From a virus (taxonomy: Duplodnaviria > Heunggongvirae > Uroviricota > Caudoviricetes): a stretch of 64,000 nt of DNA. The stretch lies in the IMG/VR virus record IMGVR_UViG_3300028887_000066, positions 32,001 to 96,000 of that record. One strand, given 5' to 3'. Made by a program: the position numbers and the translations under genes. The notes beneath the pieces were generated by a model. That model was not told the DNA's origin. It worked only from the letters and a program-made list of their open reading frames with translations, and searched no databases. Of the stretch, positions 1-64,000 are shown one piece after another; position 1 is the stretch's first letter; each line of letters begins with the position of its first letter.

Positions 1-34
1 TATTGTTTACTTAAAATCTTTTCTCAAATATACA

Positions 35-1225
35 TTAAATTTTAGATTCGTGATACCTTTTTATCTCTTTTTCCTCCAATTTCTTAAATGGAGAGAAAAA
101 TGACGCGAATTTTGTATCGCCGACTAAATCTGTTATACCATCCTCCAAAATGTATGAATAAAGATTAGCAAATGACCTTCCATCAGGGTCTTGTGGAGCA
201 TACATCATAGAGTCTATGGTATTTTTTGCTTCATCACTAAGTAGTGGATGTTTCAAATCTATGATTTTTTTATTGATTTCATAGAAATCTCCGTCATATT
301 CCTTATTAGAGACACCATTTATTATATTTTGATGTACTTGTAACGGCTTTTTCTTAGATTTAACCCTTTCATCGATCAATTCCTTCGCTCTTTCCTTTAC
401 ATCATCTATTGTAATTTTCCTATCAAGATATTCAGGAATAAGCTTTTTAAAACCTTCTTCCGACAATCCTTTGATGTTACCTATATTATCGCTTGTATCA
501 CCACAAAATACCTTTTTGACCAAAGTATTCTCATAATGGTATCCAAAATATTCCTTAAAATTAGTAGTGGTAATGAATTTCTTTTTATGAAGCTCATACA
601 ATGCTATGTCTTCGGCCAACAGTTGAGTCAAATCCATATCACCTGACATAATATATATTTTCTCATTTGGCTTCTTATGAGTACAATAATATGCGATAAA
701 ATCGTCCCCTTCAGTCACCTCGTCAAATATACTGCGAATATATAATTCCTCGAAATATCTAAGCAATATGTCCCGTTCCCTGTCAAAATTTTCATCAACG
801 AATTCATCCCATGTTTTCTTGTTTTGTGTGTTACTGTCTTTTTTCTTATTCTTGGAATATATGTATGCTTGCATCCGTTTCAGGTTTTCGTTATATTGCT
901 TCATATATTCAGACACGCCATAATTCTCATAATGTTTGTCTCTGTTTGCTTTATATGGCTTATATAGATTCCAACGAAGCCACCCTGAGTATTCGTTATC
1001 AAATGTCACATAAACATAGTCTGGGTTAATTTTATTAATAAGCATCCTTAATTGGAGTAAGAATTGAAACACCCCGCCGATATGCACCCCATTTTGATTG
1101 ACCGTAGGATCCACCATACTAAAAAACAAAAGTGAATTGCCGTCTACAAGCAAAGTATAAAATGGTTTTTCTTTGATCAAATCAGGATGCTCTTCCTGTA
1201 TTTTTTTTCTAATAGGCTGGGACAT
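35..1225 (-). CDS. 5'-3' exonuclease / flap endonuclease (T4 RNase H / PolA N-terminal family)
   Basis: Motifs LLVDGNSL, YKANR, EGDDFIA, SGDMDLTQL and GDTSDNIGNIKGL (helix-hairpin-helix) match the 5'-nuclease family. Confidence 0.92.
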   Translation of the reverse strand: MSQPIRKKIQEEHPDLIKEKPFYTLLVDGNSLLFFSMVDPTVNQNGVHIGGVFQFLLQLRMLINKINPDYVYVTFDNEYSGWLRWNLYKPYKANRDKHYENYGVSEYMKQYNENLKRMQAYIYSKNKKKDSNTQNKKTWDEFVDENFDRERDILLRYFEELYIRSIFDEVTEGDDFIAYYCTHKKPNEKIYIMSGDMDLTQLLAEDIALYELHKKKFITTTNFKEYFGYHYENTLVKKVFCGDTSDNIGNIKGLSEEGFKKLIPEYLDRKITIDDVKERAKELIDERVKSKKKPLQVHQNIINGVSNKEYDGDFYEINKKIIDLKHPLLSDEAKNTIDSMMYAPQDPDGRSFANLYSYILEDGITDLVGDTKFASFFSPFKKLEEKEIKRYHESKI

Positions 1226-1373
1226 ATTCCTCTATTTCTTTTCTTAATCCTTTATGTATTTCTTCTAATATCTTATCACTCACATATGAACCATCTTCAA
1301 GCTGCCACATGTAATGGTCACTGTCAAAATATACTTTTCTTGGGAACTCAATTGTTACTTCGTCGCTAAACAT
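1209..1373 (-). CDS. small hypothetical protein (54 aa, not in ORF track)
   Basis: Manual translation MFSDEVTIEFPRKVYFDSDHYMWQLEDGSYVSDKILEEIHKGLRKEIEEYVPAY*; overlaps the exonuclease start by 17 bp. Confidence 0.5.
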   Translation of the reverse strand: MFSDEVTIEFPRKVYFDSDHYMWQLEDGSYVSDKILEEIHKGLRKEIEEYVPAY

Positions 1374-1468
1374 AAGCTTATCATCAAATTATCGTAAAAA
1401 ATATTATTAAAAGGTTTAATTTTTATTAAATATACATTAAAATCCTTGGCCATACTATTTTTTCGACG

Positions 1469-1476
1469 TATCTTTG
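1469..1476 (+). promoter_or_regulatory. Bacteroidota sigma-A -7 box (TATCTTTG)
   Basis: Matches TAnnTTTG, about 28 nt before the ATG at 1504. Confidence 0.65.
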
Positions 1477-1503
1477 CAATAGAAACATATAAATTACAAC
1501 ATC

Positions 1504-1896
1504 ATGACAAAACTTGAGGATATAAAAGCAAAATTATTGGCTGAAAACACTCCTGAAAAGAAAAGGGAAAGGTTAATCAAGGCATTCAATGAAATGAAAC
1601 CTTTCAAATATCCTTGTAACATACCAAACATACCTATTACCGACGAAGAGACATATAATACAGTAGTCGTTCCGAATCTCATCAGATGTGGTGCAATAGC
1701 AAAAAACAAGCTAATCATCGGGAAAACATATATAGGTGATTGTAGAAATGCTACAGAAGCCACATGGGATGGGGAAAAGTTCACATATATGCGTATAAAA
1801 TTCGGATGTGCGTATCCTGAAAAGATAAATCATTTTGAGGACGACAATGGATATGATTTATTCGTACCAATAAAAGAAAAACAGAATAACAAATAG
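1504..1896 (+). CDS. hypothetical protein
   Basis: 130-aa ORF with an upstream TAnnTTTG box and phage-like composition. Confidence 0.75.
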   Translation: MTKLEDIKAKLLAENTPEKKRERLIKAFNEMKPFKYPCNIPNIPITDEETYNTVVVPNLIRCGAIAKNKLIIGKTYIGDCRNATEATWDGEKFTYMRIKFGCAYPEKINHFEDDNGYDLFVPIKEKQNNK

Positions 1897-1904
1897 TGTT
1901 TAAA

Positions 1905-2066
1905 ATGGAAAATAACTACATTGACGAAAACAGTTTCATTGGGCAGGGAAGAAGCCAAAAACAATTGGATAATGACAATTGGTGTGCAGGAATGTCAGCT
2001 ATCTTGTTCGGGGCATTTATAGTGGCGGCAATAATTTATGCGGGCATTAAACTTTTCTTTAATTGA
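1905..2066 (+). CDS. small membrane protein (53 aa, not in ORF track)
   Basis: Manual translation MENNYIDENSFIGQGRSQKQLDNDNWCAGMSAILFGAFIVAAIIYAGIKLFFN*; one C-terminal hydrophobic helix; ends at a terminator. Confidence 0.6.
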   Translation: MENNYIDENSFIGQGRSQKQLDNDNWCAGMSAILFGAFIVAAIIYAGIKLFFN

Positions 2067-2113
2067 AAAATAGAGGTTTGAAGATTTATTACTTTCTTCA
2101 AACCTCTATTTTT
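2066..2113. terminator. bidirectional intrinsic terminator
   Basis: 19-bp inverted repeat AAAAATAGAGGTTTGAAGA / TCTTCAAACCTCTATTTTT between convergent genes. Confidence 0.85.
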
Positions 2114-2519
2114 ATTCATAATATTCCAACTCATCTATCATATATCCGTGAAACTCATAATTCACATGATCTTCTGCATTGTCATACTCATCCCTCGTAA
2201 CACTATATTTTTCATAAACAAGGTCATATTTTCCTTCGGTGTCAAATGAATCGTATTCCTTCTTATATGCCTCAAGTGATGTTGGATCAATTAGTTCGTC
2301 ATTTTCATCATAGTATTTGTTATAGATTTCATCTACTTTCTCGTTCAAAAACTCTTCTATCTCGTCATATAGTTCCTTTGTAATTTTCTTATCCAATTCT
2401 TCACTTTCCTTGATGAAGGCTTCAGCCTTATCCCTTGTAGGAAACACGGCTTCATTTCTATCCCACTTATCTTCCCAATAACCTCCGTATGAGCGGACGA
2501 CATATACTTTCTTATTCAT
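2112..2519 (-). CDS. acidic hypothetical protein
   Basis: 135-aa ORF rich in D/E/Y; TATATTTG box on the minus strand at 2555-2562. Confidence 0.75.
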   Translation of the reverse strand: MNKKVYVVRSYGGYWEDKWDRNEAVFPTRDKAEAFIKESEELDKKITKELYDEIEEFLNEKVDEIYNKYYDENDELIDPTSLEAYKKEYDSFDTEGKYDLVYEKYSVTRDEYDNAEDHVNYEFHGYMIDELEYYE

Positions 2520-2567
2520 AAATAATTTTTTTAAGATAACTTAATATTTCATTACAAATATATAAAA

Positions 2568-2594
2568 ATGGGTGATACAAATTGTATCACCCAT
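2568..2594 (-). terminator. hairpin terminator after recA
   Basis: ATGGGTGATACAA-A-TTGTATCACCCAT, followed by a T-run on the minus strand. Confidence 0.75.
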
Positions 2595-2608
2595 ATTCCT
2601 AATTATAT

Positions 2609-3775
2609 TTAATCCTCTTCTTCAACAAACTCCATATCTTCGGCTTTTGCATCTTGTAGTTTATCCGCACCAACGGCATTCTTCATTTTCTCAAAAATAA
2701 GAGGAATTTGTGTTTTCTTATAGTTTTCAAGTTCATCTTCACCGATAATGCCATTATGGACACAACAAATTGTCCCACTATAAACAATATTATATGGTAC
2801 GGGTAATTGTGTCTTGAAAATACTTATCTTGGCCAATGTGCCATATTGATATTCCTGCCCCTTCAAAACGGCTTTTAGCTTTTTCGTAGCGGCTTTTGCC
2901 GTTCCGCCACAGTGTATCCCAAGTCGAGTTGCATAGAATATGGCCTTGCCTCCACTATTTTCCACAGAAATAGCACCACCCATAGAATTCATTACATCCT
3001 GCCAAATCTTGTTTACGACAAGTAATGTATTTGAATACTGTGAATCTATCTCCTTAGACGCTGAAATACGGCTAAAAATAGGTTTAAATGCCGTTGAGAT
3101 GGCCCCAGCGTCAAATTGATTATTGCCTGTCTTTGATGTGTAGGAACGGTAAGACTGTATGCTTCCCACAGAGTCCCATACAAACAAAATCGGCATTGGA
3201 AGCTCTCCTTCATCTTGCTTATCGAGGAATGTATTGATAATATACGCAATATCCTCAATTACAGCCACCTTGCGTTTCTTCGCCTTTTTCGTTCCTGTGG
3301 AGTAATCCATATCACCGCAGAATTCACACATTTTTGAATTCGTAAACAGAAAATAATCCCCTTCCCAATTGACGATTTCTCGCTTAGTAGTAACCTCACC
3401 CGTAACATCATCAACGACTTCAACGTCATCATATACGGGTTCAATAGCCATACCACAATCTTTTGCATATTGAAAATCAAAGTTTCCTTCCGTTTCAAAA
3501 ATAACAGGAAGGATGCCTTGTCTCATTGCAGCGGCAATTGCACAATTCTTAATAGTCGATTTTCCTGTATCAGACCATCCACGCACGGTTGTAACACCCC
3601 TTGCAATAGGAATTCCAGGAAGCTTTAAAGCATCTTGATAGCCCTTAGGCATTATAATCCATTCCAATTCCTTATCTGCCGACTTACTATTTTCTTCGCC
3701 ACCAAGGAGTCCGTTCTTAAAATCCGAAACGCTAAACGACTTAACTGTCTTTTTCTTTAACGGCTGTTTTGCCAT
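2609..3775 (-). CDS. recA: RecA/UvsX-like recombinase
   Basis: Walker A GWSDTGKST, Walker B LFVWDSVGS and the RecA-type GGKAIFYATRL segment. Confidence 0.9.
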   Translation of the reverse strand: MAKQPLKKKTVKSFSVSDFKNGLLGGEENSKSADKELEWIIMPKGYQDALKLPGIPIARGVTTVRGWSDTGKSTIKNCAIAAAMRQGILPVIFETEGNFDFQYAKDCGMAIEPVYDDVEVVDDVTGEVTTKREIVNWEGDYFLFTNSKMCEFCGDMDYSTGTKKAKKRKVAVIEDIAYIINTFLDKQDEGELPMPILFVWDSVGSIQSYRSYTSKTGNNQFDAGAISTAFKPIFSRISASKEIDSQYSNTLLVVNKIWQDVMNSMGGAISVENSGGKAIFYATRLGIHCGGTAKAATKKLKAVLKGQEYQYGTLAKISIFKTQLPVPYNIVYSGTICCVHNGIIGEDELENYKKTQIPLIFEKMKNAVGADKLQDAKAEDMEFVEEED

Positions 3776-3874
3776 AATTCACATAAAATTTTACCTAAAA
3801 ATTATTGTTAGAAAATTCAGATGGTTGATGCTCCATGATTGATCAAAGAAACATCAACCACCATATTTTACCAA

Positions 3875-4912
3875 TTAGAACGGAAGACCGTCGTCACCTT
3901 CATCCAAAGAATTTACATTTTTCGTGTTTTGTGCATTGCCGTCAATCGCATTTTTTTCAGCGGCCTTAATCTGTTCATCGGCTTTCCTTTCACTCTCAGA
4001 TTTTTCCTGCTCTTTCTTTTTCTTGTATTCCTCAGGACTCATTTTCTTGATCCATTTATCGTTCTCCCTGTCGAACCAAGGAGTGTCACCATCGAGAATC
4101 ACCTTGAGATAATCGTATGGCTTTGCCACAAACACATCAGACCATACTTTTGCATCATTAAGCCATTTATCCCTCAATTCAGGGTTATCAGTCAATGGCT
4201 TAGGACTTCCGAATAATGATACGGTAGTAATCGTCTTGTTCGTAGGCTTCCCTTCCTTGTCATAACGACGCTTAACAGTAACCTTCAGGTCATAGCCCGT
4301 ATCAATATCAAGAATATTCTCAACAGGTTTTTTCTCTATTTCACACTCTTCCTTCTTATCATTGAAGAGTTTTCTTATCTGATGCTCAGGATCCATCTCG
4401 TCACTTCTAAGGTTAAACTTCCAGAACTTCACCCCTTCATCTTCCTTACCGCGCTCGATGCATCGTATAATAGAAACTTCATTAGGAATCATAGAAAGCG
4501 ACCTATCCCTCCATTCCATAGCAATGTTGTTCTCGCCCTTCTCCTTATATTCCGTGAACTTCTCATAGGCATGCTTTCTCTCCTCACAGAACGGGCAGGC
4601 AGTACCTAACTTCTCCGTATACTTGCCATGTGTCCTGTTAAGACATACATAAGACTTATAGCCGTTTTCTGAAATTTCCTTGGGGACTCCAACAGTATGC
4701 ATGTGGATGTGTTGGAATGGTGATGATGAATCCTTGTCAATGGTGATGATGCGAATATATATCTTCTTTTCATCCTCACCGTTTTCAAGTTTTACGTTGA
4801 GATAGTTCTTTGCGTCATAATTGGAAGTCGCAACGTATGCATTCCTTTTTTTCCCGCTGTTCTCTAAGGCTTCGATGGTTATATTCTTAGCCGTACTCTT
4901 TACATCTTGCAT
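3875..4912 (-). CDS. single-stranded DNA-binding protein, T4 gp32-like
   Basis: H..C..CPFC zinc site, GVKFWKF and GYDLKVTV motifs, acidic C-terminus DDGLPF; lies next to the recombinase. Confidence 0.8.
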   Translation of the reverse strand: MQDVKSTAKNITIEALENSGKKRNAYVATSNYDAKNYLNVKLENGEDEKKIYIRIITIDKDSSSPFQHIHMHTVGVPKEISENGYKSYVCLNRTHGKYTEKLGTACPFCEERKHAYEKFTEYKEKGENNIAMEWRDRSLSMIPNEVSIIRCIERGKEDEGVKFWKFNLRSDEMDPEHQIRKLFNDKKEECEIEKKPVENILDIDTGYDLKVTVKRRYDKEGKPTNKTITTVSLFGSPKPLTDNPELRDKWLNDAKVWSDVFVAKPYDYLKVILDGDTPWFDRENDKWIKKMSPEEYKKKKEQEKSESERKADEQIKAAEKNAIDGNAQNTKNVNSLDEGDDGLPF

Positions 4913-4993
4913 TTTAAATTTTTCATTTTTTCTGCATTTAAGTTATTATTAAAACGTTTTTAAGTATGTTAATTTTTCTTTAATTTATCAAAA

Positions 4994-5022
4994 CAAATAT
5001 ACAAATCTTTTATATATAAATA
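4994..5022 (-). promoter_or_regulatory. tandem sigma-A -7 box (4994-5001) and late-type TATTTATA (5015-5022) upstream of ssb
   Basis: The minus strand reads TATTTATA...TATATTTG before the ATG at 4912. Confidence 0.55.
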
Positions 5023-5082
5023 CGAAGAAAGCCACTTTTTCAAGTGACTTTCCTTATTTATTTTTAACACTATTTCACATAA

Positions 5083-5913
5083 TTAATACTTGAGTACGCC
5101 ATCGAGTGTCTGATTATACATAAAATCATCATCATCCATTGAATCTGCTATGGATTTCCAATCGACATTACCATTTACATCATCCTTCGTGATGACATAC
5201 TGTCCCATGTTCTTACCATTGTTATCACTCTCGGTTGAATAGTTTGACGTTGCCTCTTTTTCCTTCCAATAATCCTCAGGCTTTACATTAAACGGGCCAG
5301 ACTTTGCTGTTTGCATACTGAGCTTCTCTATTTGCGTAGGATTTCTCTTTTCAAACTCTGCACGAAGGTCGTCTATTTTAGCATCATTCTGTTGAATAAG
5401 ACCCTTAAATGAGTCAAGCACATTCAACACCTTACTGAATTTATCATTAAGTTCAGTGACATCCTCCTCGGTTTTTTCCTGGCTGTCTGTAAGGTCTGAA
5501 ATATCCACTACATCATCATCAGGTGACGGCTGCTCACCACCTTCAAAGTCTTGATTGGTTATATCACCACCACCCATCATAGGATCTTGCTGCGCATCCT
5601 GTGGCGCAAATCCTTCAGGCCCTTGCGATGCTTGGTCTACTCCACCCATTCCTCCCATAGGGTCTTGTGCGCCCATAGGATTCTGTTGCTGCGCATCCGC
5701 ACCAAATCCATCCTGACCTTGTGGTGGCATCTGTTCTCCATTTGCCTCGCCCATGCCTCCATCCTGAGGCATTTCCTGTCCATTATCCTGATTTTCCTGA
5801 TCATCACCAGCTTCATCCACGTTACCGTTATACGGCATTACCGTGAATTCATAAATCTGCTGAAGTCTTTTCTTGGTCTCCTCGAATAATACACTCTTAT
5901 TGTTCTCTGCCAT
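5083..5913 (-). CDS. acidic low-complexity protein (possible head-internal or scaffold-like protein)
   Basis: 276 aa with a Q/G/D/P/M-rich disordered middle followed by a coiled coil. Confidence 0.6.
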   Translation of the reverse strand: MAENNKSVLFEETKKRLQQIYEFTVMPYNGNVDEAGDDQENQDNGQEMPQDGGMGEANGEQMPPQGQDGFGADAQQQNPMGAQDPMGGMGGVDQASQGPEGFAPQDAQQDPMMGGGDITNQDFEGGEQPSPDDDVVDISDLTDSQEKTEEDVTELNDKFSKVLNVLDSFKGLIQQNDAKIDDLRAEFEKRNPTQIEKLSMQTAKSGPFNVKPEDYWKEKEATSNYSTESDNNGKNMGQYVITKDDVNGNVDWKSIADSMDDDDFMYNQTLDGVLKY

Positions 5914-5940
5914 TTCCTATAAGCTGCTTTATACAGAATT

Positions 5941-6117
5941 TTAGCCAAAGAGAACCTGTCTGTTATCCTCAGCCAAGATTATTTTTTCATCGTCCTTATT
6001 AGTACGCTCTATAAGACCATTGTCCCTCTTGATTCTCTTAACGCGAACATTACTCTCATCTAGCGAATTGATGATTGAGTTTGCTCGTGCCATATCGTTG
6101 CTATTATTAAAACCCAT
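5941..6117 (-). CDS. small hypothetical protein (58 aa, not in ORF track)
   Basis: Manual translation MGFNNSNDMARANSIINSLDESNVRVKRIKRDNGLIERTNKDDEKIILAEDNRQVLFG*; fills the gap between two co-oriented genes. Confidence 0.7.
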   Translation of the reverse strand: MGFNNSNDMARANSIINSLDESNVRVKRIKRDNGLIERTNKDDEKIILAEDNRQVLFG

Positions 6118-6122
6118 AACAC

Positions 6123-6377
6123 TTACACGGTTTCTTCCTTAGTTTCCTCACCATTTACGGCGACTGGATCCGCCAATACAGGCTCGGAAACAATATTATT
6201 GTTATTAGCCTTCTTATGCTTTCCGCTATTTGCGGTTTTCTTTACCACTTCCACTGTTTGCGGTTTAGAAACCGTTTCAACTATTTGAGGTGTTGATGAC
6301 GGTTTTTCAGTCACCGTTACCTTACCTACTCTCGGAAGCACCCTTCTTAAATTAGGGCTTTTCTTGTTTATAAACAT
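6123..6377 (-). CDS. hypothetical protein
   Basis: 84-aa ORF; TATTTATA on the minus strand at 6403-6410. Confidence 0.65.
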   Translation of the reverse strand: MFINKKSPNLRRVLPRVGKVTVTEKPSSTPQIVETVSKPQTVEVVKKTANSGKHKKANNNNIVSEPVLADPVAVNGEETKEETV

Positions 6378-6430
6378 AATTGTGTTAAACTTTTACTTTC
6401 TTTATAAATACAGCTTATATGGAAAAAACT

Positions 6431-7033
6431 TCATTTGTTCTTCAAAAAATAGAGATATGGAACCAATATGTTACACGATGGTATAAACATTTTCATTTTA
6501 TATGAAATAAAGTTATCATTATCTAATATGATATTGTTTTTCCCTTCTTTGATCAGGCTCCTAATCTTATCATCCTTAATTCCAATATATCTTGTATAGT
6601 CTAAAGAAAACCCTATCACGTTTCCTTCATAATACAGATATATGTGCCTATCAGTCAAATAGAATATTTTATCGGAATCATTCCTTATAAACCCAATAAT
6701 AGACTTGATTCTTGCCAACGACTCACAAAATATATTAATAAACGTATATTTTACTGAATTACTTAATTTGGAAACGACCAATTCATTGAATGTTAACAAA
6801 TCCTTTTCAAACTCATTACGTTTTTCAAGTTTTGTATAAGTCCAATAAAGATTTTTGCCTATTTTTTTGTCCAAAACATGAACATTCTCTTTACCACACA
6901 CTGACTCGGCTAATTCCTTGCCAATTATTAGGGTAGGTATTGAGGTGTCAATACTATCGGTCTTGCTGGTTTTCTCAACAAAATCGATAGTATCAACTTT
7001 TCTCATATTTGTTATGATTCGCCCTATATACAT
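6431..7033 (-). CDS. hypothetical protein
   Basis: 200-aa ORF; TATATTTG box on the minus strand at 7065-7072. Confidence 0.75.
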   Translation of the reverse strand: MYIGRIITNMRKVDTIDFVEKTSKTDSIDTSIPTLIIGKELAESVCGKENVHVLDKKIGKNLYWTYTKLEKRNEFEKDLLTFNELVVSKLSNSVKYTFINIFCESLARIKSIIGFIRNDSDKIFYLTDRHIYLYYEGNVIGFSLDYTRYIGIKDDKIRSLIKEGKNNIILDNDNFISYKMKMFIPSCNILVPYLYFLKNK

Positions 7034-7081
7034 TCAAATTTACCGTTTAAGATATTCTACAATACAAATATACAAATTATT

Positions 7082-10000
7082 TTATGTATTGTATATACCA
7101 TCCCACGCTGAAGGCATATATGCCTTGACATTGATGCCTTGTTCAATACGAGCCATTATTTCGCCCAATAAACAAATATTCTCTTTATCCCAAGATATTA
7201 CTGTATTTTCATCATACGTCTTATGAGCCGCATTGTTCTTTGTTAAAAATGAACAAAGGCTTGGGATATAGTGACACCATTGGTTATTCTTATTTTCATC
7301 GGCATCAGGTGGACAATACTTGTATATAATTGTTTTCGGAGTATTCCTACCAACATCAAAATATTTTTCCTTAATATAAAGGATGAATAATTTGCACGCG
7401 CTAACGGCATCCGTATGAGTTGTAAAACGACGATTATGATAATCCGTGAAATTACTCTTTGGGGTGATGTTTATACCATATCCATTCCACTTATCCCACT
7501 CGCTTGAACGTGTTATGTTAAATATTCTAAACGGTGAATGTGGTGTTTTTCCACTATTTCTTGGATAGTTTAAAGCTTCACATAAATGGTAATTACCACT
7601 TGCTTGCATTGTTTGAACTGTCTTCTTATGGCAATTTTTATGTCTTAATATGTAAATCGGCTTCAAATTCTTCCTATCTGGGTCGCTTGTGTTATATACA
7701 TACATATCAGATTGCCCAAAATCACTCACCCATTTATCACCACTATACATACATACATGCCCATATGCATACTGAGCCTGGCCGTTTTTATAACCTTTCA
7801 ATGCTTTATAGCTATAATTTCCATCGTACATACAAGCAACATCACCAGGCAATGCGTTTTCTCTCGTCCATTGCTGTCTCTGCGCACGTGTCCATCCCGC
7901 TGGAATTGTGTATTCACTACTTTCAGAAGATGGAATAAGTTCAAAATTATATTTTCTTACTCCTTGCTCACTATCTACATATCCTGATGCTTGAACTCCG
8001 TTTCCAATTCGGCATCTATCCTTATCATAACCTAATGCAACTGAAATGTATTTTGAAACGGCAGTTGCACACCAATGTCCGCTTGAACTTGTCACATAAG
8101 GACTTGGATAGGCACATTTTGTACCGTCTCTATTGCATAATGTACCCATCATTAACTCAACCGCTTTAGATGGGTCAAAATCGCTACAATCAACAGCAGA
8201 AGCCACAGGATTATACACCTCTAAACCACCATCCATATTTGTAGTAGTTCCTACTACTCTCCTGATATTGAAAATATCATCATTGAAAGCTAACTGATTC
8301 CTTGAAACCCTCACACCCGTAAACAATGTACTGAAATTACCTGCTCTAATATGATGCTCAACATTGGTAATGATATATGCCCCCCTAAACATAGGTATAT
8401 TATTCAATTGAAAATACATTAGAGGCATTATATTCGCACATCCAAGCATTTCAACAGAACAATTGTATGATCTGTTCGCATATATAGAATACACATCATT
8501 TGCTATCGTATATGGTTTTTCCAATGTACCATCATTTTTCCAGTTAGCAAGCTCAAACAAGTTTGCAATAGAATAGTCCGTAACACGTGGATTATCCATA
8601 TTGACGTTGATATTCTTAAAATATTGTTGATTCTGTCTTGCATACGTCACACCGAATGCGGGTATTGTCAATGGCATACCGCTTTGGCTCTTGTTGAACA
8701 AGTTAGCTATCGTTGTAGGAGCCGCATTACTCGCAATGTCGTTCAAGTCAGTTATACCATCGTCACACATACTCGTTTGAGATTCGTCCTCAAGCACATG
8801 TGATACCTCATATGTATACATACAAACATAGGTCGAACCGAACCCTCGTTTCATCGTATTCTCTATCTGAGGTCGAAATATATTCTCAAGTCCATTCTTA
8901 CTATAGAAATTATTCAATACAGGCAACGCCAAGAAAAGGAGTCTATTTTTCTGACAGACATCGGCCATAAACTCATATACGCTGTAATTGGATTTGTTGT
9001 CCAATTGATCAGCGATAAGCTTATATATGGTATCGGGATTTATTTTAAACCTTGATGATATATCGTTATAAAAAGAATCAATAAACACAAAATTATCATA
9101 TTCTTTTATTCCACGATGTCCATTATTCGAGCCATAATGCAATTGATCATTCACATAACGGCTTGTTTTCACGTCAAAATCATCAATAGGTGTCCTTAGT
9201 TCAAAATCACTTACGGAATATGAATTAATCCATTTATCATACAAATTTTTCAAAGCATTATATGCCTCAAGCTTATAATTTTCCGTAATATCTGTCTCGT
9301 CTACATTATTTTCTGCTGCCTCTTCAAGACTTTTCTGATCCCCATAAACGTTAGACAATGCGTTTACAAAAGCGACATACTCGCTTAATGGCATTGAAAT
9401 ACTGTCTCCATTATTTTCATCTTTTATTTCATAAAAATATTTTTTATGAATATTACTAAAAATGCCATCATACAACATTTCCCTCAAAGCAACAGAATTA
9501 TGATTGTCAACATCTTCAGATGGAGACCCATTATCGATTATAATATTTTTTAGATAGTTACTTATCGTTCTCCACTCATTAGATGCTAAGAATTTATCAA
9601 AAACTTTTTTCGCTTCTTCTTTTATTATTGTACTCAAATTATCCGTACATTCTTTAAAATCTTTTTGAAAGCCTCTGCTCGAATCTCCGTAATAGTAATA
9701 ATAATGGCTTGTATCATCATAATAGCCACTAAGATAAGAATGAATAAACATTAATGTCAATGGACTTATGCATGTAATACTTGTTTTATTTGATATTTCA
9801 CCTATATATCTAAACAAATTTTTAAATGCGTCACTTCTAGTCGTTCTCCATATAAATTCATGGCGATTATTCCCACGTCCACTCAGAAGATTGCTTGGAT
9901 AATCCCATATTAAAGTTTCCATTAAATCATAGACAAATAGTGATAAATTATACCCATTATTACCATTTATCATTCTTCCATAACTTGAAAAATGTCTATG

Positions 10001-12658
10001 TATAAACCTCTTTTTGAAATTAACCACTCTCAAAATATCATCGTCTTCAGATTCTGGGTCTTTAAACTCATTATTAGCCAAAGCCGAATTTACCTGTGTG
10101 CTAAATTCATTTGTGTCTAACTTTATTCTCTCAGAAAGCTTTTCACCACTTTCATCAGCAGACTTTTTCCATCGTTGAATATCTTCATACCTGTCATAAC
10201 CAAATACTCGCAACAATTTATCTGAACTCTCCTTATCTTTATAATATATAGCAGAACCCTTTTTATCACTTGTAAAGTATATGGCCGTATTTATTTCAGA
10301 AGATGTAACCCCACTATTACCTATTTCTATAACCGACGCAAGACTTTCTGTTTGTTGCTTACCATAGTAATTCTTTAAATCTTCTAATATATTAAGATCA
10401 TTTTCTTTTGCCCTTAATAAATGTTCTTTAAATTTTTTACTTGGTACATTTTTATGTAGACTAGTATAATTAGCCGCTTCATTTATGCCTATACTATCCA
10501 TATCGTCCCCACATTGATACCTTGAAATCAAATAGCGGCAAGTATAAAAATAAAGCAATTCGCCAAACATGTCATCTTCATTTGGACTTGTCGTAAAATA
10601 AGAATACGGATTAACGCCGTCATGAAGTACATCAGTAAGAGCCAACATATTAAAACCGCTATTGTTTACGGTTTTGGCTTCATCATTATAATTTTTATCA
10701 TTAAGTCCATTCGCTATATATTCCTTTGCTTTACTTTTAGCCGCTAAAGCGCCTGACAATAATTTTTCCACGTATTCCACTTCAGGCATATTCTTCAACT
10801 CAGGAATTGATCCAGGATAAACCTCTACTCGCTTATTGTCTTCTTGTTTAAAAAAAGCAGCAAATGGGGGGACAAAACTATCATTAGTAGCATAAGCGTT
10901 AAGGTCTGTCATTTCACGGCTAATTCCAAAACTACTTAGTTTTCTGTTCGAGCTTTTTATCTCCTTCAATTTACCGTAGAATCCCCTCATGAAGCAATCC
11001 ATATGGGCAAAAAGCATCCTAAAATAGTTATTTATTGTTGGAATAAAACCAAGTGCTGCAACACAAGCATCGTTCATATATTTAGTGTTTTCAGTAGCCT
11101 TAGATGATATTCTCATGTTAAGGTCTGAAATCCTATTATTTATTTTTTTATGAACATCACTAAACAGCATTAAACGACTAAACCAATTTCTATTTGGGTG
11201 TTCAACAAGACTTCCGTAAATTGACGGAAAATTATCACTCAGCCCATTTAAAGATGTTAAATTCGATGTTTCTGGGCAAGTTCTATTCGCTCTTTCAACG
11301 TATTCGTTTCCATTTTTATCATAGAAACCATCACAATTAGTTTTAAGTGTAACATCCTTTCGTAAAGAACCGTCGTTTAAAAATATTTGTGGAAAAACGG
11401 CGTTTAGTTTTGTCTCGGCATTACTTTCATATTCCTCATATTTATCAACAAACTCCTTCCAATAGTCTTTATCATATACTATCTCCGTTTCTTTTGTCTC
11501 ACCAAGACATAACAATCCAATGATATGTCCGCCTTCTATTTCTGTTAATACCTTAACATCGTGATTTCCATTTTTTATACTTTTTGTAAAATTTGACAAA
11601 ACTTCCACAATACCATTTAAAGTGTTAATTTCGTTTTGCCATTTTATACCATCATTAAACGTGGTATCCTCGGTCTCCCCGCTTTTAAACTCATCTTTCT
11701 TTTTGTTAAGTTTGTCGCATCTTTCCAAATATTCAATAAAAGTACATATCCTGTTTCCTTCTCCTCCACTTCCATTATCAAATTTATAATCGGCATCATC
11801 CCACTCTGCCCAATGTTCCTTTTCTGTCTCAAGGTTCATTCCATAATAAGGCGCACAGATAAGGAAATTAAGAGGAACATCCGTATAAAGCCCATACATA
11901 TATCCAATAAACGACACAGTAACCTCAAAATTCCCTGTCTCTGAATTAAAGTTATTTTTAAATTCATTTACAGCAAGAATAAATGTGATACTATTTCCAT
12001 AATAGCCTTTTATGGTAAGCAAAAATCTTGGATAAGGAAAACGAAACAATGCCCTGAAAAAATTATTGTAACCTGTAGCAAATTGACCCGCAACATTATC
12101 ACTTATATTTTTCCTTGCTTTCTGATCGGCTATATAAGCCATATCAGTAGGCATCATGAGCGAATATCCCCTTACGTCAATAAACTTAATGTTAACCTGA
12201 GGATAAAAATGTGAATCAAATGTAATATCAACGGATTCTATACCAAGACTTTCCTTATCACTTTTCTTGTCTCGATACATCTCCTGATAACTTGCATTCA
12301 AATATGACGTTGTGAGGTCATTACTAATTGTAGTGACCTCATCGTTATGGTTTTTACCTTCAATATCCGAACCCTGCATGAACGAAATATAACGTCCAAG
12401 TGCCGTACTATTATCATTTGTTATCTCAACAGTGAATATTTCATTGAAACTGTGTTGCCCACAATCTTCCCTATTAGGCATGATGACCTGTAGGTCAACA
12501 GACATATTTAAATCCTCAGGATTCCAAAAATGCCCATCAACATGGTGATTTGAATCTGTCACGGCACTTCCGTTAAAACTATGTACGCCCTCAAGTGCCA
12601 CCAAATCATTAGGCTCTATATACAAAAGCCTGCCATTTGTCTTCGTTACATTAGCCAT
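7082..12658 (-). CDS. large baseplate hub / tail-tip protein with C-terminal CHAP-like amidase and lysozyme-like domains
   Basis: 1858 aa in the baseplate cluster. Hub-like segments (LGIESVDITF, VEMLGCANIMPLMYFQL...FRGAYIITNVEHHI). C-terminus has HWCATAV..PGDVA..GHVCMY..WVSDFGQ, then a TIIYKYCPP..EN..YI..MARIEQG domain. Confidence 0.7.
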   Translation of the reverse strand: MANVTKTNGRLLYIEPNDLVALEGVHSFNGSAVTDSNHHVDGHFWNPEDLNMSVDLQVIMPNREDCGQHSFNEIFTVEITNDNSTALGRYISFMQGSDIEGKNHNDEVTTISNDLTTSYLNASYQEMYRDKKSDKESLGIESVDITFDSHFYPQVNIKFIDVRGYSLMMPTDMAYIADQKARKNISDNVAGQFATGYNNFFRALFRFPYPRFLLTIKGYYGNSITFILAVNEFKNNFNSETGNFEVTVSFIGYMYGLYTDVPLNFLICAPYYGMNLETEKEHWAEWDDADYKFDNGSGGEGNRICTFIEYLERCDKLNKKKDEFKSGETEDTTFNDGIKWQNEINTLNGIVEVLSNFTKSIKNGNHDVKVLTEIEGGHIIGLLCLGETKETEIVYDKDYWKEFVDKYEEYESNAETKLNAVFPQIFLNDGSLRKDVTLKTNCDGFYDKNGNEYVERANRTCPETSNLTSLNGLSDNFPSIYGSLVEHPNRNWFSRLMLFSDVHKKINNRISDLNMRISSKATENTKYMNDACVAALGFIPTINNYFRMLFAHMDCFMRGFYGKLKEIKSSNRKLSSFGISREMTDLNAYATNDSFVPPFAAFFKQEDNKRVEVYPGSIPELKNMPEVEYVEKLLSGALAAKSKAKEYIANGLNDKNYNDEAKTVNNSGFNMLALTDVLHDGVNPYSYFTTSPNEDDMFGELLYFYTCRYLISRYQCGDDMDSIGINEAANYTSLHKNVPSKKFKEHLLRAKENDLNILEDLKNYYGKQQTESLASVIEIGNSGVTSSEINTAIYFTSDKKGSAIYYKDKESSDKLLRVFGYDRYEDIQRWKKSADESGEKLSERIKLDTNEFSTQVNSALANNEFKDPESEDDDILRVVNFKKRFIHRHFSSYGRMINGNNGYNLSLFVYDLMETLIWDYPSNLLSGRGNNRHEFIWRTTRSDAFKNLFRYIGEISNKTSITCISPLTLMFIHSYLSGYYDDTSHYYYYYGDSSRGFQKDFKECTDNLSTIIKEEAKKVFDKFLASNEWRTISNYLKNIIIDNGSPSEDVDNHNSVALREMLYDGIFSNIHKKYFYEIKDENNGDSISMPLSEYVAFVNALSNVYGDQKSLEEAAENNVDETDITENYKLEAYNALKNLYDKWINSYSVSDFELRTPIDDFDVKTSRYVNDQLHYGSNNGHRGIKEYDNFVFIDSFYNDISSRFKINPDTIYKLIADQLDNKSNYSVYEFMADVCQKNRLLFLALPVLNNFYSKNGLENIFRPQIENTMKRGFGSTYVCMYTYEVSHVLEDESQTSMCDDGITDLNDIASNAAPTTIANLFNKSQSGMPLTIPAFGVTYARQNQQYFKNINVNMDNPRVTDYSIANLFELANWKNDGTLEKPYTIANDVYSIYANRSYNCSVEMLGCANIMPLMYFQLNNIPMFRGAYIITNVEHHIRAGNFSTLFTGVRVSRNQLAFNDDIFNIRRVVGTTTNMDGGLEVYNPVASAVDCSDFDPSKAVELMMGTLCNRDGTKCAYPSPYVTSSSGHWCATAVSKYISVALGYDKDRCRIGNGVQASGYVDSEQGVRKYNFELIPSSESSEYTIPAGWTRAQRQQWTRENALPGDVACMYDGNYSYKALKGYKNGQAQYAYGHVCMYSGDKWVSDFGQSDMYVYNTSDPDRKNLKPIYILRHKNCHKKTVQTMQASGNYHLCEALNYPRNSGKTPHSPFRIFNITRSSEWDKWNGYGINITPKSNFTDYHNRRFTTHTDAVSACKLFILYIKEKYFDVGRNTPKTIIYKYCPPDADENKNNQWCHYIPSLCSFLTKNNAAHKTYDENTVISWDKENICLLGEIMARIEQGINVKAYMPSAWDGIYNT

Positions 12659-12975
12659 TAATCAATAGTATATAAACTGTCGTAATAATCAATCCTCTTA
12701 TTATACTCCTCCAAAGTCTGTTGTAACGGATACGGCACTCTTATGTCGTATCCGTCAGGTATCTCAAATTCCAAGGACGCAACATCGTTATTGGCCATTA
12801 GTATAAGCCAATCATAATTAGGGTCTCCATATATGTCAAACGACACATTGTCCAACCGCGTAAAACCCTTTTTATATGTTACATACATATCACTCGACTT
12901 GAACGGTATGTCTATTTTTGGTACTTTCTTCATTGAACCGTTCCTTATTAGCTTCGTATATCTGTTATATGCCAT
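12658..12975 (-). CDS. baseplate wedge protein, T4 gp53-like (LysM-like)
   Basis: TRLDNVSFDIYGDPNYDWLILMAN...IRVP motif. Confidence 0.8.
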   Translation of the reverse strand: MAYNRYTKLIRNGSMKKVPKIDIPFKSSDMYVTYKKGFTRLDNVSFDIYGDPNYDWLILMANNDVASLEFEIPDGYDIRVPYPLQQTLEEYNKRIDYYDSLYTID

Positions 12976-12992
12976 AATTGCAAACCTTTCAT

Positions 12993-15900
12993 TTATTTAG
13001 ATGGAGTATATAATTTCTTGTAGATAAGTTTTCCTGTTCCATTATCTATTTCAACTCTATCAGACCTGTTATCGTATACGCCTGAATTTGCATAATAATC
13101 AAATGTCTGAGCATTCTGTAACCTATTAATAGGCATATTGAGAGCCTGACCGCCAAGCAAAACGATACCCATACTCACATTCGCATACATAGGTTGCACG
13201 CCAATACCTTCAGGATTCAAATCCCATTGCATACCATCGCTTGAATAGGTTATATTCATCGATTGTATTATAATCCTTGAATAGATAAAATCACCTATTC
13301 TAAGCACACATACAGGCATACGCCCAAATGACAGGTTTCCTGCTGTAGGGGCTGTATTCGCGTAATCAGACAAATCAGATGCCGATACAGTATGTCCTTG
13401 TCTTGTACATTGGTGCAAGAAATTAAGCCTTTCGTTAAAACCTTCAGGGGTCATTGAGTGGAACGCTGGGTCAAAATACCTATATTTATCCTTGATACTC
13501 TTATACAAAACAGGGTCATTCACATCAAGTTCTTTGAAAAATTGATATTCATTGGCATAGCGTATCTTAGACATTTCATCATTTGCATCAGCACGTACAT
13601 TCAAAGTTCTTAAATACGTAACCTGATTTCCCTGTGAGTCCATACTTGTAATCATGGAACCGTCGGCATTTTGATTACCATCATTTACATCGCTATTAGT
13701 TGCTTGTTCGTCATCAATATTTCCAGCATTTGAAACAGTTGGATTATTTAATACAATAGTCACTATTGCACAACGCTGCAATTTTGGGTCAGGTGTATTA
13801 ATTTCCATATTATCCTCTGACACACTTGACTCTTTTGTACCAAATTCAACATTACCGCTAAAATTCAACGCCTCTTTCAATGTAGAACCTACACATTTCG
13901 CACGTCTATTAGCCAACTTATCAGTATTTTTGTTATCTTGATTTGTCGCAACACCATCTACTTTTATGGAAGATACTTGTCCGTTAGAGAATAGATCACT
14001 CAACTCCGTTATTTTCCCCTCACTGTCAGAATTGATACCTTTTATAAAGTTTTTCTCGCCATCACTGAGCTGACTGTTAAATATAGCGGCAAATACCTCG
14101 GCAAATGTATATGTAGCCCCGTATTCTGTACTTGGCTTGTCCAATTTACTATTCATATAGTATGATGATGTGTCAGTATAACTTGATTGGATAAGTCCAG
14201 GCTGTCTTAAATCCATATCTACACGATAATAAAACTTTCTATACGGTTTTTGTATTTTTTCCGTTTCTGAAAGTTCTGTTCCATAATACCAATTTCCAGA
14301 ACCTTTAGTGCCATAGTTTCTCGCCCAATTAAAATTTTCTCCATCGACACTACTTATACCATTTGCCGACATTTCATAGCCACAATATTCTGAGCCATCA
14401 GAAGGTACGGTCAGATTTTTACCAAATAACAGATATTTCCACCAATCATCATCAAGGTATCCTTTAGTTTCCCATTGACTCTGCTGAACTCTTTCATCAC
14501 CTATATAATTTCTGTTTCCTGAATAATTATTCGGGAAAAATACAGCAAATTTTATTTCTTTTCCGTCACCAGGTATTTCTTGTATTAGTCTGATGGGATT
14601 TTGATCATCTCCATTCTCATCTTGTACATCATCTTTAACTATAAGTGGTTGGCATCCAGCATAAAAACGAAGTATATCATCATCTATAGTACCATTCTGA
14701 CTTTGTTTGTCTTTCTCATCGACAGCATTGATGACTGATGGATGGTCTATAAGCAACGTAAAACTTAATTGCCCCGTCCTATCAGTATTAGAATATGTGT
14801 AAACCTTTTCACCACGCCCAATAAATGAATTAGCAGACCAATCTACTGTTACATTTTCTTGAAAATCAAGGTCATATGGTGGAAACCACATTATTCTTCC
14901 TTGGTTTGGCCCTATTTGTTCGCTTGATAGGCTATTCCCTTTTCTAGAATAATCTTTCCATGCTAAATTTTCAATCGAGAACATACATCTTTTAATATCC
15001 TCGTTTTCTGCACTATATGGAGTGATCTTGGTCATTCCATTTTTTTGGAGTACACTGTTTTTTATCAGATATTGCGCTCCGCCTTCTGAATCAATATATC
15101 CTCCATTCCCATCAGTAACTCTCGCCCTATATTTTTTCACCAATTCATCGTCACGTATGTCTTTTACGACGACAGTATCACCACTTAATCCCGTAAATGG
15201 TCTTATGGCATCTCTATATCTTGAATATTGGCGATGATACGTCCACGCTCTACAATACGGATTCTGGTATGCGGAAGTGGTACTTTCATTCGGATTATCC
15301 TGTGCTTTTAATGTCAATAATGTACGTCCTTTTCCCCTACCAAACACATCATGCCATTGAGTATCTATTGTATTGTTTTCTATCTCCCTGTCAACACCTG
15401 TGTAATAACGCCCCACCATCGTTTTTAACTTATGGGACATAAATAGTCTATCTGTTTTGTTAATTAAACGATTATACGCTTTATTAACAGCGGTATAAGT
15501 ATCAAATTCACCACTTAAAGCGTCTATATAACCCTTAAATGACTCGTTATCTTGATTAGAGTCATCATATATTTCATGGGTAACTCTCGCAGCAACACTA
15601 CCACTCTTACCATTTTCACGATAATTAGCTTTTTCCCTGTCATATGTGCTATATATTTTACCAGGATGATATGTTGAATGTGCTACGTTTAATCTTTTAT
15701 CATCAAACTCAGAATAAAGTGTATTATATACTCCTTCAGCTTGGTTTTCTATTTGTTCAATGACCGTAGGTATCGTACTTGTTGAACCAAAGGCATCGTA
15801 TGCTTTTTCATAATCCAAGCCAATCACACCATCATTGTCAGATGTAATAATATCTTCTAAATGAATTATCTTAGTATCAATACCTAATTCATCTCTTGTA

Positions 15901-16760
15901 CGTCCTGTACGCTGATCAATCCTTAAAATATCACTCAGTCTGAATATGGTTTGTAAATTATTACCATACAAACCGAATAACGTAGGAGTTATATAGGGAT
16001 GCCCTGAACTTATTTTATCTCTTCCCCTTGTCGAATTGAACTTAGCACCGTTATATAATGCCTGAGAATATAATTGGCTGGTAATGATGCCTAATCTCGT
16101 GTCAGAAGCTTCCGAAACAAGTGCTTGCTGTCCACTGATACTACCTTTAGTAGCTGAATTGATACCATTAAGAACCCAATTACCTAAATTAGTGAATCCT
16201 CTCTTATAGCCATCAGGATTTGTTGTAATTTCACCATTTAATGCTTCTGCTACACGTAAATCTTTAACTACACCTACCTCAGTCTCTCTTAATGCGTATT
16301 CAGTCTTTACATTAGCCATTATACCGTTGATAAAAGTAAATGCATTGGACTGATTCGAAGCAAAAAGATTATCAATATACAAACGGTAGTCTTCAAAACT
16401 ACCTCCCCATCGCTGCATATTGGCACTAAAGCTGTCATTCACAGAAAAAGGTCTCTCTTGTTCTCCATTTGCGTAATAATAGAAATTCTTATGTCTTGAG
16501 GTAACTTCATAATCGGGTTTATCTCCATATGTATATGCCAATAGACCAAGGTTATCTGTCATTGACTTTACATCCTTGGTCTGAATTTGATAATATTGCC
16601 CCATTAATGGGTATATATCATTCTTGTATTGAGCATATGTATCCTTCAAAATGATCAATTTGTTACGTATATCGGTATTTTTTTTCAAAACGCCATCTAC
16701 TTTCTTGATATTTGAGATACTTCTATCATTTACATTCCTTTTTCTTTTCTGAGTGCCCAT
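12993..16760 (-). CDS. baseplate / tail-tube initiator-like protein with inserted OmpA-like domain
   Basis: Tube-like halves (FPPYDLDFQENVTVDW..IGRGEKVYTYSNTDRTGQLSF; PVCVLRIGDF..IQSMNITY..WDLNPEG) flank IKVDGVAT..NTDKLANRRAKCV..QRCAIV. Confidence 0.6.
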   Translation of the reverse strand: MGTQKRKRNVNDRSISNIKKVDGVLKKNTDIRNKLIILKDTYAQYKNDIYPLMGQYYQIQTKDVKSMTDNLGLLAYTYGDKPDYEVTSRHKNFYYYANGEQERPFSVNDSFSANMQRWGGSFEDYRLYIDNLFASNQSNAFTFINGIMANVKTEYALRETEVGVVKDLRVAEALNGEITTNPDGYKRGFTNLGNWVLNGINSATKGSISGQQALVSEASDTRLGIITSQLYSQALYNGAKFNSTRGRDKISSGHPYITPTLFGLYGNNLQTIFRLSDILRIDQRTGRTRDELGIDTKIIHLEDIITSDNDGVIGLDYEKAYDAFGSTSTIPTVIEQIENQAEGVYNTLYSEFDDKRLNVAHSTYHPGKIYSTYDREKANYRENGKSGSVAARVTHEIYDDSNQDNESFKGYIDALSGEFDTYTAVNKAYNRLINKTDRLFMSHKLKTMVGRYYTGVDREIENNTIDTQWHDVFGRGKGRTLLTLKAQDNPNESTTSAYQNPYCRAWTYHRQYSRYRDAIRPFTGLSGDTVVVKDIRDDELVKKYRARVTDGNGGYIDSEGGAQYLIKNSVLQKNGMTKITPYSAENEDIKRCMFSIENLAWKDYSRKGNSLSSEQIGPNQGRIMWFPPYDLDFQENVTVDWSANSFIGRGEKVYTYSNTDRTGQLSFTLLIDHPSVINAVDEKDKQSQNGTIDDDILRFYAGCQPLIVKDDVQDENGDDQNPIRLIQEIPGDGKEIKFAVFFPNNYSGNRNYIGDERVQQSQWETKGYLDDDWWKYLLFGKNLTVPSDGSEYCGYEMSANGISSVDGENFNWARNYGTKGSGNWYYGTELSETEKIQKPYRKFYYRVDMDLRQPGLIQSSYTDTSSYYMNSKLDKPSTEYGATYTFAEVFAAIFNSQLSDGEKNFIKGINSDSEGKITELSDLFSNGQVSSIKVDGVATNQDNKNTDKLANRRAKCVGSTLKEALNFSGNVEFGTKESSVSEDNMEINTPDPKLQRCAIVTIVLNNPTVSNAGNIDDEQATNSDVNDGNQNADGSMITSMDSQGNQVTYLRTLNVRADANDEMSKIRYANEYQFFKELDVNDPVLYKSIKDKYRYFDPAFHSMTPEGFNERLNFLHQCTRQGHTVSASDLSDYANTAPTAGNLSFGRMPVCVLRIGDFIYSRIIIQSMNITYSSDGMQWDLNPEGIGVQPMYANVSMGIVLLGGQALNMPINRLQNAQTFDYYANSGVYDNRSDRVEIDNGTGKLIYKKLYTPSK

Positions 16761-16943
16761 GTTATCTAGATATTATCTAAACTAGAATAAAATAATTTTT
16801 ATATATAATAACATGTACTAGCTAGAAGCTATATAACATGAATAATATATATTATTTTTTTATATATTAAATAAAATATTCATGTTATCATGTTAATATC
16901 CTAGATCTACATGAAAAATTAACTGTTAAAAGTTACAAAAATA
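16758..16943. repeat. AT-rich intergenic region with ATAACATG/CATGTTAT repeats and palindromes (candidate origin)
   Basis: 8-mer copies at 16758, 16808, 16833 and 16881, plus one with a single mismatch at 16889; 12-bp inverted repeat 16833-16844/16877-16888; 16-bp palindrome 16841-16856. Confidence 0.45.
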
Positions 16944-16953
16944 TCTTCAACAA

Positions 16954-19900
16954 TTAGAATTTCTTGTAGTGACTGTTCTTGTCGTAGCTCATATGTGTCT
17001 TTACATTGAACTTTTTCATCACTTCATTGGTTATCTTTTCAATGAATAATGGATTATCGAGTAATTTCTTAGCATCAATTTCCTTTGAATATGCCCCTAA
17101 ATCCAATTTAATTGTTCCTGTAACATTAATAGGTGATATATCGACTCTTGACGGGCCGATGTCCTCCCTATTAACACCAACAGCATTAAATGGTTGATCA
17201 ACGTGCGTGATATTCATTTCATTACCCCTTGGTGTAACGGTTATATTGTTCACTACATCACTCTGCCTGAATGATGGAATGAACGGATTTTCCATAAACC
17301 TTTGATTTACAGGAATTTGACCTGTAATAACAGGTTTTGCAACAGGATTATTAAGACCACCATCCCTAAATTTAGGTATTGCAGGCAGATTTCCATTTAC
17401 ATGTTGATCATTATTTTCATTACCCCTTGGTGTAACGGTTATATTGTTCACTACATCACTCTGCCTGAATGATGGAATGTTGTAATTACCTCCAACATTC
17501 CTATTGAAATAGCTTGTAATGTTAGAATTTACGTTTTGTCTATTCAAACCACCATTTTTATATCGAGGTGTCGGTTTTGTGGTTTGATCAATATGTTGAT
17601 TCCTATTAGTAATGCTAACATTGCTTATGGTATTGCTTGTACTGTCAAAAATCTGTGATGTATTATTTCCGTTATGTATATCAACAATGGCAGAATCATC
17701 CTCAATGAAGTGTGGAACTAATCGTCCGCCATCTCTCATACTTTCTAATATCTTAAAGTTTTCAGGTACTTTAACTTTATCGGCTGGTACGATATATTCA
17801 TTCTTAGATAACAGTGCCAAATTAGAATCACTTGTTTCAGTACCTATACCATTTACAACACCACCTTCTTTAAATGGGGGTATATCAGCAAGAGACAAGC
17901 CTTCTTGTTCATATATTTTTCTTGCTAACTCGTTATTACCTGCTATTACGGCCTTTCCACCATTTGCTATTGATTTAAGTTCAGAATTAGTATAATCACC
18001 CCTCAAAGCAAGCGCACCACCCGATTTATTAAGAATTTCATTTCTATATTTTTGATCCTTAAAGTTGCTACTAGCTTTAAATCCACCTATAGCACCACCG
18101 ATAACAGCACCTGCCAAAGCACCCCACGGGCCAAACATCATTCCCATTCCAGCGCCCATTCCTGCACCTTCAAGAATACTTCCTCCAACATAACGATTTC
18201 TGACAGCACCTGAGAAATCACCTCTATCCATATGCTGTGAAGCATTAGATCTGAGCATATCACCTCCTATACCTGCACCAACACTTGCAAGCATACCTAC
18301 ACCCATTCCCATTCCTGATGCTCTCATTGCATTTCCGAATGCGCCGATTCTGCCAGAGCCTCCTTGATAACGAGAGGCATTATATGCTGCTCTGAATTGT
18401 CTAAATTGACCGCCACCTCTTGCGGCAGCAACATTAGCGGCATTTACGGCATAACCTCTTGAACCACCACCTACATTTATTCTTCCACCAACAGCATCTC
18501 CACGAGGCATTGCGGGATTAGGAGACATTTGTACCGCACCTTTTTTACCAAATGAAGTCATTGCGTTATATCCGCCATTTAGCATGCCACCAGTTGCAAG
18601 TAATGCTTGGATAGACCTAACGCCAAAATTTATTACGGCTAATGTGGCGGCGTAACCTGCGATTACCCCAAGCGTCCCCTTAATAAAATTACCGATGCCC
18701 GTAATTTCAGAAAGCCTTGCCATTTGGTCATCACGAGCTTTCTGAATAGCTTCCATTTTCTCATTGTACCCAAGAAGCGTTTGAGTAATGGTCTTGATAT
18801 TGTCTGAATCCTTAATGCTTGTCTTTGTAAGAACATTTACATCTTCTTGTGTAAGTGTTGAAACATCTCTCTTAACACCATTAAGATTGACATAAGCATT
18901 ACCTCTTTCATCAAGTTGTGCCAAATTAAGTACGGCATTCTTCTGTTCCTCACTCCATCCCTTTCCGCTCACAGTAGGCTCTATTACCTTTCTTCGTCCT
19001 TGTGCAAAGATGGATTCCATAAGACCAGTATAATCCATTCCTGTGGCCTCGGCAGCGGCTCTTATCCTTTGACGATTGAATGCACTTACCTCAAGCTGAC
19101 CAGTATCTTTGTTAAATTTAGCCATGTTTCCAAACATACCCTCCAAGTTCTTTTCAAGCCCTTGGATGTCATTGAGTCCGTAATAAAGCATTCTCAATGG
19201 ATCGGAGAACTGGTTAAATGAACCACCTAACACGGATAACTGTGCGCCTGATTTCATCGCACCCTCTAAGGTAGAAACCTTATCTGCGAATCGAGCCACT
19301 TGTTGCATATCAAGTTTTATCTCCGTTGAACGCTTTGCCATTTCCTTCAGGCTGTGCAAACCTCGTTCAAATGTATAATTCTGTGCAAGTTTTATATTGT
19401 TAAGGAAATTTTTGGAATATTTTTCAAAAGAAACACCTTCTTTATTGGCTTCCTTGAACATTTCTCCAACTCTTTCTCCAACCTCATCAGGGTTAAGACC
19501 GAAATTTTCCAATGAAGTAGCAAACTGATTAGCGGCTTCATCGCCAACCATCGTCTTCATTGCAGCCATTGTTTCAAGCTCGTCCTTGGTCATATCGGTA
19601 CGTCTGCCTATAGTTGCATTGTACCTTTCCTGCAATTGGATAAGCTCTTTCGCATTGACATTATATTTGCCTTCGATGTTGTTACTTGTAGCAAATCTAA
19701 GAATGTCACCGCGCATTCTCTCAAACTGACGTTGTGACAAACCTATATGTTTTGCATAATCGGCGGCTTGTTGGTCAAGGTCTCCCCAAGGCTTATTAAT
19801 ATCCTTGACAATACCAAGAATCTCCGTAAAACCCTTCTTGATTTCAGAAATACCATTAGTGAAGCGTGCTGTATTCATTACCCTCTGATCAAGGTAATGA

Positions 19901-20574
19901 TTCATTCTTTCAGTTAGTCTTACACCTTCTTCTAATTTTTTATTCTGATAAGCCAATTCTTTATTTATGGCCTGTGTCAATTTATGTTCTTCAGCTCGTA
20001 ATGTCTTGATTTCAAGCATTTTAGACATCCTATCTTCCTCTAAAGAATCTATAGTATGTCCTTCACCCTTGATTTCATCAATTATATCACGGATTTTTTC
20101 AAGTTCTTTTCTTTCACCCTCAAGTTTTTCCTTTTCAGCATCTAATTTTGCCGCCTTTTCATCAAGACGTGCTAACTCGTTTCTTGCTCTTTGTTCTGCA
20201 ATGTCATCACCATTCATTATGGCATCATTTAATGCCCTCTGAGCGTCTAGAATCTGATTTGATATATCGTTTCTTTCATTGTCTTTATCATACAATTCGT
20301 CATATTTATCAGATAATTTGTCGTATAAATCGTTTTCTTGCTGAAGAAACTCTAACCTCTTTGAAATTTGATCGTATTCTTTTTCGGCATCACTAATATC
20401 GGCATCCATATCAGCTTTTTCTTGGCTGAACATGGGTGTCGTACCTAAATCACCTACATAACCATGTATAGACGCTAATTTATCTACAGATTCACTGAAT
20501 GATGAAAATATTTTTCTTAATTCTTGTATATCGCTATTTTCAAGCACGAGATTACCATTACTATCTCTTTTCAT
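16954..20574 (-). CDS. tail tape measure protein
   Basis: 1206 aa with coiled coils, Gly/Ala-rich hydrophobic segments and a FKEGGVV..SDSNLALLSKNEYIV motif; lies downstream of the chaperone pair. Confidence 0.85.
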   Translation of the reverse strand: MKRDSNGNLVLENSDIQELRKIFSSFSESVDKLASIHGYVGDLGTTPMFSQEKADMDADISDAEKEYDQISKRLEFLQQENDLYDKLSDKYDELYDKDNERNDISNQILDAQRALNDAIMNGDDIAEQRARNELARLDEKAAKLDAEKEKLEGERKELEKIRDIIDEIKGEGHTIDSLEEDRMSKMLEIKTLRAEEHKLTQAINKELAYQNKKLEEGVRLTERMNHYLDQRVMNTARFTNGISEIKKGFTEILGIVKDINKPWGDLDQQAADYAKHIGLSQRQFERMRGDILRFATSNNIEGKYNVNAKELIQLQERYNATIGRRTDMTKDELETMAAMKTMVGDEAANQFATSLENFGLNPDEVGERVGEMFKEANKEGVSFEKYSKNFLNNIKLAQNYTFERGLHSLKEMAKRSTEIKLDMQQVARFADKVSTLEGAMKSGAQLSVLGGSFNQFSDPLRMLYYGLNDIQGLEKNLEGMFGNMAKFNKDTGQLEVSAFNRQRIRAAAEATGMDYTGLMESIFAQGRRKVIEPTVSGKGWSEEQKNAVLNLAQLDERGNAYVNLNGVKRDVSTLTQEDVNVLTKTSIKDSDNIKTITQTLLGYNEKMEAIQKARDDQMARLSEITGIGNFIKGTLGVIAGYAATLAVINFGVRSIQALLATGGMLNGGYNAMTSFGKKGAVQMSPNPAMPRGDAVGGRINVGGGSRGYAVNAANVAAARGGGQFRQFRAAYNASRYQGGSGRIGAFGNAMRASGMGMGVGMLASVGAGIGGDMLRSNASQHMDRGDFSGAVRNRYVGGSILEGAGMGAGMGMMFGPWGALAGAVIGGAIGGFKASSNFKDQKYRNEILNKSGGALALRGDYTNSELKSIANGGKAVIAGNNELARKIYEQEGLSLADIPPFKEGGVVNGIGTETSDSNLALLSKNEYIVPADKVKVPENFKILESMRDGGRLVPHFIEDDSAIVDIHNGNNTSQIFDSTSNTISNVSITNRNQHIDQTTKPTPRYKNGGLNRQNVNSNITSYFNRNVGGNYNIPSFRQSDVVNNITVTPRGNENNDQHVNGNLPAIPKFRDGGLNNPVAKPVITGQIPVNQRFMENPFIPSFRQSDVVNNITVTPRGNEMNITHVDQPFNAVGVNREDIGPSRVDISPINVTGTIKLDLGAYSKEIDAKKLLDNPLFIEKITNEVMKKFNVKTHMSYDKNSHYKKF
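17217..17479. repeat. exact 65-bp in-frame direct repeat inside the tape measure gene
   Basis: 17217-17281 is identical to 17415-17479 (offset 198 bp); encodes IPSFRQSDVVNNITVTPRGNE twice. Confidence 0.95.
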
Positions 20575-20593
20575 TTAGATGCTATAATTTTCC

Positions 20594-20601
20594 TATAAAT
20601 A
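20594..20601 (-). promoter_or_regulatory. putative late promoter TATTTATA
   Basis: About 20 nt before the tape measure ATG, just after a terminator hairpin at about 20611-20640. Confidence 0.6.
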
Positions 20602-20659
20602 GTCTCAAATAAAAAACCCGCTATCAATTAGCGGGCTTTATCTTGTCAATAAGACAATA

Positions 20660-20944
20660 CTATTGGTTAAACACACCATTTTCTGCCTTTTTCTGTTCCA
20701 ATGATGCATACCTGTTCAATGCCTCTCCACTCATTTCCGATGTCCTTCCGTTTCCTGAAGAATCATTGTCCCTAAGTCTTTGCTGTTCCAAGTTATGCCT
20801 TTGAATCCAAATTTTCCTTTCCCTTACAGGCATATTCATTACGGTTTCATATGGTATTTTAATGTAGTTTACACAACCCCATATTTCCTCCCAGAATGCT
20901 TCCTCGTAGTTATCAGGCAATATTGAGAAAAATAAATTGGTCAA
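20660..20944 (-). CDS. tail assembly chaperone, second reading frame (gp51 / gpT-like)
   Basis: YEEAFWEEIW..IPYETVMNMPVRERKIWI pattern; overlaps the end of the upstream chaperone; no ATG before the conserved-looking part. Confidence 0.65.
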   Translation of the reverse strand: MTNLFFSILPDNYEEAFWEEIWGCVNYIKIPYETVMNMPVRERKIWIQRHNLEQQRLRDNDSSGNGRTSEMSGEALNRYASLEQKKAENGVFNQ

Positions 20945-22391
20945 GTGTGAGAAACATGGTAAGCGAGCCTCCTCCGATACTCGCAGGTTTCTCTACAGTA
21001 ACATTAAAGTCGATTCCAGGCTCATTTTCCGTAATGTACTTCCTTAATGCGGAAGAATCCTTTACGTTCATGAACATTACATACTCATCAATATATTTTC
21101 TGTCAGTAACATTATTAACAGATACGATAGAAGCTGATAGTTTGTTTGTAACGGAATGGCTAAACAATGCATCATCATCCGCATTTAACGATTCGGCATA
21201 TTCATTTATGGCTTTCGTGGCTTCAGTAAGCTTCACCCTCAACGCCCTGTCTGTCGTGTCATCGTTTTCAATAAATGACTTCAAATCCTCGTTAATATCG
21301 TTAAGCTTTGTCTTCTTGAGCTTTATATTCTCCTGCTCATCCAATTTTTCAAGTGCCTTGTTATCCTTATAGGAAAGGAATTTGAACTTAATTTTATCCT
21401 TGGAGAATGGCAATGTAAAACTGAAATGTCCGTTTGCATCGCCCTTCAGTTTGAATTTCTTGAATTTTATCTTCGTAAGATCAACTACGGTCTCAAATCT
21501 TTGCCCTGTCTCATTGTCAACGGCAGAAACAGGGTATTCAGGCCCATATCCGCTTGCACGCAACCAAAGTATGATAGCATCCCTGTCGCCTGGCAACAAA
21601 TCATCAGAATTGATAGCGTCTGTCATTATCTTCGTCTTCAACATATAATCCAAAAATGTACCGTCTTTGTAAAGGTTTGGTGATACAATCAAATTCTCAT
21701 CATAGGCTGTAAGATAAGCTACTGGTATCTTTGACATTTTGTTCTTATATGCTTCTCCCTTTGACGGCAATGGAATTACATCGTATTTGATATTATTGCC
21801 CTTTGCTTTCGTGACATCTATCTGTATAGTTGAATAATCTGTCTCTTTTTCGTCGTTTTCAGGCTCTTCAGGCTCATTTTCATCATTGGATGTGGAATTC
21901 TCCTCATCGGGTACTATTTGAGGCTCACTGCCATCGAAAACAGGAAAACCATCATCAGGAATTGACGGATTCTCTACTTCTGTCTTAGGCTCACCCTCCA
22001 ATTCTTCTTCCGTGATACCTTTTTGTTCAAGAATCTCTTGTCGTCTCAGTTCCTTTTTCAATATCTCCTCAAGTAACTTTTTCCTATCCGCACTTCCCTT
22101 TTTCCGTTTATTCTTGATACTCTCCTTCAATTCTTCTTCAGTACCACCAAGGAGAAGATATTTCTTCACAATGTCGCCTTCCATATTTTCAATAAGCCTC
22201 ATTGTGTCTACAAGACTTTTATCCGAATACTTTCTCTTTCCGTTTTTGTCAACGGCGGTCTTCCTTACTTTCTCCGTTTCTTGTTTTGTTTGTTCATACA
22301 TGGCATAAGAGGCTCTGAGCAACGCCTTTTCGCTTTCGGCTTCCTCAGGACTTAATCCAAGATTATTAACATTAGTGCTGTTTTTAGCCAT
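20913..22391 (-). CDS. baseplate hub / tail assembly chaperone, T4 gp26-like, with acidic N-terminal extension
   Basis: YDVIPLPSKG..LTAYDENL..LLPGDRDAIILWLRASGYG..FTLPFSKDKIKFKFL..DSSALRKYI..EPGIDF. Confidence 0.75.
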   Translation of the reverse strand: MAKNSTNVNNLGLSPEEAESEKALLRASYAMYEQTKQETEKVRKTAVDKNGKRKYSDKSLVDTMRLIENMEGDIVKKYLLLGGTEEELKESIKNKRKKGSADRKKLLEEILKKELRRQEILEQKGITEEELEGEPKTEVENPSIPDDGFPVFDGSEPQIVPDEENSTSNDENEPEEPENDEKETDYSTIQIDVTKAKGNNIKYDVIPLPSKGEAYKNKMSKIPVAYLTAYDENLIVSPNLYKDGTFLDYMLKTKIMTDAINSDDLLPGDRDAIILWLRASGYGPEYPVSAVDNETGQRFETVVDLTKIKFKKFKLKGDANGHFSFTLPFSKDKIKFKFLSYKDNKALEKLDEQENIKLKKTKLNDINEDLKSFIENDDTTDRALRVKLTEATKAINEYAESLNADDDALFSHSVTNKLSASIVSVNNVTDRKYIDEYVMFMNVKDSSALRKYITENEPGIDFNVTVEKPASIGGGSLTMFLTLDQFIFLNIA

Positions 22392-22408
22392 ATTCCAATA
22401 TTTTTATT

Positions 22409-22939
22409 TTACAAACTTATTCTTTCTATCAATGTGGCAAAATAGAACGGTGCATTCTCCACCTTGTACATACCGAACATCTTGCATCCGTGTATCATGT
22501 ATTTTATATTGTCCATTACAAGGTACATATCCCTCTTCGGTAAATGTTTTATCTTTGTCCTATTGTCTATCTCTTTATCGTTTAGGAGTTTATTGCTGTC
22601 ATCAAGCCAAAATTTCAATTCAGACTCACAATCTGAATCTATCGTGTTCGGATTGATGTTTATCCTCATTATGGACATCTTTCCGCTTTCCACAATATTA
22701 TCAATCCATTCACCACTAATATCATTTCCGTCGGAATCTGTGATAAAACATTCGCATTCACTTACCTTAATATTCTGCCTTACATCATGAGCAACGTAGT
22801 TATCATCATAGCTTCTGCGTGAATACATATTGGAAATGACGGTATCATTTCCCTTTTCATACATTTCCTCCTCATCATTCGAGCCAAAACGTCCTATGAT
22901 ATTCCTTTCAAAGTTTTCATCATATTTCAGTTCTCCCAT
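22409..22939 (-). CDS. hypothetical protein
   Basis: ORF in the co-oriented cluster; start could be 22939 or 22972. Confidence 0.65.
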   Translation of the reverse strand: MGELKYDENFERNIIGRFGSNDEEEMYEKGNDTVISNMYSRRSYDDNYVAHDVRQNIKVSECECFITDSDGNDISGEWIDNIVESGKMSIMRININPNTIDSDCESELKFWLDDSNKLLNDKEIDNRTKIKHLPKRDMYLVMDNIKYMIHGCKMFGMYKVENAPFYFATLIERISL

Positions 22940-22977
22940 ATCGATAATGGGAATAAGTATCTTACATAACATCTCTA

Positions 22978-23526
22978 TTAATGCCTTTGTTTTTTCTTAT
23001 CTTTCTTTTCCTTGTCTTCCCTTGCCCGTCCTAACTTTTCCTTTAACATCTTCATCACCGATTCAGGATGACCATTTATGTCATGTTCCCAAATCCTTAT
23101 CAATGGTATCCCGTTCATCAGACACCATCTTGTTTTTTCTTTATCTACCCTGTGATTCCGTTTTTGGGTCGGGTTCATTTCCTCATAAATAAGCCCGTAT
23201 GCGTGCCAATAGTCACCATCGATTTCAAGGGCAAGATTCTCATTCGGACAATAAAAATCAAGGTATCGTCCTATAGATGCCATTCTGAACTGATAAATGT
23301 ACTCCACACCAAGTTTGTCAAGAAAATTCTTTGCAAATCTCACCTCAAGTTCGGATGTGCCGTATTCTGGATGCTCCTTATCCTTCTTCTGCTGAACCAC
23401 GGTGCTTTTCCTAACCTTCAATAAACGGTCATCTTTCACCCTATTAGGGTTAACGGGATTGTTTTTGTTTACTTTTTTAGGTTTTTTCTTGTGTTCCTTT
23501 ACTCCTTTTCTTATCGGTTGTGCCAT
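22978..23526 (-). CDS. Vsr/DUF559-like PD-(D/E)xK endonuclease
   Basis: TSELE..YQF..LDFYC..LEIDGDYWH..D..K..GIPLIRIWEHDI; basic N-terminus. Confidence 0.85.
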   Translation of the reverse strand: MAQPIRKGVKEHKKKPKKVNKNNPVNPNRVKDDRLLKVRKSTVVQQKKDKEHPEYGTSELEVRFAKNFLDKLGVEYIYQFRMASIGRYLDFYCPNENLALEIDGDYWHAYGLIYEEMNPTQKRNHRVDKEKTRWCLMNGIPLIRIWEHDINGHPESVMKMLKEKLGRAREDKEKKDKKKQRH

Positions 23527-23674
23527 AGAATAACCTGTCCATTGCTTCTTCCTCTTCTGAGGCTTTCCTTATTATTTCGTCCCTTTCATTGATCAATGAT
23601 TGGTATCCTGCACATTTTTCATCCATTGTTGAAAGCACATTTTCCACCAAATTCAACTGTTCTGCCCTATTCAT
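23477..23674 (-). CDS. small hypothetical protein
   Basis: 65-aa helical ORF directly downstream of the structured RNA; overlaps the nuclease start. Confidence 0.5.
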   Translation of the reverse strand: MNRAEQLNLVENVLSTMDEKCAGYQSLINERDEIIRKASEEEEAMDRLFYGTTDKKRSKGTQEKT

Positions 23675-23700
23675 AGTTATATTTTACTGTTATTAAAATT

Positions 23701-23815
23701 TAGGCAATTACGTACTTTTTGACCCCAAAAGGTCTAAAGATTTACCGTGTTGACGTTTCATAGGGAGGCTCAATGCCTTTACCCTCACCGTCCTTGCGCC
23801 CACTTGCCTATGGGC
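23701..23815 (-). ncRNA. structured RNA with pseudoknot and kink-turn, resembling an IS200/IS605/IS607 TnpB omega-RNA (orphan)
   Basis: GC-rich island in an AT-rich gap. Hairpin GCCCA/TGGGC whose loop TAGGCAA is complementary to the terminal TTGCCTA; GACG/CGTC and GGG/CCC stems joined by a K-turn pattern; AGGC/GCCT and GACC/GGTC hairpins. Confidence 0.65.
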
Positions 23816-23872
23816 TGTTATTTTTCTTACATTTTGTAACTATAGGTCTAATAGTATATAGTTATTAAAAAT

Positions 23873-24211
23873 TTATTTCATATATTTAGTAAAGAACGGA
23901 TTGTCTTTCATTGTTTCTATTAGCATTTCCTCATCCTTGCAATATTGCTCGAATAATATTGCATCGGACGGTGATAGCCTGAACCACTCTCCTATTCCGC
24001 GTTTCTGTGCAAACCTGTTATGCAGTTTTCTTTCAATGAAAAACGGGTATTTGGTATAGTATTTTTTGTACAGGTATATTTCACCGCAGTTTCCCGTCTG
24101 TAGTTTTTTTATCCTTTCAGACACGTCACCACGTGTAACACCTATCTTATACATTCCGTCATTCAGAAAATCCTTCAGCAGATATACGAAACCGCCAACT
24201 TTTGACTTCAT
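23873..24211 (-). CDS. GIY-YIG nuclease, T5orf172/MUG113 family
   Basis: GFVYLL..YKIGVT..RIKKLQTGN..IERKLHNRF..GEWF; likely start MKSKV at 24211. Confidence 0.88.
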   Translation of the reverse strand: MKSKVGGFVYLLKDFLNDGMYKIGVTRGDVSERIKKLQTGNCGEIYLYKKYYTKYPFFIERKLHNRFAQKRGIGEWFRLSPSDAILFEQYCKDEEMLIETMKDNPFFTKYMK

Positions 24212-24334
24212 AGCACTATTTATATAAAGAATAGGTGAATTTCTTTTATAGTAAATAAAAAGAAGTTGACTTTTCATGTATTTATATCTATATTACAATA
24301 AAAAGACGATAAAACAAATTCAATTCAATAGGAT

Positions 24335-24733
24335 ATGAAGAAGGATTTTACAAGTGATTTCCATGAGATTACGGAAATGACAAACAAGATACGCTCGATA
24401 AATGAGACTATAGCATTCGGAGATTCATACTGTGAGGAAGATGATAAATTCGCCGCAGACAATGCCCAATTTGAAATGGGTGATGACGAAGAGACCGCAG
24501 GGCAAGCAGACCTCGCAAAGATGCAGCAGCCTGAGGAAGAGAAAACTGATGAGGAAAAGGCAATGGAAACAGAAGGTGGTGCAAATGCCGTCAATCAAAT
24601 CCGTGAAATTGCATTGAAAGGCATGATTGCTCTCTGCAATACTCCAGAAGAACCTTTATATCAAGTCCTCAAGAAGGTTTTCACTATGATAGACAAGGCC
24701 GTTGACAAGAGCGACGAAGAACAGCCTAAGTAA
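24335..24733 (+). CDS. acidic hypothetical protein
   Basis: 132 aa; TATTTATA at 24279-24286; followed by a hairpin at about 24760-24793. Confidence 0.7.
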   Translation: MKKDFTSDFHEITEMTNKIRSINETIAFGDSYCEEDDKFAADNAQFEMGDDEETAGQADLAKMQQPEEEKTDEEKAMETEGGANAVNQIREIALKGMIALCNTPEEPLYQVLKKVFTMIDKAVDKSDEEQPK

Positions 24734-24774
24734 TAGAATATATATGCAAATAAACTAAAAAATGGCACTCATGT

Positions 24775-26445
24775 TCATTCACGAGTGCCATTCTTGTATA
24801 CATATCTCAATAACCCACAGTCCCATATCTTACAATATCCCAATTTATCCGCCATCTGTGCCTCGGTCATTGACATAGGAAGCCCGTATCTGAAATTAAG
24901 ACCCTTTTTCCTGAAATTGAATTTATGTACTCTCTTAATTGGATTGTTCCTGTTTATGTATTTGTAGTCAGGTTTCAGCACACCATCCAATACAAACCCT
25001 AACTTGGTGTATATATTGTTTTCTTCATCCATCGTCCACCTTCTATCAGCAAACGACTTTACAATAAGCGGGCTTTTCTCCCTTAAAAAGTGCTTGAACA
25101 GTTTTCCACCCACACCACAGCATACGTACCTGTAGTCTGTTGCGAACCTGACCAATTCCCACTCCTCTTTTCTTTGGATGAAGCTCATAACACCTATCAG
25201 TTCATCATTGAAGTACGCCCCGTATGACACAGTACCCTTTCCATATCCCTGTATGTGGTATCTCTCAAGAAACTCCTGTGCTACCCATTTTTCTATTTCC
25301 CTTACTACGCACTTTCTTGCATATATTTTATCTTTAACTCCGTCTTTTCCTATAATATGAAGTATCTTATTGAACACGAGGTCTTTATCCTTATTGAATT
25401 CATCCTCGAATATATGAATTATCCTTACACCCTTCTTCAAAGCATCTTCAGTCTTCTCCAAGTGATATACCGAATCTTTTCCGAATTCCTCTGAATGCCA
25501 TTTCAGACCATTATACTCAATGCCTATCCTTAGTGACTTGATATATATGTCAATCTCCCTTCCATCCAATATTTCCCTGTCTCTCTTGACCACATCATCC
25601 TCTCCAAGATGCCATGTAAGAAAGTCATAGATTTCATTTTCGGCATTAGATAACACAACGGCACAATGCGGGCAACCATGTCCGTTCAATTGATCATATG
25701 GTCTCTGATAAAATACACCGTGTTTCGGACACACGATTTTCATTGGTTGCTTGAAATCTATGTAGTCCTCTTTATTATAAATGTATTTATCTCCTTGTGT
25801 TTTTTTAACCCTCTCAATAAATTCCTCAAATGTAACTTTATGTTTTTCACATCTTTTAATTATTCCACATTTAGGGCATCCTTGTTTCTTTGATAGGTGT
25901 TTACTTGGTGTCATCCAAAATTCACCGTGTATCGGACAAATGATACATACTTTTTCATGCATTTTATGGAATACAACTTTAGAATAGTCATACTTGTCAC
26001 CGTGTACTCTCTTGAACTCCTCTATTAAACTATCGGTTGTCCTATATTTTCCTTTACATTTAGGACATCCTTGTTTTTGACAATTAACATGGGCTGATGG
26101 TGTCATCCAAAATTCACCATGTTCAGGACAGATGATACACACCTTAGTCATTTGATTTACGTATTCTACTTTAGAATAGTCATATTTATCTCCGTGTATC
26201 TTTCGTGCCTTCTCAATAAACTGTTCAAGGGTGTCTCTTAACCCCCTTTTTAAATTTGCGCATTTTGGGCAGTTATAACCTCTTACATGTGCGGCAGGCT
26301 CTTGCCAAAACTCACCATGTTCAGGACATATTATTCTCATTTTAACCGATGATTTTACATATGTATTTTCATCATATCGGTATTTATCTCCATGTACCTT
26401 TCTTGCTTTTTCTAAAAAAGCTTCAAAACCCGTCTTTTTTGTCAT
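24775..26445 (-). CDS. Hef-like free-standing homing endonuclease: 4 Zn-ribbon (DUF723-like) repeats + Vsr-like nuclease + Mom-like GNAT domain
   Basis: Four HGDKY..ICP.HG.F..P..H..CP.C repeats; EIDIYI..GIEYNGLKWH..IHIFEDE; then YARKC..HIQG..ELVRFA..GGKLF..SFADRRW..Y.KLGF. Confidence 0.8.
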   Translation of the reverse strand: MTKKTGFEAFLEKARKVHGDKYRYDENTYVKSSVKMRIICPEHGEFWQEPAAHVRGYNCPKCANLKRGLRDTLEQFIEKARKIHGDKYDYSKVEYVNQMTKVCIICPEHGEFWMTPSAHVNCQKQGCPKCKGKYRTTDSLIEEFKRVHGDKYDYSKVVFHKMHEKVCIICPIHGEFWMTPSKHLSKKQGCPKCGIIKRCEKHKVTFEEFIERVKKTQGDKYIYNKEDYIDFKQPMKIVCPKHGVFYQRPYDQLNGHGCPHCAVVLSNAENEIYDFLTWHLGEDDVVKRDREILDGREIDIYIKSLRIGIEYNGLKWHSEEFGKDSVYHLEKTEDALKKGVRIIHIFEDEFNKDKDLVFNKILHIIGKDGVKDKIYARKCVVREIEKWVAQEFLERYHIQGYGKGTVSYGAYFNDELIGVMSFIQRKEEWELVRFATDYRYVCCGVGGKLFKHFLREKSPLIVKSFADRRWTMDEENNIYTKLGFVLDGVLKPDYKYINRNNPIKRVHKFNFRKKGLNFRYGLPMSMTEAQMADKLGYCKIWDCGLLRYVYKNGTRE

Positions 26446-26588
26446 TGTTTGAACTATTTTTAATCATTCCATAGTAAATATACAAAAAATTATTATTTTG
26501 GTAAGAAAAAAGACAAATACTTCTATTTATTATTAAGATTAAAGAAAAATCTGAGTAAAAATAATTAAATAAATAAAAATGTTACGCG

Positions 26589-27077
26589 ATGAGTGACCTT
26601 TTAATGAATATGCCGTTAAAGTTCGAACCGCTGAGAAAGAACCGATGGGTCGTGCGTTTTCCAAGCGACCTTGGTATCTCTGAGTGGATGCTTAAATCGG
26701 CAGCAAGACCAAAAATCAATCAGAACGAAAAGGAAATACAGTTCCTTAACACATCAACTTGGGTTGTTGGAAGATATACTTGGGATGCCATTAACCTTAC
26801 CTTCCGTGATCCGATAGCTCCGTCTGCTTCACAAGCTCTTATGGAGTGGATCCGTCTCGCATCCGAATCAGTTACTGGCCGTCAGGGCTATGCAGCTGGA
26901 TATAAGCGCGACCTTGAGCTTGAAATGCTCGACCCAGCAGGTGTGTGTATGCAGAAATGGGTGATGAAAAACTGCTTCATTACGTCATGTGACTTTGGTT
27001 CACTAGACTATGCCGACGATGAATTGGCAGACATCACGGCAACTGTTCGTATGGACTACGCAATTCTCGCATACTAA
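26589..27077 (+). CDS. tail tube protein (T4 gp19-like)
   Basis: EPLRKNRW..ARPKI..GRYTWDAINLTFRDPI..YKRDLELEMLDP..KW..CFIT..FGSLDY..DYAIL. Confidence 0.9.
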   Translation: MSDLLMNMPLKFEPLRKNRWVVRFPSDLGISEWMLKSAARPKINQNEKEIQFLNTSTWVVGRYTWDAINLTFRDPIAPSASQALMEWIRLASESVTGRQGYAAGYKRDLELEMLDPAGVCMQKWVMKNCFITSCDFGSLDYADDELADITATVRMDYAILAY

Positions 27078-27102
27078 CAGACAACAGAAAACTCAAAAAA
27101 TT

Positions 27103-27240
27103 AATAGGGTGTTATTTGGCAGCAAAAACCAATAACACCCTATTTTTCTTATTTAAAATAAATGACACTATTTTTTATATGACTAACCGAAAAATTTGTA
27201 TACAAACAAAAAATGGATGCTGAAAATAGCATCCATTTTC
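27103..27240. terminator. pair of intrinsic terminators between the convergent tube and sheath genes
   Basis: AATAGGGTGTTATT/AATAACACCCTATT at about 27103-27145 and AAATGGATGCT/AGCATCCATTT at about 27211-27240. Confidence 0.8.
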
Positions 27241-27274
27241 TTTATGTAATATTTTAATAAATATCTATAATTTA

Positions 27275-30200
27275 TTAAATTTCATCAAATTGCACACCTT
27301 GTGGAGTAACGACGAAATTGATCTCGATATATTCCAAAGTAGGAGTTGGCTTCACATAAAGCACTGCACTAATTTCGTGTGCATCCATCTGTTCAGGGGT
27401 CTGACTTGTAGTAAGCCTGTAATCGGTGATACCGCGATCAGTCTTGATCTGAGACAGGATAGGCTTGATGATTCCCTCGAAATCATTCCTCAATGTAGCG
27501 TCGTTCTGATCGAAGATAAGCTTCAATGCAGCCTGTGCGATAAGCTTGCGCATATAGAGCATAAGTCTTACGACATTTACGCGGTTCATCGGAGTGTCAC
27601 CTGAGTACATTGTCTTGTTACCCCAAATCTTAACGCCGTCCTCCGAGAATGTCTTGAGCGGATTGATACGTCCGTTATAAACATTGTCCTCATCCTCAAG
27701 CTTTGCGAAGAAATGCATCTTGATGCACTCAACGTTACCTCTTTCGATACCTGCTGGAGCATACCAAGGGAATTTCTTGTTGTCCACGTTGGCCATATTC
27801 CTGAGTGCGTCCTTTGTCGCGGGAAGATTCACATAAATTGAATTGTCCTTGTCAAAATACTTGACCCAAGGATAGTATGTTGCAGCGTAGTATGTATCGA
27901 TTCCTGCATCATCAAGGTTCTCTGCTGCATCGGCTGATGAATACATTTCGTGTCTTGCATCGCTTGCGCCGAATGGCTTGTCAGGAGTGGTTACGACATA
28001 AAGCGTATCGCCCCTCTTTTCCTCTATCATGTCAAGAACGTCATTCACAAGGGCATTGTTATTAACGTAGTCAATACCAGGTGTAGCGAACAGGTTAATG
28101 ACAAACTGTTCAGGACGTTCAAACTGATTAACGCCTGCAAGGTATGCGTAGTAGTCTGAAGTGATTGCATCCTTGTCGAGACCGAATGCCTCGTAATCCT
28201 GAATCTTCGAGAATGTAAGACCTTCTCCGTTTACGATAGAGCCTTTATACTTGTTAGCCTTGAATTCATCGGTATTTGTACGACTCTTCCTGTAAATGTC
28301 CCAACCGTCGAAGCCGCCGTAAGGATAAACGGTGAATTTACGGAGATTCACATTTTCAAACAATGTTCCTTCCATATCTTCCTCAGTTCCTATAATAGGT
28401 GAACCGTCGTATTCGCCGCCATATACAGGTGAAACAGTCTCCCAAGTAAGTCCGCTTGTTGTAATGTCTCCGTCAATAGTTACCATTGAACCCTCTCCAA
28501 GCACATCTTGATTAAGTGTTGAATCAAGGTGGAATGGGTTTGTATAACCGTGCGTATATTCGTCCGTGTAGGCATTCTTACCCTTATAATAGAGCATATC
28601 GACATCAACACCTCTCAAGTCAGAAAGACCGAAATAGTGTCTCTTTGGCTTTTCATCAGAATATGTAGTATTATATGCAAAAGTAGGAGCTATAAGGTTA
28701 TCGTCATTTGCAATAGCTGCATAATCCCTTACAGGATAGCCCAAGAAACCGCAAGGCACGCAGTTACGTGTCATTTCATTGTCGATAATCTCAACCATTA
28801 CAAATTTAGACATAGACTCATAAGCACCGTCAAGAGTACCGATCTTCAAACCAATGTACTTTGAATCACCAGGCATCATTGTAAGACCCTTGAATGACTC
28901 AAGAATAACAGGATTCGTATCTGAATCATTGAAATCTCTTACAAGCACATCAAAGCGTCCTTCGTCGGGTTTGATGTTGGCAATTGAAATTTTTACAAGT
29001 GAGTTTGAGTTAGTACCATCGGAAATAGTATGGAATCTGAACAGTTTTTTGACCTCAAGATTCTTACTGTCACCCTTTATTTCTGATACGATCCAAGGAG
29101 TAGACGCGCAACGGAACTCTTCATGATAGTCGCTCATATTTGTTGCCGCAACAACATTTGGATGTTCATCGTCATCATTGAGATGGAAGAATGAATTTCC
29201 GCTGATAACCTTAACAGCCTTAACTGTGTTATATCCAGCCATTTCGTCAGATTCAACCTTGCCTACTGCTATATCTGTATCAACGTATACATAGGTTTTT
29301 GAACCGTCTGTCTCTGTAATAGCCTTTACTACATAGATATGACCGACCTCCAAATTCTTGTACTTATTTTCCTCGGCATCCTTATCATAAGCCTGATATG
29401 TTTCATCCCCTGCTGTACTTCCGTCACAAAGGTATCTTTGACCAAGGTATTTTCTTGTAAGGTTTGCTGAAGGTATGCTGATAAAATCGGCGACAGGATT
29501 CATGACGGCTTCAATACGGGTTTCGCTTATTTTAGTAACGACACCGTTAGCTTCTGGGGCATCATTAACACCCTTGTTCATATCGATAATTGAAACCTTT
29601 CCCTCTTCTGCAAGCTTCTGAAGCATTACGTCGTAGAATTCCTCCACGAACACTGCTGCTGTACCGTTTGTTGGATCGGAACCAAGAACATTGTAAATAT
29701 AGTCCTTGCTTCCTGCATTGAAAGAAACGGGGTATTCACCTATCTTTGTATATCCGATTTCATTTTCTGCCTTGCTTGTGGCTTTGTATGCGATAAGTGT
29801 GAAACGTCCTAAATTGTTTGCCGTAACATCGATTGTTTCAGGTGCGTCAGGATCAGTCTCCTTTTTCTTACCAGTGCAGTCATATTCGTTATGAATGTCT
29901 GTATAAGGCTTGATCTCAAGCTTGTCACAGTCAAACATAAGTGTATCGTATTTCTTTTCCTTATCGTCGCAATTGTTCGCCCCATTCCAGAATTTGTAGT
30001 ATGAGCCTCTTGACCTCAACACAGCAACAATATATTTGCTATCGTCATCACCACTTGCAGTGATTAACCAAGCAGGGCCAGCGTTGTATCCGCTAAGACC
30101 AAGCACGCGGCATACATAAAGTTGGTCAGATGCTGAAAGATATGATTTCGCAATATATGGCAATTCATACTTCGGATATTCGCTTCCTCCCTTGAAAGTC

Positions 30201-30394
30201 TCAGGGGATGTTCCACCAAAGTAACTTGTGAATTCCCCCCAATTTGCGATAGGAATTGGCTCAAAGGCAGGCCCTTTCTTTGTTTCGCCTACAAGACCAA
30301 GTGTTGTTATACCTAAGCTCTTAGCTGCATATGACAAGTCTGTAAACTGTGTGTATACGCCTGGACTTGAGTGAGTACCTCTAATTTTTCCCAT
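27275..30394 (-). CDS. tail sheath protein (T4 gp18-like)
   Basis: N-terminal SPGVYT..LGLVGETKKGPAFEP; C-terminal YYPWV..PWYAPAGIERG..RINP..IWGNKT..RVNVVRL..KPTPTLEYIEINF. Confidence 0.95.
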   Translation of the reverse strand: MGKIRGTHSSPGVYTQFTDLSYAAKSLGITTLGLVGETKKGPAFEPIPIANWGEFTSYFGGTSPETFKGGSEYPKYELPYIAKSYLSASDQLYVCRVLGLSGYNAGPAWLITASGDDDSKYIVAVLRSRGSYYKFWNGANNCDDKEKKYDTLMFDCDKLEIKPYTDIHNEYDCTGKKKETDPDAPETIDVTANNLGRFTLIAYKATSKAENEIGYTKIGEYPVSFNAGSKDYIYNVLGSDPTNGTAAVFVEEFYDVMLQKLAEEGKVSIIDMNKGVNDAPEANGVVTKISETRIEAVMNPVADFISIPSANLTRKYLGQRYLCDGSTAGDETYQAYDKDAEENKYKNLEVGHIYVVKAITETDGSKTYVYVDTDIAVGKVESDEMAGYNTVKAVKVISGNSFFHLNDDDEHPNVVAATNMSDYHEEFRCASTPWIVSEIKGDSKNLEVKKLFRFHTISDGTNSNSLVKISIANIKPDEGRFDVLVRDFNDSDTNPVILESFKGLTMMPGDSKYIGLKIGTLDGAYESMSKFVMVEIIDNEMTRNCVPCGFLGYPVRDYAAIANDDNLIAPTFAYNTTYSDEKPKRHYFGLSDLRGVDVDMLYYKGKNAYTDEYTHGYTNPFHLDSTLNQDVLGEGSMVTIDGDITTSGLTWETVSPVYGGEYDGSPIIGTEEDMEGTLFENVNLRKFTVYPYGGFDGWDIYRKSRTNTDEFKANKYKGSIVNGEGLTFSKIQDYEAFGLDKDAITSDYYAYLAGVNQFERPEQFVINLFATPGIDYVNNNALVNDVLDMIEEKRGDTLYVVTTPDKPFGASDARHEMYSSADAAENLDDAGIDTYYAATYYPWVKYFDKDNSIYVNLPATKDALRNMANVDNKKFPWYAPAGIERGNVECIKMHFFAKLEDEDNVYNGRINPLKTFSEDGVKIWGNKTMYSGDTPMNRVNVVRLMLYMRKLIAQAALKLIFDQNDATLRNDFEGIIKPILSQIKTDRGITDYRLTTSQTPEQMDAHEISAVLYVKPTPTLEYIEINFVVTPQGVQFDEI

Positions 30395-30429
30395 ATTTTA
30401 TTATTCTATTATTTACTTGATTATTTTCT

Positions 30430-30437
30430 TATAAATA
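30430..30437 (-). promoter_or_regulatory. putative late promoter TATTTATA
   Basis: About 36 nt before the sheath ATG. Confidence 0.6.
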
Positions 30438-30489
30438 CCCTTTGTTTTCCGAAAATTAAATACACGGTCATAAAAAGCGTAATTTTCCA

Positions 30490-30864
30490 TTAATCGTACA
30501 CTTCATCTGTGAAATCCTCGTTGTAGGAATCACTTCCAGTAGGTGTCCCGAAATCATACATTAAATGCACAATAGGGTCAGAATCCGTAAGGATGTTGTT
30601 GTCTTTGTCTTCATAGTACAATATGAATTCGCCATCATAGAACTTCAAGAAAATGGTGTTGTCAGAAAACACCTCTCCGATGTATTCATTGTTTGCATCA
30701 TAATCGTATATGTCTACAGTTTCACCCTTTTTAATCTTATTGATGACACTAAGGCTTTTTGAACCTGATGTGTTGTCATCCCCGTCATATGGTGTGGCAA
30801 ATCTCACATCATTATTGTGAAACTTCACCGTATTTGTGTATGAGGTCTTAAATACTGATAACAT
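30490..30864 (-). CDS. hypothetical protein
   Basis: 124-aa ORF in the neck/tail operon. Confidence 0.65.
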   Translation of the reverse strand: MLSVFKTSYTNTVKFHNNDVRFATPYDGDDNTSGSKSLSVINKIKKGETVDIYDYDANNEYIGEVFSDNTIFLKFYDGEFILYYEDKDNNILTDSDPIVHLMYDFGTPTGSDSYNEDFTDEVYD

Positions 30865-30876
30865 TGTCTTATCTTA

Positions 30877-32025
30877 TTATTCGTTATTGATTATATAGTT
30901 AAAATATTCGGCTATTGATTTCTTGTCACTGAGGTCAATGACATTGCCGATCTCATCCTCATTCAAAATTATATTAGGATTATACCCTCTTAATATCAAT
31001 GAAGCAAAGTTCTGCACGTTCTGTTTCTTGACAGATACCTCGAACCTATCGCCGTCATATGCTTCTATATAGCCTGATTTATTATCCATCTCCTTATTGT
31101 TAATAACTAATGTATAACCATTTGGTATTATATTGTTAAGGACGGCATCAGTTATTGTAAAATCAGTATCTATAGTAAATTCGACGGTAGAGCATTTCTT
31201 TGGAAATTCTATTTTCAGGTCAATTCCTTCAAATGATTTTGCATCATATTCTGTTATATTCACCTCAGGCTTGCTTCTCTTGACCTTCATATTATAAATA
31301 CCAAGATTCATCTTGAAAGGTCTCTCCTCAACCCTGTAGTCATCTTCGGTAATAATATATGCCATTACCTTTATTTTGTATGTCTGTGAATAAAACTGTC
31401 TGTCATCGATATTGTAGTCCGATTCATCACTTATGTTTTCAAGTGTCATCGGCATATAATGACCGTTTGGTCTTATATAGCATTGTCTTGCGGCAAATTT
31501 TTTGTTGATCAATGTATTGAAAGTATTCAATGATGAATATTTCGTAGAAAATATACTGAGCTTAAACATTAGGTCAACTGCCACTGGCTGCTTCATTTTT
31601 AATAATAACAATGACTCGGAGCCGTTGTCATCCAATGCCAATGTTTTTTTCATTGTATAAAACCTTTCGCCTGGAATGTTCCAAAGCCCCGACTGTATTT
31701 TTCCGTACTGTGGATTGTTTTCCCTGTTGACCGTCTTGAAATTCAAAAGCAGGTTATTGTTTGAATCCGTATATTTCCATGACTGAGAATACTCCGAAAA
31801 ACGTTGGTTACTGTATAATGTCATTGTTGGAAATACCGTTCCCTCGTCGCTTATTATCCTCAGTTCCTCATCAGCCCACCTTTTAAAATCTGCGTCAATG
31901 TCATCATACACAACAGTTTTCGGAATAAATGTACCATTTGAGAGGATGTCCTTCATTAATTCTATCCTGCGCTCCTTTCCTACTGCGCCCTCTCTAAGTT
32001 GCAGGTAATTTTTATTCGCTCTCAT
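30877..32025 (-). CDS. tail terminator / sheath stabiliser (gp15-like)
   Basis: YDDIDADF..QPVAVDLMFKLSIFS..MTLENISDES..RQFYSQTYKIKVMAY; the ATG at 32025 overlaps the upstream stop (TAATG). Confidence 0.6.
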   Translation of the reverse strand: MRANKNYLQLREGAVGKERRIELMKDILSNGTFIPKTVVYDDIDADFKRWADEELRIISDEGTVFPTMTLYSNQRFSEYSQSWKYTDSNNNLLLNFKTVNRENNPQYGKIQSGLWNIPGERFYTMKKTLALDDNGSESLLLLKMKQPVAVDLMFKLSIFSTKYSSLNTFNTLINKKFAARQCYIRPNGHYMPMTLENISDESDYNIDDRQFYSQTYKIKVMAYIITEDDYRVEERPFKMNLGIYNMKVKRSKPEVNITEYDAKSFEGIDLKIEFPKKCSTVEFTIDTDFTITDAVLNNIIPNGYTLVINNKEMDNKSGYIEAYDGDRFEVSVKKQNVQNFASLILRGYNPNIILNEDEIGNVIDLSDKKSIAEYFNYIINNE

Positions 32026-32567
32026 TACAGGTTCTTTGTTTCGGTTACATCGCTTACAACAGCACACTTCACGGTTCTGTAATATGGTACAGTCCCCCAA
32101 AGTGTATGGGCATTGTCAAAATTAACCCTTCCGTCATCAGTCACTATGAAATATTCCATATGTTCAGGATTTACCTGAAGTCCTATGTAATCGCCTCTTT
32201 TTATGTCACAGCCATTTTCTTCAAGTTCCTTATTGTAGATTGTAAATTCAAATTTACCAACCTTTGCATAATACCCCTTTATGGCCGTTTTATCATATGT
32301 CTTTAGCTCGTGCTTATCCAATCTATAAATGACATTAAGTTCTACAGGTGTTTTGAATATGATATTATCAAAATCCGATTCCTTATATATGTCATTCATG
32401 TTTGTCTTTTCAAGATCGACTTCATACAATACAATTGTTTGGTTAAGGACATGATTCACATATTCCATGCCAATCCCTGCTTGCACATGAAACTGTTCAT
32501 CAGACATAAACAGATTATTTCTGTTTATCGGGTTTTTCCTTCTTATCGTACTGTTGTCTATCTTCAT
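32025..32567 (-). CDS. neck / head closure protein (gp14-like)
   Basis: VLYEVDLEKT..DIY.E..F..PVEL..LEE..DIKRGDYIG; located upstream of the gp15-like and sheath genes. Confidence 0.65.
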   Translation of the reverse strand: MKIDNSTIRRKNPINRNNLFMSDEQFHVQAGIGMEYVNHVLNQTIVLYEVDLEKTNMNDIYKESDFDNIIFKTPVELNVIYRLDKHELKTYDKTAIKGYYAKVGKFEFTIYNKELEENGCDIKRGDYIGLQVNPEHMEYFIVTDDGRVNFDNAHTLWGTVPYYRTVKCAVVSDVTETKNL

Positions 32568-32646
32568 TTTCAGACACTCTTTAAGAATAAATACTTCTTT
32601 TGAACTATTTATTGTATATTTGGAAAAGAAAAATCAGAATTACAAT

Positions 32647-33876
32647 ATGGACAATAATAGTAAGATTACAGCCGCAAAGATTGTATCCATGATGGAAAGG
32701 ATGGATACGCATCAAACATATAATGCGGCGATGCTTAATGAGTCACAAATCATCCTTGAATCCACAAGGGTCACTGCTGACAGTTTCTTGGAATTCCTTA
32801 CCAAGAATATGATACATAAAGGGCCGTTTGTACAACTTGGATACCTTCAGATTTATCCTACAGATACTGCCTATCCTACCGACGACTATTACAAGGCAAT
32901 GTCGGATACAAGAAGTGAATTCACGGATAACTCACGAAATCTCGGAAGGTTTGATCAATATATGGACAAAGTTTCCAATAGCGAATGGAATATGCCTACA
33001 GGACGTAAAAAGCCAAATAGTGACATCAAGGCAATGAAGAATAAGCTTTATCCTTATGTACTGAAGCTCACCAACTACACACTCCATTGGCAGACATACA
33101 ATGACTACGCGAAAAAATCAAGTGACGCATACAATGAGCTTGATGCCATCAAGGGACAAATGAGCGACGATACAAGGTCTAAACTGTTTGGTGCGCCACG
33201 GGCAAAGTCAAATTCGGGATATTATCCCATCGGAGCCGCAGGAAACTATGACATTCTCACATTTGGTGATAAAGATGATAATGGTAATTATACGGCTAAA
33301 AGTCAGGAATACTTTACAGACCCAGACAATCCCGATTCAAAGGTACTGTATGACCGCACGGCAATTAGGAATTTCCTTTCTGACATCAAGCCGCAACGTC
33401 CTGTGTATTTTGGGGTCGATGAAAACGGAAATATTGACCCAATTCCAAAGTCATTAGGCAAACTTCTGTATAACCCATCCATCAGTCACGATTCAAAATT
33501 GGCACAAATAAGTGACCCGAATGAAATTGCCCTCGCAAAAAAATATTTTGACTTGGAAGACAAGAATGGCATGGCGAACAAAACATTCATTCTTCAGAAC
33601 GTCGCTTATATTTGTGGTGTGGCTACTGAAGCTGGCGGCAAGAAACGTTCTGTATATTGGGTAAATAAGAACCCGCTTTTCCTTCTTACACGTCAGAAGC
33701 AGATAAACAAGGTGAAAACCACATTCAAATACTTGTTTAACAATATGAATAATGATGAGTTACAGGAAATCATTAACAGATACGCAAGAAATGAGACCGA
33801 TGAACTGATGGCAATGGCCAACACGAATGCACAGGGTCAGACTATTTATGCAAATCCTGATGATTTGGCGGTGTAA
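32647..33876 (+). CDS. hypothetical protein (possible head-internal protein)
   Basis: Likely ATG at 32647, after TATTTATT (32606) and TATATTTG (32615); followed by a terminator at about 33896-33930. Confidence 0.7.
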   Translation: MDNNSKITAAKIVSMMERMDTHQTYNAAMLNESQIILESTRVTADSFLEFLTKNMIHKGPFVQLGYLQIYPTDTAYPTDDYYKAMSDTRSEFTDNSRNLGRFDQYMDKVSNSEWNMPTGRKKPNSDIKAMKNKLYPYVLKLTNYTLHWQTYNDYAKKSSDAYNELDAIKGQMSDDTRSKLFGAPRAKSNSGYYPIGAAGNYDILTFGDKDDNGNYTAKSQEYFTDPDNPDSKVLYDRTAIRNFLSDIKPQRPVYFGVDENGNIDPIPKSLGKLLYNPSISHDSKLAQISDPNEIALAKKYFDLEDKNGMANKTFILQNVAYICGVATEAGGKKRSVYWVNKNPLFLLTRQKQINKVKTTFKYLFNNMNNDELQEIINRYARNETDELMAMANTNAQGQTIYANPDDLAV

Positions 33877-33957
33877 CTTATAGATATATAACAGTAAAAC
33901 GGTAGCATTTATTGATGTTACCGTTTTTTATTTGTATTTTTATAAAAACTTTATTTA

Positions 33958-35973
33958 ATGGCAAGTCTGAAAAAAAAGAATGAAATATACGAAATACTGA
34001 AAAACTACAATGGTGGAAACCCATACATCCTTATGTTAAGAAGAGATGTATTTGTTAATAATGATTTAGATGTACTGGGTGATTTTCAAATAGAATATGT
34101 AATTAAAAACCTGAATTTCAAACCATTACCGATAAATAAAATAACAAGGTTAGTTGATTGGTATGCAGAAAAGAAAAAAGTTGATTGGAAAACGGAGTTT
34201 TTACCTGAAAAGATAAAGATAGTTACCTTATTAGGTGAAACAAACTCGACATATCATTGCTATGTAAAATATCGTCAATCCGTTGACCCAGTAATGTGTT
34301 TCATCCCTAAAAGGGCAATTTTAAAAAATTTCTTGGTTAAGGACTACAAAAATTTAGAAGTGGATTTTGACAGATACGACAGACTTTCAACAGGAAAAGA
34401 CCCTAACAGGAAATTATATGAACATCAAAAGGAAGCTGTCAAATTCTTGCTTGCAAGAAAAAAATGTATTTTAGCTGATGACCAAGGTTTAGGGAAAACA
34501 ACCTCTTTGTCTGTTGCAGCAATTGAGGGTAACTTTGATTCTGTCGTGGTTATCTGTCCAGCTTCACTTAAAACAAATTGGGCAAAAGAACTTTTTTGGT
34601 ATTGCAATGAAAAAGATGTCTCCGTCATTGAATCATTCAACGATAAGAGAAAAGACGAACTTGAGGGCTTACTTGGATATTCTATTGGAAAATCAGGAAA
34701 GAAGAAGGAAGAATTGCTGTTAGAAGCGAAAGAACGCGGAAAATGGGAAGACAACCGATTCGTCATCGTAAACTATGATATTCTTGATGAATTTTATAAA
34801 ATACCAAAGAGCAGAGGTAAAGAATCGCTATCTGATGCATTCGCCCAAAGCCCGTTGCTAAGATACATTAATAATCGGAAATCACTTATTGTAATCGATG
34901 AAGCGCACAGGCTTTCAAACAGTACGGCAAATACATATAAAATAGTGAAAGACCTTATAAAAAGAGGAAACCCCGATTCAATATATCTTTCTACAGGTAC
35001 GCCTATAACTAATAACCCGCAAAACTTATATTGCCTGCTTCAGCTTTTAGATGATTCCGTTGCCGAGGACTATGACTATTATATGAAACGTTATTGTGGG
35101 GCCATTGAAATAGTCGCCCCAAAAGATAAAGAAAAACGGAATTTAATATCTGATGCCTATGTAGCGCAAAAGGGAAAAACTACTTGGTTTGCCCTTACGG
35201 ATGAGGAAAAGAAGGAGCTTGATGAGCGTATCAGGAAAAATTGCCGAATGATGACAATAGCGAAAGACGCGACGCATCTTGATGAACTGAAGGAGCGAAT
35301 TTCGCACATTTACATGAGGCGCATCAAAGAAGAATTGGGTACGATACCTGAGAAAATATATCACGATTTAAGATACGAGCTTACATACGAACAGCGTCAA
35401 GAATATAGCAGGCTTTGGGATGAATATGAGGAAGCGAAGAAAAACGAAGAACCTGAAAAGGAGCTTAACAGAGAACTATTGGAAGGCTCTATTTATAGGA
35501 AGTATCTTGCTGATCAAATGGTCGAACACACTATCAAATTCGTTAACGACCTTATATCGAAAGGCGAAAAGGTCGTGATAGCATGCTGTTATGATACCGA
35601 ATTGTATAGTTTAAGGGATTATTATGGAAATAAATGTGTAATTTATAACGGTAAGATAACGGCCAAACAAAAGGATGCCGCTATCGAAAGGTTCTATAAC
35701 GACCCTGAATGTATGGTGTTTATTGGAAATAACGTCAGTGCCTCAGTAGGAATTACATTGATAAACTCATGTAATCTTGTATGGAATTCATTCAGCTACT
35801 CAAGCGTGGATGTAAAGCAATTTCAAGACAGGATTTGCCGAATCGGGCAAAAAAGAAAATGTCACATATGGTTTCAAATGTTCTCAGATACCCAAAATGA
35901 ACATGTGTGGGATATTGTCCTAAAAAAAGAACTAATTTCAAATACGGTTATTAAGACTGAAAAGGAAAAATGA
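33958..35973 (+). CDS. SNF2-family helicase (HARP/SMARCAL1-like)
   Basis: LADDQGLGKT, VICPASLKTNW, IDEAH, STGTPITN, VGITL and QFQDRICRIGQ motifs. Confidence 0.93.
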   Translation: MASLKKKNEIYEILKNYNGGNPYILMLRRDVFVNNDLDVLGDFQIEYVIKNLNFKPLPINKITRLVDWYAEKKKVDWKTEFLPEKIKIVTLLGETNSTYHCYVKYRQSVDPVMCFIPKRAILKNFLVKDYKNLEVDFDRYDRLSTGKDPNRKLYEHQKEAVKFLLARKKCILADDQGLGKTTSLSVAAIEGNFDSVVVICPASLKTNWAKELFWYCNEKDVSVIESFNDKRKDELEGLLGYSIGKSGKKKEELLLEAKERGKWEDNRFVIVNYDILDEFYKIPKSRGKESLSDAFAQSPLLRYINNRKSLIVIDEAHRLSNSTANTYKIVKDLIKRGNPDSIYLSTGTPITNNPQNLYCLLQLLDDSVAEDYDYYMKRYCGAIEIVAPKDKEKRNLISDAYVAQKGKTTWFALTDEEKKELDERIRKNCRMMTIAKDATHLDELKERISHIYMRRIKEELGTIPEKIYHDLRYELTYEQRQEYSRLWDEYEEAKKNEEPEKELNRELLEGSIYRKYLADQMVEHTIKFVNDLISKGEKVVIACCYDTELYSLRDYYGNKCVIYNGKITAKQKDAAIERFYNDPECMVFIGNNVSASVGITLINSCNLVWNSFSYSSVDVKQFQDRICRIGQKRKCHIWFQMFSDTQNEHVWDIVLKKELISNTVIKTEKEK

Positions 35974-36179
35974 AGACAATTTATACGTTAAAGACATCAT
36001 TTATGAATGGTACTGTCACCATGATGACAGACGTTGCAAATTTCACGGATAGAAATGTCGCGGAGGAAACGGAAAAAACCGTAAAAGAAAAAAATAAGTC
36101 ACAGAACATATATACTGAAATAACGGAAACCTATCTGTATGAAAACAGGGACGAGGTTCCAATTCTAAAAGAAAATTAA
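35970..36179 (+). CDS. hypothetical protein
   Basis: 69 aa; ATGA overlap with the helicase stop. Confidence 0.6.
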   Translation: MKTIYTLKTSFMNGTVTMMTDVANFTDRNVAEETEKTVKEKNKSQNIYTEITETYLYENRDEVPILKEN

Positions 36180-36186
36180 ATTTCAC

Positions 36187-36570
36187 ATGGATGCAAATAC
36201 TGAAACGTTATCATTAGTATATATAAGCTTACTTGGTCAGAACAGTGAAGGTCTGTATGAATATGAGCTTTTTTTTTCAGACACGCCCGATATTGTATGG
36301 GGTGAAGATTGGGCAGAGCAATGTCCCGCCGCTATAGGCGATATACCACCCGATGAAAAGACAATTTCAACCGTTAAAAGGATATTGTCGCCTTACGTCA
36401 TAAAATGTGCGCAAGAAAACCCATGCTTTTCGTTCCAAGATTGCATTGACGGAATAATAAAACTTTGCTACATCGAAGTTAATGATGCCTTTATACTGAA
36501 AATCTCATTCGGTGAATCATATGATGATGTGGCTGCTAAATTAAAAAAATTCGGAATTGAACTATTATGA
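36187..36570 (+). CDS. hypothetical protein (paralog A)
   Basis: Shares LVY..G.NS...YEY...FS.TPDIVWG..W with the next gene. Confidence 0.75.
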   Translation: MDANTETLSLVYISLLGQNSEGLYEYELFFSDTPDIVWGEDWAEQCPAAIGDIPPDEKTISTVKRILSPYVIKCAQENPCFSFQDCIDGIIKLCYIEVNDAFILKISFGESYDDVAAKLKKFGIELL

Positions 36571-36992
36571 ACGAGGATGAACTTTTCCTGGTGTATGTTA
36601 ATCCTATAGGAGAAAACAGCATTGAATGGTATGAGTATGATGTCTATTTCTCAAAAACACCCGATATTGTATGGGGATATGGATGGGATTGTGAATTTGC
36701 CGCACAGGGCGACATAGAACCACCAGATAAACAGACTTATTGTTTAGTTAAGAGGTTAAAAACAAATATACCATTACAATGTGCGCAAAACAATAACAGC
36801 TATGGAATGAGATATGCCGTTGAAGACATCATATCTTTAGCTTTTGAAGATATATCAGAATATGATGAATACCCTGATGATAGAGTTGTTTTACATTTTG
36901 GGGAAACATATAGAAGCGTTGAAAATAAGTTTGCATTAAGGCATCAATTGTTTTCAGACGATATGGACATTAATAATGAGAAGCCAAGTTAA
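36567..36992 (+). CDS. hypothetical protein (paralog B)
   Basis: Tandem paralog of the previous gene; ATGA overlap. Confidence 0.75.
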   Translation: MNEDELFLVYVNPIGENSIEWYEYDVYFSKTPDIVWGYGWDCEFAAQGDIEPPDKQTYCLVKRLKTNIPLQCAQNNNSYGMRYAVEDIISLAFEDISEYDEYPDDRVVLHFGETYRSVENKFALRHQLFSDDMDINNEKPS

Positions 36993-37014
36993 TTCCTGGC
37001 TCCTCATATTTCAT

Positions 37015-37476
37015 TTATATTCTTGTATATATTCCGTTTTTATATTTAAGATACTGTTTTCTTTGCTGTTTGTTCCTGTTATAAAGAGCGATATGTACCC
37101 ATTGTGAATTTCCGCTGAATTCATTTATATATTGGTCAAAAGCCATATTGTTATTCTTCAGCCATTTCATCACGAATGACTTAAATTCGGCTATTTTACC
37201 ATTAGCGGGTTTTATATCAGCCGCCCATCCTGTTGTATGGGCTGATGTGGAACTTCCGCCGACAGCCTTGTTTAATGCAGGACATCTGTAGCCCGAATTC
37301 ACTTTTATCCCTGAACCCCAAGCAACCCTAAGAGGCTCAAGAATCACATTTACTAATTCCTGAATATTTCCTACTATTTCCGAATTCGGTGTATTGTCTA
37401 TATTACGTTTTTCCGCAGTAGAAGACTCTATGAATTCAGACAATGTAAAATGTTCCGATAATCTTGTTAATGCCAT
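37015..37476 (-). CDS. peptidase M15A Zn endolysin
   Basis: LSEHFTLSEF, SGYRCPALNKAVGG, SAH..GWAAD and WVHI motifs; likely start MALTRL at 37476. Confidence 0.9.
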   Translation of the reverse strand: MALTRLSEHFTLSEFIESSTAEKRNIDNTPNSEIVGNIQELVNVILEPLRVAWGSGIKVNSGYRCPALNKAVGGSSTSAHTTGWAADIKPANGKIAEFKSFVMKWLKNNNMAFDQYINEFSGNSQWVHIALYNRNKQQRKQYLKYKNGIYTRI

Positions 37477-37501
37477 ATTTATGTTGTTTACTATTTTTCT
37501 G

Positions 37502-37553
37502 TATATTTGTACTAACCGTTCCGATGCCAGCCGAAATGCGGGCTTAAAACGGT
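37502..37553 (+). promoter_or_regulatory. sigma-A -7 box and structured leader of the DNA polymerase gene
   Basis: TATATTTG at 37502-37509, then nested stems ACCGTT/AACGGT and AGCC/GGCT. Confidence 0.55.
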
Positions 37554-37583
37554 ATAACACTTATTTTATATAAATACTTTAAA

Positions 37584-40500
37584 ATGGAAAACGAGGTCAA
37601 GAAAATACCCCAAGAAGTAATTGAACAATTCCTTAACGGCGATGACCCGATGGAGCGTATTGTGAACTTGGACTATAAGTACCAAGACAAATTCATCACT
37701 ATCTTTTATAGGAATGAAGAGGATCAAAAATGCACAAGGCAAGAATCATTTTACCCATTTGTATGGGCTACAAGAAAGGCTTGTGAAAGGCTTTGTAATG
37801 GTGATAGGGCAAAACTTAAATCACTGATGAATTATTATCGCATAGGCGTTAAAAAGCTTAGTAATATATCAATCGACAGCACTATACGCGAAGAATTTGA
37901 GGATGGTTATATGTTCATGTTTTTTGCGAAAGACCCTATGTCGTATACGGATTTTCTGAATTTCTTTAAAAAATGCGAAAACCCCATTTATTCGGATTCT
38001 AAAGATAAAAATGGCGATAACAATAGTAGCAGGGAAAAACAATATCTTATTGTCACGCCACAAGAACAATTCCTGATTGCAACAGGAAAACGTTTTTTTA
38101 AGGGATATGACGATTATGATGAAGTCCTTAGAATGACGTTTGACTTGGAGACAACGGGTCTTAATACTAAAACCGATAAGATAGAATCTCTTGGTATCAG
38201 GACTAACAGGGGATTTCCTGGCCGTCCAAACGGCTTTGAAAAGATTTTCACCGTTACAGGAAATACGGAAGAGGAAAGAAGAAAATCAGAGCTTCAAGTA
38301 ATCGATGTAATGTTCAGAATCATCTACACCTTTAAGCCTGATGTTATTACGGCGCACAACGGTGAAAACTTTGACTGGCAAATAATCATTGATGCCTGTG
38401 AACGTCTTGGAACATCAATAGAGGAAATGTCATCAAAATACTTCAATGGTGAAAGTGTAAGAAAAGATAAAAAGGAATCCATCCTAAAACTTGGTGGCGA
38501 AATTGAGGTGTATCGTCCTACGATAGTACCGTTTACAACCGTGACAGATTCTCTTCATGCCGTAAGGCGTGCGCAAGCCATTGATTCTAATATGCAAAGG
38601 GCTGACTTGAAATATGCTACGGAATATGCAGGTCTAAAAAAGCCTAATCGTGTATATACGCCAGGTGAAAAGATCAGTGAGATTTATAATGACACGGTAA
38701 ATAAATATGCATTTAATAACCTTGACGGTGATTGGTATATCTATGATCCAAACAGCGAAAACGGAATAAAGAATGAATCTGATTTTTCAAGTCATGATGA
38801 ATATACCAAATATCTTCAGTCAATTAAAGGAAAGCAAGATGATAAACCATTTAGAATGCATACGAGAAATGTATTGTTAGATGGTTATGAAATAGTTACT
38901 GGAAAATATATCATTGAACGTTACCTTTTGGATGATATATATGAATGTGACAGGGTTGAATGGAAATATAATTCTACTAATTTCCTTATCTGTAAAATGC
39001 TTCCCGTACCATATAAAAAATGTACAACAATGGGTACGGCTGGACAGTGGAAAGCCCTGATGATGGCGTGGTCGTATAAATTTGGGCTTGCAATACCCCC
39101 GTTAAAAGACACGCAATCATTCACGGGAGGTCTTTCCCGTCTTTTACGTACAGGCTTCGTAGATAATGTAATTAAACTTGATTACAACAGCCTTTACCCA
39201 TCCATCATTCTTACTTGGGGTATATCAGATACAAACGACCTCATGAATTCAATGCTTTCTTTCCTTGAATATGTACTTACTACCCGCGAAAAATACAAAG
39301 GTGAGAAGAAGAAAGCAGATAAGCGTATTGATGCTCTAAAAGGTAAAATCAAGGATAAAACGGCCACACAGGAAGAGGTTGAAGAATACAACAAGGCCCA
39401 AGCGGATTATGCATTAGCCGATGGAAAACAGGCTCAAATGAAGGTTCTTGGAAATTCATTCTTTGGTTCATATGGTGCGTTGGTCGGTGCTATGTTTCCT
39501 TGGAAATCGGCTAAATGTGCAGAACAGACAACATGCACAGGCCGTCAGTCCCTTCGTCTAATGATTAGTTATTTCAGCACCATTAGTAGTAGATACGGGC
39601 TTGATGATGAAGATTATAATTATCAGCCTATAGTTGGTGATACCGACGGATTCAACTTTAAATTGCCGAAGAAGCATCGATACACAAAGGAAAATCCGTA
39701 CATCGGGAAAGGCTCAAACCGCGAGGTTAAACTTGGCAAAGAATATTCGGGATATGAGGCAGATGTGGCAGAGTTCAATGACCTGTTTATGAATAAGGTA
39801 TACTCTCCAAACGGAGTTCAGAAGATGGGACTCGGAATAGACGAGGTGGTTTCTTCGACCATTAATTTCTCCAGAAAGAACTATAGCGACCATTTTCCTG
39901 ATAATCCATTCCCGAAGGATGTAAAACTCGTCGGAAATACGATTAAATCAAAAAAGATGCCTGAATATATCGCAAAATTCCTGTCAGTCGGAATCAGGCA
40001 GCTTCTTCGTGGTGAAGGGCAGGCATTTCTTGATGGTTACTATGATTATATAGAGAAAATTTATAACTACAAAATCCCTCTCAGGGAAATCGCCACAAAG
40101 GGTAAGATCAAGAAAAGTATCGAACAATATCTTAAAGACGTAAAGGAGATAACGAAAGCTGGCCGCCCAAAATCTCGGCAGGCTTGGTATGAATTAGCAA
40201 TTAAGGAAGGAATTCATGTCGATAACGGCGATACTATCTATTATGTAAATACAGGTACATCGAAGTCACATTCAGACGTAAAAAAAGTAACTCACTATTT
40301 GGATTCCAACAGGAATGATATTACCAAGGATATTGAGAAAGAATACAAAATCTATCATAAATCAGGTAATAAAAGCAAATCTGATTGGCTGAAAGATACA
40401 CATCCCAATGTTACTGTGGAAGAGGAAATCATAATGAATTGTAAGCTTGTTCCTCGTAATATTATTGACAGTGACGATGATATTTTCTGCGACGAGGAAC

Positions 40501-41072
40501 TTGAATACAACACGGCAAAATACATTGATATGTTCAATAAACGTATCACTCCATTGTTAGTGTGCTTTAGTCGTAGTATTCGTGATGATATTCTTATCAA
40601 CAATCCTAATGATAGGAAATATTTCACAAGGGAGCAATGTGTACTTGTCTCAGGAGAGCCTAATAAACCAAGTGATCAGGATACGTATGAACAACTGATG
40701 ACTATGGAGGATAAGGAAATACGGTTCTGGACTAAATACAATATGATTCCACCATTCTTGGAAGAATGCAGAATGGGTAAATGGGAAGATATTGTAAAGG
40801 ACTATGAAGAAAGAATGGAACGCGATAAGCGTCTTGGTATTGATAAGGATAGGGAAACCATTACCGAAATCATTGACAAATTGTCAAACCAAGAAGTCAA
40901 TGACTTTTTGGATGATGGCGTGATACCAACGGCCATTCTAAGGATTGCCGACCTTAATCCTGTCAAATTCAGCCTTATGTCTAAAAAATATCCCGATATT
41001 GAGCTTGTTTCATTGAATGATATTATTGAAAAGCTTGAAAACAGGGAGATATTAGATGGTGAAGCCGCATAA
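37584..41072 (+). CDS. polB: family B DNA polymerase
   Basis: Exonuclease motifs FDLETTG and HNGENFD; polymerase motifs LDYNSLYPS, KVLGNSFFG and VGDTDG. Confidence 0.96.
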   Translation: MENEVKKIPQEVIEQFLNGDDPMERIVNLDYKYQDKFITIFYRNEEDQKCTRQESFYPFVWATRKACERLCNGDRAKLKSLMNYYRIGVKKLSNISIDSTIREEFEDGYMFMFFAKDPMSYTDFLNFFKKCENPIYSDSKDKNGDNNSSREKQYLIVTPQEQFLIATGKRFFKGYDDYDEVLRMTFDLETTGLNTKTDKIESLGIRTNRGFPGRPNGFEKIFTVTGNTEEERRKSELQVIDVMFRIIYTFKPDVITAHNGENFDWQIIIDACERLGTSIEEMSSKYFNGESVRKDKKESILKLGGEIEVYRPTIVPFTTVTDSLHAVRRAQAIDSNMQRADLKYATEYAGLKKPNRVYTPGEKISEIYNDTVNKYAFNNLDGDWYIYDPNSENGIKNESDFSSHDEYTKYLQSIKGKQDDKPFRMHTRNVLLDGYEIVTGKYIIERYLLDDIYECDRVEWKYNSTNFLICKMLPVPYKKCTTMGTAGQWKALMMAWSYKFGLAIPPLKDTQSFTGGLSRLLRTGFVDNVIKLDYNSLYPSIILTWGISDTNDLMNSMLSFLEYVLTTREKYKGEKKKADKRIDALKGKIKDKTATQEEVEEYNKAQADYALADGKQAQMKVLGNSFFGSYGALVGAMFPWKSAKCAEQTTCTGRQSLRLMISYFSTISSRYGLDDEDYNYQPIVGDTDGFNFKLPKKHRYTKENPYIGKGSNREVKLGKEYSGYEADVAEFNDLFMNKVYSPNGVQKMGLGIDEVVSSTINFSRKNYSDHFPDNPFPKDVKLVGNTIKSKKMPEYIAKFLSVGIRQLLRGEGQAFLDGYYDYIEKIYNYKIPLREIATKGKIKKSIEQYLKDVKEITKAGRPKSRQAWYELAIKEGIHVDNGDTIYYVNTGTSKSHSDVKKVTHYLDSNRNDITKDIEKEYKIYHKSGNKSKSDWLKDTHPNVTVEEEIIMNCKLVPRNIIDSDDDIFCDEELEYNTAKYIDMFNKRITPLLVCFSRSIRDDILINNPNDRKYFTREQCVLVSGEPNKPSDQDTYEQLMTMEDKEIRFWTKYNMIPPFLEECRMGKWEDIVKDYEERMERDKRLGIDKDRETITEIIDKLSNQEVNDFLDDGVIPTAILRIADLNPVKFSLMSKKYPDIELVSLNDIIEKLENREILDGEAA

Positions 41073-41077
41073 AAACG

Positions 41078-41120
41078 AAATGAGTGAATTGATATTTGTT
41101 ATCAGTCCACTCATTTTTTT
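41078..41120. terminator. bidirectional terminator
   Basis: AAATGAGTG..TGAT/ATCA..CACTCATTT with a T-run, between convergent genes. Confidence 0.75.
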
Positions 41121-42688
41121 TATATGGAATATTTTGTTACTGTCTTTTTTTCATATAAATAATTACTTTTAATTTCATTGTAGGTCAACGGTTCTGAATA
41201 AATTTTGAATGAGCTTATGTCCCCCACAAAACTACCCGCAAAATTCTCCTCCAACGGAAGCACCTTATTAAAACGGGCTTCATTGTTAAACCACACCATA
41301 TCACACAGACCCTGGGTTCCTCCGCCGATTGATATACTAAACGGAACCATTTCCTGTTTTGTATAATATTCATCCAAACGTGTGAAACTGAATTCATCCA
41401 TTTCTTGCGAAACAAGTTTTAAATAGCCATTTACGTAAATATATATTTTCATCTTCCTCGTACTCTTTGGCAAACCGCAATCATCAAGGTTTCCATTAAG
41501 GATTTGGAATCTTATGTGTATTGTTGACCATTCATTTTCTGATATGATATTAGGAAACGTTTTTTCTTCCTTGATAGACCATCCGTTTTCAGAGTCACAG
41601 TCTTTTACAAGATACCTGTACCCAATGCTATAATCATCATTAAGCTTCAAAGCAAAAGCATTATTCATTGTATCTTTCATTATGTCATACTTGGCATATC
41701 CTGTTTGACCGCTTAATGTGGAAATGTAACTATCTATTGTATCAACCGTATATCCGCTTTTTGTGTGATTCATCAGAAGAAACATATTTTCATCTATGTC
41801 ATTTCTTTCCATTTGAAGCACCACATCTGTATTTTCATCCCAAGTATCTACGGTGAAACCGTTTTTTGTATGATTGAACAGCAGATATTTGTTATCTGTT
41901 TCGATTTCCTTTAATGGAATTTTGGAAATATCATTACCTTCTGAATCAGTGATTGTCACCCCTGAATACATTATATCTTCCGTATATCCCGAAAGTGTTC
42001 TATTTGGATAATTTGAAATGTCCGCTCCGTTAAGTATAGCAAACTTATTTTCGGCTCTTGCGCCCATGTAGAAGAAAATACCGCTGTTATTCGGATGTAC
42101 AGAATTAAGTGTATTTCCCGACACAATGTATTTGTTCGGTCTCATGGTAAATTCCACATGCATCGAATTATCTATATATTGGGGCAGAATCTGATAGTCA
42201 AAGCCATCCATCATAAACACACCCTGTAAAAATCCGCCTTTTAATGAGATATACTTGTGTCTAAAATATTCATAATCATATGAATATTGTTTTGTATTTC
42301 CATCTACAGGAAATACGTGCATTTTTGTATCTCCACTTGTAAACGTCAAGCTTGACTTTGTTAATATATTATATAATTCGTCGTCTGTTATTGTATCCTT
42401 GTTAAACTTTAACAGACCATTGTCAATCCCCGTCAGACCAATATCCTTCAATTCAACACCATCATTATACGCCCCGTCCCACTTATAATTATCAAGTGAG
42501 ACAAATGTATCCCCACTTACACATTCATCTAAGGTGAAATTGATGTATCCTGACAAACCATTTTCTGTAAACTTGTCGGTAACGGCAATATCATCTGGAT
42601 TGCTTTGTGTAAGTACAAAATCATAATATCTATCTCTTATTGTAATAAGGAGATGCTTGAATTTCTTGTATTTGTTGAGAATGGACAT
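41120..42688 (-). CDS. putative virion protein with concanavalin A / LamG-like fold
   Basis: VEFTM..GIFFYMG..WSTIHI..IYIYVNG..ISIGGG..F.GDISSFKIY..PL pattern; TATTTATC upstream at 42712-42719. Confidence 0.55.
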   Translation of the reverse strand: MSILNKYKKFKHLLITIRDRYYDFVLTQSNPDDIAVTDKFTENGLSGYINFTLDECVSGDTFVSLDNYKWDGAYNDGVELKDIGLTGIDNGLLKFNKDTITDDELYNILTKSSLTFTSGDTKMHVFPVDGNTKQYSYDYEYFRHKYISLKGGFLQGVFMMDGFDYQILPQYIDNSMHVEFTMRPNKYIVSGNTLNSVHPNNSGIFFYMGARAENKFAILNGADISNYPNRTLSGYTEDIMYSGVTITDSEGNDISKIPLKEIETDNKYLLFNHTKNGFTVDTWDENTDVVLQMERNDIDENMFLLMNHTKSGYTVDTIDSYISTLSGQTGYAKYDIMKDTMNNAFALKLNDDYSIGYRYLVKDCDSENGWSIKEEKTFPNIISENEWSTIHIRFQILNGNLDDCGLPKSTRKMKIYIYVNGYLKLVSQEMDEFSFTRLDEYYTKQEMVPFSISIGGGTQGLCDMVWFNNEARFNKVLPLEENFAGSFVGDISSFKIYSEPLTYNEIKSNYLYEKKTVTKYSI

Positions 42689-42711
42689 CTTATTTTAATT
42701 TTACCATATAT

Positions 42712-42739
42712 GATAAATATCAAGCATCAAGTATTTATA
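42712..42739. promoter_or_regulatory. divergent late-type promoters
   Basis: TATTTATC on the minus strand (42712-42719) and TATTTATA on the plus strand (42732-42739), each pointing at its gene. Confidence 0.6.
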
Positions 42740-42757
42740 TAATAAAATGGCTAATTT

Positions 42758-43399
42758 ATGCGAAAAGTAATATTTACTGAAAGCCAATTGAAGAAAATAT
42801 TAGGTGAAAATTTCGATACATACCTCCCAAAAAAAGATTATGCCGAAGAAAATCCGAACAATGCATATGGCACGCAAGTATCTCTTACAGGTAAGGATTC
42901 AAAGGGAGATCCGATAGATACCGTTGCAACAGACAGGATTGCAAAGTCTAGGACACCATCTATCGGACGTTTCAGGAGAATATCAGAAAATGATGAACTG
43001 AATGAGGAAAATCAGGAATTGGTTAATCATGAGTATAATCTTGGAATGAAAATGAACGGTCAAATAGATACTATGGCCGCACAGAACCCCAATGATAAGC
43101 TGCTTCAAAATATGAGCAATGACAAAAATATGAAGCACGGTACGGCAAAGAAGCGCAAACACGACCTTGAGGTAATGAAGGATGAAGACCCTGTACGTTT
43201 TCAGTCAATAAATGGCAATAACATACTTAGTGGTATTAACAGAAAGTTAAAAAACGATATGGATGCATCAAAAAGCCACAAGGAATTCAAAAAAAATGTA
43301 TTGGGATATAGCAATGCATTCCAAAAAGAAGGTGGCCACAAAAATGCATCGGGAACGGCACATACGAATAATAACATTACCGTAACATATGAAAACTGA
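42758..43399 (+). CDS. hypothetical protein (possible head-internal protein)
   Basis: 213 aa; N-terminus KVIFTESQLKKILGE. Confidence 0.7.
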   Translation: MRKVIFTESQLKKILGENFDTYLPKKDYAEENPNNAYGTQVSLTGKDSKGDPIDTVATDRIAKSRTPSIGRFRRISENDELNEENQELVNHEYNLGMKMNGQIDTMAAQNPNDKLLQNMSNDKNMKHGTAKKRKHDLEVMKDEDPVRFQSINGNNILSGINRKLKNDMDASKSHKEFKKNVLGYSNAFQKEGGHKNASGTAHTNNNITVTYEN

Positions 43400-43450
43400 A
43401 AAGGGTTTTCTGTTTACAATAAATAAAAGACATTTAATATTATAATAGAA

Positions 43451-43831
43451 ATGGGAAAACAAAGCAGACTTGAGTTTGAAGCTCTTAATAAAAGGCACGA
43501 GCTTCAAGTAATATCTGACTATCAGAAAGAAGTTAACGAATATAGCGAAAGTCACAAGGATGCAATGAGTGACGGTGATCCCCTTGGTAAAGGTACGGGC
43601 GTGTCTATGGGCTTCAGTATTCCTGGACAGACCACTAATAAGGGTATCAATTATTCAAACATCGATACTACAAAAGGCGGCGGACAATATGATATTGAAG
43701 GTCGTGACGGTGTAGGTGGCGGACGTAACTATTCCGCAAACATAAACCTCTACAACAGTGAGAATTCATACGGTTCTGATTCCGTCGATACAAGCGCAAA
43801 TGTTGCAGAGGGACAATATATCGTAAAATAA
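43451..43831 (+). CDS. hypothetical Gly/Asp-rich protein
   Basis: 126-aa ORF in a co-oriented operon. Confidence 0.7.
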   Translation: MGKQSRLEFEALNKRHELQVISDYQKEVNEYSESHKDAMSDGDPLGKGTGVSMGFSIPGQTTNKGINYSNIDTTKGGGQYDIEGRDGVGGGRNYSANINLYNSENSYGSDSVDTSANVAEGQYIVK

Positions 43832-43845
43832 ACTAAGGATTCGAT

Positions 43846-44700
43846 ATGTCTAAAGGCTACGCGGAACTGATATTGGAGTCATTGCTGAAGGAGGAGGCAA
43901 TGCAAGCTGACGTTATTGACGCTATCAAAAAAAGATACGAAGTCGGCATTAACTATGTGTCCGACAAAACGTCAAAAGGCAGCGGATACCGTATTATTCA
44001 GCCCGTAGCCTATGGAAAAACAACGTCAGGAAACTTGGTTATACGGGCATTCCAACCATATGGTGATACAAAGACAAAAACACCGAGTTGGAAAATGTTC
44101 AGGCTTGATAGGATTGAAAATTGGAAGCCGATGAAAAACAAACGCTTCAAAGAACCGCCATCCACTGATGGTGATATTCTTGGAAAGTTCAATCCAAACG
44201 GTGACAATACGATGTCTGAAGTCTACCTTGTGGCTAATTTCCACGGAATGAGAAATGATGCATTGATCAAATATAATCAAAAACGTCATGCTGAAAAGGT
44301 TGCGGCTGATCCGTATTATGATTTTAAACGTAACATAAAGAAAGCGCAAGACGGTAACAAAATTGATTATATAAGGAAAAATGTGGAAGATTGGCAGAAA
44401 AGTGCGGCGGCGGCAGAATTCAGGAAAGGAAACGGTCAATCTGTATATGATATGTCCCGTGTCCATAACTTTGGTGATGATCAGGAAACACAGACGGTAG
44501 GCCCTGTAAGGAAGGGTAATGCGGACATTGCCCCACAGCAGCAGCCGAAGCAAATGAATTATACTGCGGCCCTTAATAATGGCCCGTTATATAAGCAGAA
44601 CATTCAGCAGGCAGAGACTGATACTGATGAATACGAAGATTCACAGACAGATGCTGAAAACGCATATATTGAAAAAGATGAATTAAATGGACGGAAATAA
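43846..44700 (+). CDS. stand-alone WYL-domain protein with low-complexity tail
   Basis: AIKKRYEVGINY..YRIIQPVAYG..IRAFQ..WKMFRLDRI; no HTH domain. Confidence 0.8.
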   Translation: MSKGYAELILESLLKEEAMQADVIDAIKKRYEVGINYVSDKTSKGSGYRIIQPVAYGKTTSGNLVIRAFQPYGDTKTKTPSWKMFRLDRIENWKPMKNKRFKEPPSTDGDILGKFNPNGDNTMSEVYLVANFHGMRNDALIKYNQKRHAEKVAADPYYDFKRNIKKAQDGNKIDYIRKNVEDWQKSAAAAEFRKGNGQSVYDMSRVHNFGDDQETQTVGPVRKGNADIAPQQQPKQMNYTAALNNGPLYKQNIQQAETDTDEYEDSQTDAENAYIEKDELNGRK

Positions 44701-45271
44701 ATTTGAACACATAATGGCTAATGCCCAAAGGCTGATGCTCGACGAGGAATTTAACAGAAAAGTCGAGTCAAAGGCCGCATCGTTTGCTGGAAGAAAAAGC
44801 AGCGGTGTTTCCGATATGTCATCTCTTGAACGACAGGCATTTGGTTCTTCATACGAAGAAAAGCCAATACAGATGATACAAGTTGAGGATAACGGTTTGG
44901 ACGACAAGCGTTTCTCAAAACTTCCTGCTGCAATTAGGGAATCATTCTCTAAAACTCCGCCTCTCACAGGACAGGATAACAGCGTAATGGGACGTATGAC
45001 AAATAACTTGTCAATAAATGAGCAATCAATCGAACCTAAAAGAACTTCAACACCTATTGGGAATGGAAGTGGAATTGATTATAGCCTTATCAAAGCCATT
45101 ATAGATGAAAGTGTGAGAAGAAACCTTAAAGAAATGAGAAATGGACTGCTTAACGAGAATGTTATCAGGGGTATGAAAATTGCAAAGGGCAACAAAATAC
45201 AATTCCTTGATTCGGCGGGCAATCTTTATGAAGGTGTTCTTACACTAAAAAAGAAGGCGGGCAAAGCGTAA
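44687..45271 (+). CDS. hypothetical protein
   Basis: 194 aa; SKLPAAIRESF motif; followed by a terminator at about 45303-45335. Confidence 0.7.
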   Translation: MDGNKFEHIMANAQRLMLDEEFNRKVESKAASFAGRKSSGVSDMSSLERQAFGSSYEEKPIQMIQVEDNGLDDKRFSKLPAAIRESFSKTPPLTGQDNSVMGRMTNNLSINEQSIEPKRTSTPIGNGSGIDYSLIKAIIDESVRRNLKEMRNGLLNENVIRGMKIAKGNKIQFLDSAGNLYEGVLTLKKKAGKA

Positions 45272-45388
45272 CTTTTTTCTTCATACTATACTAATATTTT
45301 TTCCTGAAGCGATTTTATGTTGCTTCAGGTTTTTTTATGTTTACTTTGATGAAAACATTTTTTATATTTCTGAAAAAGCCAATTACAA

Positions 45389-46636
45389 ATGGATGGAAAT
45401 AAAATAAAAATATTAGTAGTACAGACCGATCATGTCGGCGGTGTGGGTTTCTACAGGTCTTTTCAGCCTCATCAGTATATTACCGCTAATTACGGAGATG
45501 AGTTTGAAATAGCCTACAATAGTGACCCTGATTGGGCTGATAACGCCTATTTTGAGCAGTTTGATATTATTCACGTGCATAAAGGAATATTCCCCAAAAT
45601 ACAGGATTTCTATAAGCAAATAATCCACTTGAAAGATACTAATACCGTAACGGTGTTGGATCTTGACGATTCTTGGGAACTTTCAGAAGCTCATCCTAAC
45701 TATCTCATCCAAAAACAATACAAACTTGATGAATTAGTCGTTACGGGGATAAAGCTTTTCGACTATATCACAACGACCACATCAAAATTTGCGAAAGAAA
45801 TCTATAAAATAAATAAACACGTATTTGTCTTACCAAATGGCATTGATCCTAATGACGACAGATTTAAATTAGATAAACCTGTGTCTGACAAACTGAGGGT
45901 TGGTTTTATTATGGGTTCGCATCACGAAGCAGACATTAAGCTTCTTGACCGCTTCATCTTGCAAATACCTGAAGAGACAAGGAAAAAGATACAGATAGTA
46001 TTATGTGGTTTTGATCTCAATGGTGTAGCAAGAATCATCGACCAAAACACAGGTCAGGTACAACAACGACCTATAAAGCCTAAAGAGACCGTTTGGTATC
46101 GTTATGAGGTAATGCTTACGGATAATTACAAAATATTATCTGATAAATACAAAAGGTTTCTTGAAATGTTCGTGAAGAATCTTGACTACCCTGAAGCCGA
46201 CGAAGAGGGTTATAAAAGATGTTGGACTAAAGACATTAACCATTACTATAGTCATTACAATAATATTGACGTTTTATTGGCTCCACTGGCAATCAACAAA
46301 TTCAACCATGTAAAATCAGAATTAAAGGTTGCCGAATGCTGTTTCTCGGATACGGCACTTATTGCATCCGATTACGGCCCATATAATCTTGTGCTGAAAA
46401 ACGCTTGGGATGAGAATGGGCAATTTAACCCCGAAGGAAACTCAATACTGATAAATGAGGAGAAGAATGCTACTGATTGGGCAAAGGCAATTACGATGTT
46501 AGCTGAAGACAGGAACAAATTAGATACATTAAAAAAGAATATACACGATGACTTCTGTGACAAGCTCAGTCTTGAGTCAATTACGAAGAAAAGAATAGGT
46601 TTTTATAAGGAGATATTAAATTACACATCGAAATAA
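45389..46636 (+). CDS. GT-B glycosyltransferase (GT4-like)
   Basis: GVGFYR..P, DLDDSW, VLPNGID, RVGFIMGSHH..D and DVLLAPL..FNHVKSELK motifs. Confidence 0.88.
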   Translation: MDGNKIKILVVQTDHVGGVGFYRSFQPHQYITANYGDEFEIAYNSDPDWADNAYFEQFDIIHVHKGIFPKIQDFYKQIIHLKDTNTVTVLDLDDSWELSEAHPNYLIQKQYKLDELVVTGIKLFDYITTTTSKFAKEIYKINKHVFVLPNGIDPNDDRFKLDKPVSDKLRVGFIMGSHHEADIKLLDRFILQIPEETRKKIQIVLCGFDLNGVARIIDQNTGQVQQRPIKPKETVWYRYEVMLTDNYKILSDKYKRFLEMFVKNLDYPEADEEGYKRCWTKDINHYYSHYNNIDVLLAPLAINKFNHVKSELKVAECCFSDTALIASDYGPYNLVLKNAWDENGQFNPEGNSILINEEKNATDWAKAITMLAEDRNKLDTLKKNIHDDFCDKLSLESITKKRIGFYKEILNYTSK

Positions 46637-47235
46637 TGAGAATTTGTATTACATTAGATGATGTCATCAGGGCTAAAACGACTCAAATAGGAAAAATCTA
46701 CAAAAAGTATGTAAACAGCGACATTGACCTTGAGGCACTCGAATTCAACACAACTGACTATGCTGATATTTTCGGTTTTGAAAGTTTAAGTGAATATCAG
46801 GATTTTCTCTATAATCTCTATTCATATGAGATTTTTGCTGAAGCTGGAACAACAGAAAAGCTTATAGACAAAAAGTTCAACTTATGGCATATGAAGGTAA
46901 CGGAGGACGGCGAATATGACGAGCCTGTTGATGTGTTCATCGCAAACCCATTTGAATTTAACAACTCTATAGGCTATACTTGCTTTTTTCTGTCAAAAAT
47001 AGCAACAAGAATCAGGGAGATATATTTTCCCATGAATTCGTCTACTATTTGGGACAAATGTGATGTACTTATCACGGCAGAGCCTAAATTGCTTGAAAAC
47101 AAGCCAGAAGGGAAAATAGCAATTAAAATAGAAATGCCTTATAATAAGGAATGTCAGTCAGATTATACATATAGTAAGTTATCTGAATTTTTAGACGATA
47201 ATAACATTATTGAAAAACTCATTAATAAAGAATGA
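46636..47235 (+). CDS. 5'(3')-deoxyribonucleotidase-like HAD-fold protein with degenerate catalytic motifs
   Basis: MRICITLDDVIR (usual DxDGV) and CDVLITA (usual DD), followed by ..PYN. Confidence 0.6.
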   Translation: MRICITLDDVIRAKTTQIGKIYKKYVNSDIDLEALEFNTTDYADIFGFESLSEYQDFLYNLYSYEIFAEAGTTEKLIDKKFNLWHMKVTEDGEYDEPVDVFIANPFEFNNSIGYTCFFLSKIATRIREIYFPMNSSTIWDKCDVLITAEPKLLENKPEGKIAIKIEMPYNKECQSDYTYSKLSEFLDDNNIIEKLINKE

Positions 47236-47561
47236 TAGACTTAAACGGTAAAAAATACTACATCGACATCAAAAAGGTGTTCGAAATGATAGAATACTCA
47301 ACTAAAAATGAACGAAAGGAGACCGAAATTACCGATGGTTACGAATTTGATGAAGATGAAAAGAAACTTACGCAAATTAGTAAAATCGTACACGAATCAA
47401 AGTTCCCTCCTGAGTCACAAACAGACAATATCAGATACGATTTTTTGAAGATGTTAGTAGGAATCGTTATCGGAAACGAAGATACCACACCTGATATTGG
47501 TACTGAAATTTGCATAAATTCTTTAATTAAACATGGAATCCTTGTTGAATGGACTAACTAA
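47232..47561 (+). CDS. hypothetical protein
   Basis: 109 aa; translationally coupled within the GT operon. Confidence 0.7.
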   Translation: MIDLNGKKYYIDIKKVFEMIEYSTKNERKETEITDGYEFDEDEKKLTQISKIVHESKFPPESQTDNIRYDFLKMLVGIVIGNEDTTPDIGTEICINSLIKHGILVEWTN

Positions 47562-47580
47562 TAATTAAAAAAACTTAAAA

Positions 47581-48675
47581 ATGGAAACTAAGGATAAAAA
47601 GACCATAATGAACAATCTTTCTACCGAGATCAAAAAATTGGAAGACGGAAAGTTCAATTTTATGTTTTTCGTAATTGATACAAAAGGTACTCCTAACGGG
47701 CAGTTAGCCTATATATATGAAACGGCACTAACATTAAAAGAAATGGGGTACAGCGTAAAAATGCTGCATGGCGAATCTGAATTTGTCGGCGTTTCGTCTT
47801 GGCTTGGTGAAAAATATGGAGAATTGCCTCACTTTAACATTGAAAGTGATGGTGTTGCAATATCCCCATCCGATTTCTTGTTTATTCCTGAGATATATGC
47901 AAATGTGATGCACAAGACGTTTGAAAAGAAACTTCCTTGTAAACGTATCGTATTGCTTACCAATTTCAACTATCTCACAGAGATAATTCAACCTGGAGCA
48001 ACATGGAGAGACTATGGCATCAATGACTGTGTGACAACAACCAACGTGCTTTCAGACAGGGTTAAGGAATTATTCCCGTCACTTAATGTCGATATTGTAA
48101 AGCCTTGCATTACAGACGAGTTTAAGAACACGATAGATTCCAAGAAACTTATTATAAACGTTGTTGCGGAAAACAAAAGCGACGTGAATAAGGTTGTAAA
48201 GGAATTTTTCTTGAAATACCCTATGTATAAATGGGTGGGATTCAGGGATGTAAGAGGGATTTCACACGAGGAGTTCGCAAATGCACTTAACGAAGCATTC
48301 GCTACTGTTTGGGTAGATGAAAAGACGGATTTCGGCTTTTCTCCTATAGAAGCGATGGCTTGCGGTAACATAGTTATCGGCAAAATACCTGAAAACGCCC
48401 CTGAATGGGTAATGGACGGCGATAAAATAAACGATAATGCCGTTTGGTTCTATAATCTTAGGGATGTACATGAAATCATTGCAAATGTAGTGCAGGCTTT
48501 CTTGCACGATGCAATTCCTAATGAGTTATATGAGAATGCGAAAAAGACCGTAGCGGAATACAGCACTGAGAACTTCAAGAATAACGTCAAGAATGTTTAC
48601 ATTGAAAAATTTGTAAATGAGCGTCTGAAAGATTTTAAGGAAGCCTTGGCATTGCTAAAGAAAGAGGAGGAGTAA
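47581..48675 (+). CDS. GT-B glycosyltransferase
   Basis: DFLFIPE and DFGFSPIEAMACGNIVIG (E-x7-E-like donor-binding motif). Confidence 0.85.
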   Translation: METKDKKTIMNNLSTEIKKLEDGKFNFMFFVIDTKGTPNGQLAYIYETALTLKEMGYSVKMLHGESEFVGVSSWLGEKYGELPHFNIESDGVAISPSDFLFIPEIYANVMHKTFEKKLPCKRIVLLTNFNYLTEIIQPGATWRDYGINDCVTTTNVLSDRVKELFPSLNVDIVKPCITDEFKNTIDSKKLIINVVAENKSDVNKVVKEFFLKYPMYKWVGFRDVRGISHEEFANALNEAFATVWVDEKTDFGFSPIEAMACGNIVIGKIPENAPEWVMDGDKINDNAVWFYNLRDVHEIIANVVQAFLHDAIPNELYENAKKTVAEYSTENFKNNVKNVYIEKFVNERLKDFKEALALLKKEEE

Positions 48676-48679
48676 TAAT

Positions 48680-49492
48680 ATGGAAAAACTTACTATCATA
48701 ATACCATTACACGAGTATAACGATTCAGTTGCACAGTATCTTACGAAAGCTTTGGATAGTGTGAAAAACCTTAGAGGCAACGAAATGCCCGTATTGTCAT
48801 TCATAGGGCCGAAAAGTGTAATTTCTGAAGCCAAAAAGTTATTGAAAAGTGTAAAATTGCCACAGACGGTGAATTATTATGAAAATGATAATACTGATTT
48901 CTTCGTACAGGTAAATACGGCAGTCAAATATTGCCTCACAGAATATTTCTCGGTTCTTGAATTCGATGATACATATTATGAGTATTGGCTTGAAAATTTC
49001 TGGAAATACGCAAATGCAGGCAATGAGGCAAGTATATACCTACCAATTGTTGAATTATATGATACTGAAGACAATTTCGGTGGGTTTGTAAATGAGATTG
49101 CGTGGGCTACTTCCTTCTCGGCAGATGAGATAGGATACCTCGATCTCGAATGTCTTAAAAGTTTCATGGATTTCAACGTAACAGGTGCAATTATCAACAC
49201 GGAGGACTTCCTTGCAGTTGGCGGTTTGAAACCTTCATTGAGAATTGCCGCTTGGTATGAGTTCCTTATGAGAATCGCAAATAACAAGAAAGATATTTTT
49301 GTCGTTCCGAAGGCTGGATATAGGCACATCGTAGGGCGTGATGGCAGTTATATGAAACTGTCAGGCTCTGAGATAGGCGTGAATGAGGGCCAATGGCTAA
49401 TTAAGAAAGCCCAAGAGGAATATGAATATAACGAGGAAAGGGAAATAAAATACAACCCTGACGAAAAGATAGAGGAAACTCAAACAGAGTAA
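48680..49492 (+). CDS. GT2 (GT-A) glycosyltransferase
   Basis: LTIIIPLH..LTKALDSV, EYFSVLEFDD and WYEFLMR motifs. Confidence 0.8.
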   Translation: MEKLTIIIPLHEYNDSVAQYLTKALDSVKNLRGNEMPVLSFIGPKSVISEAKKLLKSVKLPQTVNYYENDNTDFFVQVNTAVKYCLTEYFSVLEFDDTYYEYWLENFWKYANAGNEASIYLPIVELYDTEDNFGGFVNEIAWATSFSADEIGYLDLECLKSFMDFNVTGAIINTEDFLAVGGLKPSLRIAAWYEFLMRIANNKKDIFVVPKAGYRHIVGRDGSYMKLSGSEIGVNEGQWLIKKAQEEYEYNEEREIKYNPDEKIEETQTE

Positions 49493-49495
49493 CAT

Positions 49496-49522
49496 ATGGG
49501 GTTATTTAATAGATAACCCCAT
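49496..49522 (+). terminator. hairpin after the GT operon
   Basis: ATGGGGTTAT/ATAACCCCAT 10-bp stem. Confidence 0.65.
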
Positions 49523-49662
49523 AATAATTATAAACGATTTTTGAATCTAACTAAAGGTAAGATGCCTGTAATTGGCATAGATAATAATGTAAGCGCATTG
49601 TCATTTTGCGGAAAAAGTTAATTCAAATGTTAAAATGAGCATTGTATTAACTATTTTACATA

Positions 49663-50388
49663 ATGGCTAAAAGAGGAAGAAAACCAGATCCTAATAAGAA
49701 AAAAGACTATTTCAGTACAGAAGAGGAACAAGCGGTAATAGATTACCTTAATGCTGAAACCGCACAGCAAAAAAATGAAATATATAATAAAACACTAAGA
49801 CCCGCATTCGATAAGTTAGTATCATCCATTATAAGGCGATACAGGCTTTATATTCCTGATGAGCCTGAAAATGAGACGTTTCAGGATGCATTGTCATTTA
49901 TTCTTACAAAAGCCGACAAATTCAAGGCAGGAGGAAAGTTCAAAGCATATTCATACTATGGCACGATATGCAAAAACTACCTTATAGGGAGAATAGATAC
50001 GTACAATAAACGGATAAGACGATTAGAGTCATATGATAGTAATGCACGTGAATTCGCCGACAGTCTCAGGTATTCAAACTATACAGAGAAAAACGAAAAA
50101 ATTGCTGCTGACAGCGTGAAAATGCTTATAGATAAAATAGGCACAATGATAGACAATCCCAAGGAATACGGGCTGAAGGATACTGAGGTGACGCTTGGAA
50201 AGGCACTGAAAACCCTTCTTGAAAACTGGGATTTCGTATTAACGACTGACGGAAGCAACAAACTGAATAAAAACGCCATTTTATTGTTTCTGAAAGAGAC
50301 TACTGGATTTGACACGAAAGGCATACGTGACAACATGAAAAAATACAAAAACGAGTTCTATACAATAAAGGAGTTTTTGCTTACTTGA
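49663..50388 (+). CDS. phage sigma factor, T4 gp55-like (late transcription)
   Basis: Region-2-like KADKF..KAYSYYGTICKNYL and N-terminal YFS.EEEQAVIDY. Confidence 0.7.
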   Translation: MAKRGRKPDPNKKKDYFSTEEEQAVIDYLNAETAQQKNEIYNKTLRPAFDKLVSSIIRRYRLYIPDEPENETFQDALSFILTKADKFKAGGKFKAYSYYGTICKNYLIGRIDTYNKRIRRLESYDSNAREFADSLRYSNYTEKNEKIAADSVKMLIDKIGTMIDNPKEYGLKDTEVTLGKALKTLLENWDFVLTTDGSNKLNKNAILLFLKETTGFDTKGIRDNMKKYKNEFYTIKEFLLT

Positions 50389-50414
50389 TATTTATAGAAA
50401 ATAGTGCTTTATAT

Positions 50415-50822
50415 ATGGAAACCAAGAAAAAATATACCGTAAAGCTTAACAATATTGATAAAATAGAGCAATTACTTCAGGAAACATATAATCTTGCCTG
50501 CCAACAATATACACAGATACAAACCGAGATCAACAAGATTGCAAATACAACTAAGTTGAACGAGCTTGATATTGATGGCAAAGAAAAATACGGCAAGATA
50601 ATGAATAACTATATTGCCCTTCAGCAAAAAGCTATTACACAAAAATTCGACATTGCAAAATTGATGAGCGAAATAGTGAAACATAACGGCGACATCAAGG
50701 GGGCATTGGATGCCACCAAGAACGTGCCTACTACGCTTGACATCTCCGCACTCAGAGAATTGGCAAAGAAAGCCTCCACTCAGGGGGAAAGTGAAACACA
50801 AGAATATATAACCAAGAAGTAA
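50415..50822 (+). CDS. hypothetical coiled-coil protein
   Basis: ATG at 50415, after TATTTATA at 50389-50396. Confidence 0.7.
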   Translation: METKKKYTVKLNNIDKIEQLLQETYNLACQQYTQIQTEINKIANTTKLNELDIDGKEKYGKIMNNYIALQQKAITQKFDIAKLMSEIVKHNGDIKGALDATKNVPTTLDISALRELAKKASTQGESETQEYITKK

Positions 50823-52633
50823 TGTCAAATATCAATTCACAAAAGGCTAAAGTATTAGGAAGCATCGGTGCAATACAGACGCTTCTCGAAAAGTTTTCGA
50901 TGCTCATCAATATAGATTCGCAAATTCCAGGTGAGACATCGTTTACTTTCATGCTTAATGTCTTGGATATTCTTGGCGTTAAGCAAAAGGATATAGTGGA
51001 TTGGCTTGCCAAACTTTTATCAGGCAAAGGCACTGATGGTTTTTTATATGCCGTAGAAATAGCGACAAAAGGAATACTTCTCGCAAACATCAGGAACCTA
51101 CTCACATGCTCAATGAATCCGATGCTTCCTGACAAACTTATGTACAAATACAAGAATGTCGAGGGAATGACAGTAGGTGGCGAAGGGATAGAGCTTGACC
51201 TTAATAACATTGACCTGTATGGGGTTCTTGGGAATTGCCCGACATCTGAAGACGGAAGCATTTTCTATTTTGACGCAAAGGAGTCAATATACAGTACAGA
51301 TGAACATCCTGTAGAGGGTTATTCAACGAATAACCTTTGGAAATCATGTGATTTCAACACATATTTATGGTATGTCATACACAAAGGTACTAATGTGGGT
51401 TCTGAGGCGAGAAAACTGTATTGGGACAACAGGGTAAAGTACATAGAGGCATTTAAGGGGGAAAACGGTGACACTCTTCGGAATGACTTTTTTACGTCGG
51501 CCGCGATAAACGGCAACATACGTTCAGGCAGTACCACTCTTAAAAAGAAACAGATACTCATATGTGAGTACATAGAACGCAGCGAAGACAAGACAGCCCC
51601 GAATGTACTTAGGGTATGGCTTAACGATGAGAGATATTATCACACCAGAAAAGTAAAGCTTAATTCACTTAAAATTGGTGGAGTATCTGTTACGCCAAAG
51701 ATGAAGATGGAGTTGAACAAAACGGTATTCGAGTTCAACTATGACTATATAATGAGCCTTAAACTGTTTGAGACAAAAACTCTTGTGGCGAATATTGTAA
51801 ACGCCATATTAGGCATTTCATGCAGTATAAGCGGGACATATTCTATCATCGAAAGTGTCGTTGCGGCTAAGATAGGTACTATAGTTAAAAACATCATCAG
51901 GACGGACGATACCGAGGTTGCTGATTGCTATTTTACATTTGACAATGATGAGTATGACGAAATGCTTCAGGAGTCAATAAAGAAGCATAACGGCGTATAC
52001 GCATATAGTAATGAAAATGTTGAATTTGATTACTCAAACATACTTGATGCAATCAACAATATAGACAAGTCGGCAACGCTACAAGAACAGATCAACAACA
52101 TCAGTAATGTATTTACTGAGATAATGGCTACTCCCGCACAGAATGGGTCAATTGAAAGCAAAGATAATTGGACTTGGGGTTTTGATATTATCAACAAACT
52201 TTTGGAAGAGACTGTAACACAAATAGTTATGCAAGTTCTCTCACCAAAGGTTGCGATTTTATTCCAAATAAATCAAATTATAATGGGTGATATTGACCCT
52301 GAGAGTGATGTATGGGATTGTGGATGGGAGAATTTCATTAAGAACTTCCAAAACGTTATAGTACAAACAATAAAAGAGATCAAGGAACTTATATTGCAAC
52401 AGCTTCTTGCTTGGGTTCTCGAACAGTTGAAGCCATTACTTGAACTCTTTATTTCAAAACTACTTCTTGAAACAATAAATAACTACAGAATTTTGCTGAA
52501 GCAATTGATTAATTTCTGCGGACTTGGATGGAGTAGCGGCGGTGGAAACAAGTCAGTCATCGCAATTGATAATGTCAACTATGCCGATATAGTTCCATCA
52601 AAGACAGAACCTAATAACGATAAATGTGGATAA
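50822..52633 (+). CDS. hypothetical (probable virion/baseplate) protein
   Basis: 603-aa helical protein in an operon with the gp5-like spike. Confidence 0.65.
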   Translation: MSNINSQKAKVLGSIGAIQTLLEKFSMLINIDSQIPGETSFTFMLNVLDILGVKQKDIVDWLAKLLSGKGTDGFLYAVEIATKGILLANIRNLLTCSMNPMLPDKLMYKYKNVEGMTVGGEGIELDLNNIDLYGVLGNCPTSEDGSIFYFDAKESIYSTDEHPVEGYSTNNLWKSCDFNTYLWYVIHKGTNVGSEARKLYWDNRVKYIEAFKGENGDTLRNDFFTSAAINGNIRSGSTTLKKKQILICEYIERSEDKTAPNVLRVWLNDERYYHTRKVKLNSLKIGGVSVTPKMKMELNKTVFEFNYDYIMSLKLFETKTLVANIVNAILGISCSISGTYSIIESVVAAKIGTIVKNIIRTDDTEVADCYFTFDNDEYDEMLQESIKKHNGVYAYSNENVEFDYSNILDAINNIDKSATLQEQINNISNVFTEIMATPAQNGSIESKDNWTWGFDIINKLLEETVTQIVMQVLSPKVAILFQINQIIMGDIDPESDVWDCGWENFIKNFQNVIVQTIKEIKELILQQLLAWVLEQLKPLLELFISKLLLETINNYRILLKQLINFCGLGWSSGGGNKSVIAIDNVNYADIVPSKTEPNNDKCG

Positions 52634-52636
52634 GAA

Positions 52637-53029
52637 ATGAGTATAGAGGCAATTTGTGATACACTTAACAGTGCAATAGACAAAGCGCGTGCGCCATTGG
52701 CTACAATTCCCGCAATATTGCTTATATGTAGTGCTATAAGGCGGCCAGGCTTGTCTGCAATGCTTATTGCAAGCAAGATTATAAGACGCGCTGGAGAAAA
52801 GGGCATACCGACAGGCACGGCGGCAGACGGAAGTGCAAATCTTGGGCTTATAATGGAGACTATACGTGTCGAGGAAATGGTAAGTGCAATAAAGTTGGAC
52901 TCAAGAGTTCAAGCATCATTCCCGATAGGTGGACTTCAGGTCATGGCTGTAGGTTCTAATGCTGGAGGATCTCTTGTCGCCCAAGGTTTCAATGTCAATA
53001 TGCCACATGTTGATGGCATTGTAGGATAA
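52637..53029 (+). CDS. hypothetical protein
   Basis: 130 aa, immediately upstream of the spike gene. Confidence 0.65.
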   Translation: MSIEAICDTLNSAIDKARAPLATIPAILLICSAIRRPGLSAMLIASKIIRRAGEKGIPTGTAADGSANLGLIMETIRVEEMVSAIKLDSRVQASFPIGGLQVMAVGSNAGGSLVAQGFNVNMPHVDGIVG

Positions 53030-53042
53030 AATGACTTAACAG

Positions 53043-53960
53043 ATGGGATTTTGTATAGGAAGAGTCGAGTCGAATACAAATGATGAGCTTGACGGAAAAA
53101 GGATAAAGGTTAGGATAGAGGCGGACAGCAGGACTACGGATATTCCTGATGCGTTTCCGCTTCTGCCTAAAATCATGCACATCGTCCCCAAAGTCGGGGA
53201 AGCCGTTATCGTTGTCTATCCGAATGATAAGCCAAACGAACAGCGTTTCTATCTTGGGCCGATTACCTCGCAATATCAGCATATGTTCAAGGACTATTTT
53301 GATTTCGGGGCATTGAAGCTTATTGGGGGTAAAGGTGATGCTGATACGGCAATTACTAATATACCAAAAACACACGGGGCTTTTGCAACCAACGAAGATA
53401 TTGCTATTTACGGACGTAAGAATAGTGATATTATATTGGGCGATAGCGATTTACGAATAAGATGCGGATGCCATTTAGTGAATAAAGTTGATACAACTGA
53501 CATTGCGTTTAATAAAAGTAATCCGTCATTTATTAAACTAAAATATCATGAAAATCCAGTACAAGTAACAAAACCTAAATGGATGAATGACAGGTTTGAA
53601 AAAGTACCTTCAGGAAACCTTGAAAGTAGTGCTTGTATTGTGGCGCAAGAGATTAATCTTATAAGTACGGATAGCGGGAATCCATACATCAATACGTCGA
53701 ATACCGACATAAAGAACCGTCTAAGTAAAAATAATGGTAATGAGGGAATATCCGATGAGGATTTGGCAAAGTTCATTGAAGAAGCACATCCGCTTCCATA
53801 CGGCGATACTTTGATCAAGTTCCTTCATATATTCATAAAGGCATTTGAAAATCATACACACAGATACCATCAGATGATACCCGTACAGGATGAAACAATG
53901 AAAACCCTGAAATCATATCCACTAAATGATATACTTAGTAAAAATGTCAGAATTAATTAA
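53043..53960 (+). CDS. baseplate central spike, gp5/gpV-like
   Basis: OB-fold GRVESN.D..RIKVRI..PKVGEAVIV..RFYLG; C-terminal HTHRYH metal-binding apex. Confidence 0.8.
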   Translation: MGFCIGRVESNTNDELDGKRIKVRIEADSRTTDIPDAFPLLPKIMHIVPKVGEAVIVVYPNDKPNEQRFYLGPITSQYQHMFKDYFDFGALKLIGGKGDADTAITNIPKTHGAFATNEDIAIYGRKNSDIILGDSDLRIRCGCHLVNKVDTTDIAFNKSNPSFIKLKYHENPVQVTKPKWMNDRFEKVPSGNLESSACIVAQEINLISTDSGNPYINTSNTDIKNRLSKNNGNEGISDEDLAKFIEEAHPLPYGDTLIKFLHIFIKAFENHTHRYHQMIPVQDETMKTLKSYPLNDILSKNVRIN

Positions 53961-53968
53961 TAGACAAA

Positions 53969-53994
53969 TATAGCGGATTAGAAATAATCCGCTA
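53969..53994. terminator. bidirectional terminator
   Basis: ATAGCGGATTA/TAATCCGCTAT. Confidence 0.8.
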
Positions 53995-54001
53995 TCTCTT
54001 T

Positions 54002-55414
54002 TTATATACGTTTCCTGTCAAATTTGCTTACTATCTCGAATCTCAATTCATCTTTGAATACCTGCATTTCCCTTCCATTATTGACCTTAATGTCAATCCT
54101 GTATTTTTGAGGTATTAATCCGCCTGTATCTATGATAAAATAATTATAGTCATTACATATGTTGACATTATCCCATTCAATTACAGGAATCTCCTTGTCA
54201 CCGTCCATCGTATAGAGCCTATAATACACATTTCCCTTTACTTCGTCCCTGTGATGTGTATATGGCTTTCTAAAATCAACGGAAATCTCTCTAATTTCGT
54301 CTCTGTTGAGTTTTTCATCGTTCCTGATACCATTAACCACTACGCTTGTTTTAAGCGTCTGTAGAGGCTTTTTTCCTACCTTTGCGAACATTTCCATAGG
54401 TAGGGTCACAAACTCCATTTCAACGTCGTCTAAATTGTCACCGTCAAGTTTTATATTAGACCACACATCTTCCAATATCATCTCGGCATCATAGTCTTTT
54501 TTTGCTAACTTAACTTTTGCATAATAGACCCCTTTCGTCTGATGTACGACCTCATATTCATTTCCATCAATGGTACATTTGGGCAATTCGTCCAAATCAC
54601 GCATACTTCCACCTATATTTGCATACAGGTACAGCCTGTTTTCCTTACCAAGATAGAATGAGTGTCTGTTGTCGTTTATTGCATCATCTTTCCTTGTCTC
54701 GACAAACGGATGGTAAAATGTATTTGTTTCATCAGTAAAGAAGCCCGTATAGAATGTTTCCCTGAGTTCCTCCGTTTCAATCAATGGTGCAAATGCTATT
54801 CCTAACCCGTAGTTATGTTCATTTTCGTCAAGTATTTTGTTTACATATCCCGTAATGTCAATATCCAAGTTTTCATTACCATACTCGAAATGCTGTTCGC
54901 CTATTATTATACTATTTTCACCATTTTTGAATTTATCGTATTCCCTGAATAACTGTTCAGTAGTGTATATACCCTCATTCGACCATTGAACGCCTGTCTT
55001 CGAATAATACCAATTGCATGATTCGGTAGAAACAGCCGCGTCACCCCTGAGCCAAAAATCCTTTGAATCGTCAAAACCGCAGCCCCTGTCCCATGATTTA
55101 GGCAATTTGAACAATATGACATCAAAACCCGTTGCACGATGTTTTAATTCATTCTCATCGTTACTTTTAATGGGTTTATGGAAATTACGTTGATCAACGG
55201 AACCAGCATTATACATTTTAAGTGTATGCGTCAATCCTTCTGTTGAAAGGTAATAATTTGAAATATCAGTTTTTATCTTATCTGTATCGAAATAAAGCAA
55301 AAACCTTGATGTAATCAGACCATGATTAAGCATTGCTATCGGATAAAGCCCGTAGTTGTCATATGAATCTTTTACTATCGTATTGGTTTTTGTTATAAAT
55401 GTCCTTGTAACCAT
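54002..55414 (-). CDS. putative virion structural protein
   Basis: 470-aa beta-rich protein (SRFLLYFD..W.RG.GFD..IDITGYV); TATTTATA on the minus strand at 55437-55444. Confidence 0.6.
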   Translation of the reverse strand: MVTRTFITKTNTIVKDSYDNYGLYPIAMLNHGLITSRFLLYFDTDKIKTDISNYYLSTEGLTHTLKMYNAGSVDQRNFHKPIKSNDENELKHRATGFDVILFKLPKSWDRGCGFDDSKDFWLRGDAAVSTESCNWYYSKTGVQWSNEGIYTTEQLFREYDKFKNGENSIIIGEQHFEYGNENLDIDITGYVNKILDENEHNYGLGIAFAPLIETEELRETFYTGFFTDETNTFYHPFVETRKDDAINDNRHSFYLGKENRLYLYANIGGSMRDLDELPKCTIDGNEYEVVHQTKGVYYAKVKLAKKDYDAEMILEDVWSNIKLDGDNLDDVEMEFVTLPMEMFAKVGKKPLQTLKTSVVVNGIRNDEKLNRDEIREISVDFRKPYTHHRDEVKGNVYYRLYTMDGDKEIPVIEWDNVNICNDYNYFIIDTGGLIPQKYRIDIKVNNGREMQVFKDELRFEIVSKFDRKRI

Positions 55415-55529
55415 CTTGAAAAACAGTCTTATTTACTATAAATACTTTCTCGATGCACATTTTCAACCGCTATAAAATTTTTATATGCAAAACCTGTATT
55501 AAGTAAAATGAGCGTATATTTATCTTTAG

Positions 55530-55626
55530 AACAAGGCAAAATCACTGCAATTGCGGTGGTCAGAGCTTATATATTACCCAATAGGGAGGCGTATCATTAT
55601 AAAATGGCGGCCTCCTCTCATTTTTT
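55530..55626 (+). ncRNA. candidate small RNA
   Basis: TATTTATC at 55517-55524, hairpin ATCACTGC/GCGGTGGT, then terminator-like GGGAGGC/GCCTCCT and T6. Confidence 0.35.
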
Positions 55627-55678
55627 ATGTATATTTGTAACAAACTTGTATGTAACAAATAAAAATTTAAATAAGAAT

Positions 55679-56032
55679 ATGTTCAAGGTAGCAATAATAG
55701 GCGGATCAACGACAAACGACTATGGTTTCTTTGAAAAGAAATGCATCGAATGCCTTAGGAATAAAGCCAAAACCGACACTATAATGATATATAGCATCGG
55801 AGACGAATTTGTTGAAAGATTTGCAAACAGGTTCAATATTGATGTCAGTATTATTTCCCAACACTTCAAAAAATACAAAAATGACACTGACAAGATGAAA
55901 GATGATGAACTATTCGGTAAAATAGATGCCATCATCATATTCGATAATTTCAAATACGCTAAGTCTGTTTCACAAGTATCAAATGAGAAAAATATACCTA
56001 CGAGACTAATACGCAAAAATGGCAAACCGTAA
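55679..56032 (+). CDS. SLOG / YspA (DUF2493)-like protein, divergent
   Basis: MFKVAIIGGS..DY.FFE.K..DAIIIFD; TATATTTG at 55630-55637. Confidence 0.55.
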   Translation: MFKVAIIGGSTTNDYGFFEKKCIECLRNKAKTDTIMIYSIGDEFVERFANRFNIDVSIISQHFKKYKNDTDKMKDDELFGKIDAIIIFDNFKYAKSVSQVSNEKNIPTRLIRKNGKP

Positions 56033-56050
56033 AAGTCTGCCATTTTCATT

Positions 56051-56437
56051 TTATTTTATAAATATTGCCAAATCCTCGATAATAGGGACTATCAAATTAC
56101 CCGCATCATATGTAACTCCGCTTTCATAAAGGTCTGAATTGAACGTTATCTCAAATCTCCCCAAGAATTCACCCCTTTCCTTCACATCCCTTGGTTTCCA
56201 ATCATATTGAAGAATGTATCGGTCTTCACAACAGTTTCCATTGATCCTCTGTATAGTCGCAGGTTGTTTTGAAATCCTCAGCCTCTTGTCGGCATCCCAC
56301 ATTGTGAACGTCACGTCTGCATTCTGTACCGCATTATTGAATGTGTAGCTTTTTATATAATCATATGTCCCATCATCTATCAATTCCATCCTGAGTTTTG
56401 GAAGAAGTGACCCTTTGTTTATATAGAATGTTTGCAT
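56051..56437 (-). CDS. BppU-like baseplate / Ig-fold protein
   Basis: FYINKG.LLP.LRMEL..ADVTFTM..LQYDW..D..G.F.G.FEITF; TATTTATT on the minus strand at 56458-56465. Confidence 0.6.
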   Translation of the reverse strand: MQTFYINKGSLLPKLRMELIDDGTYDYIKSYTFNNAVQNADVTFTMWDADKRLRISKQPATIQRINGNCCEDRYILQYDWKPRDVKERGEFLGRFEITFNSDLYESGVTYDAGNLIVPIIEDLAIFIK

Positions 56438-56468
56438 TTCTTCTCAGTGTATTTTCTAATAAATACTT

Positions 56469-56918
56469 TCAAGATTTCTTTTTACTTATGGAAAAACCAT
56501 TATTATACATTGCCTTTCCCAAATCATCAGTGATTGACAAAATCATGGGTTCTGCTAACGGTTTCAAACTCTTTAATAAAATAGGGTTTTCATTTTTTTG
56601 TTTAAACAACACCTGAAAAGAAAGAAAACTGTGCTTACCGACTTTTATTCCACCAGTGGCGACATCGAAATCGATGATAAAATTCCTGTCAAATATATCA
56701 CTATTCATTAAACTTCTTGATATTGATGTCTTGAATGATTTTTTTGACGAATTTACGTTGTATGTATAATCATCCATTTCTTCAGACGGTGTTATAAACG
56801 CTTTCCCTTCTATATATACCGCTTTTGGGTTAAGTCTGTTTACTGTACCCATTTTCAGGTTAAAATACTGCGAATCTATCTTCTTCTCAGCATTTAGTCT
56901 TTTTTCTGCCATTTTCAC
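56469..56918 (-). CDS. hypothetical protein
   Basis: 149-aa ORF. Confidence 0.7.
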   Translation of the reverse strand: MKMAEKRLNAEKKIDSQYFNLKMGTVNRLNPKAVYIEGKAFITPSEEMDDYTYNVNSSKKSFKTSISRSLMNSDIFDRNFIIDFDVATGGIKVGKHSFLSFQVLFKQKNENPILLKSLKPLAEPMILSITDDLGKAMYNNGFSISKKKS

Positions 56919-56988
56919 ATTTACATTTTGTTAAAAATACAAAAAATGGCAAATACTCCATTGAATATCTGCCATTGTATTTTTAATC

Positions 56989-57459
56989 CTATGCAAGTAT
57001 GGAACTAAGCATTATACCAAGCATCCCCAAACACTCACCGAAATAATACGGGTATTTCTTACCTATCTTTGTACACAATACAAGAAGTCCGTAAATTGTC
57101 CCGCATATAAGCAATGGATATGGATTAGTCAATAAAGACCAAATACCGCCGCTTATTAGGGCTGTGTACGCTCCTATATTATGCGCCTTTTTTCCATGTA
57201 TGGACTTATAGTGTGGTTCTGCCCCGACGAGTGACAAACCGAAACACATCGCCAAACCCAATATGCCGATAGGTTCTGCAACTTCTAACATATGGGGAAG
57301 TTGGCTAAATGCGGCAAATACGATAACAAATGAAAACAACCATTTGTTGTAGCCTACATAGAAATCATCAGACACATATTCCTGTATTCCGTGTATAATG
57401 GCCATGACCACCACATAAATACTTATGGTGATCAAACCCACGATAGATAAATATATCAT
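56989..57459 (-). CDS. multi-pass membrane protein
   Basis: 156 aa with about five hydrophobic segments. Confidence 0.75.
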   Translation of the reverse strand: MIYLSIVGLITISIYVVVMAIIHGIQEYVSDDFYVGYNKWLFSFVIVFAAFSQLPHMLEVAEPIGILGLAMCFGLSLVGAEPHYKSIHGKKAHNIGAYTALISGGIWSLLTNPYPLLICGTIYGLLVLCTKIGKKYPYYFGECLGMLGIMLSSILA

Positions 57460-57473
57460 CTGATATTATTTTT

Positions 57474-58241
57474 TTAGAACACTAAATGTTCGGGATAATC
57501 AGCGGTATAGTCGTAACTCTTAATCGCTTGAATATCTGTCATTTCAGAAACTCTTGCCTTATGCTCTGCCGTAACGTTATAGCACTCAAGCGCATACACC
57601 TCGATAGCACTAAGCAATTGAATCACAGTATCACAAGGTACAGTATAACTCTTGCTTCCAAGCCAAAGAGTAGTTGTCTCTTCACCTGCGGCCTTTAAAA
57701 TCGTAGTAGAGTTCATAAGTCCTACGCGAGTAGCTTTATCAAGCCACATCTCATCACCGTCATAAACAAATGAGTTTACAGCTGGACTAACATCATATTC
57801 AGTAATAGTCTTGAGCATTTCCTTTCTAACACTCTCAAGTGTCTCAACAATAGGAATACCGATAAGCGGGCAAATAGCCTTTGTAACCTTTTCTGCAAAA
57901 TCAGACCAAGATTGAAGCCTTTCGTAATCTTCACGTCCTTCATCTGAAAATTCCTTATTGACAACAATTGAAAGCTGCTCTTCCTCGCTAAAACGATGTG
58001 AAAGAACGGTTTTCTTCACGCTGTCAAAAGTAGGTGAAGATGGAATAAGATAGGATACCTTCTCACCTGAACAAACAGCGATAGTATATTCACCGCTTCT
58101 ACGGATATTAAGGTCATTGAGATCGACATCTATTTCCTCGATTCCGTCCAACATCTCTATTTCCATAGAAATACCAACAGTCAAGCCGTTTTTCAGGTAT
58201 TTTCCTGCATCCGCATAGATTCTCTTGTCTTTTGTATACAT
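57474..58241 (-). CDS. DUF4376-domain tail-fibre-associated protein
   Basis: ITEYDVS.AVNSF..MWLDKATRVGL..LW..LL.AIEVYALECYNVTAEHK..YDYTADYP..L.F. Confidence 0.75.
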   Translation of the reverse strand: MYTKDKRIYADAGKYLKNGLTVGISMEIEMLDGIEEIDVDLNDLNIRRSGEYTIAVCSGEKVSYLIPSSPTFDSVKKTVLSHRFSEEEQLSIVVNKEFSDEGREDYERLQSWSDFAEKVTKAICPLIGIPIVETLESVRKEMLKTITEYDVSPAVNSFVYDGDEMWLDKATRVGLMNSTTILKAAGEETTTLWLGSKSYTVPCDTVIQLLSAIEVYALECYNVTAEHKARVSEMTDIQAIKSYDYTADYPEHLVF

Positions 58242-59494
58242 AATCTTTCTCTATTTTTTATAATGTAAATACAACTTGGAAGATGTTTTTCTAACCGACA
58301 TCCATCTTCACAGTATTCTTTATATGCTTTTACTTTCTTATATTTCTCGTCATAGTAGCAATACTTCCACAATATGTCCAAATCCTTAGACAAAAGCAGT
58401 TTCTTTCTTACTTTGTATGTATCCTTATGCAACATGAATCCCAAATATGAATTCATCACGCATATTGCATGAGCAATAACTTCTTTGTTTCCTGGAGACA
58501 ACTCAAGCTGCCTCTTGATTTTCCTCATTGCTTCCCATGCACTTCCGATAGTCCTTTTCGCAATATAAAGTCTGTTAGGCTTTATAACTGTCCCTATAAA
58601 TTTTATGCCCTTCTGTACTTCTTGTATATATACTTTTTTAGGGTGGAGCATTACACCATTCTCCTTCAGTTTTTTCCTTATTTGTGAACGCGCCTTCAAA
58701 AGCTTCTTCTTATCGTTACACACAATATAGAAATCGTCCACATAACGCCCGTAATACTCAAACCCCATATCTTCTCTTATCCAATGATCAAACCAAGATA
58801 AGTAAAAATTAGCGAATATCTGCGATGTAAGATTGCCAATAGGAAGCCCCTTATCGGGGTCACAGAAAAACAATGATTTGTTTTTCGGCAATCCGTTCCA
58901 ATGTGCCTTAGACTGTTTTCTTACACAATTGTCTTGAGGACGATTAAATACTATCAAATTAAGTAGCCAAAGTATATAATTGGTTTCTCTTTCAGGAAAA
59001 TTAACTTTTTCTTTAATAAAATTAAGTAACATATAAAAAAGTTTTGGCTTAGATATTGACATAAAAAACGACTTCAAATCACATTTAAGAATATAAGTCT
59101 CTTTCGTATAGTTTTCAGAACATTTCTCAATCTGTTCCTTACAACGCACCACACCGTATTCAGTTCCTTTTCCTTCACGGCAAGAATAAGCATCATCAAT
59201 GAATTCCCTTTCAAAGTATGGCATCAGTCTGTTGATCACCAAATGATGAACTATTCTGTCCCTAAAGTCAGCCGCAAACACCTCTCTTTTAACAGGATAG
59301 TCAACGACAAAGACAATACTTCTTCCAACAGTGTAAGTTTTCCTATTCAGGTCAATCCATAGCTTATACAATTCAATCTCATCATTCATTTCGAATAATG
59401 CGGAATTAACTGTACGCCTTTTTCTTTTCCGACAATCCAAATATGCCTCATATAATTCATCATATGTGACATACTCCTGTTCAAATGTCACCAT
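58193..59494 (-). CDS. DGR reverse transcriptase
   Basis: KREVFAADFRDRIVHH, LKCDLKSFFMSI, GLPIGNLTSQIFANFYL (DGR-type IGxxxSQ) and YGRYVDDF; lies downstream of TR. Confidence 0.96.
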   Translation of the reverse strand: MVTFEQEYVTYDELYEAYLDCRKRKRRTVNSALFEMNDEIELYKLWIDLNRKTYTVGRSIVFVVDYPVKREVFAADFRDRIVHHLVINRLMPYFEREFIDDAYSCREGKGTEYGVVRCKEQIEKCSENYTKETYILKCDLKSFFMSISKPKLFYMLLNFIKEKVNFPERETNYILWLLNLIVFNRPQDNCVRKQSKAHWNGLPKNKSLFFCDPDKGLPIGNLTSQIFANFYLSWFDHWIREDMGFEYYGRYVDDFYIVCNDKKKLLKARSQIRKKLKENGVMLHPKKVYIQEVQKGIKFIGTVIKPNRLYIAKRTIGSAWEAMRKIKRQLELSPGNKEVIAHAICVMNSYLGFMLHKDTYKVRKKLLLSKDLDILWKYCYYDEKYKKVKAYKEYCEDGCRLEKHLPSCIYIIKNRERLCIQKTRESMRMQENT

Positions 59495-59561
59495 TTTACT
59501 TGATCAACCTCTTTATTTAATAAAAAGAATTTATGCGGTCACTACGGGTAGTAATACCAAG

Positions 59562-59727
59562 AGCTGCGCGACGCACCCGACTACACGGCGAGGAACGCCC
59601 TGACATTGTTGCTATTGTTCTTATTGTTGTTGTTGACATTACCATTGTTCGTGTTAACGTTCCTCGCATTCGTTGCTGAATACTCGGAGCTACTCCAATA
59701 GTTGTTGTTCGTATTCAACGCAAAGGC
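59562..59727 (-). ncRNA. DGR template repeat (TR)
   Basis: 166-bp copy of the VR with 18 AAY codons; all 23 differences from the VR are at TR adenines. Confidence 0.97.
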
Positions 59728-59882
59728 CAATGCAGTTGCAGCTAAATGATCTTCTGAGACCATCATTAACAGACACATAAAGTGTATTACCTGTGTGCAA
59801 CCCTTTTAATATATTTTACCCCTCATTCTTGCAAGCGTACCTGCAAGCGATAGGCGGCCGCCATTAAATTCTTATTTCCTTT

Positions 59883-60290
59883 TTACTTGTTATTATTACT
59901 TTGTTCCAATGCTATCCTATCTTCAAGAGTCTTTATGAAATCCTCAAGCTGTGTTTTTATCGAACCTGCATATTTCATAAATATACCCATGTCCCTAACT
60001 GTAATCGTCCTCAATTCGACCAAGATATTACCTAAGATTATTACCTCCTCTATCTTGTCCATTACTTCTTTAAAGTACCTAACTTTCTCAGTCAAGGTCT
60101 GATTGTTATAGCCTCTCATATAAATCAATAGAGCATCACGTGCAGCCATAACAATTGCATCACCATACCAAATACGGTCAAACTTCTTAACATTTCTGAC
60201 ACGAGTGTCAATCTCTTTTAGGAGTGCTTTTATGTCTAAAAATATATTAGTAACACGGTATCCTGCCTGTTTCTTATTGGCTCTTCCCAT
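59883..60290 (-). CDS. avd: DGR accessory variability determinant (four-helix bundle)
   Basis: 135-aa helical protein between the target gene and TR; KKFDRIWYGD..EKVRYF..I.TQL pattern. Confidence 0.85.
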   Translation of the reverse strand: MGRANKKQAGYRVTNIFLDIKALLKEIDTRVRNVKKFDRIWYGDAIVMAARDALLIYMRGYNNQTLTEKVRYFKEVMDKIEEVIILGNILVELRTITVRDMGIFMKYAGSIKTQLEDFIKTLEDRIALEQSNNNK

Positions 60291-60391
60291 TACTATCAGT
60301 TTTTTATTATTTGTTTATTATAACAATTTGCTGTTAATTCTAAACTTATTATTACTTCTTCCATTATTCATGGAATTTTTATTGATATAAC

Positions 60392-60419
60392 CCTCTCCCC
60401 GTTCTAAGGCGGGGAGAGG
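60392..60419. other. GC-rich hairpin / cruciform downstream of VR
   Basis: CCTCTCCCCG-ttctaagg-CGGGGAGAGG: perfect 10-bp stem with no U-tract. Confidence 0.6.
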
Positions 60420-60495
60420 AAATTACATCTTCTTTGTTGCTTGTTTCTCTGTAAAGCTTTTTCTTACCAGCATTTCTAAGATTCTGTAAGATAAA

Positions 60496-60661
60496 AGCTG
60501 CGCGACGCACCCGACTACACGGCGAGGAACGCCCTGACATGGAGGCTACCGTACTTATTGTCGCCGTAGACACTACCATAGTACGTGTAAACGTACCTCG
60601 CACGCGCCGCTGAATACTCGGAGCTACTCCAATAGAAGTTGTACGTATACAACGCAAAGGC
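60496..60661 (-). repeat. DGR variable repeat (VR), including the GC-rich IMH-like end
   Basis: Aligns to TR without gaps (offset 934); the shared sequence continues past the stop as TCGGGTGCGTCGCGCAGCT. Confidence 0.97.
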
Positions 60662-63600
60662 AGTACCTGACCCATATGCCGTGTTGATGGCCGATACGAT
60701 TCTATTAATAACTGCCAACTTTGGAATAATATATCCAAGCTCACCACAAGCAGGTAAGTACCAATCTCCTGCGCTTGTACCTGTAGTATGGAACCTACGG
60801 CAGCAACAAGCAGCTGGATAATAACCTGAATTGTAGCTGTTAGTAATCGCTGAAGCGGTAGTCCAGCCTGACTGTGCTGTGGCCATTGCTGTAATTATAT
60901 CGGTATTCTTCTTACCATTGAAATCAGCAGTAGCAGTACCTGCCATCACATATGCCTCGTTCTGCTCCAATGTTTCACCGCTGAATGGTGCGCTTCCCTT
61001 GAATGGTGAAGGACACATTCTTTCAGCCAAAGGCTCAGTTGCACCGCTTGAAGTATCAAGATAGTACCATAAATTATCCTGAATGAAGCTGTCAGTTACA
61101 CCAGAGTTCTTATACTTGAAGTATGTGGTGTTATATTGCTCCTCTGAACCAAGACGTGTATAGTCATTAGTTGGAACTGTAGAACCACTGATAGTAGGAA
61201 CCTTAGTTAAATTAGGAAGTGAATTAATATTAACATTATAACCACCCCAATACATACCTTGGTCACTGCCACCAACCTCAGGATTATCATAGTGCATACC
61301 CTTGAGTGACATCACACGTGCGGTACGATCCTTAGTGTGAGTACGTGGAACGACTGTTATACCGATAGGAACACGTCCTGTTGGAATTGTTACACTTACG
61401 GCTGTATTGTAACCACTTGCATTGTATGTGTATGTAGGTCTTGCGAATGTCATATCATCAAGAAGGACATCACCGAATTTACCATACAACTCCTGTCCGA
61501 TAAGGATATTACGTGTAACTATTGCACTACCACGTCCGTTTTCATATGTCAAAGTTGCCTTCAAGACATTTGTCATAGCCTGTGGATTATTAGTTGTAGT
61601 ATACAACGTACATTGTGACTGTCCAGAAGCACTTATGATAGCGTCAGAACCGTCAATCTCCCAAGTTACTGTATAGTTACCTGTATAGAACGGTTTCTCA
61701 AAGTTCAACCTGTAAACGTGATAAGTGTTAAGCTCATCAAGAAGGTCATCACCTGTGATATATCCATCGATGTCTTCAGGATATGTGCGCATAGTCAACG
61801 CAATGTTACGTGTCTTAGTACCACTACCAGAAATTGTCTGACCGTCTACCTCAGTCGTAAATGTAAATGCCGCCGTGATAGTTGCCGTTTCAGCACTTGC
61901 AAGAGGATATGTACAACTTGCAGTAACACCGCTATTACTCTGATTAGAAAGCGTAACTTTATTGTTATTCACACTCCAAGTAACAGATGTGATATTTCTG
62001 TTTACAGTATAGAATGAATATTCGTTAGACCATCCCTCAACCAAGTCACTACCATTGTTGGTTTCATTAGACATCTTAGACCAAGATGTTCCTCCGTCCT
62101 TAGAAGACTGACTGTAAAGAATGTCTTCGTATGTGAATGGAATTACAAATACAAGCTTGTTAGCTGGATTGAATGCATCATCACCGAAAGCAGCCTTGAT
62201 TTGATCAATAACCGTTTCATCGAACTCATCACCTGTAAGGGCAATCCTACCGCTCAAATCCATCTCACGGATACCTAACTTGATATTAGCAAGTTCAGTA
62301 ACCTTTGTAAGAGGTAATGTCCAGTTAACACCTTCGATGAACAGACGAACCTCATCAGCCTTATTGATACTGTGTGAAAGGTTATTCAACCAAGTCTGTA
62401 CCCAATCAAAGTCTGTTCCATAGTAATCATGAGTTGCATCACCGTCTGTATAGATATTGATAGTAGTCAATTCACTCTTTGTTTCAAGAGAAAGTGAAGA
62501 ATCATCAAAGTTAGGAGCCTGCCTCAATGTGATTGAGTGAATACCTGTAGGTATAGTCACCGATGTCAATGTATTAGTCATAGGCAACTGTACATTGGTA
62601 ATGCTTGTGCCGTTAAGCTTCAATGTCTTCAAACGCTTGTAGTTTGTCATATTAGCGACACCCTGGAGTGAAACGACGTTCTCAAGGTCAATATCCTCAA
62701 TGATCAATGGGAATGAAGCATCAGTCAATGTCTTAGGATTGAACTTCACATTGGATGCTGTTGCATCACCACCATCAAATTCCTTTGTACGGTTAGAATA
62801 AAGCAGAATTGAAGAATCGTTGTCATAAATGTGCTTATTCACCCAAGAACCGACACTTGAAAGATATTCAGTACCAACAATACTTGTTGTAACTGTCTGA
62901 CCACCACCAAGTTGGAATGTATGTGTATCACCAACGTGCATTCTTACAGGATGGTTAGTACCTGTCTGATCCTCACCGTGCATCGCAAAAGCATACATCT
63001 CAGCACCTGCCCTTACAGTAAGACTCTTGTTAGAATCGTCTGCAAGCTTGAAACCGAACTTACTCAATGACTTGTAGTACATTGCAAAAGTCTTCATAAA
63101 GAATGTACGCATCTTCAAGAACTGAATCTCACCCTGCAAGCTATCACCCATAGACATCGTGATAGGACGGCTATTCTTAGCTGCGTCATAAGCGTCAATA
63201 CCTGCATTACCGAGCAATGCTGCCTCCTCGTAAAGAAGCCTTGCTGTCTCATTATATGCTACAGAAGGCAAATATTTCTGAATTGAGAAATAATACCTGT
63301 TGAAACATCCGAGAACTGTATCGCCATTGATCTCATAGCCTGAACCAAGTGTACTCATTGCATCAAGCATCTGTGACATTGAACCTCTCAATGAAGGTGA
63401 TGTAGTTGCATCCCTTTCCTCAAGGTCTGTAAGGTATGCGTAAAGCAATGTACCGTAGTAACCTGTATTGTTAGCTGTGAAGAACGGTGTAGTACCATCG
63501 GCTTTCTTGTCAAAGAACTCAACATAGTAGTTCTTGTCCTTAGTACCTTCATTGTTCACACGGAAGATAGTATCATCATCATCACGCCAAGGAAGAATCT

Positions 63601-64000
63601 TTGGTTTCTTTCCGCTTGCAGGCTTGTCAACCATGAAGAATGAGTTCTTACAAAGGTTATCGGAAGCCGCGATAAGCAATGTGAATGAGAAACAGTTAAG
63701 TATCTCGTTGATGCTTGCATACTCATCAATATGTTCGCGCAAGTTTGTTGCCCTTGCCCTCTTGAAGATGGTATTAAGCTCAGTCTTGCTGTAGTTTGAA
63801 AGATCAACAGAACCGATGACAATATTGTTTCCATTTGGATCCGTAACAGCTACATTGTTCAGATACTCAAGAAGGTTGAGTGATGTAGCGTATGTCTTAC
63901 TTGCTGTATAATCAGCACCCTGCTCCGTTATTTCAACACCTGCGCCAACCCATCCGCCAGTAAGGAAGTTATAACGCCATACATTGTATGAATCATCCCA
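60515..64000 (-). CDS. DGR target: large tail fibre / adhesin with LRR-like and Ig-like segments and a C-terminal C-type-lectin-fold VR domain (5' end outside window)
   Basis: Reading frame is open from 64000 to the TAG at 60515 (checked manually beyond 63742); WYLPACGEL and YWSSSE motifs; VR at the 3' end. Confidence 0.9.
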   Translation of the reverse strand, partial: WDDSYNVWRYNFLTGGWVGAGVEITEQGADYTASKTYATSLNLLEYLNNVAVTDPNGNNIVIGSVDLSNYSKTELNTIFKRARATNLREHIDEYASINEILNCFSFTLLIAASDNLCKNSFFMVDKPASGKKPKILPWRDDDDTIFRVNNEGTKDKNYYVEFFDKKADGTTPFFTANNTGYYGTLLYAYLTDLEERDATTSPSLRGSMSQMLDAMSTLGSGYEINGDTVLGCFNRYYFSIQKYLPSVAYNETARLLYEEAALLGNAGIDAYDAAKNSRPITMSMGDSLQGEIQFLKMRTFFMKTFAMYYKSLSKFGFKLADDSNKSLTVRAGAEMYAFAMHGEDQTGTNHPVRMHVGDTHTFQLGGGQTVTTSIVGTEYLSSVGSWVNKHIYDNDSSILLYSNRTKEFDGGDATASNVKFNPKTLTDASFPLIIEDIDLENVVSLQGVANMTNYKRLKTLKLNGTSITNVQLPMTNTLTSVTIPTGIHSITLRQAPNFDDSSLSLETKSELTTINIYTDGDATHDYYGTDFDWVQTWLNNLSHSINKADEVRLFIEGVNWTLPLTKVTELANIKLGIREMDLSGRIALTGDEFDETVIDQIKAAFGDDAFNPANKLVFVIPFTYEDILYSQSSKDGGTSWSKMSNETNNGSDLVEGWSNEYSFYTVNRNITSVTWSVNNNKVTLSNQSNSGVTASCTYPLASAETATITAAFTFTTEVDGQTISGSGTKTRNIALTMRTYPEDIDGYITGDDLLDELNTYHVYRLNFEKPFYTGNYTVTWEIDGSDAIISASGQSQCTLYTTTNNPQAMTNVLKATLTYENGRGSAIVTRNILIGQELYGKFGDVLLDDMTFARPTYTYNASGYNTAVSVTIPTGRVPIGITVVPRTHTKDRTARVMSLKGMHYDNPEVGGSDQGMYWGGYNVNINSLPNLTKVPTISGSTVPTNDYTRLGSEEQYNTTYFKYKNSGVTDSFIQDNLWYYLDTSSGATEPLAERMCPSPFKGSAPFSGETLEQNEAYVMAGTATADFNGKKNTDIITAMATAQSGWTTASAITNSYNSGYYPAACCCRRFHTTGTSAGDWYLPACGELGYIIPKLAVINRIVSAINTAYGSGTAFALYTYNFYWSSSEYSAARARYVYTYYGSVYGDNKYGSLHVRAFLAV

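Follow-up and report, generated by a model that had tools for sequence, protein, structure and literature searches.

Among the closest described counterparts of the RNA reported here is the omega-RNA of ISDra2 TnpB, from an IS200/IS605 element (8EXA, 8H1J and 8BF8). The 5' 115 nt of this RNA are dispensable, and its functional scaffold of 116 nt contains stems 1-4 and a pseudoknot situated right before the guide (PMC10097598). Protein-less elements that encode omega-RNAs and need TnpB in trans are known (Meers et al. 2023, PMC10055086). The PATE is such a gene-free miniature transposon derivative, in which an omega-RNA is retained for a TnpB encoded elsewhere; it has the asymmetric subterminal hairpin ends of IS200/IS605 and lacks inverted repeats, and the Y1 transposase TnpA moves it without duplicating the target (PMC10055086). 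Also on record are TnpBs that are associated with DDE transposases and have inverted repeats, as well as solo TnpBs mobilized in trans (Altae-Tran et al. 2023, PMC10691335). In addition, RAGATH-18-derived RNAs of IS607 TnpBs are pseudoknotted, and some of their invariant nucleotides have been proposed to form a kink-turn/E-loop (PMC11061315).

We have analyzed a 165-bp unit of a jumbo phage (G000, a 356,121-bp IMG/VR virus record) that is, in all likelihood, best explained as a tnpB-less omega-RNA mini-element, possibly usable in trans by the TnpB of the phage. The window, meaning the whole stretch of DNA under analysis, is 64,000 nt in length (G000:32001-96000), and RNA features are given on its minus strand. 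As in the ISDra2 omega-RNA, the loop region of a 5' hairpin forms base pairs with the nucleotides that immediately precede the guide, and an extended, irregular stem containing non-canonical pairs is followed by a further stem and then by a presumed guide taken from the flank. From the first hairpin (P1) to the pseudoknot, the window RNA measures 115 nt, compared with 116 nt for the minimal ISDra2 scaffold, and has counterparts of stem 1, the pseudoknot, stems 2/3 and stem 4. Unlike ISDra2, the window copy lacks a neighboring tnpB and shows no detectable match to the omega-RNA-type families of Rfam, and its family has inverted repeats with 8-bp duplications where ISDra2/IS605 elements have asymmetric hairpin ends and no duplication. 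It resembles the PATE in being gene-free, and differs from it in its probable IS1595-type inverted-repeat ends, its 8-bp duplication and its location in a phage genome. With the DDE-associated TnpBs the family shares a TnpB and omega-RNA enclosed in symmetric-ended transposons, tnpB at most 250 bp from the end, and ends common to non-autonomous and autonomous copies; the main text of PMC10691335, however, names IS630 and not IS1595, and describes no omega-RNA-only derivative. No paper linking TnpB to IS1595 turned up in a literature search on the pair. The RAGATH-18 RNAs are likewise pseudoknotted TnpB guide RNAs with a possible kink-turn, but they form a separate RNA family (cmscan, no match at E <= 10) and belong to IS607, a serine recombinase element.

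The 165-bp unit and its position between two genes

The unit and its neighbors are listed below in the direction of transcription.

23873-24277, minus strand: 134-aa T5orf172/MUG113 gene (GIY-YIG superfamily), upstream of and co-oriented with the RNA (Pfam MUG113, 1.4e-14; T5orf172, 3.3e-9)
23868-23875, minus strand: left target-site duplication TAAATTTT, which holds the TAA stop of the T5orf172 gene (read from the sequence)
23703-23867, minus strand: whole 165-bp protein-less mini-element, comprising a left-end-like remnant, the omega-RNA scaffold and a right-end inverted repeat (perfect 8-bp duplication on both sides; right end with homology to those of TnpB elements)
23845-23867, minus strand: left-end-like remnant TAATAACTATATACTATTAGACC, resembling the family left end GGGAAyTATATAC..TTGAC, with a degenerate tip
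23798-23815, minus strand: P1 hairpin, the equivalent of ISDra2 stem 1, with the 5' strand of the pseudoknot in its loop (helix 1: 93% paired, double changes in 4/5 pairs)
23752-23793, minus strand: K-turn-like stem, made up of a GGACG/CGUC helix, GUGA opposite UAU-GAAA, a GGG/CCC helix and an apical AGGC/GCCU hairpin (helices 3-5 of the covariation test; motif invariant in 21/21)
23715-23739, minus strand: right-end hairpin CUUUAGACC-UUUUGG-GGUCAAAAAG, in the position of stem 4 (a hairpin is present here in every long-type homolog, with a sequence that differs)
23701-23707, minus strand: 3' strand of the pseudoknot, UUGCCUA (helix 2: 90% paired, double changes in 6/7 pairs)
23695-23702, minus strand: right target-site duplication TAAATTTT (read from the sequence; this version of the repeat is unique in the genome)
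23683-23700, minus strand: presumed guide, consisting of flanking DNA (the duplication and the ORF65 leader), directly after the pseudoknot, a position as in ISDra2 (PMC10097598)
23477-23674, minus strand: 65-aa open reading frame (ORF65), downstream, without a family match
22978-23526, minus strand: 182-aa DUF559 (Vsr-like) gene of homing-endonuclease type (Pfam DUF559, 1.3e-4; PHROG homing endonuclease, 9.5e-21)

The neighborhood agrees with its first description, in that Pfam and PHROG searches place a GIY-YIG gene upstream and the 65-aa frame and a Vsr-like gene downstream. A 556-aa gene of DUF723/HNH type heads this co-oriented run, with T5orf172, ORF65 and DUF559 behind it. T4-like tail-tube and baseplate genes also lie near the RNA.

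The pairings claimed by the original prediction could all be read from the sequence. The arms GCCCA/UGGGC form the P1 hairpin at 23815-23798 (-), and its loop UAGGCAA (23810-23804) is complementary to UUGCCUA (23707-23701) in 7/7 Watson-Crick pairs. The strand GGACG-GU-GA-GGG (23793-23782) pairs with CCC-UAU-GA-AA-CGUC (23765-23752), enclosing an apical AGGC/GCCU hairpin (23778-23775 with 23769-23766), and the CUUUAGACC/GGUCAAAAAG hairpin occupies 23739-23731 and 23724-23715. The 3' arm of the right-end hairpin coincides with the inner portion of the terminal inverted repeat, and in UUGCCUA the extreme tip of the right-end repeat is continued by 2 nt from the start of the duplication. The guide had been placed over the translation-initiation region of the next gene; its position just before ORF65 holds, but the start codon is left uncovered, with the guide at ~23700-23683, 9-28 nt upstream of the ATG at 23674.

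The near-direct repeat said to bracket the unit, TAAATTTT(T)AATAAC, was also found, at 23875-23861 and 23702-23689, and each of its two versions occurs once in the 356-kb genome with up to one mismatch allowed. At 14-15 nt this repeat is longer than the 8-bp duplication, and its extra 6 nt, AATAAC (23694-23689), are unexplained. Without the 165-bp insert and one of the two octamers, the T5orf172 stop and the ORF65 ATG would be separated by a spacer of 29 nt. The octamer duplication and this residual spacer therefore indicate that both genes were in place before the unit was inserted between them. The reconstructed empty site ATGAAATAAATTTTAATAACAG and, in a separate scan, the right flank had 0 exact matches in metagenomes; the phage itself was not found there either, so that this result is uninformative.

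Fold, covariation and homologs of the RNA

Folding energy by itself was unremarkable (MFE z = -0.96), and Rfam searches returned nothing relevant, either across the whole window at the gathering score or in 23400-24100 at E <= 10. Among the families proposed as possible matches, IS605-orfB-I/II, RAGATH-18 and HEARO, there was none that did match. The case for an RNA thus rests on homologs. An alignment of 21 homologs was used to assess covariation in five helices including the pseudoknot, 24 pairs altogether, against 500 shuffles. Paired cells made up 88.6% of the real alignment versus 75.0% in the shuffles, and changes on both sides were seen in 17/24 pairs versus 10.1; the real covariation values were equaled in 0/500 shuffles, and slid controls were 37-51% paired. 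The pseudoknot, with double compensatory changes in 6/7 pairs and 90% of its cells paired across the 21 sequences, occurs in at least eight forms, including GGCAA/UUGCC, GGGAA/UUCCC, GGUAA/UUACC, GGAAG/CUUCC, GGGAG/CUCCC and GAGGU/ACCUU, and the same pairing was chosen in most sequences by an unbiased search for the best complement. Helix variants of the K-turn-like stem include ACG/CGU, CUG/CAG, GCG/CGC and CCG/CGG. Judged from these alignments, the unit specifies a predicted structured RNA with a pseudoknotted fold that covariation among the 21 homologs supports.

The bulge and G.A motif of the stem (CCC-U-R-U-GAA) is identical in 21/21 sequences. Its arrangement, CCC-UrU-GA opposite GA-GGG, agrees with the kink-turn consensus, which comprises a canonical stem, a 3-nt bulge, tandem sheared G.A/A.G pairs and a non-canonical stem; GUGGA replaces GUGA in some relatives. 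A K-turn is not something that sequence can prove, and we refer to the stem as K-turn-like.

The statement that no tnpB lies in the window proved correct, and the only tnpB of the genome is found 141 kb away (G000:196945-198060). It is an intact open reading frame of 371 aa with HTH_OrfB_IS605, OrfB_IS605 and Cas12f1-like_TNB domains, in which D189, E273 and D355 (the RuvC D-E-D triad) and four zinc-finger cysteines are kept and invariant. Its nearest solved relative is ISDra2 TnpB, with a full-length alignment at E = 4e-74. A related omega-RNA core (L003) starts 41 nt past the stop codon of this resident tnpB. Over 130 nt, an orphan copy (L002, G000:309494-309622) shares 90% identity with the right end of the resident element, and a 5'-truncated right-end scar at G000:338562-338618 surfaced in a profile search with the left end. 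Beyond the window copy, the genome thus holds two further full cores, one scar and one tnpB, and the covariance model finds exactly three full copies in it.

Two scaffold types can be distinguished. The window scaffold is of the long type, which has the right-end hairpin, while the resident omega-RNA is of the short type and its core is only 69% identical; the hairpin is missing from the short-type copies L002, L003, L004 and L006. The window RNA and the resident omega-RNA have an identical GGACGGUGAGGG...CCCUrUGAAACGUCAA core. Scaffolds range from ~78 to 115 nt across copies.

In IMG/VR, a scan for the sequence pattern returned eight loci, three of them orphans and five linked to tnpB; the five TnpBs, 60-63% identical to the resident protein, end shortly before or within the motif. 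A protein-based search gave 80 TnpB loci, and every member at 56-63% identity has the module of P1, K-turn-like stem, right-end hairpin and pseudoknot. The GUGGAG...GAAAC core is still recognizable in distant TnpB relatives. The module sits directly 3' of tnpB in L003, L007-L011 and L026-L045. In GTDB genomes, there were two true matches, both orphans in Bacteroidales MAGs, and blastn against GenBank phages returned only a chance match of 26 nt. With a covariance model built from 15 copies, the window copy scored 84.7 bits versus 78-97 bits for tnpB-linked copies. The resemblance to TnpB omega-RNAs, which in the original prediction included a likeness to Bacteroidota tnpB 3' ends, is accordingly one of homology, since the module sits at those ends. 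On this comparative evidence, the window RNA is an orphan member of the TnpB omega-RNA right-end modules, with its tnpB apparently lost.

Transposon ends and the neighboring nucleases

Inverted repeats of ~25-30 bp with the pattern GGnAAy.ATATAC..GTTGAC, together with 8-bp duplications, characterize the family. Perfect 8-bp duplications flank 11 relatives, as follows.

L028, tnpB element: duplication TTAAAAAA
L031, tnpB element: duplication TAATATAT
L037, tnpB element: duplication TAAATAAT
L041, tnpB element: duplication TATGCTAA
L024, mini-element in a Bacteroidales MAG: duplication AAAATAAA
L140 and L194, autonomous: DDE_Tnp_IS1595 and Zn_ribbon_IS1595 (Pfam/PHROG)
L157: GIY-YIG homing endonuclease, TnpB and omega-RNA (Pfam/PHROG)
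L143 and L154: small open reading frames
L184: no content; a MITE of 165 bp with TIRs of this family

IS1595-type transposons make 8-bp duplications on insertion. As complete elements with the same ends encode an IS1595 transposase, the TnpB/omega-RNA module rides on IS1595-type ends. Ends of the IS200/IS605 type, which we had assumed initially, were ruled out by the inverted repeats and the 8-bp duplications.

The left end of the window element is less clear than its right end. The right end agrees with the family repeat, and its reverse complement ranked second in a genome-wide nhmmer search with the left-end profile. In that search the left part of the window element was not significant (E = 42), and TAATAACTATATACTATTAGACC, aligned with the reverse-complemented right end of the element itself, agrees at 14/22 positions, a weak match. 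The IS1595 transposase (PF12762) had no match in G000-G003, that is, in this phage and three others with the same TnpB element family. The element is probably immobile at present, because the phage is without an IS1595 transposase and the left end looks degenerate; for it to move, the enzyme would have to come from the host or from a co-infecting element.

Three origins had been offered for the RNA: a trans-acting guide, a non-autonomous IS remnant, and an RNA co-opted by a neighboring nuclease, which would be a new RNA-protein system. The IS remnant fits best of the three. Co-option by the T5orf172/GIY-YIG or DUF559/Vsr-like protein appears highly improbable to us. At the window locus, adjacency is its sole evidence, and elsewhere a combination of GIY-YIG homing endonuclease, TnpB and omega-RNA does occur in the IS1595-type element L157, but that endonuclease is unrelated to the window T5orf172 protein and travels with TnpB. 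Orphan copies at other loci (L004, L005, L006, L022, L024 and L112) have unrelated neighbors, among which phmmer with five window proteins found no match, and the target duplication marks an insertion into an existing gene pair. IMG/VR yielded no relatives of the T5orf172 protein or of ORF65, with or without the RNA, and so no syntenic empty site was found. Carriage of the T5orf172 gene as transposon cargo was considered separately and rejected, as there is no left end upstream of it and it is unrelated to the GIY-YIG cargo of L157.

Three genes of homing-endonuclease type cluster at the locus, which brings to mind part of a group I intron or an IStron tied to that cluster. IStrons are introns combined with TnpB elements. 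The intron models of Rfam gave no match here even at E <= 10, a split host gene is absent, and the transposon end and target duplication account fully for the element; we consider the chance of an intron or IStron to be negligible. We are highly confident that the 165-bp unit is an omega-RNA mini-element of IS origin, functionally unconnected with the nuclease genes on either side.

Possible use by the resident TnpB

As a mini-element, the unit would be doubly non-autonomous, its movement needing an IS1595 transposase in trans and its action needing TnpB in trans. Inspection of the sequence around the unit recognized no promoter or terminator of its own of the Bacteroidota type, so transcription would be read-through from the T5orf172 gene. 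Such a read-through RNA could be loaded in trans onto the resident TnpB (G000:196945-198060), and its flank-derived guide would then direct cutting of genomes that are free of the insertion, for example those of co-infecting relatives. This cutting would favor retention or copying of the element, as in the homing role that Meers et al. 2023 showed for TnpB, a model that also covers protein-less omega-RNA elements (PMC10055086). For the idea of a trans-acting guide for a TnpB encoded elsewhere, the intact tnpB of the same genome speaks in favor, but the short type of the resident omega-RNA, with its 69% identical core, speaks against. We regard it as a tentative possibility, falling somewhat short of an even chance on our analysis, that the window RNA is still used in trans by TnpB.

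Nearly evenly balanced, by our assessment, is the alternative that the unit is an inert recent scar of the same origin, from which either a discrete RNA is no longer made or the RNA made is not recognized by the resident TnpB; it would then persist for no other reason than being recent and harmless. Other decayed remnants do occur in this genome (the truncated copy at G000:338562-338618 and the orphan right end L002), and the window unit itself has a degenerate left end, a scaffold subtype unlike the resident one and neither promoter nor terminator. Its guide matches only its own flank; for each of the three genomic copies, the sequence after the pseudoknot has its own flank as the sole match in the genome, so that none of the three guides has a second target there, and the guide of L112 likewise had no second target in four phage genomes. 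An inert scar is, on the other hand, harder to reconcile with the preservation of the RNA. None of the five helices is broken, the invariant K-turn-like motif is kept, the pseudoknot consists of 7/7 Watson-Crick pairs, the model score is on par with those of tnpB-linked copies, and the equivalent of the full minimal scaffold is present. The unit is also co-oriented with, and directly behind, a gene that looks expressed, and the genome holds an intact TnpB whose own RNA has the identical core.

A regulatory role, either as a TldR-like guide acting on the ORF65 leader or as a cis leader that modulates expression of ORF65 and the Vsr-like gene, is in our view very unlikely. The location of the guide region upstream of the ORF65 ATG, and the way in which a structured insert parts two co-transcribed genes, would suit such a role. 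A TldR system combines a nuclease-dead TnpB homolog with a guide aimed at a distant promoter. The resident TnpB, however, has the RuvC D-E-D triad and is hence no nuclease-dead TldR, its genome offers the guides no second target, and any intergenic right end will always have the leader of the next gene as its guide, so that the placement needs no special cause. Moreover, at the occupied allele the repeat tip, instead of the original upstream sequence, precedes the target, and conservation of the locus was not found in IMG/VR or in metagenome scans.

An extension of trans use by TnpB is that one TnpB and its dispersed omega-RNAs (its own, the orphan at G000:309494-309622 and the window RNA) form a multi-guide homing or exclusion system in co-infection. 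Each orphan guide would then cut insertion-free relatives and drag its neighbors, here a homing-endonuclease island, across. We think this unlikely, though less so than a regulatory role. Two short-type orphans in related phages, L004 and L112, have a promoter and terminator of the Bacteroidota type of their own; if the multi-guide reading is true, they would count as separate genes dedicated to guide RNA and as a stage on the way to a CRISPR-like array of guides from transposon ends.

The window unit is a further example of the protein-less omega-RNA mini-elements and not a new RNA-protein system. Its one less-described feature is that the probable ends are of IS1595 type, with the tip of the repeat taking part in the pseudoknot. 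With the inverted-repeat tip doubling as a pseudoknot strand, neither the transposase site nor the RNA fold can evolve independently of the other. Jumbo phages and Bacteroidales genomes contain protein-less derivatives with a complete minimal scaffold, and the compact scaffolds may be of interest for genome-editing work. A phage with one TnpB and several orphan guides offers a natural test case for TnpB as a trans-acting homing endonuclease.

Elements with the same inverted-repeat ends

The following insertions have such ends and are listed by the locus that holds them.

L157 9438-11553: IS1595-type element, 2,116 bp, perfect duplication TTATATTA
L140 4945-7428: autonomous IS1595 transposon, perfect 8-bp duplication
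L194 2685-4884: autonomous IS1595 transposon, perfect 8-bp duplication
L143 7371-7984: small-ORF carrier, perfect 8-bp duplication
L154 585-1486: small-ORF carrier, perfect 8-bp duplication
L184 1541-1705: MITE, 165 bp, perfect 8-bp duplication

The insertions at L140, L194, L143, L154 and L184 reside in large phages, and the ends of all of them belong to the same inverted-repeat family. One of the autonomous transposons carries a BspA-type LRR gene as cargo, and the small-ORF carriers have an RLTESDL N-terminus in common. The cargo of the L157 element is a GIY-YIG homing endonuclease (PHROG 7168/5123), TnpB and an omega-RNA; two different homing-type nucleases are present in this single transposon.

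Surroundings of the window copy

Window 22978-26445: homing-endonuclease-type gene island, three genes
Window 24758-24795: strong 16-bp hairpin with T-runs on either side

The island is flanked by tail-tube and baseplate genes and encodes DUF723/HNH-type (556 aa), T5orf172 (134 aa) and DUF559 (182 aa) proteins; many paralogous fragments of the DUF723/HNH type occur in related phages. The hairpin, probably a bidirectional terminator, separates this 556-aa endonuclease gene (minus strand) from an acidic ORF of 132 aa at 24335-24733 on the plus strand.

Resident TnpB and omega-RNA remnants of the phage

Three further features of the phage record (G000) lie outside the window.

G000:196945-198060 (L003 1585-2700, minus strand): resident tnpB, 371 aa
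G000:309494-309622 (L002): second orphan omega-RNA
G000:338562-338618: right-end scar, 5'-truncated

The L002 orphan, with an NAD synthase gene downstream, shares 90% identity with the right end that follows the resident tnpB, and the scar adjoins the start of a minus-strand gene. The resident TnpB is shorter than its relatives of 406-411 aa, whose C-terminal extension it does not have. Neither the right-end hairpin nor the inner part of the inverted repeat is present in its omega-RNA, and the upstream side of tnpB showed no left end. This copy may be immobilised or domesticated.

Short-type orphan copies in other phages

G002:78632-78701 (L112), minus strand: short-type orphan omega-RNA
L004 6542-6619, minus strand: short-type orphan omega-RNA

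These orphans occur in two different phages, both downstream of homologous genes. The L112 guide had no second match in four phage genomes, its own flank being the sole match. Each copy has a Bacteroidota-type promoter (TTTG-N20-TAtaTTTG) ending ~7 nt 5' of P1 and an intrinsic terminator ~28 nt past the pseudoknot, and both look like stand-alone guide-RNA genes.
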